Shown: positions 1 through 19,332 of the stretch, piece after piece
How positions within the stretch are numbered: position 1 is the first letter of the stretch
How the letters are laid out: each line of letters opens with the position of its first letter
Position numbers and translations under genes: made by a program
Virus record (IMG/VR): IMGVR_UViG_3300045988_074229
Location: 1-19,332 of that record
Origin: a virus
DNA: 19,332 bases
Direction: 5' to 3' (one strand)
The notes under the pieces: generated by a model
The model's input: only the letters and a program-made list of their open reading frames with translations
Told to the model about the DNA's origin: nothing
The model's database searches: none

Positions 1-55
1 TTTACTTGACAGGTAGATGTATTAGTGCTATACTTATAGTAGATAAAACAGAAAG
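1..55. repeat. Left inverted terminal repeat (55 bp)
   Basis: Bases 1..55 (TTTACTTGACAGGTAGATGTATTAGTGCTATACTTATAGTAGATAAAACAGAAAG) are the exact reverse complement of 19278..19332. Identity breaks at position 56. Terminal repeats are typical of protein-primed linear phage genomes. Confidence 0.95.
6..34 (+). promoter_or_regulatory. Early promoter inside the left ITR (TTGACA-17 nt-TATACT)
   Basis: TTGACA at 6..11, 17-nt spacer, TATACT at 29..34. It points into gene 70..468, whose SD (AAAGGAG) lies at 52..58. Confidence 0.75.
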
Positions 56-69
56 GAGAAAATCTCCAA

Positions 70-468
70 ATGGAAACATTAAGCTTAGAATTATTGAAAG
101 CCTATCAGGGCTACGTGCGTGACTTAATGAATCAGAAAAATATGTTTTTAGATTATTATATGCCTGATAGTGTTTTACCGAAATCAGCAGGTCTATTGAT
201 CAAGTCTTATTGCTGGAATATGAAAATGGATCCGTACCGAGCGCCTCAACAATTGAAGAAAGTTGAGTCATGGATGCGTAAGGCTGGGCCAAAGGATTTG
301 AAGATTAAGCGCGTGGATGCTTGCCTTGAGCTACTACTCTCGCAAGAGAAAGATGTGAGCTACTCAGACATAATTGACGCGTACGCAAAGACGAAACGTA
401 AAAAGTCAGCAATTGAGCCAAGAGATTACAACATGGACGCTGAGTACTTCTTCTCTCATTTAAAATAA
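70..468 (+). CDS. Hypothetical early protein (132 aa)
   Basis: First ORF downstream of the ITR promoter. SD GAAAGGAG sits upstream of the ATG at 70. I recognise no family. Confidence 0.8.
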   Translation: METLSLELLKAYQGYVRDLMNQKNMFLDYYMPDSVLPKSAGLLIKSYCWNMKMDPYRAPQQLKKVESWMRKAGPKDLKIKRVDACLELLLSQEKDVSYSDIIDAYAKTKRKKSAIEPRDYNMDAEYFFSHLK

Positions 469-507
469 AAACACATAAGCATTTTTAAAAAAAGTAGGGT
501 ATTACAC

Positions 508-536
508 TTGACAAGATAGCTGATTAGGTGTATACT
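508..536 (+). promoter_or_regulatory. Internal early promoter, paralogue of the ITR promoter
   Basis: TTGACA 508..513, 17-nt spacer, TATACT 531..536. The 13-mer TATACTTATAGTA (531..543) is identical to ITR bases 29..41. Confidence 0.7.
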
Positions 537-570
537 TATAGTAAAGAAAAACAAAAAGGACTAAAATATT

Positions 571-870
571 ATGCGTAAAGTTTATTACAAATACATGGAC
601 GACAACGAACGTACAGTAAGCGTACGACGAGAGATTACATTCGCGAAAGGCTACGTTTACAAAGTAGACAACGAAGGCAATGTGACAACAACACAACATG
701 ACATGACACTCGCGCTACGTCGTAGAGAGTCAGAGGTAAAACGTCGCTACGCGCATTACTGCGAGGAAAACGGATACGACGGTTTTAAGGTTTTGGACAT
801 TGAATATAAAAAGCTTACCTCGAATATTCCTATGACGGTATTCATGAAAGGACTAGATTATGACAGCTAA
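571..870 (+). CDS. Hypothetical early protein (99 aa, basic)
   Basis: ORF with AAAGGA upstream. It overlaps the next gene by 11 nt. Its position upstream of the TP/polymerase genes suggests a replication or regulatory role, but I see no recognisable motif. Confidence 0.8.
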   Translation: MRKVYYKYMDDNERTVSVRREITFAKGYVYKVDNEGNVTTTQHDMTLALRRRESEVKRRYAHYCEENGYDGFKVLDIEYKKLTSNIPMTVFMKGLDYDS

Positions 871-1603
871 GAAAAAAACAAACCTCAGCAGTGACCGCGG
901 ATATATCACACGGCGTGTCAATCAGCTCTCGAAGATGGGCGCAAAAGACGAAGAGATTAAAGCCGTCCTGGGTACTAATACTCTCTCTAGTAAAGAAATG
1001 GATACAAAGACCGTACGACGCGTAGCGAGTAAGCTTAAGACTAAAGCTTACGCGTCTAATGATCTTGCGGTTAATCCACACACGGGCGGTATCTACCGCG
1101 AATCAACGACGAAAAAGCTTCAGCTATTTCGCCAGATGGATACGACTATCGAGGGCGGGGGACGAGCTGATGGCGTGGCGATGGGTAAAGATTGGGCAAG
1201 CGAACAAAAAAGCAAATTTAGCAGATTGAATGAAACGCAAGTCCGCAAGATGAAAACAGGCTATGCAAAAGACAAAAAAAACCAGTATATCAGCGCTCTT
1301 GAGTCTCGCTATAAAGTGATGAAAAAGGCGGGCGCAACACCTGAGCAATTAAAAAACGCACGTGCCGCGATTCGTAGCGTTCGTCTTCTCAGTCCTACAA
1401 AGTTTGTGGATAGTTTGAAAGACCCTTCAACGCGTATGCAATGGAACATTAAAAACCTTCGAGAATGGTTTTATGACTCAGACGGTAAAAAAGTTGAAAT
1501 GAGTGACAGCACTAAAGTAAGCGAAATAGACAGCTCCTTTGATGATGTACGAGGTGCGTCTAAAGTTGCTTACAGTCGCTCGGCTCGACACCACAAAAAA
1601 TAA
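860..1603 (+). CDS. Putative terminal protein (247 aa)
   Basis: Lies immediately upstream of the protein-primed DNA polymerase, as gene 3 does in phi29. Lys/Arg-rich and of similar size (phi29 TP is 266 aa). The C-terminal motif WFYDSDGKKVE resembles the phi29 TP segment EEFDSEGNTVE, which contains the priming Ser232 (recalled from memory). Confidence 0.7.
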   Translation: MTAKKKTNLSSDRGYITRRVNQLSKMGAKDEEIKAVLGTNTLSSKEMDTKTVRRVASKLKTKAYASNDLAVNPHTGGIYRESTTKKLQLFRQMDTTIEGGGRADGVAMGKDWASEQKSKFSRLNETQVRKMKTGYAKDKKNQYISALESRYKVMKKAGATPEQLKNARAAIRSVRLLSPTKFVDSLKDPSTRMQWNIKNLREWFYDSDGKKVEMSDSTKVSEIDSSFDDVRGASKVAYSRSARHHKK

Positions 1604-1628
1604 ACAATAAAGAAAGCGATACTTTATT

Positions 1629-3245
1629 ATGAATACCACGAATAATAAAAAGAACCGCACTGACCGCACATTTTACGCGGCAGTGGCGGACATGACTAAC
1701 GAAAACGCGGAAAGCGTTACACTTAATAGCATTACTTTTAAACGTTGTCTCACTACTACTGCTACGACGTTTGACAGCATCGGCGCATTTTTGAAAGCCT
1801 GGGTTGGTCAAGGGCTTAACGATACAAACACAGTACACACGCTCTTTTTTCCGAATCTCGTTGAGGTCGCTGATACGCTCTTAGCGTACTTTATCGAAAA
1901 CGGTATTAAATACGATAATCAAATCGGTCTTGAGTTTTACGAGTTGCGCTTTTATGTCAACGATTACCGCTTCGAGATTAAAGATTTTAAAAAGGTCTTT
2001 GATGGTGATGTTAACGCTATGCGTGAGACCTTTAAGCTTAGCGGTAGCGACATTGATGTTTTTTGTAAAGCGGTTGAAGAATATTTCGTCGCAGGCAAAT
2101 ACGTTCGCTTTACTAATGCTTCGCAAGCGCTTTATGAATTTAAGCAAATCATGAAACAGCAAGGCTACGCCTTTGATAGTTATTTTCCACAACTTGCGGA
2201 CGATATCGATTCGCTATGTCGTGAAGTAGATAAATCTGGTTGGAATTACGTCGTTCCGAAATACGTTGATAAAGACATTAAAGGCGAGATTAATGTTTTT
2301 GATATTAATAGTATGTATGCCTTTATCCAAAAATCGGCGGTCTTGCCTTATGGTAAACCAGTCGAAATTAATACGGTATGGCCTAAAGCTCCTTTAGAAT
2401 CTCAAGTCTCTTTCGTTTCTTTTGAATGCGAATTTGAATTGAAAGACGGATTCTTTCCATTTGCTAAAACAGTAAACAGCATGTACAGCGATGGACACCT
2501 CACGTATGAAACTAAAGGACGCTCTACGTTTTGCATGACTTGGACTGAGTATCAGCTTTTTCTTAAAAGCTATGACGTCGTAGATTTTGTCTTTTTGAAA
2601 CAGGTGACTTTTGCAGGTGCCAGAGGTTTATTTGATACGTATGTAAATAAATATTACGCTGAAAAACAAGAAGCATCAACTCCTTTTAGTCGACAACATG
2701 CGAAAGCTATGCTCGTTAGTCTTTACGGAAAATTTGGCTCTAAGACTCGTCTTACGAATCGCGATCCACGAATCGACGAAACCACGGGTCGTGTGGTCTA
2801 TGAAAAAGGGCGTGATACGTTCGTAAAAGCGATTTACGCTCCAATGACTGCTGCTATTGCTTCTCTCGCTCGTACATATATTGTATCAGTCGCTCTCATG
2901 CATCGTGATAACTTTGTTTATAGTGATACGGATGCGGTACACTTGACAACTAAAGACGTGAAATTTGAAGTTGATTCAAAAAAACTCGGTGCGTTTGATT
3001 TGGAAGTCTCAGGCGTTCGCTTTAAATACATCCGTCAAAAATGTTACGCGATCGAAAAGACAGACGGTTCTCTCCACGTAAAGGTAGCAGGCATGACGGA
3101 CGCGGTCAAAAAACAGGTGACTTTTGACAATTTCAAGGTAGGTCAAAAATTCGACGGTCTCAAGAAAATGATTGGTCGTCGTGGTGGTATGTCGATTGTC
3201 ACAACTACTTTTGAAATTAAGGCAATTGACGATTTTGACTATTGA
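1629..3245 (+). CDS. Family-B protein-primed DNA polymerase (phi29 gp2-like, 538 aa)
   Basis: Motifs read directly: FDINSMYA (motif A), KAMLVSLYGKFG (motif B), FVYSDTDAVH (motif C, YxDTDS type), IRQKCYAIE and KVAGMTDAVKKQVTFDNFKVG. The last matches phi29 KCAGMTDKIKKEVTFENFKVG, recalled from memory. The N-terminal exonuclease motifs are not recognisable (see findings). Confidence 0.97.
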   Translation: MNTTNNKKNRTDRTFYAAVADMTNENAESVTLNSITFKRCLTTTATTFDSIGAFLKAWVGQGLNDTNTVHTLFFPNLVEVADTLLAYFIENGIKYDNQIGLEFYELRFYVNDYRFEIKDFKKVFDGDVNAMRETFKLSGSDIDVFCKAVEEYFVAGKYVRFTNASQALYEFKQIMKQQGYAFDSYFPQLADDIDSLCREVDKSGWNYVVPKYVDKDIKGEINVFDINSMYAFIQKSAVLPYGKPVEINTVWPKAPLESQVSFVSFECEFELKDGFFPFAKTVNSMYSDGHLTYETKGRSTFCMTWTEYQLFLKSYDVVDFVFLKQVTFAGARGLFDTYVNKYYAEKQEASTPFSRQHAKAMLVSLYGKFGSKTRLTNRDPRIDETTGRVVYEKGRDTFVKAIYAPMTAAIASLARTYIVSVALMHRDNFVYSDTDAVHLTTKDVKFEVDSKKLGAFDLEVSGVRFKYIRQKCYAIEKTDGSLHVKVAGMTDAVKKQVTFDNFKVGQKFDGLKKMIGRRGGMSIVTTTFEIKAIDDFDY

Positions 3246-3270
3246 CAATTTTTTAAAGTTTTGCTATAAT
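3242..3270 (+). promoter_or_regulatory. Consensus sigma-A promoter P1 (TTGACA-17-TATAAT) driving small RNA A
   Basis: TTGACA 3242..3247 overlaps the polymerase TGA stop. The spacer is 17 nt and TATAAT lies at 3265..3270. Confidence 0.75.
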
Positions 3271-3319
3271 GACAATGTGAGGTTAAGTGGTATTACCTCA
3301 CAGAGTATCGCTGAAATCG

Positions 3320-3348
3320 GGGCGTTAGTAGTGCAACGCTCTTTTTTT
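3320..3348 (+). terminator. Intrinsic terminator T1
   Basis: Stem GGGCGUU/AACGCUC (7 bp, one G.U), 8-nt loop AGUAGUGC, then U7 (3342..3348). It would also end the early operon. Confidence 0.75.
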
Positions 3349-3401
3349 GTACTGTTTTTAGTGGTACGCGTTAGAGTTACAGCACTACTCAGCAACGGTC
3401 A

Positions 3402-3429
3402 GGGCGTTTATAAAAACGCTCTTTTTTTT
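3402..3429 (+). terminator. Intrinsic terminator T2
   Basis: Stem GGGCGUUU/AAACGCUC (8 bp, one G.U), loop AUAA, then U8 (3422..3429). Confidence 0.8.
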
Positions 3430-3441
3430 GTATTCTAGCGC

Positions 3442-3470
3442 TTGACGTATTTGCCTTAGTGTGTTATTAT
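3442..3470 (+). promoter_or_regulatory. Promoter PB (TTGACG-17-TATTAT with upstream TGT) driving small RNA B
   Basis: TTGACG 3442..3447 and TATTAT 3465..3470, preceded by TGT. About 35 of 41 positions match the late promoter at 3837..3877 by hand alignment, including the shared GTGTTATTATAATAGTACA. Confidence 0.7.
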
Positions 3471-3477
3471 AATAGTA

Positions 3478-3644
3478 CAGAGATAGGCAAGGTAGAGCGT
3501 CTATCTCACAAAATTACATGAGTCATATTACATGAAGTACCACCTTTCTTATTAAAATCATAAAATCTCCTTTCTTTCTTATTTATCTATACTTTAAGCT
3601 CTACCACTACTACCACTTAGACGAGATGTCTAAGTGGATTTTTT
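3478..3644 (+). ncRNA. Predicted small RNA B (about 165 nt) with a pyrimidine-rich anti-SD-like core; prohead-RNA or regulatory RNA candidate
   Basis: Bounded by PB and terminator TB. The 5' hairpin is GAGAUAG (3480..3486)/CUAUCUC (3501..3507). Its loop GGUAGAGC (3491..3498) is complementary to GCUCUACC (3598..3605). Only 5- and 7-codon ATG ORFs without SD occur on this strand. Confidence 0.55.
3613..3644 (+). terminator. Intrinsic terminator TB
   Basis: Perfect 10-bp stem CCACUUAGAC/GUCUAAGUGG, loop GAGAU, then A + U6 (3639..3644). Confidence 0.85.
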
Positions 3645-3650
3645 ATATAT

Positions 3651-3678
3651 AAAAAAACAGCTTCCGTAAGGAAACTGT
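3651..3678 (-). terminator. Intrinsic terminator TC (minus strand), convergent with TB
   Basis: On the - strand: ACAGUUUCC UUAC GGAAGCUGU, a 9-bp stem with one U.G, followed by a U run (complement of A 3651..3656). On the + strand the same stem has a C/A mismatch and no U run, so it is oriented for - strand transcripts. Confidence 0.75.
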
Positions 3679-3797
3679 CTGAAGAAACTATCCGAGAGCA
3701 ACTGACAAAGCACGTGATTAAGATGCGAAAGCGTCAGGCGCAACTCAATGCGCAATCATCCTGGCGCTATGCGTCAATCACAATCGGTGCTTCTTGT
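3651..3797 (-). ncRNA. Predicted small RNA C (about 140 nt), transcribed divergently from the late promoter
   Basis: Bounded by - strand promoter PC (3804..3832) and - strand terminator TC. Internal helices: 3714..3719 with 3776..3781, 3730..3738 with 3760..3768, and 3739..3742 with 3749..3752. No SD-led ORF. Confidence 0.5.
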
Positions 3798-3803
3798 ATT
3801 ATT

Positions 3804-3832
3804 ATCTTAACACAAGTCTCAAAAAGTGTCAA
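3804..3832 (-). promoter_or_regulatory. Promoter PC (minus strand TTGACA-17-TAAGAT with upstream TGT)
   Basis: Reverse complement of 3827..3832 is TTGACA. The spacer is 17 nt. Reverse complement of 3804..3809 is TAAGAT, preceded by TGT. It shares CTTGACA...CTTGTGTTA with PB and the late promoter. Confidence 0.65.
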
Positions 3833-3837
3833 GCTAC

Positions 3838-3866
3838 TTGACATATTTGTCGTCTTGTGTTATTAT
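3838..3866 (+). promoter_or_regulatory. Late-operon promoter (TTGACA-17-TATTAT with upstream TGT)
   Basis: TTGACA 3838..3843 and TATTAT 3861..3866, followed by SD AAAGGAGG (3886..3892) and the scaffold ATG at 3903. Its -35 box lies back to back with that of PC. Confidence 0.75.
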
Positions 3867-3902
3867 AATAGTACAAATAAATGTAAAGGAGGCTTTTCCA
3901 CA

Positions 3903-4205
3903 ATGGATACAGCTTTTGAAACTAAAGACGCTCTTGAGCTTCTTGACTCACTTCCTGAACGTGTCGGAAACGACGATGAAATCGAATCAATTCTCGCGGA
4001 CTTGATTACATTAAAAGATTTTGTCAGCACGATTGATGAAATCGTGGCAACGTTGAACGAGGATGTCGCAAACCTTAACAAAAAAAACCAGGGTCTTATG
4101 GCATCAAATAACACGCTTTACCGACAAATTGGAAAACAAAACGAAGCAGCTGAAGAAGCTAAAGAAGCAGTCTCAAAAATCGCACAGATTAACGACTTGT
4201 TTTAA
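3903..4205 (+). CDS. Scaffolding protein (phi29 gp7-like, 100 aa)
   Basis: ATG at 3903 follows a strong SD AAAGGAGG. The protein is acidic and coiled-coil. LMASNNTLYRQIGKQNEAAEE resembles phi29 gp7 LIVSNSKLFRQIGLTEKQEE (recalled). The ORF-track start at 3714 would run through the promoter, so I reject it. Confidence 0.85.
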   Translation: MDTAFETKDALELLDSLPERVGNDDEIESILADLITLKDFVSTIDEIVATLNEDVANLNKKNQGLMASNNTLYRQIGKQNEAAEEAKEAVSKIAQINDLF

Positions 4206-4227
4206 TGACTAGAAAGGACACCAAAAA

Positions 4228-4461
4228 ATGAATCTACCTAAAATCGACTGGTACGGACGCGACGAGCTAAAAGCCATTTACGCTGACCGTGCTGTAGAAA
4301 CTAACGCACCGACTGACGTTGAACAACCTCTCACAAAACCTGCTGACAGTGTTGCGAACGTTGAACAAAATTATCCAGAACGTGTTGAACGTGCGGACGA
4401 ACTCGAAACAACTGAAGTTAACGAAAATAATCAAATTCCTGTAGAAGAAGGAGAAAAATAA
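4228..4461 (+). CDS. Hypothetical small acidic protein (77 aa) in the head-morphogenesis block
   Basis: SD GAAAGGA lies 9 nt upstream. Its stop overlaps the capsid gene start (TAATG). No family recognised. Confidence 0.75.
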   Translation: MNLPKIDWYGRDELKAIYADRAVETNAPTDVEQPLTKPADSVANVEQNYPERVERADELETTEVNENNQIPVEEGEK

Positions 4462-5558
4462 TGAGTAATAAAATTACACGCTATATGTCCGCTGAAACTG
4501 GACAAAATGTTACTAACATTGACCTTTTGAACGCCATCCGCGAAAAAGCTTCGAACGCTTACCAAGCTGATATTCCAGTTCTTAAAGGTACAATCAACCA
4601 CGCGAACATTCCGACACAACAATTTCAAGTGCATGAAAACGAGTTTTTTGAGCAGTTGATTAACCGTATTGGATCAGTTGTTGTCAAGGCTCTCACTTAC
4701 GAAAACCCACTCGCAATTTTCAAATCTGAAATTTTCGAATTTGGTGACACGCTTGAAGAAATCTACGTAGCACCTGCAGAACGTAATAACTTTAACGCAA
4801 AAGATAACGGTCATCCATTCGCTTTTGCTGATACAGATATTGAAGTGTTCTATCACAAGTTGAATAACGAATATCGTTATGACCGTACGTTCGAGCGCGC
4901 ATGGGTTCAAAAAGCATTTACATCAGATATGGCATTTGATGAATTTATTGACAAGATGTTCACATCACTTATCAGCTCTGACACGCTTGACGAATATGCA
5001 GCAGTTAAACAAGTCCTTAACGACTCACTCGCTGAAGTGACTTACACCGATAACGCAGGTACAGCTCATCAAATTACGGTAGCAGGTACGAAAGTTGATA
5101 CGACTCATAACAATTATATCGAAGAGATGGTAAAAGACATCATCGCGAAATCGAAACAGTTTACGATTCCATCACGCGACAAAGCTCACTCAAACAATCC
5201 AGTTGGTGTACCTAATGCAACGCCACTCGAAGATCAATATCTTATCATCGATGCGGAATACTCGACAGATATTGACCTCATGTTAGCTAACGCTTTTAAC
5301 ATGGATAAAGCTTCAGTCCAAGCTCGTCAAATTGTTGTCGATTTCTTCGACAAATTTACTGGAGCTGGTCAAAATAACGGACGCCGTCCCGTTGCCTTCC
5401 TTGTTTCTAAGAATTCAATTATTCTTAAAGACAAATTGGTACACATGGAAAGTATTCGCAATCCGAAGACAATGTCTTATAACTACTTCTACCATCACCA
5501 CTATTTGACAAGCCTTTCACTCTTTGAAAACATCCACATGTTCTACGTGGAAGACTAA
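4461..5558 (+). CDS. Major capsid protein (phi29 gp8-like, 365 aa)
   Basis: Matches to recalled phi29 gp8: [10 protein letters not shown] vs [32 protein letters not shown] vs [41 protein letters not shown] vs METVRNPRGLYWNYYYHV. Strong SD AAGGAG. A terminator follows. Confidence 0.95.
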   Translation: [365 protein letters not shown]

Positions 5559-5574
5559 ATAGTATTCCTCTACT

Positions 5575-5603
5575 AGCCCTACCCTCACGGGTTTAGGGCT
5601 TTT
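5575..5603 (+). terminator. Intrinsic terminator/attenuator after the capsid gene
   Basis: Stem AGCCCUACCC/GGGUUUAGGGCU (7+3 bp with a 2-nt bulge), loop UCAC, then a short U tract UUUAU. Confidence 0.6.
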
Positions 5604-5632
5604 ATAAAATTACAGAAAGCGAGGAAAAGTAT

Positions 5633-6670
5633 TTGAATACTGTAAATTATCACAGTTTAAAAGAATATACAAAAACACTTGGACGCATTGACCACAGCAA
5701 AACAACGGTGGATCGTAATCGTACCGCATGGTATAACTTTTACTTTAACTACTTTTATGACATTGTCGTAAACTATTTTAGCTGGTACAACTTGCCAAAC
5801 GACCTCGATGAACTTTTTATAGAGCGTAAGCTTTTAGAAAATGGACACGTTGCATTTTTCGAAGACGAAGAATTAGGTTTTGTGGCACAGGGTGGAACAC
5901 GTGGCCAAGAGCTTAATATCTACGATTACCCTACCACTTATCTGCCTGTGAACGCGGCTCAACAGATGCGCTTTCCGAAAATGCAAATCGCGTACAGTAA
6001 AAGAGATTTTGATCTCTTGCAAAAAATGCACAACGAAACGCGAACCGATAAGCCTTGTATAGTTATTCCTAATAATAATCTCTTCGAACCGTATCTTGAT
6101 TACATTCATCTATATTGCGAAAAGCTGGCAGACATTGAAATGACAATTCAGCTGAATCGAAACGCTCAGGTCACACCGTTCTTTGTTTTAGCTGATGAAA
6201 AATCTGTTTTAAGTTTAAAGAACATTTTTAACAAAATTCAAAGCTTCGAGCCCGTTGTATATGCAAACACACAAAAAAACGCGGCAGGTACCGCGGACTT
6301 CCAACAATTAGACGACCGCATTAAAGTCTTTCGCACGGAAGCACCTTACCTTCTTGACAAGTTACATGACGAAAAGAATCGCGTTATTAATCAGCTTCTC
6401 ACGTTTATTGGAATTAATAACAATCCCGTTGATAAAGCTGAGCGTCTAGTTACTGCTGAAGCAATTTCAAACGCAGGCATTATTTCCGCAAATATTGAAG
6501 TTGGTTGGAAGTCTCGACGAAACGCAGTAAAACGCATTAATGAAGCTTACGGGCTTGATATAGATGTTGAGCCTGCGGAATGGGTACAACGCTTTAACTT
6601 TGCGGACGTTGAAAAAGATTTAAATACCGAAAATCTTGATGATAACGCGGACGGAGGGCTTCAACCATGA
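5633..6670 (+). CDS. Portal / upper collar connector (phi29 gp10-like, 345 aa), TTG start
   Basis: Matches to recalled gp10: [30 protein letters not shown] vs [59 protein letters not shown] vs [44 protein letters not shown] vs KINELYGLNVKVK. SD GAGGA lies 7 nt before the TTG. Confidence 0.93.
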   Translation: [345 protein letters not shown]

Positions 6671-7326
6671 CGCAAAATAACACAACCGCAACAATTGAGC
6701 AATTTTTAAAATCACGTTATCGTAATCCAGTGACTGGAAATCTTGACGGTCTAGCCGTTGACGAAAATGGCGATTTTCTCCACTATAACGTTATCATCGA
6801 CCAAACTTTTAATGAGCTATTTAAAGACATGCACCTTAATCAATACGTTGATGATGACTTCAAAAAGTTATTCTGCCAGCGCTTTTATAACCGTGAGATT
6901 GGCTTTGAGACGTTCGCACGCTTTCAAGTGTTCCTGGAGCAAGAGTTAAACACAGACTGTCTCAATTTGTTTAAAGTCCGTGACACGTTGAAAAATATGT
7001 CGTTGGATCAGATGAACCAAGACACCAACATGTATAATGACGGAAGCTCGAAGAATGACAGTCACACGCTTTCCATTTCCAACACCACACCTCAAGAACA
7101 TTTGTCAATCACTTATGACAATGACCACGACCAAAAATACGGCGCGATTGATTATGCGAATGCGCTCGGTGAAGGAAACGCCAAAGGAAAAGAAGACCAC
7201 CATTCATACACGCACGGATGGGCGGGCGGTCAACTCGCTCAGCGTTATAATCAGTTGGCGCAAATGGAAGACCTGACATTTGAAATCTTTAACATTTTAG
7301 AGCCACTCTTTCTCCAGGTCTGGTGA
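6667..7326 (+). CDS. Putative lower collar protein (219 aa)
   Basis: Translationally coupled to the portal gene (ATGA overlap) with SD GGAGGG. This position matches phi29 gene 11. The call rests mainly on synteny. Confidence 0.5.
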   Translation: MTQNNTTATIEQFLKSRYRNPVTGNLDGLAVDENGDFLHYNVIIDQTFNELFKDMHLNQYVDDDFKKLFCQRFYNREIGFETFARFQVFLEQELNTDCLNLFKVRDTLKNMSLDQMNQDTNMYNDGSSKNDSHTLSISNTTPQEHLSITYDNDHDQKYGAIDYANALGEGNAKGKEDHHSYTHGWAGGQLAQRYNQLAQMEDLTFEIFNILEPLFLQVW

Positions 7327-7346
7327 GCTCTTAGAAAGGACAAACT

Positions 7347-8030
7347 ATGCGAGAATTAACAATTGCTAATGACAATTTAGTTAGCTATGACAAATACTTA
7401 GCTCAGCTACTTATTAAAGTACCGCAAGACTTTCAGCCTGAGCCTGACGAGCTTTACTATTTTAAAGCAACTAATCCACGCTATGGCAAACGCTTGAAAA
7501 ACTTGTACATTAAAGCGCGAGCCGTGCTTTACTACTACGCGGACAAGTCCACCGCTGAGTTTTGGGGCATTACCTCAACACGCTCAAAAGTTGTAAACAA
7601 GCCGATTACATCGGTGACGACGTCAGGTGACGAGCTTAATTGTTTGTGTTTTATCCGCTTTAAAGTCTTAGGCGTTTATTATAGTAAAGAGAAGCTTTTA
7701 TCAAAATCTAAGCTCAAAGGCTTTGGCCGTGTCATCGATGATAACGAATATTTTAGCCGTATTCCTATTATTAATGAGTTAACGCACTGGGACAACGGAG
7801 TTCTCACATCTAATAATTTTAAATTTAAAACAAATTATGACAAACCGTGGGACGATGCGGATTCTTGGGAAGAGTACGGCATTTACATTTATGACGCAAA
7901 CGGACTCAGAAAGCCTGGGTGGGTGCATTATTTGAAAGATTGGGATAAGTTTAATCTCACGGCGACAAATAACCGCGACGGAGAAAAACGCGTCTCGCTC
8001 GTTGGAGGAGAGGGGCACGAAAAATTATGA
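7347..8030 (+). CDS. Hypothetical structural protein (227 aa)
   Basis: SD AAAGGA. ATGA overlap with the next gene. Located in the neck/tail block. No family recognised. Confidence 0.8.
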   Translation: MRELTIANDNLVSYDKYLAQLLIKVPQDFQPEPDELYYFKATNPRYGKRLKNLYIKARAVLYYYADKSTAEFWGITSTRSKVVNKPITSVTTSGDELNCLCFIRFKVLGVYYSKEKLLSKSKLKGFGRVIDDNEYFSRIPIINELTHWDNGVLTSNNFKFKTNYDKPWDDADSWEEYGIYIYDANGLRKPGWVHYLKDWDKFNLTATNNRDGEKRVSLVGGEGHEKL

Positions 8031-8332
8031 TTACAATAAGCGCAGAAATGACGCAAACAAGTCTCCGCCTGACGGTACGAGGGCACAGCGCCACAGGGCG
8101 TGAAGATTGTGCCAGAGCTACGACTGCTTTTCAAGCTATAACGTATACATTTACTCATAAAATCATTGATAAAAAAACGTCTGACGGATTTAGCTACGCT
8201 GAAATAGCGTATACTAAGCAAACGAAAAAAATGCTTTTGCAAGCTGTCCTTTATTTAAAACAGCTCGCGGAATTGCATCCAAAAACCATGAGTTTTACAT
8301 TTAAAGAAAACGAGGAAAAACAACATGACTAA
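8027..8332 (+). CDS. Prp-like (DUF464 / peptidase C108-like) cysteine protease candidate (101 aa)
   Basis: MITI...LRLTVRGHSATGREDCARATTAF resembles the His...Cys core of Prp proteins (S. aureus Prp MITVDITV...DGHADHGEYGHDIVCAGASAV, recalled). The C-terminal LLQAVLYLKQLAE resembles ILQTMLVSLQTIE. Size is similar (about 105 aa). The His-Cys spacing is shorter here. Confidence 0.5.
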   Translation: MITISAEMTQTSLRLTVRGHSATGREDCARATTAFQAITYTFTHKIIDKKTSDGFSYAEIAYTKQTKKMLLQAVLYLKQLAELHPKTMSFTFKENEEKQHD

Positions 8333-10238
8333 ATCAACAAAACGACCTTTACCAGTATCAAAAACCATCCAATTCCAACAACACCAAAAAATTAAAGACA
8401 TTTCAGTAAGCGGAAAAGATGCGCTCACAAGCGTTGACTTTTCAGAGCGCGATGGTGACTTTAAATTAAAAATTAAAGCTGATCCAGACAAAGTGAACGA
8501 GGTTTCAGGGACTCCGTTCGTAACGACTAGCGTTACAACAGCGGACGAAGGAACGGATGATCCGAAGAAATCGGTCGCACTCGGTCACGACTATCGCGGT
8601 CTTAATTTAGAGACGGCTGGCAAATACTTGAGTATCAACAAAACTAAAGAAAAAGCAGTCATTGACGGTACTTTGATTGAAGCAGATTTGACAAAAGCGC
8701 TCAACGATGCAAAGGAAGCAAAAGAAAAAGCTGACAAGGCAGCAGAAAAAGCTGGACTTGCAGACCAAAAAGCTACCACTGCTATTACGCAAATTGCAAG
8801 CGTTAGCGACGCTCTCACAAAATTAACGGAAGCAAGTAAAACAGCGGACGCAAAACTTCAGAGCGAAATTGACAAGCTAAGAGCAAAATTGGAAACACTT
8901 CCAAAAGAAGCTAAGTTGTACGTGAGTGAAGCGGATAAAGAGCGCGCAAACAGTGGACGCTTGGAAGGTTTGACATACGTTAATTTTTATACAGCACTTG
9001 ACAGCTCAGACGCGACAGCTTTGTCAGTGTCAGAAAATGTAACTCTTAGCGTTACATTAAAACCAGACACCGAAAACACGAGCGGTACAGCGTTTACGCG
9101 TGAAGTTAGCGAAATTCGCTTGGAAGTTGCAAAACCAGCGCTACCAGACTTCGATGCACTCGGTGTTGCTGTTCAAGATGCACAAGACCGCGCTGCTGAA
9201 GCGCAAGACAAAGCGAACGAAGCTAAACAAAAAGCGGATAGTTTGGAAACAACGTTCAACAATGTTTCAAAAAATTTACAAGACCACGCAATGGACGAAG
9301 CGCAACTAAACAGCTTAACGGCAAAACTAGAAACTACTACTACTACCGCTGACACTGCAAAAGAGAGCGCTGACACCGCGACAGCATTAGCGCAACAAGC
9401 AAAAGCAACAGCTGACAAGACAGCGACAGATTTAGGACTCGCACAAGCTAAAGAAATTGAAGATATTAAAAATGTAAACGATGCGGTTGAACGTTTACGC
9501 GCCGCAGTTGGACAAGCAAACGGAAAACTTCAAGGACGCTTGAGCGAACTTGCTCAAAAAATTGCAAAAGCGAACGAAGGAGCAACAGCTCCAGAACCTC
9601 TCAAAGTCGATGACGCAACTTATAACGCTATCAAAGCAGCCGCAAGCTTAGGCGATAGCCGTTACGACGGTATCACGTCCGCAACGTTTATCGTAAACGG
9701 TCAAAAAGTAACACTCGATGTGGCTGATACGAACGAAGTAGCAAACTTTGACACTTCGATCGAAGGACGCGTTTTATTAAACAGCCCACGTAGTAGTATT
9801 GATAATAATAGCGAGAGCCTAGTTATCGGACTCAAGGGCGACACACACGAAGTCGTGAGCATTAAAATTAAATCAGGACACCGCGACATTGAAAAGCGTC
9901 TTCTAGGTGTTCGAGACTGGCTGAACTTTGTACCAACAAAAGCAGAAAAAGCGCTTCTCGAATTGTCGCAAGCTGGCGGACGTACAAACTTTACGCAGGA
10001 GCAAGTAGACCAAGGAATTATCGTATCCGAAGGGCTTGTGATCGACATGGGTAAATATTGGCTACCTGTTGGAAACGTTGAACTCGCTTTCGGAGGGGAC
10101 AAGCCAACGGCTCAAGAATTGCTCGACTTTACGATTTATACCTACGATTTAGACACCGCACGTGTAAACCACATTAACGCTAAGACATTGCTAGAGCCCG
10201 GCACAAAAGTTCCACCAATTCTTAAAACAGTATATTAA
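8325..10238 (+). CDS. Coiled-coil fibre protein (tail fibre, neck appendage or head fibre candidate; 637 aa)
   Basis: Long Ala/Lys/Glu/Thr-rich heptad-like segments (e.g. AKEAKEKADKAAEKAGLADQKATTAITQ) are followed by a non-repetitive C-terminal domain. SD GAGGA lies 8 nt upstream. Located in the late structural block. Confidence 0.55.
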   Translation: MTKSTKRPLPVSKTIQFQQHQKIKDISVSGKDALTSVDFSERDGDFKLKIKADPDKVNEVSGTPFVTTSVTTADEGTDDPKKSVALGHDYRGLNLETAGKYLSINKTKEKAVIDGTLIEADLTKALNDAKEAKEKADKAAEKAGLADQKATTAITQIASVSDALTKLTEASKTADAKLQSEIDKLRAKLETLPKEAKLYVSEADKERANSGRLEGLTYVNFYTALDSSDATALSVSENVTLSVTLKPDTENTSGTAFTREVSEIRLEVAKPALPDFDALGVAVQDAQDRAAEAQDKANEAKQKADSLETTFNNVSKNLQDHAMDEAQLNSLTAKLETTTTTADTAKESADTATALAQQAKATADKTATDLGLAQAKEIEDIKNVNDAVERLRAAVGQANGKLQGRLSELAQKIAKANEGATAPEPLKVDDATYNAIKAAASLGDSRYDGITSATFIVNGQKVTLDVADTNEVANFDTSIEGRVLLNSPRSSIDNNSESLVIGLKGDTHEVVSIKIKSGHRDIEKRLLGVRDWLNFVPTKAEKALLELSQAGGRTNFTQEQVDQGIIVSEGLVIDMGKYWLPVGNVELAFGGDKPTAQELLDFTIYTYDLDTARVNHINAKTLLEPGTKVPPILKTVY

Positions 10239-10255
10239 AAAGGATGTGAAGACTT

Positions 10256-10960
10256 ATGTTTAACGAAAATGAAGACTTTTTCAAAAATTACCGAGGACGC
10301 TATAGCCAGTATTGGATTGAGCGTTTCGGTCTGATTCCAGAGCTTCCGACTAGCTTCGACAATGCTAACTCTATTTATGAGCTTATTGCTTGGCTTCAGC
10401 GTGCGTTCAAGCAGTTGCTTGACGACTTCACCGCGCTAGAAAACGAATTCGAAGATTTCAAAAATGCGCTGATTGATTTGTTAGAATATCTTATTCCAGA
10501 GCTTATCCGACGCTTTGCACATTCTACGGAATTTCGAAAAATCTTTTCTGACTTGCTCAAAGATGTTCTAAATAGCGATTTAAAACAATGGTTTAAAAAC
10601 TACCTGAAAGATATTCTCCGAGATCCTGACATGCGTGAATTTTTCAAAGAGTATCTTAAGGATATTATGCATGATCCAGAGATGCAAAAGTGGTTTAAAG
10701 ATTACCTTAAAGAGCTTTTAAACGATCCGAAATTTTTGAAAGATTTGAAAGACAAGCTCGGTATTACTGAGATTGAAAACAATCTTAACAAGATTATCGA
10801 TAACTTGAAACGCTCAGGCGCTTGGGAAAATGGCAATCTTAAACCAGACCGCAACATTGCTACTGGTAATATTAACGTATTCGGTGGAGCAACTGATGGC
10901 GGACACTTTATCCGCACGAATAATGGACAAACTGAGGACGATCTCGCGGGAGGTGTTTAA
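10256..10960 (+). CDS. Structural (fibre/appendage-associated) protein with internal 17-aa tandem repeats (234 aa)
   Basis: ORF with an AAAGGA SD in the late tail block. It contains the WFKNYLKDILRDPDMRE / FFKEYLKDIMHDPEMQK / WFKDYLKELLNDPKFLK repeats. Confidence 0.6.
   Translation: MFNENEDFFKNYRGRYSQYWIERFGLIPELPTSFDNANSIYELIAWLQRAFKQLLDDFTALENEFEDFKNALIDLLEYLIPELIRRFAHSTEFRKIFSDLLKDVLNSDLKQWFKNYLKDILRDPDMREFFKEYLKDIMHDPEMQKWFKDYLKELLNDPKFLKDLKDKLGITEIENNLNKIIDNLKRSGAWENGNLKPDRNIATGNINVFGGATDGGHFIRTNNGQTEDDLAGGV
10589..10741 (+). repeat. Three in-frame 51-bp tandem repeats (a degenerate fourth copy at 10541..10588)
   Basis: Units at 10589..10639, 10640..10690 and 10691..10741. I count 32/51 identical bases by hand between units 1 and 3. 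They encode the xFKxYLKDxLxDPxMxx peptide repeat. Confidence 0.8.
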
Positions 10961-10962
10961 GT

Positions 10963-11712
10963 ATGGCACAACTCAAAAACGGCGGACGCGTAGATTTTCA
11001 GCTTAAACCTGTTGTAATTCAGGGAGGAACATACAAAGGTGTAAGCTACGACGGAAACACTTCCATTTTTCACATGTACAACGCTTATACAACTACGTCG
11101 CCGTGGAACGAAAGCATCGACACACGTGTAAGTTTTGATTACGACATCGAAGAAACAGACGACGAAATTAAAATTAAAGTCAAAGGCGTTAGTGGCTACG
11201 GCTTAACAATTACAAGCGTCGGACGAGGAACGCCGTTTCCAGTCCACGACTCGCTTGTAAACGCTAACGGTCAAACGCTCGTCGACCTTCACTATCAGTC
11301 GGGCGTTGGTTACAATTATAATCAATCGCTTGGCGGTGCGACGGTGTTCGGAAGCGTTCCTATTCTCACTATTAAAAAATCTGAGTTTGGACAAGCACAC
11401 GCACAACACGTGGGAATTAAGCTTCTCAGGTTCGATGACTTGGCAGCGGATCCAAGCGGTGACAATAAAATTGAGCTATGGTTCGACGCTATTGCCTATT
11501 TTCCACCGCCAAAGTTTAAGCCGTGGGCGACGCGTAAAAGTGGCACTTTCAAGAGTCACCAAAAACACGACGGGTGGTTTAAGATTCGCAAAAGTGGCAC
11601 ATGGTCGGACGTGTCGACAATGTCAAACGCTGATCGAGGCGCAAGCGGACAAGGAAAGCACCGCATCCGCCACGGCGGAACGTGGGTCGGACAGACGGAA
11701 ATTGGCGACTAA
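10963..11712 (+). CDS. Structural protein, possible receptor-binding/tail protein (249 aa)
   Basis: SD GGAGG lies 9 nt upstream. It is the last gene before a strong terminator. The C-terminus carries three [RK]-x-x-G-T-[WF] motifs (TRKSGTFKS, IRKSGTWSD, IRHGGTWVG). Confidence 0.6.
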   Translation: MAQLKNGGRVDFQLKPVVIQGGTYKGVSYDGNTSIFHMYNAYTTTSPWNESIDTRVSFDYDIEETDDEIKIKVKGVSGYGLTITSVGRGTPFPVHDSLVNANGQTLVDLHYQSGVGYNYNQSLGGATVFGSVPILTIKKSEFGQAHAQHVGIKLLRFDDLAADPSGDNKIELWFDAIAYFPPPKFKPWATRKSGTFKSHQKHDGWFKIRKSGTWSDVSTMSNADRGASGQGKHRIRHGGTWVGQTEIGD

Positions 11713-11748
11713 AAACGATAACTTGTACTAGCATAATAGTACAAAGTG

Positions 11749-11757
11749 TGATATAAT
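11749..11757 (+). promoter_or_regulatory. Possible extended -10 promoter (TGATATAAT) overlapping the terminator stem
   Basis: TG at 11749..11750 and TATAAT at 11752..11757. No good -35 box. A second ATAATAGTACA box (11733..11743) matches the -10/start region of PB and the late promoter. Confidence 0.35.
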
Positions 11758-11788
11758 AGTGTTAGTTAAAAAGCTAACACTATTTTTT
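11757..11788 (+). terminator. Intrinsic terminator
   Basis: Perfect 9-bp stem UAGUGUUAG/CUAACACUA, loop UUAAAAAG, then U6 (11783..11788). Confidence 0.85.
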
Positions 11789-11820
11789 ATATGGTTAGCT
11801 AGAAAGGAACTTTTAAAACG

Positions 11821-14800
11821 TTGGTAAAAGAAACAACAAAAATTAAGCTTTATTCAAAATCGCCATTTCGGAGCGATTACGCGAACGTTATCCATTTTGA
11901 CAATCGCGACGAGATGCAAAAATATTTTGATACCGATTCACCGCATCTAAAGAAAATTTATGAATCTGATAATTTTCAATTTATTTCGCGAACGGGTGAA
12001 ATCTACGTGAGCGGACGTCAGGAACAATTTGAGACAGCGACTTACATGTTTTTTAAAAACGCAGGTAAGGAATATTACGCGTTTGTTTACGACATTGCGT
12101 ATATTAACGAGAACACCACAAAAATTATTTATGAGTTGGATATTTGGAACACTTACCAACCAATGTTATTTAACAAAAACACTCAAGTCAGCGGAACCAT
12201 TGCGCAATATTTACCGTATTTACCGAGCGACGATAAAAACTTTAGAGCACGTCATACAAACACGCAAGGCTTTAACGTCGGAAGTAAAGCTACGGAAGAA
12301 ATTTATGACGTAGGCGCAAACTTAGTGGACTGGCTCGTTATTGTAGCTAAGCCAGAATTTAAATTTAAAGGTGAAGCAGGAACACCCGCGTCAGACATGT
12401 CTTTCTCAGGTACTCAAAAAAGCTTAAAATACTATTTTGTACCCGTCGAAATTGCAGGAAAAATGACGAAACAGTTTGAGCTCGACGGTCAGACCTATCC
12501 ACCAAAGCCAATCGTCACAATTTTGCTCGAGTGCTTCGGTATTACTGTCGGCGGTAAGCATATTAGTCCAACCAAGGACAATACGGCGGACGCGCAAAAC
12601 ATCGCCGCAAATAATATCGTAAATATGTACTACTCACGCTACCTTGGTATCGATTACGATTATGACGGAAGCGTTGTCAAGATTAAAAAAGCGGATGGCG
12701 ATATTTTCAACGTCGTAGGCGTTGGACGCCAATCATCAGCCGCACCTTCAGGCGGTTCGGGGGATCTCGTAACAGTCGGAGGGCCTACGGGAAGCGAGAA
12801 AGAAATCGCTGAACGTATTGCAAAAACTATAAAAGCAAATTATCCACCTGCAACGGTTAACGGAATCGCAGCACTCCTTGGAAACGCTAAACAAGAGTCA
12901 TCAATGGACTATACCATCGACGTTGCGGCAGGGCTTGGGCTTTGGCAATGGACGAGCACACGGGCGCAAGGTTTGCGAAATTATGCACACTCGAAAGGCA
13001 TTTCTGAACACACTATCGAAGCGCAAGTCGGATGGCTCCTTAACGAGCCAGGAGAAAGCGAAACGGCGAAAGCTGTACTTTCAGGAAACGATAGCGCTGG
13101 CAATTTGTCTGACATTTTTGTCACACGTTGGGAGCGCGCAGGTATTCCAGTCGCGGACAAGCGCAGAGCATACGCCGAAAGCTTCGTTCCTGTTGTTAAA
13201 GCTGTAATTAATGACGTAGGCAATAACAGCAACGCAGGAAAAAACGCGGACAATAAAACAACATCAGCGCCAAAACCTGCAGAAGTAACTGAAAAAGTTA
13301 TCGCAAAAGTAAAAGCTATGGCAAATAAAAGCGTAGGTAACGGACAATGTTACGCGCTCTCGTCTTATTATTGTCAGTGTTTCCGAGAGTTGGGCGTTGA
13401 TGCGCCTGGACTCGGTGCAGGCGTCGGAAATCTTTATAAACAAATCGGCGACACTTATAACGCTTACGCAATCGGAAGCGCTTACGACTGGAAATCATGC
13501 GGGTGGGGTGTGAAATTTAATCCATCGGAAGAAGATTTTAAAAACGCCGCGGGCTGTATGATTAACTATAAACCAAACTACGGACCAACGGTGACAGGCG
13601 GTGCAGGGCATACCGGTATTTGTATAAGCTACGATGGACACAGCTTACACACCGTGGAACAAAACTACGGCAACAACGGCTATACTTTGGACCACGTCGT
13701 CACACACGTTCACGCGGATGCTTTGTCTAGTATTGTGATACCACCGGACGTACTCGCAGGCGGAAAGATTAATCCTGACGTTGTTGGAGACGCAAGCGGT
13801 GGAGATGGCTCAGGCGGTGCGAATAGTGCGGCTTATATCGTAAAAATTGTAGAGCATCCAAAAGCAGCGCCTAAATTTATCGAGATTGACGAACTAAAAC
13901 CTAAGATTCTAAAACGTCTCAAAGCGTATATCAAAGACACGTTAGGCGAACGTTTCGTTCACATGGCGAACCAATTGCTTTTAATTTCCGAACTTATTGA
14001 CGTCGAATTGTACGATTATTACGGAAACACGTACGCTTATCAGCTCGAGCTTTTGAACAATCTCCAAACCGAGGACGGTAAGTACTACAATAAATCAGCC
14101 ATAATGCTACTCGGAAGCGTTGGAGACCAAAATTACAATTTTGCGGGGCTCGTTGGATACGGTCACACTCATAATATTGTTGATCAAAATAATAAGACTT
14201 TTAAAATTAAAGCAAAAGCGGACGAGAACATTATATCCAAGTGGGATATTATGCAATACGGAATTTTTGACACAACAGGAAAAAATCTGACAATTCTCGA
14301 CGACGCTACGGCTACGTACATTCAAGGACACGCGGCACAGATTAAAGCGCAACAAGCAAGCTTTAATGAAAACGCAAGCCTCCAAAGACAACAAGCGGAT
14401 ATGAACAATCGTCAGACCTCATTTGCTAACGACAAAAATATTTACGGAGCGAATTTCGCAGTGGATCAAAGCGTCTTCAAGCGCGGAAAAGCTGGAGTCA
14501 TGGCAACAGTAGACGTCGCGACAAATGCGCTCGACATCTTTTCTCCACTTAAAAAAGATGAGACTTATTTGGGTAAGTTTATGTCAACGGCAAGCAACAC
14601 CGCAAAAGCAGGAATGAACGGATACTACAACGTCCAACAGTCGCTCATGGATGTCACAAACGCAAAAGTAAATCGTTCCTTTGCGCAAGATGAAAACGAA
14701 TTACGTAGCCAAAGTACAGCGCTCGCGAACTTGCAAGCAAAAACAGCCATTGACCAACAAATCCGCGCCTTTAACGCGACAATGACAGACTTACAAAATC

Positions 14801-15210
14801 AACCTGATGGCATACAACAAATGGGTAACGATATTAGCTTCCAAACAAGTAATTACCAACAAGGATTATTTATTCGTATTCGTTTTCCATATCCAGAACA
14901 ACTTAAAACAGTTTTGACATATATGCATCTCTACGGTTATATCTATCAAACAGAATCAAACGACGTTTTAAAATATGCATATAATCGCAAAGCGTTTAAC
15001 TATATTAAATTAACAAGCGTGGATGTCAGCGGACTTGAAGCACCGCAAAGCGACTTAGCTATGATTAAAAATATCTTAGCATCAGGCGTGCGAATCTGGG
15101 AAGCGAAATACTTAGATTATACTAAGCCTAAGCCGTTTGACATCTATACGCAAAACCCAAACCGTGCGGACGACCAGGCGGTTCTTGACAGCTATCGAAA
15201 CTTTGATTAA
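11821..15210 (+). CDS. Tail knob protein (phi29 gp9-like) with inserted tail-lysozyme-like and CHAP peptidoglycan-hydrolase domains (1129 aa), TTG start
   Basis: The N-terminus SPFRSDYANVIHFDNRDEMQKYF resembles phi29 gp9 VPFSNDYKNTRWFTSSSNQYNWF (recalled). Gly/Ser linkers lie near 12730..12790 and 13786..13830. The lysozyme-like segment is LLGNAKQESSMDY...GLGLWQWTS...RWERAG. The CHAP segment is GNGQCYALSSYY...GAGHTGICISYDG...VEQN. Confidence 0.85.
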   Translation: MVKETTKIKLYSKSPFRSDYANVIHFDNRDEMQKYFDTDSPHLKKIYESDNFQFISRTGEIYVSGRQEQFETATYMFFKNAGKEYYAFVYDIAYINENTTKIIYELDIWNTYQPMLFNKNTQVSGTIAQYLPYLPSDDKNFRARHTNTQGFNVGSKATEEIYDVGANLVDWLVIVAKPEFKFKGEAGTPASDMSFSGTQKSLKYYFVPVEIAGKMTKQFELDGQTYPPKPIVTILLECFGITVGGKHISPTKDNTADAQNIAANNIVNMYYSRYLGIDYDYDGSVVKIKKADGDIFNVVGVGRQSSAAPSGGSGDLVTVGGPTGSEKEIAERIAKTIKANYPPATVNGIAALLGNAKQESSMDYTIDVAAGLGLWQWTSTRAQGLRNYAHSKGISEHTIEAQVGWLLNEPGESETAKAVLSGNDSAGNLSDIFVTRWERAGIPVADKRRAYAESFVPVVKAVINDVGNNSNAGKNADNKTTSAPKPAEVTEKVIAKVKAMANKSVGNGQCYALSSYYCQCFRELGVDAPGLGAGVGNLYKQIGDTYNAYAIGSAYDWKSCGWGVKFNPSEEDFKNAAGCMINYKPNYGPTVTGGAGHTGICISYDGHSLHTVEQNYGNNGYTLDHVVTHVHADALSSIVIPPDVLAGGKINPDVVGDASGGDGSGGANSAAYIVKIVEHPKAAPKFIEIDELKPKILKRLKAYIKDTLGERFVHMANQLLLISELIDVELYDYYGNTYAYQLELLNNLQTEDGKYYNKSAIMLLGSVGDQNYNFAGLVGYGHTHNIVDQNNKTFKIKAKADENIISKWDIMQYGIFDTTGKNLTILDDATATYIQGHAAQIKAQQASFNENASLQRQQADMNNRQTSFANDKNIYGANFAVDQSVFKRGKAGVMATVDVATNALDIFSPLKKDETYLGKFMSTASNTAKAGMNGYYNVQQSLMDVTNAKVNRSFAQDENELRSQSTALANLQAKTAIDQQIRAFNATMTDLQNQPDGIQQMGNDISFQTSNYQQGLFIRIRFPYPEQLKTVLTYMHLYGYIYQTESNDVLKYAYNRKAFNYIKLTSVDVSGLEAPQSDLAMIKNILASGVRIWEAKYLDYTKPKPFDIYTQNPNRADDQAVLDSYRNFD

Positions 15211-15226
15211 GGAGGTGTAACAATGG

Positions 15227-16306
15227 ATGGAACAACATAAAAAGGAATGGTACAATCCACAGAAAATGCTATCTTATAATCAATTTCTCAACTTTGTTAT
15301 CGGCGGGCGTGATATCGGTAAAACTTTCGCGATGAAAAAATATCTGTTACAACAATTTGTAAAAAATGGTAAACAATCGCTCTATCTGCGACGCAATAAA
15401 ACAGAACTGGACGGCATAGACAAAGAAAGCTTTTTCCCTCGTATTATGCTTGAGCAAATCTTCCCAAACTACGAAGAAGCAGAAGTGAACGTATCGCGAA
15501 CACAAACTAAAATAACTTTTACATCAACGCTCGAAGGTTACGAGGACGGTGAGTTTATCATAACGAGCGGAAAAATCATGCTGAATGGACGCGTTGTTAT
15601 TTACTTAAAATCTCTCAGCACGTGGGTGAATTTAAAAGGTTCAGAGTACGATAACGTTTACTTTATAATGTTCGATGAAGTCTTAATCGACACAAGCTCT
15701 AACAAGCGCTATCTTAAAAACGAAGTAGAAGCTTTTCTAAATCTCTTAATTTCGGTATTTCGACAACGTAAAAACTGTCACGTATACTTGCTCTCAAATG
15801 CTGCGAACATCAACAACCCGTATTTTGCGTATTTTAAATTTTACGAAAACACAGACAGACGCTTTTACAACTTAAAAGACCGCCGTATCCTGATTGAATT
15901 TCCACCTAATCAACCGTTTGACGGTTCATCAGACGACGACATTTACCATCTTATCAAGGATTCAAAGATTTACGATTCGGTGGCAAATAATAAATTTCAA
16001 GTCGGCCGAGGTAAAAATATCGGAAAGCTCAAAGGCGAGAAGACTTATCTTTATTCTCTCTATATAGACGGAGTTACTCTCTCTTGCTACAGTTGTAATG
16101 GCTTAGTATACGTAAAAGTCGGATATGACAAACACCGCAACATTTACAGCGTAGACCCTGCGGAATCTGAAAACGGTCTCATTTACATGGACAGAAGCTC
16201 AGATCTCGCGTGGACTCTCCGACAATGCTATTTAAAAAACTGCATATGGTACGAAAACGCTGAGGCAAAAAACTACATGCTAACGCTTATATCTAAAATC
16301 CTATAA
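15227..16306 (+). CDS. DNA encapsidation ATPase (phi29 gp16-like, 359 aa)
   Basis: WYNPQKMLSYNQFLNFVIGGRDIGKTFAMKK matches recalled gp16 FYNPQKMLSYDRILNFVIGARGIGKSYAMK. Walker A is GGRDIGKT and Walker B is VYFIMFDEV. SD GGAGG is upstream. Confidence 0.95.
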   Translation: MEQHKKEWYNPQKMLSYNQFLNFVIGGRDIGKTFAMKKYLLQQFVKNGKQSLYLRRNKTELDGIDKESFFPRIMLEQIFPNYEEAEVNVSRTQTKITFTSTLEGYEDGEFIITSGKIMLNGRVVIYLKSLSTWVNLKGSEYDNVYFIMFDEVLIDTSSNKRYLKNEVEAFLNLLISVFRQRKNCHVYLLSNAANINNPYFAYFKFYENTDRRFYNLKDRRILIEFPPNQPFDGSSDDDIYHLIKDSKIYDSVANNKFQVGRGKNIGKLKGEKTYLYSLYIDGVTLSCYSCNGLVYVKVGYDKHRNIYSVDPAESENGLIYMDRSSDLAWTLRQCYLKNCIWYENAEAKNYMLTLISKIL

Positions 16307-16328
16307 CCATTGAAAGGAGGTGAGAAAA

Positions 16329-16715
16329 ATGGTAGAACATCAGCTTTATAGTGCACTTTTAAAAGCTGCTCAATCTGACTGGACAGTTTTGCTTACAATT
16401 GTAATAGCGTTTGACATCGCGACAGGCTACGCAAAATCATACGTTTGGAAAGTTACCGACAGCGCGGTAGGCGTTAAAGGCTTGCTTAAACACTTGACAA
16501 CTTTGCTCGTTTATGTCTTTGCTTACGGTCTAGCTATTGACTTTGACATGTCTACGCTTGGCGTTACGCTTGTCGTTTACAGCTTGCTAAATTACGCGCT
16601 TTCAATTGTCGAGAATCTAGGCGTAATGGGCGTTATTACACCAAAATTCTTGCAAGCTAAAATCCGCTCAGAAATCGAGCGCTACGAATCAAAACTAGAC
16701 AAAGGAGGAAAATAA
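16329..16715 (+). CDS. Holin (phage_holin_4-like, 128 aa from the ATG at 16329)
   Basis: Located immediately upstream of the endolysin. It has multiple hydrophobic segments (LLTIVIAFDIATGYA, LTTLLVYVFAYGLAI, LGVTLVVYSLLNYALSIV) and a charged C-terminus. SD GGAGG (16316..16320) lies 8 nt before the ATG at 16329. The track's GTG at 16320 overlaps the SD. Confidence 0.85.
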   Translation: MVEHQLYSALLKAAQSDWTVLLTIVIAFDIATGYAKSYVWKVTDSAVGVKGLLKHLTTLLVYVFAYGLAIDFDMSTLGVTLVVYSLLNYALSIVENLGVMGVITPKFLQAKIRSEIERYESKLDKGGK

Positions 16716-18041
16716 ATGAGTTACCAAGACTATAAAAATTCTCACATGTCGCTTGGCGTAGACGTCGACGGATGGTACGGAAATCAATGCTGGGACGGCT
16801 ACGCTGACTATTGTCAATATCTCGGCGTTCCATACGCAAACTGTACCGCATCTGGATATGCTAAGGACATCTGGGAACAACGCCACGAAAACGGAATGCT
16901 CGACAACTTTGACGAAGTCGAGATCATGCAACCCGGCGACATTGCTATTTTTCAAGTAGCACCAGCAACACCTGTTTCACACGTTGCAATTTTTGACTCA
17001 GACGCAGGCAACGGCTACGGGAACTTTTTCGGACAAAACCAAGGCGCACCGAACGGCGTGTACAATATTGTACAGCTACCCTACGACGCAACTTATCCCA
17101 CGGCGTTTAGGCGCAAGGTCTTAACGCAAACAAGCGCACAGCGTACCAATAAATATTTTTTAGACGTCAGCGCATATCAGCCAGGCGACCTTAGCGGAAT
17201 TTGTGAGCAAGCAGGCACACGAGACACAATTATTAAAGTCACGGAAGGCAACGGATGGGCCAGCCCCGTGGCATCACAACAAGTCCAAACATCAAACGCT
17301 ATCGGCTATTATCACTTTGCACGGTTCGGCGGTTCTGTTGCACAAGCGGACGCGGAAGCCTCACACTTTTTGTCAAACTTGCCATATCCTAACGTCAAAT
17401 ACTTAGTGTGCGACTATGAGGACGACGCAAGCGCAGACCGTAACGCAAACACGGAAGCCGTAATTCATTTCATGCAACGCTGTAAGGACGCTGGTTACAA
17501 GCCACTGTATTACTCATACAAGCCTTACACGTTAGCAAATGTGGACGCTGACCGAATCACGGCGACGTTTGGGCCTTGCTTGTGGATCGCGGCTTACCCT
17601 AACTATGACGTGACACCTGAGCCATACTGGCCTTTAAATCCGAATATGAACGGACAAATCGCGTGGCAATTTACATCAACCGCCATCGCAGGCGGATTAG
17701 ACAAATCCATTTTCTTAACAGACGACGACACAGAAATTATTAATACACAAACGGAGGACACAAACATGACAGACTTTGTAGCACGAAATCACACAGGCGA
17801 CAGCGGATACGTAGCAATTGTAAACGACCGAGTTTTCGGTATTGGAGACATGGACACTGTATTACAACTTCAAGCCGCAGGAGCAAAACACCTGAACCTC
17901 AATGACGCAGACTTCGGACGTTTCATTGACTCACGTGCCTCAAGCTCAGACGTAGCTAAAGCGCTTAAAGACGCATCAGCGGACGTAGTCAAACAAATTG
18001 AAGATCTCAAAGCGACTGGCGTAAATGCGCCACAGCAATAA
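16716..18041 (+). CDS. Endolysin: N-terminal CHAP + central GH25 muramidase + unassigned C-terminal domain (441 aa)
   Basis: CHAP motifs are YGNQCWDGY (Cys) and VSHVAIFD (His). GH25 motifs are FLDVSAYQ, IIKVTEGNGW, GYYHFARF and LVCDYED. SD AAAGGAGG is upstream. A bidirectional terminator follows. Confidence 0.95.
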   Translation: MSYQDYKNSHMSLGVDVDGWYGNQCWDGYADYCQYLGVPYANCTASGYAKDIWEQRHENGMLDNFDEVEIMQPGDIAIFQVAPATPVSHVAIFDSDAGNGYGNFFGQNQGAPNGVYNIVQLPYDATYPTAFRRKVLTQTSAQRTNKYFLDVSAYQPGDLSGICEQAGTRDTIIKVTEGNGWASPVASQQVQTSNAIGYYHFARFGGSVAQADAEASHFLSNLPYPNVKYLVCDYEDDASADRNANTEAVIHFMQRCKDAGYKPLYYSYKPYTLANVDADRITATFGPCLWIAAYPNYDVTPEPYWPLNPNMNGQIAWQFTSTAIAGGLDKSIFLTDDDTEIINTQTEDTNMTDFVARNHTGDSGYVAIVNDRVFGIGDMDTVLQLQAAGAKHLNLNDADFGRFIDSRASSSDVAKALKDASADVVKQIEDLKATGVNAPQQ

Positions 18042-18064
18042 TAGCACAAAGCTTACATAAAAGC

Positions 18065-18095
18065 AAAAAAGAGCCGTAATGGCTCTTTTCTTATT
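18065..18095. terminator. Bidirectional intrinsic terminator between the convergent late and right-early operons
   Basis: Stem AGAGCC/GGCUCU (18070..18075 with 18081..18086), loop GUAAU. It is flanked by A6 upstream and a T-rich tract downstream, so a U run follows the hairpin on both strands. Confidence 0.8.
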
Positions 18096-18162
18096 TTCCG
18101 TATTGTAATACCATTTCAAGCACACCACACGCTAAATCGCGCGCTAGTAGAGTTAGTAGCAT
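18091..18162 (-). CDS. Possible 23-codon hydrophobic micro-ORF (MLLTLLARDLACGVLEMVLQYGK)
   Basis: The ATG (complement of 18160..18162) lies 8 nt downstream of a perfect GGAGGT (complement of 18171..18176). It starts just after the stop of gene 18167..18517 and ends at the terminator. It is below the ORF-track size cutoff. Confidence 0.3.
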   Translation of the reverse strand: MLLTLLARDLACGVLEMVLQYGK

Positions 18163-18166
18163 AATA

Positions 18167-18517
18167 CTAAACCTCCAATTCATCAATTTGCGGACGACCT
18201 TCGTCAGACGTTATAAAGTGTCGAAGTAGTACGCTATTTTTACTAGTCGTCCCGACAATCACCGCGCATCCTTTTGCGTCGTAGCCTTCGTCGTCTGTCT
18301 CGTAAATTGCTATACGTGTACGCCCTGCCGTATCCTTATAAGCGTTAAAGTTAAACTCAGCCTTTTGCTTAAGCTCACCTTTATAAATAAGTAAGTCCTC
18401 ATAGTCGCTCGCAGTCATCGCGCTTACTAGCTCGCTTACGCGTTTAATCTTCGTTAGCTTGTTACCTTCGTAGCTGTATTCCATCACCACATAATATTTA
18501 CCGCTTTTAAATTTCAT
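18167..18517 (-). CDS. Hypothetical right-end early protein (116 aa)
   Basis: SD AAAGGAG. TAATG overlap with the upstream gene. No family recognised. Confidence 0.8.
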   Translation of the reverse strand: MKFKSGKYYVVMEYSYEGNKLTKIKRVSELVSAMTASDYEDLLIYKGELKQKAEFNFNAYKDTAGRTRIAIYETDDEGYDAKGCAVIVGTTSKNSVLLRHFITSDEGRPQIDELEV

Positions 18518-18891
18518 TAGTCTAACTCCTTTGCTATATCTTTCACAACTTTAGTCACACCACGTCGCACGTCGCTTACTAAATCAGCGTATAAAATATT
18601 TTTTGGATCAGCCGTCACGACGTTTACGCTCAGCGCTTCACAATCCAAAATTGCAAGCTCTTCGTTAATGTCTCGCTCACCGCTTGCGCACATCTTAAAA
18701 ATTGTTCGCAAGTTCTCAAGCTCCGTATCAGCCCACTCAACAAAGTGGTCGCCGTATTGTCCCATCGTATGTACCTCACGCCATAGCTTATCAGCGTGGT
18801 TAGCTAAGTACGTGCAAGCCTCAGCCTTTGTGCTACAGTATTGTGCCAGGTCTTTTTTATAGCTGTAATAAGTAATGTAATAGCTTTTCAT
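18517..18891 (-). CDS. Hypothetical right-end early protein (124 aa)
   Basis: SD GAGGTGA upstream. No family recognised. Confidence 0.8.
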   Translation of the reverse strand: MKSYYITYYSYKKDLAQYCSTKAEACTYLANHADKLWREVHTMGQYGDHFVEWADTELENLRTIFKMCASGERDINEELAILDCEALSVNVVTADPKNILYADLVSDVRRGVTKVVKDIAKELD

Positions 18892-18902
18892 AATCGCTCA
18901 CC

Positions 18903-19244
18903 TCACAATTCTACTTTTTCGTCTAGCGGTAGCTTTTCAAGCCAATCAGTAGTAGCAGTAAAGCTTTTACGTGTGCGCCCCGTGTTAAATGCCCTGGTTG
19001 TCATTAGCGCGTAAGTAGCGCTAAATGTGCTGTTATGTTCTTTCCAACAACAGTTATCGTACACGTCTTTAACTTGTCCGTCCCAGTAGTCGTCGTTCAT
19101 ATAATCTACCATACTACCTACGCTTTTTGTAATACTCGTTACGTAAGTAACTCCGCAAACCTTAACATAACGCATCTCATAAACAAATTCGTCATCTGTC
19201 TTGTAATCTTGGTACATCCAGTTAAATTGTTCAGCTGTAAGCAT
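18903..19244 (-). CDS. Hypothetical right-end early protein (113 aa)
   Basis: First ORF downstream of the right ITR promoter. The SD is weak (TAGGT). The protein is Cys/Trp/Tyr-rich. No family recognised. Confidence 0.75.
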   Translation of the reverse strand: MLTAEQFNWMYQDYKTDDEFVYEMRYVKVCGVTYVTSITKSVGSMVDYMNDDYWDGQVKDVYDNCCWKEHNSTFSATYALMTTRAFNTGRTRKSFTATTDWLEKLPLDEKVEL

Positions 19245-19277
19245 AATAAGTAACCTATAACTAACTTTTGTTAGTTT

Positions 19278-19332
19278 CTTTCTGTTTTATCTACTATAAG
19301 TATAGCACTAATACATCTACCTGTCAAGTAAA
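19278..19332. repeat. Right inverted terminal repeat (55 bp)
   Basis: Exact reverse complement of 1..55, checked base by base. Confidence 0.95.
19299..19327 (-). promoter_or_regulatory. Early promoter inside the right ITR (TTGACA-17-TATACT on the minus strand)
   Basis: Mirror copy of 6..34. It drives the three - strand genes. Confidence 0.75.

What the first reader, a model, noticed from the sequence alone, without database searches (positions are those of the whole stretch)
3246..3902. 657-bp protein-free island with 4 promoters, 4 terminators and 3 predicted small RNAs: candidate prohead-RNA / regulatory RNA locus
Elsewhere this genome is tightly packed, with ATGA/TAATG overlaps and short intergenic gaps. 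Yet 3.4% of it, between the polymerase and the late operon, has no SD-led ORF. The island holds a perfect TTGACA-17-TATAAT promoter (3242..3270) followed by two tandem terminators. It also holds a second promoter-terminator unit (3442..3644) and a third unit on the opposite strand (3832 down to 3651). The genome encodes clear phi29-type portal (5633..6670) and gp16-type ATPase (15227..16306) homologues. In phi29 these two are bridged by an oligomeric prohead RNA of about 120-174 nt. To my knowledge such pRNAs have been characterised experimentally only in Bacillus phi29 relatives. The sizes predicted here (about 72/155, 165 and 140 nt) fit that range. Three separate transcription units rather than one would be new for this phage group.
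Basis: partly seen in the sequence, partly recalled or inferred. Interest (0 to 1): 0.85.

Follow-up and report, generated by a model that had tools for sequence, protein, structure and literature searches.

The report
Prohead-RNA gene plus two small RNAs
The gene-free gap in this small phi29/Cp-1-like phage genome holds three compact RNA genes; one of them, on the opposite strand, is a clear relative of the DNA-packaging "prohead RNA", which has been studied experimentally only in Bacillus phages.

Summary
Window 3246-3902 has no credible ORF. It holds four of the genome's six best promoter matches and four of its eight best terminators, and it is more conserved among relatives than the flanking genes.

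It folds into a long 5'/3' helix, a three-way junction, a C helix with a 7-nt bulge (AUGAUUG), an E hairpin CGCA[UUGAGU]UGCG and a D hairpin with loop CUUAAUCAC. The E hexaloop is the same as in phi29.

- A covariance model built only from this clade finds the syntenic Cp-1 element (E about 2e-6) and homologues in all 21 Cp-1-like metagenomic loci.
- Across 34 sequences, 92.5% of cells pair (67% when shuffled), and the kissing loops covary through six alleles.
- Rfam's pRNA model matches neither this window nor Cp-1.

The two plus-strand RNAs (about 72/153 nt and about 168 nt) occur only in this clade and are not pRNA-like. Their functions are hypotheses only.

The parts
3242..3270 (+). P1: perfect sigma-70 promoter TTGACA-17-(TGc)TATAAT. 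Its -35 box overlaps the pol stop codon, and it is the same type as the promoters in the terminal repeats.
   Evidence: 12/12 matches, TG; sequence; conserved in 10 genomes, with TATACT in two of them.
3277..3349 (+). RNA1, short form (about 72 nt). It has a 5' hairpin at 3277-3301 with the invariant loop UUAAGUGGUAUU, a single-stranded linker at 3302-3318, and terminator T1 (3319-3342 plus a U run).
   Evidence: The stem shows one compensatory change (GC to AU) and U.G wobble changes that pair only on the plus strand. The linker AGAGUAUCGCU is complementary to the pol translation start region at 1615-1625.
3350..3430 (+). Read-through extension of RNA1 (long form about 153 nt), ending at terminator T2 (3401-3422 plus a U run). 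GCACUACU at 3382-3389 is complementary to the T1 loop AGUAGUGC at 3327-3334.
   Evidence: T1 and T2 share AACGCTCTTTTTTT (D2).
3442..3470 (+). P2: a copy of the late-promoter module (TTGACG-17-TATTAT with TG; 78% identical to P4 over 55 nt).
   Evidence: (D1).
3477..3645 (+). RNA2 (about 168 nt). It has a 5' hairpin at 3480-3508 whose loop GGUAGAGC is complementary to GCUCUACC at 3598-3605. Next comes a G-poor, CU-rich, unstructured stretch at about 3535-3597 with CACCUUUCU and UCUCCUUUCUUUCU. It ends in terminator T3 (3613-3637 plus a U run).
   Evidence: There are compensatory changes in the 5' hairpin (L011) and in T3. Indels and loss of a start codon in relatives exclude coding on either strand.
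3648..3797 (-). RNA3, a pRNA-like RNA of about 150 nt.
- Domain I, 3795..3682 (114 nt): A helix formed by the 5' and 3' ends, and a three-way junction.
- C helix with the CE bulge AUGAUUG at 3759..3753.
- E hairpin at 3752..3739, with loop UUGAGU at 3748..3743.
- D hairpin at 3726..3710, with loop CUUAAUCAC at 3722..3714.
- Terminator hairpin at 3680..3655, followed by a U run.
   Evidence: Fold z = -4.8. RNAalifold consensus with 6 compensated pairs. Covariance-model hits to Cp-1 and relatives. Covariation counts. Strand assigned from G.U versus A.C cells.
3753..3758 (-). Kissing-loop partner 1: UGAUUG in the CE bulge.
   Evidence: Complementary to UAAUCA in the D loop. Three of the six positions covary across the clades.
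3715..3720 (-). Kissing-loop partner 2: UAAUCA in the D loop.
3804..3832 (-). P3: promoter of RNA3 (TTGACA-17-TAAGAT with TG). It is the mirror copy of P4.
   Evidence: (I1: 40-nt inverted repeat, 3794-3833 / 3837-3876).
3838..3902 (+). P4: late-operon promoter (TTGACA-17-TATTAT with TG, start site at about 3873), followed by the leader with SD AAAGGAGG upstream of the scaffold ATG at 3903.
   Evidence: The scaffold-like ORF gives a weak PF11418 match.

Best explanation
**What the island is.** The island is a cluster of three small non-coding RNA genes. In Cp-1, two protein genes (orf6/orf7) and one RNA gene occupy the same position.

**RNA3, the minus-strand gene.** RNA3 runs from about 3797 to 3648. 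Its promoter is a mirror copy of the late-operon promoter.
- Shown: RNA3 is a conserved structured RNA, transcribed from the minus strand, and homologous to a syntenic element in Cp-1 and Cp-1-like phages.
- Shown: it has the phi29 pRNA topology, with covarying complementary loops.
- Inferred: the CE bulge (UGAUUG) of one molecule pairs with the D loop (UAAUCA) of the next, closing a ring on the portal vertex of the prohead.
- Inferred: the C-E-D region, with its phi29-like UUGAGU E loop, docks on the portal and capsid. The long 5'/3' A helix projects outward and holds the gp16-type ATPase, which pumps the protein-capped genome into the head.

**RNA1.** RNA1 comes from the early-type, perfect-consensus promoter P1. 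It is about 72 nt, or about 153 nt on read-through. It is a candidate base-pairing small RNA. Its invariant single-stranded linker can cover positions -14 to -4 of the polymerase start site. The same sequence is also the 3' end of the early operon transcript. This role is inferred and only weakly supported.

**RNA2.** RNA2 comes from a third copy of the late-promoter module and is about 168 nt. It displays a CU-rich, anti-Shine-Dalgarno-like stretch. Its function is unknown. A role as a binder of SD sequences is speculation.
For: **Fold and covariation within the clade**
- RNA3 fold: z = -4.8, with 0 of 200 shuffles folding as well.
- Alignment of nine clade members: 47 pairs, 6 of them with compensatory changes.

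**Homology to the Cp-1 element**
- Model R1, built from this clade alone, hits Cp-1 at 4648-4806 (minus strand) at 43.5 bits, E about 2e-6. It also hits 14 Cp-1-like loci. Every hit is full length and on the strand opposite to pol.
- Model R2 hits all 21 Cp-1-like loci plus Cp-1 and Cp-7, with E from 1e-8 to 1e-20.
- The Cp-1 RNA folds the same way: z = -5.6, bulge AUGGUUA, D loop UUCUAACCAAC.

**Covariation across 34 sequences**
- 92.5% of cells pair, against 66.8% after shuffling and 39-46% with the partners slid.
- 46 of 53 pairs changed on both sides.
- The kissing helix, which the model does not describe, is 95.3% paired, and 3 of its 6 pairs changed on both sides.
- Six pairing alleles occur.

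**Strand.** G.U cells make up 11.1% of helix cells, against 0.5% A.C cells.

**Resemblance to phi29**
- The same order of elements: A helix, C helix, 5'-side bulge, 4-bp E stem, UUGAGU loop, U-rich junction, D hairpin.
- Domain I is 114 nt here and 117-118 nt in phi29.

**Genome context.** The phage encodes a gp10-type connector and a gp16-type ATPase.

**Conservation.** The island is more conserved than the flanking genes.

**Promoters.** P2, P3 and P4 are copies of one module.

**RNA1 and the pol start region**
- 11 bp of complementarity, with both partners invariant in 10 genomes.
- 14-45 of 1000 shuffles reach this length.
Against: - There are no expression or prohead data, so transcript ends and function are predictions.
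- Rfam RF00044 does not match this window, even at E of 10 or less on a 166-nt slice.
- My models do not match phi29 pRNA. The link to phi29 therefore rests on architecture and on one identical hexaloop, not on statistical homology.
- The gene lies mid-genome, next to the late promoter. In phi29 it lies at the left end, under early promoter A1.
- The bulge and D loop could pair within one molecule, as a pseudoknot, instead of between molecules.
- The alignments were fitted to the model, and the sequences are related. Both inflate the shuffle-based controls.
- The helices and targets proposed for RNA1 and RNA2 involve invariant sequence, so no covariation supports them.
- RNA2's complementarity to phage start sites is no better than chance.
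Confidence: 0.72

Rival explanations
1. RNA3 is a conserved structured small RNA with a regulatory role, for example control of the adjacent late promoter or of a host target. The bulge and D-loop complementarity forms an intramolecular pseudoknot, and the RNA plays no part in packaging.
For: No experimental link to proheads exists. There is no Rfam pRNA match. The gene sits back to back with the late promoter inside a 40-nt mirror repeat, which would suit a regulatory role. Covariation of the loops cannot tell pairing within a molecule from pairing between molecules.
Against: The element order, the sizes and the E loop match phi29 pRNA point by point. The RNA is found with phi29-type portal and ATPase genes. 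It was found in all 21 Cp-1-like loci examined, plus Cp-1, Cp-7 and the nine close relatives. No extended complementarity to any phage transcript was found.
Confidence: 0.13
2. The plus-strand half of the island (3246-3645) is only transcriptional punctuation. T1 and T2 end the early operon, T3 shields the pRNA gene, and P1 and P2 are spare or decoy promoters. On this view RNA1 and RNA2 are by-products with no function of their own.
For: T1 lies 75 nt after the pol stop codon and is backed up by T2, its near-duplicate. RNA1 and RNA2 have no homologues outside this clade. There is no covariation beyond the hairpins. RNA2's matches to phage targets are at chance level.
Against: The transcribed parts are 90-95% conserved, more than the flanking genes. 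They include invariant loops and an invariant CU-rich core of about 60 nt, which punctuation would not need. P1 is the only 12/12 consensus promoter in the genome. Two 8-nt loop-to-distal complementarities are strictly conserved: AGUAGUGC/GCACUACU and GGUAGAGC/GCUCUACC.
Confidence: 0.25
3. All three units are packaging RNAs, either components of the motor or alternative pRNAs.
For: All three fall in the 70-170 nt size range. RNA2 and RNA3 share a promoter module with the late operon.
Against: The pRNA model matches the window once only, at 3646-3799 on the minus strand. RNA1 is a hairpin, a linker and a terminator. RNA2 is mostly unstructured. Cp-1-like relatives have only the one RNA and carry ORFs where RNA1 and RNA2 lie.
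Confidence: 0.03
4. The island encodes small proteins that ORF rules miss.
For: Several ORFs of 20-43 aa exist. The minus strand opposite RNA2 has two strong SD-ATG motifs (sequence).
Against: The ORFs start at TTG or GTG without an SD and run through terminator hairpins. Indels of 1-2 nt and lost start codons among close relatives break every candidate frame. The minus-strand mini-ORF is 12, 3 or 2 codons long in different genomes. No promoter faces the minus-strand motifs except read-through of the RNA3 terminator.
Confidence: 0.03

Closest known systems
Putative pRNA of Streptococcus phage Cp-1 / Cp-7 (proposed by Martin, Lopez and Garcia, J Virol 1996; cited as 'the pRNA of Cp1' in PMC6266182)
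   Same: - Position: between the replication genes and the scaffold gene.
- Strand: opposite to pol, diverging from the late promoter.
- Length: about 150 nt.
- Fold: A helix, three-way junction, 7-nt bulge, E hairpin, D hairpin, then a terminator hairpin (one search compared).
- Detected by a model built only from the window clade (E about 2e-6).
   Different: - Sequence similarity is too low for nhmmer.
- Kissing pair: UGAUUG/UAAUCA here, UGGUUA/UAACCA in Cp-1.
- E loop: UUGAGU here (as in phi29), UCAAGG in Cp-1.
- Promoters: in Cp-1 the RNA promoter overlaps the late promoter; here the two are mirror copies placed back to back.
- Neighbours: Cp-1 has orf6/orf7 where this phage has RNA1 and RNA2.
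- Polymerases are only about 29% identical.
- The Cp-1 RNA has, to my knowledge, never been tested experimentally. I could not read the 1996 paper to confirm that its coordinates match the element I describe.
phi29 prohead/packaging RNA (Rfam RF00044; Bacillus phages phi29, M2/Nf, B103, SF5, GA-1 and relatives)
   Same: - Encoded by a phage with a gp10 connector, a gp16 ATPase, a terminal protein and a type-B polymerase.
- Domain I is about 115 nt.
- The 5' and 3' ends pair in a long, interrupted A helix.
- A three-way junction with a U-rich strand.
- The C helix carries a 5'-side bulge complementary to the D hairpin loop.
- A 4-bp E stem closes the identical hexaloop UUGAGU.
- A dispensable-looking 3' hairpin follows domain I.
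   Different: - No match to the Rfam model, and my models do not match phi29.
- The bulge is 7 nt here and 9 nt in phi29; the D loop is 9 nt here and 5 nt in phi29.
- The kissing helix is 5-6 bp of A/U-rich sequence here, against AACC/GGUU in phi29.
- The gene lies mid-genome under a late-type promoter module, not at the left end under early promoter A1.
- Function is not tested here.
Promoter-hairpin-terminator base-pairing small RNAs of Firmicutes with C/U-rich seed regions that bind Shine-Dalgarno sequences (for example RsaE-type; from general knowledge, not tested here)
   Same: RNA1 and RNA2 are compact units with their own sigma-70 promoter and an intrinsic terminator. Each has invariant single-stranded stretches. 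RNA2 carries CUCCUUUCU, identical to the 3' end of Gram-positive 16S rRNA as I recall it.
   Different: No homology to any Rfam family. No significant target found for RNA2. The RNA1 target (the pol start site) is nominally significant only. Both RNAs are phage-encoded and confined to one clade.

Membership tests
phi29-type pRNA (Rfam RF00044 Phage_pRNA) | Scores above the family's gathering threshold with the curated covariance model | tested here: not met
   No hit at the gathering threshold. No hit at E of 10 or less on 901 nt or on 166 nt. The control, phi29, scores 145 bits. Cp-1 and Cp-7 also fail.
phi29-type pRNA (Rfam RF00044 Phage_pRNA) | The 5' and 3' ends pair in a long A helix that leads to a three-way junction with a C/E arm and a D arm, in that order | tested here: met
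   MFE fold, RNAalifold consensus and covariation over 34 sequences. Element order compared with the Rfam structure line for phi29.
   UGAUUG pairs with UAAUCA. 95.3% of cells pair, 3 of 6 positions changed on both sides, and six alleles occur. Whether the pairing is between molecules cannot be told from sequence.
phi29-type pRNA (Rfam RF00044 Phage_pRNA) | E hairpin with a conserved hexaloop | tested here: met
   CGCA[UUGAGU]UGCG here and CUGA[UUGAGU]UCAG in phi29. Other clade members have UCAAGG, UUAAGG or UUAACU.
phi29-type pRNA (Rfam RF00044 Phage_pRNA) | Encoded together with a gp10-type connector and a gp16-type packaging ATPase | tested here: met
   PF05352, E 2e-103; PF05894, E 1e-46.
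phi29-type pRNA (Rfam RF00044 Phage_pRNA) | Gene at the left genome end, transcribed from early promoter A1 | tested here: not met
   The gene lies at 3648-3797, mid-genome, under a mirror copy of the late promoter. In phi29 it lies at 147-320.
phi29-type pRNA (Rfam RF00044 Phage_pRNA) | Binds proheads as an oligomeric ring and is required for DNA packaging | not testable with these tools
   Needs prohead purification and packaging assays.
Cp-1-type putative pRNA | Sequence-and-structure homology to the Cp-1 element | tested here: met
   Model R1, built from the window clade only, hits Cp-1 at 4648-4806 (minus strand), full length, 43.5 bits, E 8e-7 to 2e-6. Model R2 scores the window at 146.9 bits and Cp-1 at 128 bits.
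Cp-1-type putative pRNA | Lies between the replication module and the scaffold gene, on the strand opposite to pol, with its own promoter and terminator | tested here: met
   Window. Cp-1: minus-strand TTGACA-17-TATGAT at 4836..4808, and a terminator at 4682..4659 followed by a U run (sequence; fold). All 23 hits lie on the minus strand downstream of pol.
Trans-acting base-pairing small RNA (RNA1) | An independent transcription unit with a conserved single-stranded seed complementary to a target mRNA | tested here: inconclusive
   The unit and an invariant seed are present. There is an 11-bp match to the pol start region at 1615-1625, which is invariant in 10 genomes. 14-45 of 1000 shuffles do as well. 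There is no covariation.
Trans-acting base-pairing small RNA (RNA2) | A conserved accessible seed with a specific target | tested here: inconclusive
   An invariant CU-rich core is present. The best matches to phage start sites are no better than shuffles, 201-380 of 1000. Host targets cannot be tested.

The most novel reading that the evidence does not exclude
The island is a three-RNA control-and-assembly hub that replaces two protein genes of Cp-1-type phages.
- RNA3: a bona fide prohead RNA, co-transcribed with the late genes from mirror-image promoters.
- RNA1: an early small RNA that shuts off polymerase translation by covering its start site. It may act in trans, or as the 3' end of the early mRNA folding back over 1.7 kb.
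- RNA2: a late, abundant RNA that mimics the anti-Shine-Dalgarno sequence and sequesters SD sequences, so reprogramming translation.

The covariance model would also define a pRNA superfamily reaching well beyond Bacillus phages. It would include a third, low-GC clade (L065/L068/L073).
Probability: 0.15. Interest if true: 0.8.

Novelty: new member of a known kind. Interest (0 to 1): 0.62.

Why it matters
Recent reviews still describe prohead RNA as a feature unique to phi29 and related Bacillus phages (PMC11476376). The only non-Bacillus case, Cp-1, is a 1996 prediction that existing covariance models cannot recover (PMC6266182).

This window, its nine relatives and the Cp-1-like metagenomic phages now give an alignment of 34 sequences with strong covariation. 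That covariation includes the loop-loop contact that builds the ring. The result turns a single old prediction into a testable RNA family with natural "compensatory mutants".

- It gives a working model for annotating pRNA genes in streptococcal-type phi29-like phages.
- It offers new three-way-junction and kissing-loop variants for RNA nanotechnology.
- It makes testable the question of whether RNA-dependent packaging is ancestral to the whole phi29-like group.

The two extra small RNAs are a secondary lead on phage-encoded riboregulation.

Tried and rejected
**Rfam and database searches**
- Rfam at the gathering threshold on the whole window, and at E of 10 or less on 3100-4000 and on 3640-3805. 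Only chance-level hits, none to pRNA.
- megablast and blastn of the window and of the island against GenBank phages. No match. The phage has no close sequenced relative, and its polymerase is 28-35% identical to those of Cp-1, Cp-7 and phi29.
- A protein search for intermediate relatives. Identity jumps from 89-97% straight down to about 31%, so covariation had to come from the distant Cp-1-like clades through the covariance model.

**Searches with my own models and profiles**
- nhmmer profiles of RNA1, RNA2 and RNA3 against 92 loci. Only the close clade was found.
- Models R1 and R2 against phi29. No hit, even with filters off.

**Pattern scans of the collections**
- The RNA2 core in IMG/VR. 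Only the same nine contigs.
- The RNA1 loop in IMG/VR. Nine extra hits, all chance matches inside coding regions of unrelated contigs.
- The late-promoter 18-mer in metagenome contigs. Mostly chance hits, with few new clade members.

**Target searches**
- blastn-short and RNAduplex screens of the three RNAs against the genome and against 21 start regions. Only the RNA1 match to the pol start region stands out.
- The 9-nt match between the RNA1 loop (UAAGUGGUA) and the RNA2 terminator arm. Rejected because relatives do not keep it.

**Coding and other checks**
- A minus-strand mini-ORF behind the strong SD motifs opposite RNA2. Rejected because of frame-breaking indels.
- The portal N-terminus shows no clear RKR motif like that of phi29. 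This is uninformative.
- The 1996 Cp-1 paper is not in the library.
Full report
**What the window is**

The window is a complete linear genome of 19.3 kb. Its two ends share about 55 nt of inverted terminal repeat, and each repeat carries a TTGACA-17-TATACT promoter.

It encodes these phi29-type proteins:
- a protein-primed type-B polymerase at 1629-3245;
- a phi29-type major capsid protein (PF25622);
- a gp10-type connector (PF05352, E 2e-103);
- a gp16-type ATPase (PF05894, E 1e-46);
- a tail protein with a gp9-type domain;
- a holin and a CHAP+GH25 lysin.

Gene order is that of Streptococcus phage Cp-1, not that of phi29. The phage has no close sequenced relative. There is no DNA match in GenBank phages, and its polymerase is 28-35% identical to those of Cp-1, Cp-7 and phi29. 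Nine IMG/VR contigs form a tight clade with it, with polymerase 89-98% identical. In the protein database the next relatives are at about 31%.

**Check of the observation**

- The gap from the pol stop (3245) to the scaffold-like ATG (3903) holds only TTG/GTG ORFs of 20-43 aa, with no SD, that run through terminators. Relatives carry 1-2 nt indels and lost start codons in every candidate frame.
- Four of the six promoter matches in the genome with at least 10/12 matches plus an extended -10 TG lie in the island. The other two are the terminal-repeat promoters.
- Four of the eight strongest terminator matches lie in the island, which is 3.4% of the genome.
- P1 is the only 12/12 consensus promoter, and its -35 box contains the pol stop codon.
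- The island is 90-94% identical to the nine relatives. The same comparison gives 81-92% for pol, 86-88% for the capsid gene and 82-85% for the portal gene. A non-coding stretch that is better conserved than its coding neighbours is under selection.

**Anatomy**

- P1 (3242-3270, +) drives RNA1. RNA1 has a 5' hairpin at 3277-3301, a 17-nt linker, terminator T1 ending at 3349 (about 72 nt), and on read-through T2 ending at 3430 (about 153 nt).
- P2 (3442-3470, +) drives RNA2, 3477 to about 3645.
- P3 (3832..3804, -) drives RNA3, about 3797 to about 3648.
- P4 (3838-3866, +) drives the late operon.
- P2 and P4 are 78% identical over 55 nt. P3 and P4 form a 40-nt inverted repeat centred on 3834-3836. 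RNA2, RNA3 and the late genes therefore share one promoter module. P1 resembles the terminal-repeat promoters (sequence).

**RNA3 is a pRNA-type RNA**

On the minus strand the unit folds with z = -4.8. In the nine distinct clade sequences, RNAalifold gives 47 pairs, 6 of them with compensatory changes. The consensus structure, in order:
- a long helix between the 5' and 3' ends, interrupted twice;
- a three-way junction;
- a C helix;
- a 7-nt bulge on the 5' side (AUGAUUG);
- a 4-bp E stem closing the hexaloop UUGAGU;
- a U-rich junction strand;
- a D hairpin with loop CUUAAUCAC;
- after the closing helix, an 11-bp terminator hairpin.

Domain I is 114 nt. The bulge sequence UGAUUG is complementary to UAAUCA in the D loop.

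The Rfam alignment of phi29 pRNA shows the same order of elements. It has a 9-nt bulge whose AACC pairs with GGUU in the D loop, an E stem CUGA[UUGAGU]UCAG with the same hexaloop, and a UUU junction strand.

**Homology to Cp-1**

In Cp-1, the stretch between orf7 and the scaffold gene carries minus-strand signals (sequence):
- a TTGACA-17-TATGAT promoter at 4836..4808;
- a hairpin at 4682..4659 followed by a U run.

The RNA between them folds with z = -5.6 into the same architecture. Its bulge is AUGGUUA and its D loop is UUCUAACCAAC, which gives a 6-bp complement, UGGUUA/UAACCA.

Covariance-model searches gave these results:
- Model R1, built only from the window clade, finds the Cp-1 RNA full length at 43.5 bits, E about 2e-6 in 0.9 Mb. 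It also finds 14 Cp-1-like metagenomic loci, always on the strand opposite to pol.
- Model R2, built from those hits, finds the element in all 21 Cp-1-like loci plus Cp-1 and Cp-7, with E from 1e-8 to 1e-20.
- Neither model finds a second match in the window.

**Covariation across 34 sequences (alignment A7, 32 distinct rows)**

- 92.5% of pair cells are standard pairs. The figure is 66.8% after shuffling and 39-46% when the partners are slid by 1-3 columns.
- 46 of 53 pairs show changes on both sides.
- The bulge and D-loop helix is not part of the model, so it is not favoured by the alignment step. It is 95.3% paired, with double-sided changes at three of six positions.
- Six pairing alleles occur: UGAUUG/UAAUCA, GAUUA/UAAUC, UGGUUA/UAACCA, GGUAA/UUACC, UGAUUA/UAAUCA and AGAUUA/UAAUCU.
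- G.U pairs make up 11.1% of helix cells and A.C only 0.5%. This fixes the transcribed strand as the minus strand.

**Limits of the pRNA claim**

- Rfam RF00044 does not match the window, Cp-1 or Cp-7.
- My models do not match phi29.
- Membership in the phi29 family as Rfam defines it is therefore not met.
- What is shown is membership in a Cp-1-type family and a point-by-point architectural match to phi29 pRNA.
- Function in packaging is inferred from that match and from the co-occurring portal and ATPase genes.
- The literature held here says that pRNA is regarded as unique to phi29 and related Bacillus phages (PMC11476376). It also says that a phi29-group model could not reliably find "the pRNA of Cp1" proposed by Martin et al. 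1996 (PMC6266182).
- I could not read the 1996 paper.

**RNA1 and RNA2**

Both are restricted to the window clade. They sit where the Cp-1-like phages have about 900 nt holding orf6 and orf7.

RNA1:
- It is a classical small-RNA unit.
- Its 5' stem shows one compensatory change and U.G changes that pair only on the plus strand. Its loop and linker are invariant.
- The linker AGAGUAUCGCU (3302-3312) can form 11 bp with 1615-1625, which is positions -14 to -4 of the pol start codon. That stretch is invariant in all ten genomes although its surroundings vary.
- Only 14-45 of 1000 shuffles reach this length over 21 start regions. I treat this as suggestive, not proven.
- T1 probably also ends the early operon, so the same sequence would be the 3' end of the pol mRNA.

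RNA2:
- It has a 5' hairpin with one compensated pair. The loop GGUAGAGC matches GCUCUACC 100 nt downstream.
- It has an invariant G-poor stretch with CACCUUUCU and UCUCCUUUCUUUCU, and a terminator with several compensatory changes.
- The CU-rich motifs resemble the 3' end of 16S rRNA (from memory).
- Complementarity to phage start sites is at chance level.
- Its function is unknown.

**Mechanism proposed**

RNA3 is made from a mirror copy of the late promoter and oligomerises through bulge and D-loop pairing. It docks on the portal vertex through its C-E-D part and offers its A helix to the gp16-type ATPase. This bridges portal and motor during packaging of the protein-capped genome, as established for phi29.

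Shown here:
- the RNA gene and its strand;
- its structure;
- loop complementarity with covariation;
- homology to the Cp-1 element;
- co-occurrence with the portal and ATPase genes.

Inferred:
- ring formation;
- prohead binding;
- the requirement for packaging.

**Verdict**

I rate the finding as a new member of a known, though only predicted, kind. The added value is that the family can now be modelled and tested, and two unexplained clade-specific small RNAs lie next to it.

Noticed in passing
L065:1921-2073(-), L068:1239-1391(-), L073:1980-2069(-): A third clade of phi29-like contigs (616-aa polymerase; GC 0.20-0.23 across the matched RNA) gives marginal hits to the pRNA model, E 0.02 with default filters and 0.001 with filters off. 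In L065 the hit lies in a gap between ORFs upstream of the terminal-protein and polymerase genes. It is on the opposite strand, with its own TGtTATAAT promoter and its own terminator. It has a perfect 6-bp kissing pair, AGAUUA/UAAUCU. It is probably a further pRNA subfamily at a different genome position.
   Followed up: partly
window 3794-3876: The pRNA promoter P3 and the late promoter P4 form a 40-nt inverted repeat around GTGTCAAG-CTA-CTTGACA, and P2 is a third copy of the same module. The palindrome at the two -35 boxes could be a binding site for a regulator.
   Followed up: partly
window 1612-1631: The polymerase gene lacks a well-placed Shine-Dalgarno sequence. Its only candidate is GAAAG, 13 nt upstream of the start codon. 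The 20 nt before its ATG are invariant in ten genomes, apart from one T-to-C change in L009, although the surrounding intergenic sequence varies.
   Followed up: partly
window 50-67: The Shine-Dalgarno sequence of the first early gene (ATG at 70) lies inside a hairpin, GGAGAAAATCTCC. This may be translational control of the leftmost gene.
   Followed up: no
window 1-55 and 19278-19332: The genome ends are inverted terminal repeats of about 55 nt. Each contains an outward-to-inward TTGACA-17-TATACT promoter, as expected for a protein-primed linear genome.
   Followed up: partly
L001 (Cp-1, Z47794) 4659-4682: The feature annotated as a terminator after orf7 in Cp-1 has its U run on the minus strand. 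It is the terminator of the minus-strand pRNA-like RNA. The record annotates no RNA gene there.
   Followed up: yes
window 18065-18091: A bidirectional terminator hairpin lies between the lysin gene (plus strand) and the right-end leftward genes.
   Followed up: no
window 11821-15210: One ORF of 1129 aa combines a Caud_tail_N domain, a phage tail lysozyme domain and the C-terminal domain of the phi29 gp9 tail knob.
   Followed up: no
window 3327-3334 / 3382-3389 and 3492-3499 / 3598-3605: There are two strictly conserved 8-nt loop-to-distal complementarities. In RNA1, the T1 loop AGUAGUGC matches GCACUACU. In RNA2, the 5' hairpin loop GGUAGAGC matches GCUCUACC. These could be pseudoknots or contacts between molecules. 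No covariation is available to test them.
   Followed up: partly

Follow-up and report, generated by a model that had tools for sequence, protein, structure and literature searches.

A clade-specific small RNA gene behind the DNA polymerase of a phi29/Cp-1-like phage: tandem terminators and a predicted self-masking read-through tail

For phi29-like phages, a classic model, the packaging RNA (pRNA) is to our knowledge the only non-coding RNA known. The phage genome analysed here carries, directly behind its DNA polymerase gene, a segment (3275-3429) that the initial annotation had proposed to encode a small RNA with tandem terminators and, in one of its loop complementarities, a likeness to phi29 pRNA. 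The questions that this locus raises are whether such an RNA, here called RNA A, is real and selected, whether it is the packaging RNA of the phage and, if not, what its complementary segments might be for.

The phage genome and the gap behind its polymerase gene

The window, by which we mean the whole stretch of DNA analysed (19,332 bases), is bounded by perfect inverted terminal repeats of 55 nt (1-55 and 19278-19332), each with an inward-reading promoter (TTGACA-17-TATACT), and these repeats mark it as a linear genome that is essentially complete. The phage, a phi29/Cp-1-like podovirus, encodes a Cp-1-type terminal protein, a protein-primed DNA polymerase (1629-3245), scaffold, major head protein, connector, lower collar, tail knob, a gp16-type packaging ATPase, a holin and a CHAP+GH25 lysin. 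A tail protein of 1129 residues (11821-15210, plus strand) is made up of the N- and C-terminal regions of the phi29 gp9 tail knob and, inserted, a phage tail lysozyme domain. The DNA polymerase is only ~30% identical to those of Cp-1, CP-7 and phi29; near-identical polymerases number ~300 in human-associated metagenomes, and the polymerase search found no cultured relative. The lysin is ~59% identical to Streptococcus phage lysins, a likeness that points to Streptococcus as the probable host.

A gap of 657 bases separates the polymerase stop codon (3243-3245) from the scaffold ATG (3903), and three small RNA genes appear to be present in it in this clade:

3275-3429, plus strand: RNA A
about 3477-3645, plus strand: RNA B, with its promoter at 3442-3470 and terminator T3 at 3613-3637
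about 3645-3800, minus strand: RNA C (about 3797 to 3648), with its promoter from 3832 to 3804 and its terminator from 3680 to 3655

We compared this slot (3246-3902 in the window) with the corresponding ones in L001 (3703-4654), L042 (1708-2659) and L044 (about 3040-3978). In Cp-1, L042 and L044, two conserved open reading frames of the orf6/orf7 families, phrog_26305 and phrog_22891, lie between polymerase and pRNA gene, whereas in the clade studied here the same place is taken by RNA A and RNA B, so that two small RNAs occupy the positions of protein genes in related phages. A search of the window for a remnant of Cp-1 orf6/orf7 found none.

Two further observations concern the right-hand part of the gap. 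The true start of the scaffold gene is ATG 3903, with a ribosome-binding site, AAAGGAGG, at 3886-3893. A listed open reading frame (3714-4205) runs further upstream; that part of it overlaps RNA C and the late promoter and is non-coding, and the scaffold product in the gene calls of relatives has 100 residues. One promoter cassette occurs in three copies, in front of RNA B, RNA C and the late operon (3441-3495, 3794-3833 and 3837-3891), with 78% identity over 55 nt; the copies of RNA C and the late operon form a 40-nt mirror pair. In each copy the -10 lies inside the palindrome TGTGTTATTATAATAGTACA, and the palindromic cassette looks like a shared operator for a regulator. The promoter of RNA A and the terminal-repeat promoters are of the other type (TGCTATAAT/TGCTATACT).

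A transcription unit with two terminators

For comparison, 13 distinct versions of the region 3200-3950 were collected from IMG/VR, metagenome and Logan/ENA contigs, and six added later brought the set to 19. The relatives are 90-94% identical overall, and their divergence is very uneven. Positions are nearly free to vary, with insertions and deletions, in the four nucleotides after the -10 (47% identity), at 3362-3369 (62%) and at 3393-3400 (43%); the loop of the first hairpin, terminator T1 with its loop and U tract, the stretch 3350-3361 (none of 12 columns variable) and 3382-3389 are invariant or nearly so. RNA A and its promoter consist of the following parts:

3242-3270, plus strand: promoter P1, with -35 TTGACA (3242-3247), TGn (3262-3264), -10 TATAAT (3265-3270) and a 17-nt spacer
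3276-3302, plus strand: 5'-terminal hairpin H1, with stem 3276-3283/3295-3302 and an 11-nt loop, UAAGUGGUAUU, at 3284-3294
3303-3318, plus strand: linker, unpaired in the predicted fold of the short form and nearly invariant
3319-3348, plus strand: terminator T1, with stem 3319-3326/3335-3342, an 8-nt loop, AGUAGUGC, at 3327-3334 and a U tract at 3343-3348
3356-3369, plus strand: segment with the 3' strand (3356-3367) of a predicted helix with the linker, termed P-link; it includes the hypervariable core 3362-3369 and coincides with the third decamer of the initial annotation
3370-3392, plus strand: conserved block of the read-through extension, with the T1-loop complement GCACUACU at 3382-3389 and, at 3373-3377, AGAGU, which is complementary to the T1 3' arm
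3393-3400, plus strand: hypervariable spacer before T2, with all eight columns variable, 43% mean identity and indels
3401-3429, plus strand: terminator T2, with stem 3401-3409/3414-3422, a tetraloop and seven U

P1 had been described as a perfect consensus promoter, and this was borne out by a promoter scan, in which it matched the consensus at 12/12 positions and had the TG element. Its -35 hexamer, which overlaps the TGA stop codon of the DNA polymerase gene (3243-3245), is kept in 13/13 relatives, and its -10 reads TATAAT in 11 and TATACT in two. Conservation resumes sharply at 3275, immediately after the four variable nucleotides that follow the -10. We place the predicted start near 3275-3277, where conservation begins, and from there the predicted isoforms would measure ~72 nt when ending at T1 and ~153-155 nt when ending at T2.

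H1 folds at -11.0 kcal/mol (z -3.2). All cells of its stem (100%) are paired in the relatives; a compensatory change from G:C to A:U occurs once and a wobble change twice, and its loop is invariant. T1 was found by the terminator scan (-9.6 kcal/mol). Only one of the 32 columns of its stem, loop and U tract is variable, stem and loop being called invariant in 19 relatives; T3, by contrast, has 54% variable columns, and like the terminator of RNA C it has diverged through compensatory changes. Sequence invariance of this kind is what would be expected if each T1 base has to satisfy more than one pairing. T2 was likewise matched by the terminator scan (-10.5 kcal/mol, z -5.0). The 14-nt 3' halves of T1 (3335-3348) and T2 (3415-3428) are identical (AACGCTCTTTTTTT) and the 5' arms are similar, from which it appears that one terminator arose by duplication of the other; the extension between them comprises 52 nt. 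The locus therefore has the make-up of a sigma-A-type unit, with consensus -35 and -10 elements at the correct spacing and Rho-independent terminators, both conserved in the relatives, and in this respect the proposed two-domain non-coding unit with tandem terminators stands.

An open reading frame that runs across RNA A in the window (3172-3438) is not kept. Among the relatives its stop-free stretch ranges from 21 to 81 codons, and the RNA A region has indels of 1-2 nt. Independent gene calls in eight relatives gave no plus-strand gene in the gap, the single call there being a 35-codon one on the minus strand of contig L120. Taken together, the uneven conservation, the kept promoter, the covariation in H1 and the loss of the frame lead us to conclude that RNA A is a real, selected, non-coding and strongly promoted transcription unit, the transcript itself being predicted.

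Judged by sequence searches, it is also a clade-specific family. No Rfam family matched at its gathering score, and the matches at E<=10 were at chance level; a search of 50,697 phage records with nucleotides 3100-3800 gave no match, and ARAGORN found no tRNA or tmRNA. A pattern combining the H1 and T1 loops matched once in 185,579 species genomes, in a member of the Flavobacteriales, which is about the chance expectation, and in viral contigs it retrieved nine, all of which had already been collected.

Complements in the read-through tail and the readings they allow

The T1 loop (AGTAGTGC, 3327-3334) has a perfect reverse complement, GCACTACT, at 3382-3389, as the initial annotation had stated and as can be read directly from the sequence. 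A perfect 8-mer complement arises in 0.68% of dinucleotide shuffles of 3349-3400, and an energy-based test of loop against tail gave P=0.015. All 13 distinct relatives retain the pairing: it is Watson-Crick throughout in 12, and in one it includes a G.U pair, which stems from a single C-to-U change, the only variation found in 3382-3389. Absence of the complementarity in related phages had been named beforehand as one refuting observation; it was looked for, and with the six further relatives the pairing is kept in 19/19. Selection on the T1-loop complement in the downstream tail is thus supported by conservation within a clade of 90-94% identity in which loop and complement never vary together.

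A second fold-back involves the linker. Its segment 3305-3316 (GUAUCGCUGAAA) pairs with 3356-3367 in the predicted folds of several relatives while T1 is retained, and the stretch 3304-3369 folds with this P-link helix at -21.1 kcal/mol (z -3.2). The hypervariable core exists in 14 different versions across the 19 relatives, and all of them keep a duplex of ~12 bp with the invariant linker. The duplex energies, -10.5 to -16.0 kcal/mol, compare with a mean of about -7 for permutations of the same core (P<=0.06 for each version, mean z -2.9), and the covariation includes G.U pairs. We rejected a local hairpin (3348-3352/3364-3368, the apex of the rod-like fold described below) as a conserved fold: it is lost in several relatives, in which P-link is kept. 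For this reason T1 most likely remains standing on P-link in the read-through isoform, its loop facing the downstream complement.

The behaviour of this core also bears on four related decamers (at 3283, 3325, 3358 and 3371) that had been pointed out in RNA A. All four are present as written, and the first, second and fourth are invariant or nearly so, but the one at 3358 varies in most relatives, and the four do not form a conserved repeat family; their likeness may be a matter of chance. The third decamer resembles the others only at positions that have to pair with the linker at 3305-3316, and this pairing requirement seems the better explanation of the resemblance.

The initial annotation had further proposed that loop and tail meet, as a pseudoknot or between molecules. 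This part is plausible, and the linker helix would keep T1 standing in the long isoform, but the nested folds are divided. In the nested minimum-energy folds of the long form, 9/13 relatives adopt a rod that joins the T1 loop to 3382-3389 and the T1 3' arm to AGAGU (3373-3377), and 4/13 adopt T1 plus P-link; the predictions were nested only, and rod and pseudoknot are not separable by nested folding. Opening the T1 loop is predicted to cost ~2.5 kcal/mol more in the long than in the short form. According to these models, the extension would in either fold, rod or P-link, mask the linker and the T1 loop, two of the three elements that lie exposed in the short RNA.

We infer that RNA A represents a new family with an unusual isoform logic, and its function can be predicted along the following lines. 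As the likeliest of the readings weighed here, though quite possible rather than probable, we read it as a base-pairing small RNA that comes in a short open and a long self-masked isoform by way of terminator read-through. The gene, which lies at the 3' end of the early operon for terminal protein and DNA polymerase, would be transcribed from a consensus promoter of its own. Stopping at the modest terminator T1 would yield an RNA of ~72 nt with a protective 5' hairpin and an exposed H1 loop, linker and T1 loop, and this short form would act as a base-pairing regulator through its loops and linker. Read-through to T2 would append an extension, two segments of which would fold back on the exposed parts: 3356-3367 would zip onto linker 3305-3316 and leave the T1 hairpin atop the P-link helix, and 3382-3389 would then pair with the T1 loop, either in a loop-tail pseudoknot or, after refolding, in the rod. 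The long isoform would accordingly be a self-masked version of the short one, or could equally well act in trans as a sponge for it, and how often T1 stops transcription would determine how much of the RNA is open and how much masked. If this is true, the switch would be a compact and easily testable case of isoform control in a small RNA, and RNA A would open a way into the study of RNA-based regulation in lytic phages that infect Gram-positive bacteria.

Parts of this scheme have precedents. The c4 antisense RNA of phages P1 and P7 and the CI RNA of P4 are phage small RNAs whose loops pair with short boxes downstream on the same strand or in the same unit; they arise by processing of a longer transcript, and the genes that they control are immunity genes of temperate phages. 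RNA A is similar in that its loop would pair with a short complement further along the same transcription unit, and differs in having its own promoter, in belonging to a phage that appears lytic and in carrying the complement in its own read-through tail. In SgrS and RyhB, terminator efficiency determines the proportions of an active short and an inactive long RNA, the long form being inactive through loss of the Hfq-binding U tail. The efficiency of T1 would likewise decide the ratio of short to long RNA A, but here the tail carries two selected antisense segments that would mask the linker and T1 loop of the RNA itself. Precedents for the loops themselves are the two-site kissing complex of OxyS and fhlA, in which the terminator loop and a second loop contact two target sites (PMC11979758), and Listeria LhrC, in which the terminator loop takes part in kissing contacts (PMC4132741). 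The H1 and T1 loops of RNA A have two such sites in RNA B. Unlike RNA A, OxyS and LhrC are bacterial small RNAs with proven mRNA targets, whereas the partner of RNA A would be another small RNA and the pairing is predicted; Streptococcus-type hosts, moreover, are not known to possess Hfq.

RNA B is the only phage-encoded partner that is visible, through conserved single-stranded segments complementary to the H1 and T1 loops. It has an 8-bp closing helix (3491-3498:3598-3605), a terminator, T3, with four compensatory pairs, and an unstructured, highly conserved middle rich in A/U and CU. One of its segments, CUCCUUUCU (3567-3575), matches exactly the 3' end of 16S rRNA, the anti-Shine-Dalgarno sequence, and is complementary to the scaffold ribosome-binding site (3885-3896). 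The candidate sites for RNA A within 3536-3612 are:

3536-3543, plus strand: AGUACCAC, complementary to the H1 loop
3602-3612, plus strand: UACCACUACUA, complementary to the H1 and T1 loops

The H1 loop (GUGGUAUU/AGUGGUA) matches 3536-3543 and 3602-3608, and the T1 loop (UAGUAGUG) matches 3605-3612. The first site is kept in 13/13 relatives; the second is perfect in 10/13, the other three showing a wobble, a mismatch or a shifted register and no compensation. Both sites are largely unpaired in the consensus fold, and the predicted net energies after opening costs are -4 to -7 kcal/mol, the long isoform binding less well. Both kinds of complement occur together in 0.26% of RNA B shuffles; in the energy test the sum gave P=0.007 and the T1 loop alone P=0.10. 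Whole-molecule RNAduplex scores among RNAs A, B and C lie between z -1.1 and +1.3 and are uninformative, since they ignore intramolecular structure. Among the 13 relatives, in which the RNA A loops are invariant, no covariation between loops and RNA B sites was found, and the link to RNA B is therefore a tentative lead to a possible partner.

Other candidates for a target or a mechanism were discarded. In a search of both strands of the phage genome, no mRNA target of the H1 loop, linker or T1 loop stood out. Part of the H1 loop (GUGGUAUU, 3287-3294) is complementary to codons 2-4 of the polymerase gene (AUG AAUACCAC, 1632-1639), and such 8-mers occur in the genome in about the number expected by chance. 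Trans antitermination by pairing of a 9-mer of the H1 loop with the 5' arm of T3 is available in only 2/13 relatives and carries an opening cost of 11.9 kcal/mol. A classical attenuator does not fit the arrangement either: the segment that competes with T1 follows it along the transcript, and a strong promoter of their own serves the late genes.

The main rival to a regulatory small RNA is a passive 3'-end module, which we regard as doubtful, though well worth weighing. T1 and T2 would then be tandem terminators of the early operon, the fold-backs would stabilise mRNA 3' ends or make termination robust, and the RNA made from P1 would be a by-product that does nothing in trans. The unit does follow directly on the polymerase stop codon, which the -35 hexamer overlaps, T2 duplicates T1, and the phage genome yielded no target. 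Against this, the -10 and TG elements are kept outside any coding constraint while their flanks vary freely; the loops of H1 and T1 and the stretch 3350-3361 keep one and the same sequence, whereas ordinary terminators such as T3 and that of RNA C drift by compensation; and the extension between the terminators carries two selected complements that a spacer would not need.

We consider it unlikely, on the other hand, that the base-pairing reading extends as far as a complete RNA-RNA network, in which short and long RNA A and RNA B together would replace two early proteins of Cp-1-like phages. The read-through isoform would serve as self-masked form or sponge and the open isoform would kiss RNA B, the bearer of the anti-Shine-Dalgarno mimic, and the two RNAs together would time the early-to-late switch; alternatively, loop-tail contacts would build head-to-tail assemblies.

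Somewhat less likely again is a protein-binding or decoy RNA, whose similar loops UUAAGUGGUA and UUAGUAGUGC would be bound by a phage or host protein, the complements regulating access. Two loops that share a UUARGURGU-like sequence and stay invariant while a stem covaries would fit this idea, as would the local enrichment of the 7-mer AGTGGTA (4/6 of its occurrences in the genome fall in 3286-3617). No candidate protein is known, however, and exact Watson-Crick complements, both in cis and in RNA B, would not be required.

That RNA A imitates a host RNA (a CRISPR repeat, a tracrRNA or an antitoxin RNA) and so disarms a Streptococcus defence is very improbable. That a promoter of strong early type precedes the gene of a small structured RNA in a lytic phage would suit such a mimic, and there is a weak similarity, judged by eye, to streptococcal CRISPR repeats; the two-loop pattern, however, has its single, chance-level match among 185,579 species genomes, and Rfam gave no match. 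An element acting at the DNA level, with AGTGGTA/AGTAGTG words as protein-binding sites or with hairpins in single strands displaced during protein-primed replication, can practically be set aside: the word is locally enriched in both orientations, but the words sit exactly in hairpin loops and single-stranded stretches of the predicted transcripts, the copy at 3360 is not conserved, and the covariation of P-link contains G.U pairs, which work only in RNA.

RNA C and the question of the packaging RNA

A likeness to the loop contacts of phi29 pRNA had been suggested for RNA A. Taken as a pRNA-like RNA that oligomerises by loop contacts and acts in DNA packaging, RNA A has next to no probability left, and this reading is largely refuted, although several circumstances had made it attractive. 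A gp16-type packaging ATPase and a connector of phi29 type are encoded by the phage; RNA A lies in the place corresponding to that of the phi29 pRNA gene, at the end of the early operon and in the same orientation; and its loop-strand complementarity could in principle join molecules head to tail. RNA A thus shares with phi29 prohead RNA (pRNA, Rfam RF00044) and the pRNA of Cp-1 the general character of a small non-coding RNA whose gene lies where the early operon ends and has a strong promoter to itself, with short complementary segments that could join molecules. It differs from them in structure and distribution. The ends of RNA A are, in the short as well as the long folds, a local 5' hairpin (H1) and 3' terminator hairpins, with no end-to-end A helix, and none of its predicted folds contains a three-way junction with C/E and D arms. 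Its loop-to-strand complement is constant apart from the one G.U pair, unlike the bulge-loop pair of pRNA, which covaries between phages. A covariance model of RNA A had no match in 77 more distant phi29/Cp-1-like loci (1.03 Mb), which, together with the lack of an Rfam match, confines it to one clade. We conclude that RNA A is not the packaging RNA of this phage.

The phage has a separate gene with every feature of a pRNA. RNA C lies ~300 bases downstream of RNA A on the opposite strand and is predicted to fold into a long closing helix and a three-way junction, of which one arm has a bulge (GAUUG, 3757 to 3753) and the other is a hairpin with the loop UAAUC (3720 to 3716). No Rfam family covers it. 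Even when this clade alone is compared, seven of its pairs have changed in a compensatory manner. With a covariance model built from RNA C, matches of 42-55 bits were obtained in Cp-1 (Z47794, 4647-4807, minus strand) and in 11 Cp-1-like contigs, the polymerases of these contigs being only ~30% identical to that of the window, and in the joint alignment 38/51 pairs show compensatory changes. A Cp-1 pRNA has been reported, according to a statement in a later paper (Martin et al. 1996, as cited in PMC6266182). The 5-bp bulge-loop pairing of RNA C is intact in 25/25 sequences, in the versions GAUUR/UAAUC, GGUUA/UAACC and GGUAA/UUACC, and a covarying bulge-loop pairing is a hallmark of pRNA (PMC4201828). 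With its full pRNA architecture, the match to Cp-1 and the covarying bulge-loop pair, the pRNA analogy belongs to RNA C and not to RNA A and is thereby redirected to the right gene, on the minus strand: as far as predicted folds and covariation tell, RNA C fills the role of pRNA in this phage and defines a Cp-1-type pRNA family beyond those in Rfam.

What the first reader, a model, noticed from the sequence alone, without database searches (positions are those of the whole stretch)
3284..3637. GTGGTA/TACCAC motif network linking RNA A and RNA B
AGUGGUA occurs twice in RNA A. One copy is in the loop of the 5' hairpin (3286..3292) and the other is at 3360..3366. Its complement UACCAC(U) occurs three times in RNA B, at 3538..3543, 3602..3608 and 3611..3617. 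The hairpin loop UAAGUGGUA (3284..3292) is a 9-nt perfect complement of UACCACUUA (3611..3619). That target is the 5' arm of RNA B's own terminator. The loop also has the same sequence as part of the terminator's 3' arm (UAAGUGG, 3631..3637). RNA B segment 3598..3620 is therefore a hub complementary to four partners: RNA B's own 5' loop (GGUAGAGC), RNA A's T1 loop (AGUAGUG vs CACUACU at 3605..3611), RNA A's hairpin loop, and its own terminator arm. A given hexamer is expected on either strand only about once per 2 kb, so five copies in about 360 bp is unlikely to be chance. Possible roles include hetero-oligomeric RNA assembly, trans anti-termination of RNA B, or a repeated protein-binding site.
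Basis: seen in the sequence. Interest (0 to 1): 0.75.

Follow-up and report, generated by a model that had tools for sequence, protein, structure and literature searches.

The report
Two paired small RNAs beside phage pRNA
The motif cluster sits in two previously undescribed small-RNA genes of an uncultured Cp-1-like streptococcal phage; part of their mutual complementarity is strictly conserved and probably lets the two RNAs pair, but the proposed anti-termination is not supported and the phage's real packaging RNA is a third gene on the opposite strand.

Summary
All coordinates are correct. The window is a complete 19.3-kb Cp-1-like podophage genome. The 650-bp gap between the DNA polymerase and scaffold genes holds three small-RNA genes. 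RNA A and RNA B are on the + strand. RNA C is on the - strand and is the packaging RNA (pRNA), with covarying kissing loops.

Five GTGGTA/TACCAC copies in 354 nt is not significant genome-wide: 32 of 300 shuffled genomes hold an equally extreme hexamer cluster. In 22 distinct related genomes only three copies are conserved. The second AGUGGUA and the terminator-arm copy each survive in 4 of 22. RNA B's terminator stem covaries internally while RNA A's loop never changes. The 9-nt loop/terminator match is therefore window-specific, and trans anti-termination is rejected.

What survives is a conserved core. Three invariant hairpin loops (A 5' loop, A T1 loop, B 5' loop) complement two near-invariant single-stranded segments of RNA B, called here m1 (3536-3549) and the hub (3598-3612). 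Only 2 of 56 core columns vary, against 110 of 313 elsewhere (p = 1.6e-7).

RNA B also carries two modules that read as anti-Shine-Dalgarno plus anti-AUG. My best reading, held with low-to-moderate confidence, is that RNA B is a translation-repressing sRNA whose C-rich segments are bound by RNA A's G-rich loops. No covariation or experiment supports this pairing.

The parts
3242..3270 (+). Promoter of RNA A: TTGACA, 17-nt spacer with TG, TATAAT. It is the only 12/12 consensus match in the genome.
   Evidence: Conserved in relatives with minor changes.
3277..3349 (+). RNA A, short form (about 73 nt): 5' hairpin, 17-nt linker and terminator T1.
   Evidence: Fold at -21.5 kcal/mol, z = -2.3. No gene is called here in public records. 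Indels in relatives break every reading frame.
3277..3301 (+). RNA A 5' hairpin: 7-bp stem and 11-nt loop UAAGUGGUAUU (3284-3294).
   Evidence: The loop is invariant in 22/22 genomes. The stem has one compensatory G3279A + C3299U change in 2 sequences, plus G-U changes; 100% of cells paired. Opening the loop costs 0.6-0.7 kcal/mol.
3319..3349 (+). Terminator T1 of RNA A: 8-bp stem, 8-nt loop AGUAGUGC (3327-3334) and a U7 tail.
   Evidence: Stem and loop are invariant in 22/22. The loop complements hub 3605-3611, and also GCACUACU at 3382-3389 in the read-through form.
3350..3431 (+). Read-through extension of RNA A, ending at terminator T2 (3401-3430). It contains the second AGUGGUA (3360-3366).
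   Evidence: T2 is a paralogue of T1 (alignment score 38 against a shuffle mean of 11). This is the most variable part of RNA A. The second AGUGGUA is present in only 4/22 genomes.
3441..3470 (+). Promoter of RNA B. It belongs to a three-copy promoter family shared with the pRNA and late-operon promoters.
   Evidence: The pattern CTTGAC-N13-TGTGTTAnnATAATAnTACA matches 3 times against 0 expected.
3477..3645 (+). RNA B (about 169 nt): 5' hairpin, about 90 nt predicted unpaired, hub, then an intrinsic terminator.
   Evidence: No conserved ORF: the 7-codon ORF loses its ATG in L093, and the spacer between m1 and m2 carries indels not divisible by three.
3480..3507 (+). RNA B 5' hairpin: stem GAGAUAG/CUAUCUC and 14-nt loop containing GGUAGAGC (3491-3498).
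   Evidence: GGUAGAGC is invariant in 22/22. A3483G is accompanied by U3504C in L093 and L101, read from the alignment. The helix coordinates I gave were off by one, so that helix row is void.
3531..3549 (+). m1: CAUGAAGUACCACCUUUCU. It contains the conserved UACCAC (3538-3543). Its antisense reads as SD + 6 nt + AUG.
   Evidence: 3536-3549 is invariant in 22/22. It is the best RNA B site for the A-hairpin loop in 11 of 13 genomes, at about -10.5 kcal/mol. With opening costs the total is -7.9.
3556..3592 (+). m2: AAUCAUAAAAUCUCCUUUCUUUCUUAUUUAUCUAUAC. Nine nucleotides match the 16S 3' anti-SD sequence as I recall it. The antisense reads as a canonical SD + AUG. It is also complementary to the early-mRNA leader at 40-59.
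   Evidence: 4 of 37 columns vary in 13 genomes. repeat I13 shows 85% complementarity over 20 nt. Duplex with the leader is -22.3 kcal/mol, rank 4 of 7454 windows. Leaders in relatives keep AGAUAAA plus GAAAGGRG.
3598..3612 (+). Hub GCUCUACCACUACUA. It has overlapping complements to the B 5' loop (8 nt, 3598-3605), the A hairpin loop (7 nt, 3602-3608) and the A T1 loop (7 nt, 3605-3611).
   Evidence: 2 of 15 columns vary in 22 genomes. It is the best RNA B site for both the T1 loop and the B 5' loop in 13 of 13 genomes.
3613..3645 (+). Intrinsic terminator of RNA B: 11-bp stem, 3-nt loop and a U tail. In this window its 5' arm carries the third UACCAC.
   Evidence: 6 pairs show compensatory changes and 100% of cells are paired. 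The UACCACUUA version occurs in only 4/22 genomes.
3648..3797 (-). RNA C, the packaging RNA (pRNA) homologue. It has a 5'/3' A-helix with bulges, a three-way junction, CE bulge GAUU (3757-3754), D loop AAUC (3719-3716) and terminator 3680-3655.
   Evidence: Fold z = -4.25. 7 compensatory pairs within the clade. Covariance model R1 finds syntenic copies in Cp-1-group phages, including Cp-1 itself. 43 of 51 pairs are compensatory. The loop-loop helix is 100% paired with three covarying variants.
3795..3833 (-). Promoter of RNA C. It diverges from the late (scaffold/capsid) promoter at 3837-3875.
   Evidence: (repeat I3).

Best explanation
The finding lies in two clade-specific, non-coding small-RNA genes (RNA A and RNA B) of an uncultured Cp-1-like podophage that probably infects streptococci. 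They lie between the DNA polymerase gene and the pRNA gene.

The conserved part of the motif network is base-pairing potential between two kinds of element. One kind is three exposed G/U/A-rich hairpin loops: the RNA A 5' loop, the RNA A T1 loop and the RNA B 5' loop. The other kind is two exposed C/U/A-rich single-stranded segments of RNA B, m1 and the hub.

Inferred mechanism. RNA B is a trans-acting translational repressor. Its long unpaired region carries two modules that are antisense to a Shine-Dalgarno sequence plus AUG. One of them also matches the 5' leader shared by the phage's early mRNAs. RNA A's loops, and RNA B's own 5' loop, bind RNA B's C-rich segments by loop-to-linear contacts. 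RNA A would thus act as a partner or sponge that gates RNA B, rather than affecting RNA B's termination.

Shown: the gene anatomy, the non-coding status, the conservation pattern and the complementarity. Inferred: that the RNAs pair in vivo, what RNA B targets, and the direction of the regulation.
For: Gene anatomy. There are strong sigma-70-type promoters and intrinsic terminators. Hairpin and terminator stems show compensatory changes. No ORF is conserved and no gene is called in any public relative.

Conservation. Core motif columns vary at 2 of 56, against 110 of 313 elsewhere in the RNA A/B span (Fisher p = 1.6e-7). The three loops are invariant or nearly so in 22 genomes.

Complementarity. 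Three loop complements of 7 nt or more occur in 4 of 20000 shuffles. The best RNA B site for each loop is the same in 11-13 of 13 genomes. Loops and targets are predicted accessible, with opening costs of 0.5-2.5 kcal/mol. Net energies are -4.8 to -8.0 kcal/mol.

RNA B as an anti-translation-initiation sRNA. The antisense of m1 reads AGAAAGGUGGUACUUCAUG and that of m2 reads AAGAAAGGAGAUUUUAUG. Three of the four best RNA B duplexes in the whole genome are translation initiation regions, including the early leader. Leader complementarity is retained in divergent leaders. It becomes colinear, 18 of 20, in L248 through a 4-nt deletion.

Literature. The architecture stem-loop / unpaired anti-SD + anti-AUG / terminator is the one described for streptococcal csRNAs (PMC3091779, read).
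Against: There is no covariation between any loop and its proposed partner. Both sides are invariant, which is equally well explained by protein binding or by separate host targets.

All relatives are close (polymerase 89% identical or more), so the evidence has little depth.

Predicted energies are modest, and kissing geometry is not modelled.

Purine-rich loops against pyrimidine-rich segments inflate chance complementarity. About 20% of shuffles give at least one 7-mer match.

The hexamer clustering itself has a family-wise p of about 0.11.

No specific phage or host target was found. The leader match is one of 41 similar-quality inverted repeats in the genome. An exact 18-mer search of 185,579 species genomes gave only chance-level hits, none in a streptococcus.

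There are no expression data.
Confidence: 0.35

Rival explanations
1. RNA A and RNA B are independent sRNAs with no A:B pairing. The conserved loops and C-rich segments are seeds for separate host or phage targets, or protein-binding sites. Their mutual complementarity is then a by-product of SD-like against anti-SD-like composition plus chance.
For: The family-wise test of the hexamer cluster is not significant (32 of 300). About 20% of shuffles give at least one 7-mer loop complement. There is no covariation between partners. Net energies are only -5 to -8 kcal/mol.
Against: All three loops hit one 15-nt segment. This occurred in 4 of 20000 shuffles and never clustered. The partner sites are as strongly conserved as the loops. 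The same best sites recur in all relatives.
Confidence: 0.33
2. Trans anti-termination. RNA A's hairpin loop pairs with the 5' arm of RNA B's terminator and lets RNA polymerase read through.
For: This window has a 9-nt perfect complement, UAAGUGGUA to UACCACUUA. It gives the strongest raw duplex of the loop in RNA B, -12.5 kcal/mol.
Against: The complement is present in only 4 of 22 genomes. The terminator stem evolves by internal compensation while the loop is invariant. Net energy is +2.3 kcal/mol once the terminator has formed. Nothing lies downstream to read into except the convergent pRNA gene.
Confidence: 0.03
3. Hetero-oligomeric structural RNA. A and B assemble through loop-hub contacts into a defined multi-RNA particle, analogous to pRNA rings, for packaging, replication or another early function.
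For: Three loop contacts converge on one hub. The B-loop and T1-loop sites abut at 3598-3605 and 3605-3611. B-loop to hub pairing could also link B molecules head to tail, at -8.0 kcal/mol net. The genes lie next to the pRNA gene, and RNA B shares its promoter type.
Against: The pRNA role is filled by RNA C, which has its own covarying kissing loops. Cp-1-group phages with homologous capsid, connector and ATPase genes lack RNA A and B. RNA A and B show no notable complementarity to RNA C. The overlapping hub sites are largely mutually exclusive.
Confidence: 0.08
4. The loops and hub target or mimic a host RNA. The antisense of the hub, UAGUAGUGGUAGAGC, resembles a tRNA D-arm (AGUGGUAGAGC) as I recall it. 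The RNAs might act as a decoy or bind a host RNA or RNA-binding protein.
For: The three loops display overlapping windows of one 15-mer. This looks like selection for a single sequence. The resemblance to tRNA D-arms rests on memory only.
Against: This was not tested against any streptococcal genome. ARAGORN finds no tRNA here. Hub-pattern matches in viral contigs are at chance level and lie outside tRNA genes.
Confidence: 0.1
5. GTGGTA is a double-stranded DNA binding site for a phage or host protein, arranged as an inverted array around the RNA B promoter.
For: Orientation is + + + then - - -. The pairs 3287/3611 and 3361/3538 are roughly symmetric about position 3452.
Against: One member of each symmetric pair (3361 and 3611) is not conserved (4/22). 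The conserved copies coincide with RNA loops or unpaired segments. Conservation extends over the whole loops rather than the hexamer alone.
Confidence: 0.04

Closest known systems
phi29-family prohead/packaging RNA (pRNA; Rfam RF00044)
   Same: RNA C, next to the finding, matches this architecture. It has a 5'/3' A-helix, a three-way junction and a 4-nt bulge-loop to hairpin-loop complementarity that covaries. It sits in a phage with a phi29-type capsid, connector and gp16 ATPase. RNA A and B share only the idea of loop-mediated RNA-RNA contacts and the genomic neighbourhood.
   Different: RNA A and B have no three-way junction. They are absent from Cp-1-group phages that carry the same motor genes. 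They do not complement RNA C. RNA C itself is not detected by the Rfam model. A Cp-1 pRNA is cited as known in PMC6266182.
Streptococcal csRNAs (CiaR-dependent small RNAs; PMC3091779)
   Same: RNA B has a 5' stem-loop, an unpaired region with anti-Shine-Dalgarno and anti-AUG (CAU) sequences, and an intrinsic terminator, in a probable streptococcal setting. The csRNA paper also reports limited csRNA similarity in streptococcal phages and a csRNA gene on an S. thermophilus plasmid.
   Different: No NTTAAG-N5-TTTAAG CiaR box lies upstream of the -10 element. No Rfam or sequence similarity was found. RNA B has two anti-initiation modules plus the hub, is phage-encoded and has a partner RNA.
sRNA sponge or anti-sRNA pairs, for example RosA with RoxS/FsrA in Bacillus subtilis and prophage AgvB with GcvB in EHEC (from my own knowledge, not checked here)
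   Same: One small RNA carries G-rich exposed motifs that complement the C-rich seed regions of another small RNA. This is the relationship proposed for RNA A and RNA B.
   Different: There is no homology. Pairing has not been demonstrated. Both partners here are adjacent genes on one virulent-type phage genome.
Antisense-RNA-driven transcription attenuation of plasmids pT181, pIP501 and pAMbeta1 (from my own knowledge)
   Same: A small RNA loop contacts a nascent transcript near a terminator and decides whether the terminator forms.
   Different: In this phage the complement to the terminator arm is not conserved. No alternative (anti-terminator) structure or downstream gene exists.

Membership tests
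pRNA (phi29-type packaging RNA), tested for RNA C | Encoded by a phage with a phi29-type capsid, connector (gp10) and gp16 packaging ATPase, and with protein-primed replication | tested here: met
   Pfam hits to Phi29_MCP, Phage_connector, Podovirus_Gp16 and DNA_pol_B_2. 55-bp inverted terminal repeats. Cp-1-type terminal protein family hit in relatives.
pRNA (phi29-type packaging RNA), tested for RNA C | A domain of about 117-120 nt with paired 5' and 3' ends (A-helix) leading to a three-way junction with two hairpin arms | tested here: met
   Fold and consensus structure. 43 of 51 pairs have compensatory changes. 91.9% of cells are paired, against 40-48% in slid controls.
pRNA (phi29-type packaging RNA), tested for RNA C | About 4 nt of complementarity between the bulge (CE) loop and the hairpin (D) loop, able to link molecules into a ring | tested here: met
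   The pairs are GAUU/AAUC, GGUU/AACC and GGUA/UACC. All 54 distinct sequences are paired and 2 of the 4 pairs covary. The sequence data cannot say whether the pairing is inter- or intramolecular.
pRNA (phi29-type packaging RNA), tested for RNA C | Match to the curated Rfam model RF00044 | tested here: not met
   No hit at the gathering threshold or at E <= 10. The literature likewise reports that a pRNA covariance model fails on Cp-1 (PMC6266182).
pRNA (phi29-type packaging RNA), tested for RNA C | Binds proheads and is required for DNA packaging | not testable with these tools
   This needs in vitro packaging or cryo-EM.
pRNA, tested for RNA A and RNA B | Three-way-junction fold, and presence in all relatives that share the packaging motor | tested here: not met
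   The folds are simple hairpin + linker + terminator. Cp-1-group phages have orf6/orf7 protein genes at this position. blastn finds RNA A and B only in the window's clade.
csRNA (CiaR-dependent sRNA), tested for RNA B | [quoted passage not shown] | tested here: met
   m1 is CAU-N6-CCACCUUUCU and m2 is CAU-N5-CUCCUUUCUU, both in the predicted unpaired stretch. The definition comes from PMC3091779.
csRNA (CiaR-dependent sRNA), tested for RNA B | CiaR-dependent promoter with NTTAAG-N5-TTTAAG placed 10 nt upstream of the -10 element | tested here: not met
   Read directly from 3441-3470 and 3242-3270. Both promoters have ordinary TTGAC -35 boxes and no TTAAG repeat.
csRNA (CiaR-dependent sRNA), tested for RNA B | Sequence or covariance-model similarity to known csRNAs | tested here: not met
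   The relaxed Rfam search of 3100-4000 lists only chance-level hits, none to a streptococcal sRNA family.
sRNA-sRNA sponge pair, tested for RNA A with RNA B | Accessible complementary motifs conserved on both partners | tested here: met
sRNA-sRNA sponge pair, tested for RNA A with RNA B | Covariation of the paired positions, or direct evidence of duplex formation | tested here: inconclusive
   Both sides are invariant in 22 genomes. The only hub changes are C3607U (compatible with a G-U pair) and U3608C. The U3608C change weakens two contacts. In L096 it is accompanied by a register-shifted CACUACU.
RNA-mediated trans anti-termination at TB | Conserved complementarity of the effector to the terminator's 5' arm, with co-evolution of the two | tested here: not met
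   4 of 22 genomes carry the match. The terminator arm varies at 7 of 11 columns while the loop varies at 0 of 11. Net energy is unfavourable.

The most novel reading that the evidence does not exclude
RNA A and RNA B form a defined multi-contact RNA complex. Three kissing-type loop contacts converge on one 15-nt hub, and the B loop/hub pair could also link B molecules. If so, this phage carries a second self-assembling RNA system beside pRNA. It would act as a timer that switches off early-gene translation through RNA B's match to the shared early leader.
Probability: 0.1. Interest if true: 0.75.

Novelty: new member of a known kind. Interest (0 to 1): 0.42.

Why it matters
Virulent phi29/Cp-1-type phages have tiny genomes of about 19 kb, and every element in them is presumed essential. 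In this clade about 400 bp are spent on two highly conserved non-coding RNAs, at the position where Cp-1 carries two protein genes.

If RNA B represses translation and RNA A gates it, this would be a compact RNA-only regulatory circuit in a lytic Gram-positive phage. It would be easy to test with synthetic RNAs.

A by-product is more solid than the finding itself. It is a covariation-supported pRNA model for the Cp-1 group, including three covarying variants of the loop-loop contact. Existing Rfam and covariance models miss this RNA.

Tried and rejected
Rfam at the gathering threshold over the whole window, and at E <= 10 over 3100-4000, gave nothing meaningful. ARAGORN found no tRNA or tmRNA.

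blastn of the region against GenBank phages gave no match.

I searched for more distant relatives through the polymerase. The clade is isolated: identity drops from 89% to 31%.

Exact-pattern scans of IMG/VR for the hub and for the A hairpin found only the known clade plus chance hits. These were coding-sequence matches outside tRNA genes.

A scan of the genome collection for a host initiation region matching the m1 antisense gave 15 chance-level hits, none in a streptococcus.

Coding potential was rejected. The GTG-initiated frame through RNA A is broken by indels. The small ORFs in RNA B lack an SD, and one loses its ATG. A 12-codon minus-strand ORF behind the SD-like m2 antisense is broken by 1- and 2-nt indels.

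The idea that the second AGUGGUA is a tandem-duplication remnant was only partly supported. T1 and T2 are paralogous, but the upstream parts are not significantly similar (836 of 2000 shuffles).

RNA A and B show nothing notable in complementarity to the pRNA.

A search for specific phage mRNA targets with duplexfold found that RNA B's top hits are initiation regions, as expected for any CU-rich RNA. No outlier appeared for the loops or the hub.

Resemblances to CRISPR repeat/tracrRNA, T-box and tRNA D-arm sequences were considered from memory. None is supported by Rfam, and none was tested further.

Cofold predicts only a weak 5' end contact because it cannot model loop-loop or pseudoknotted contacts.
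Full report
WHAT THE WINDOW IS

The 19,332-base window is a complete linear phage genome with 55-bp perfect inverted terminal repeats. It encodes a type-B protein-primed DNA polymerase (1629-3245), a phi29-type major capsid protein (4461-5558) and a connector (5633-6670). It also encodes a tail-knob/lysozyme protein, a gp16-type packaging ATPase (15227-16306) and a lysin.

Gene order follows Streptococcus phage Cp-1. The capsid protein is 67-70% identical to those of Cp-1, CP-7 and SOCP. The polymerase is only about 29% identical to Cp-1's, so the replication module is a different lineage.

The 650 bp between the polymerase stop and the scaffold gene (start 3903) contain no conserved ORF. Public gene callers call nothing there in any relative.

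The gap holds three promoter-terminator units:
- RNA A on the + strand. Its promoter (3242-3270) is the only perfect consensus match in the genome. It has terminators T1 (3319-3349) and T2 (3401-3430).
- RNA B on the + strand, with promoter 3441-3470 and terminator 3613-3645.
- RNA C on the - strand, with promoter 3833-3804 and terminator 3680-3655.

CHECK OF THE OBSERVATION

The statistical argument is weaker than claimed. GTGGTA occurs 10 times in the genome against 4.8 expected. Five copies within 354 nt is the most extreme hexamer cluster in this genome (Poisson p = 1.5e-6). However, 32 of 300 shuffled genomes contain a cluster of some hexamer that is at least as extreme. In 189 of 200 shuffles some hexamer reaches five copies in such a span.

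The hub observation holds up better. The three hairpin loops each have a perfect complement of 7-8 nt inside 3598-3612. All three loops finding such a complement anywhere in RNA B 3507-3612 happened in 4 of 20000 shuffles, and never in a cluster. This test was designed after seeing the pattern.

RELATIVES

Searches with the capsid protein and the polymerase recovered the same tight clade from several sources. These were IMG/VR, metagenomes, ENA and Logan assemblies, and one GenBank MAG record, OP073593.1. The clade has polymerase identity of 89% or more. The next relatives are at 31%.

I obtained 22 distinct versions of the polymerase-to-scaffold interval. About 31% of alignment columns vary across the interval. 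That is enough to see which parts are constrained.

Results for the five hexamer copies:
- The RNA A hairpin-loop copy is invariant in 22/22.
- The 3538 copy is invariant in 22/22.
- The 3602 copy is kept in 21/22 (one C-to-U change).
- The second AGUGGUA (3360-3366) is kept in 4/22.
- The copy in the terminator arm (3611-3616) is kept in 4/22.

RNA B's terminator stem changes through internal compensatory substitutions, for example CCACUUAG/CUAAGUGG to CCCCUUAG/CUAAGGGG or CUCCUUAG/CUAAGGAG. Six pairs change on both sides and 100% of cells stay paired. RNA A's loop never changes. The 9-nt perfect complement that drove the anti-termination idea is therefore a peculiarity of this window and three relatives.

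THE PACKAGING RNA IS A THIRD GENE

RNA C folds with z = -4.25. Its 5' and 3' ends form a long bulged helix that leads to a three-way junction. One arm carries an internal bulge loop and the other a hairpin loop. A terminator hairpin follows.

Within the clade 7 pairs show compensatory changes. A covariance model built from the clade finds one syntenic minus-strand copy in each Cp-1-group phage searched. This includes Cp-1 itself (L001 4648-4807, E about 1e-6).

On 54 distinct sequences, 43 of 51 pairs show compensatory change. 91.9% of cells are paired, against 40-48% when partners are slid.

The bulge loop and the hairpin loop are complementary over 4 nt in every sequence, and the pairing covaries. 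It reads GAUU/AAUC in the window's clade and in L012/L014, GGUU/AACC in Cp-1 and most relatives, and GGUA/UACC in L015/L016/L020.

A Cp-1 pRNA is cited as known in the literature, and published pRNA covariance models miss it (PMC6266182). Rfam misses RNA C here too.

RNA A and B show no notable complementarity to RNA C. Cp-1-group phages share the head and motor genes but carry two protein genes (orf6, orf7) where this clade has RNA A and B. RNA A and B are therefore not part of the conserved packaging apparatus.

WHAT RNA A AND RNA B ARE

RNA A begins at about 3277 with a 7-bp hairpin. The stem has one compensatory change and several G-U changes, and is always paired. An invariant 17-nt linker and T1 follow.

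T1's stem and its unusually large 8-nt loop are both invariant in 22 genomes. A read-through form ends at T2, a paralogue of T1. The stretch between T1 and T2 is the most variable part.

RNA B begins at about 3477 with a hairpin. A3483G is compensated by U3504C in two relatives, read. My helix coordinates for this hairpin were off by one, so that row should be ignored.

About 90 nt predicted to be unpaired follow, then the hub and a covarying terminator. Neither RNA has a conserved ORF on either strand.

No homologue exists outside the clade in GenBank phages, IMG/VR or Rfam.

WHAT SURVIVES OF THE NETWORK

The conserved core has five elements:
- the RNA A hairpin loop UAAGUGGUAUU
- the T1 loop AGUAGUGC
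- GGUAGAGC in the RNA B 5' loop
- m1 (3536-3549, AGUACCACCUUUCU)
- the hub (3598-3612, GCUCUACCACUACUA)

Only 2 of these 56 columns vary in 22 genomes, against 110 of 313 elsewhere in the RNA A/B span (Fisher p = 1.6e-7).

The B loop pairs with 3598-3605 (8 bp). The A hairpin loop pairs with 3602-3608 (7 bp), or with m1 (8 bp including one G-U). The T1 loop pairs with 3605-3611 (7 bp).

In 13 genomes the best RNA B site for the T1 loop and for the B loop is always the hub. For the A hairpin loop it is m1 in 11 genomes and the terminator arm only in the window and L082.

With opening costs included, net energies are:

| Contact | Net energy (kcal/mol) |
|---|---|
| B loop : hub | -8.0 |
| A loop : m1 | -7.9 |
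| A loop : hub | -5.4 |
| T1 loop : hub | -4.8 |
| A loop : terminator arm | +2.3 |

Because both sides of every proposed intermolecular pair are invariant, there is no covariation evidence for or against pairing. Conservation could equally reflect protein binding or separate targets.

HOW IT MOST LIKELY WORKS (INFERENCE)

RNA B's unpaired region contains two modules whose antisense reads as a textbook translation initiation region. For m1 the antisense is AGAAAGGUGG-UACUUC-AUG. For m2 it is AAGAAAGGAGA-UUUU-AUG.

m2 contains CUCCUUUCU. As I recall the sequence, this matches the anti-Shine-Dalgarno tail of 16S rRNA.

This is the architecture described for streptococcal csRNAs: stem-loop, then unpaired anti-SD + anti-AUG, then terminator (PMC3091779). 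RNA B fails the csRNA membership test on the CiaR promoter box and on sequence similarity.

m2 also matches the 5' leader of the early transcripts that start in both terminal repeats, UAGAUAAAACAGAAAGGAGA at 40-59. The match is an 8-bp block and a 10-bp block around an internal loop. Divergent leaders in relatives keep both blocks. One relative (L248) has a 4-nt deletion in m2 that makes the match colinear at 18 of 20.

RNA B's promoter belongs to a three-member family shared only with the pRNA and late-operon promoters. The early promoters form a different family. This hints that RNA B is expressed together with the morphogenesis genes.

My best-supported model is that RNA B represses translation, possibly of the phage's own early genes. 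RNA A's G-rich loops would bind its C-rich segments as a partner or sponge. I put this at about 0.35.

The main rival, at about 0.33, is that the two RNAs act independently and their complementarity is compositional. Anti-termination (0.03), a dsDNA protein site (0.04), a structural hetero-oligomer (0.08) and a host-RNA mimic or target (0.10) are less likely.

COMPARISON WITH KNOWN SYSTEMS, AND NOVELTY

RNA C is a member of the pRNA kind by structure and context, although not by the Rfam model.

RNA B works like a csRNA-type anti-initiation sRNA but is not a csRNA. RNA A with RNA B resembles sRNA/sponge pairs known from bacteria and prophages, a comparison that rests on my own knowledge.

RNA A and B have no detectable homologues, so they are new families of a known kind, phage-encoded base-pairing sRNAs. 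Nothing found here requires a new category.

LIMITS

All relatives are close. The host is inferred only from capsid similarity to pneumococcal phages. No host genome was available for target prediction. Loop-loop geometry is not modelled by the energy tools used. No expression data exist.

Noticed in passing
window 3648-3797 (- strand); Cp-1 copy at L001 4648-4807 (-): The pRNA homologue of the Cp-1 phage group. It has a three-way junction, and its 4-nt bulge-loop/hairpin-loop contact covaries as GAUU/AAUC, GGUU/AACC and GGUA/UACC across 54 distinct sequences. Rfam RF00044 does not detect it.
   Followed up: yes
window 3441-3479 (+), 3795-3833 (-), 3837-3875 (+); compare 6-41, 508-543 and 19292-19327: There are two distinct three-member promoter families. 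One drives RNA B, the pRNA and the late operon (CTTGAC-N13-TGTGTTAnnATAATAnTACA). The other drives the three early units (GTGcTATACTTATAGTA). RNA A's perfect-consensus promoter belongs to neither. This suggests temporal classes.
   Followed up: partly
window 3566-3589 against 40-59 (and the right-end copy at 19274-19293): RNA B segment m2 is complementary, in an 8-bp and a 10-bp block, to the 5' leader and Shine-Dalgarno sequence of the early mRNAs that start in both terminal repeats. Relatives with divergent leaders keep both blocks. L248 has a 4-nt deletion in m2 that removes the internal loop.
   Followed up: partly
window 1629-3245 against 4461-5558; L001 3703-4654: The genome is a mosaic. 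The polymerase is about 29% identical to Cp-1's, while the capsid protein is 67-70% identical. RNA A and B occupy the position of Cp-1 orf6 and orf7, two proteins of unknown function (PHROGs 26305 and 22891).
   Followed up: partly
window 3319-3349 and 3401-3430: T1 and T2 are paralogous terminators with the same stem and U tract but different loops. T1 carries the conserved 8-nt loop AGUAGUGC, which also complements GCACUACU at 3382-3389 in the read-through transcript.
   Followed up: partly
window 3598-3612: The antisense of the hub (UAGUAGUGGUAGAGC) resembles a bacterial tRNA D-loop plus 3' D-stem (AGUGGUAGAGC). The three loops each display an overlapping window of this one 15-mer. The tRNA resemblance comes from memory and was not tested against a host genome.
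   Followed up: no
window 1-55 and 19278-19332: The 55-bp perfect inverted terminal repeats each contain an outward-to-inward early promoter. The window is therefore a full-length genome.
   Followed up: yes
window 11821-15210: A 1129-aa protein combines a major-tail-protein N-terminal domain, a tail lysozyme domain and the phi29 gp9 tail-knob C-terminal domain. In phi29 the lysozyme activity and the knob lie on separate proteins (from my own knowledge).
   Followed up: no
window 18054-18102: A bidirectional terminator hairpin separates the rightward late operon (which ends with the lysin gene) from the leftward right-end early genes.
   Followed up: no
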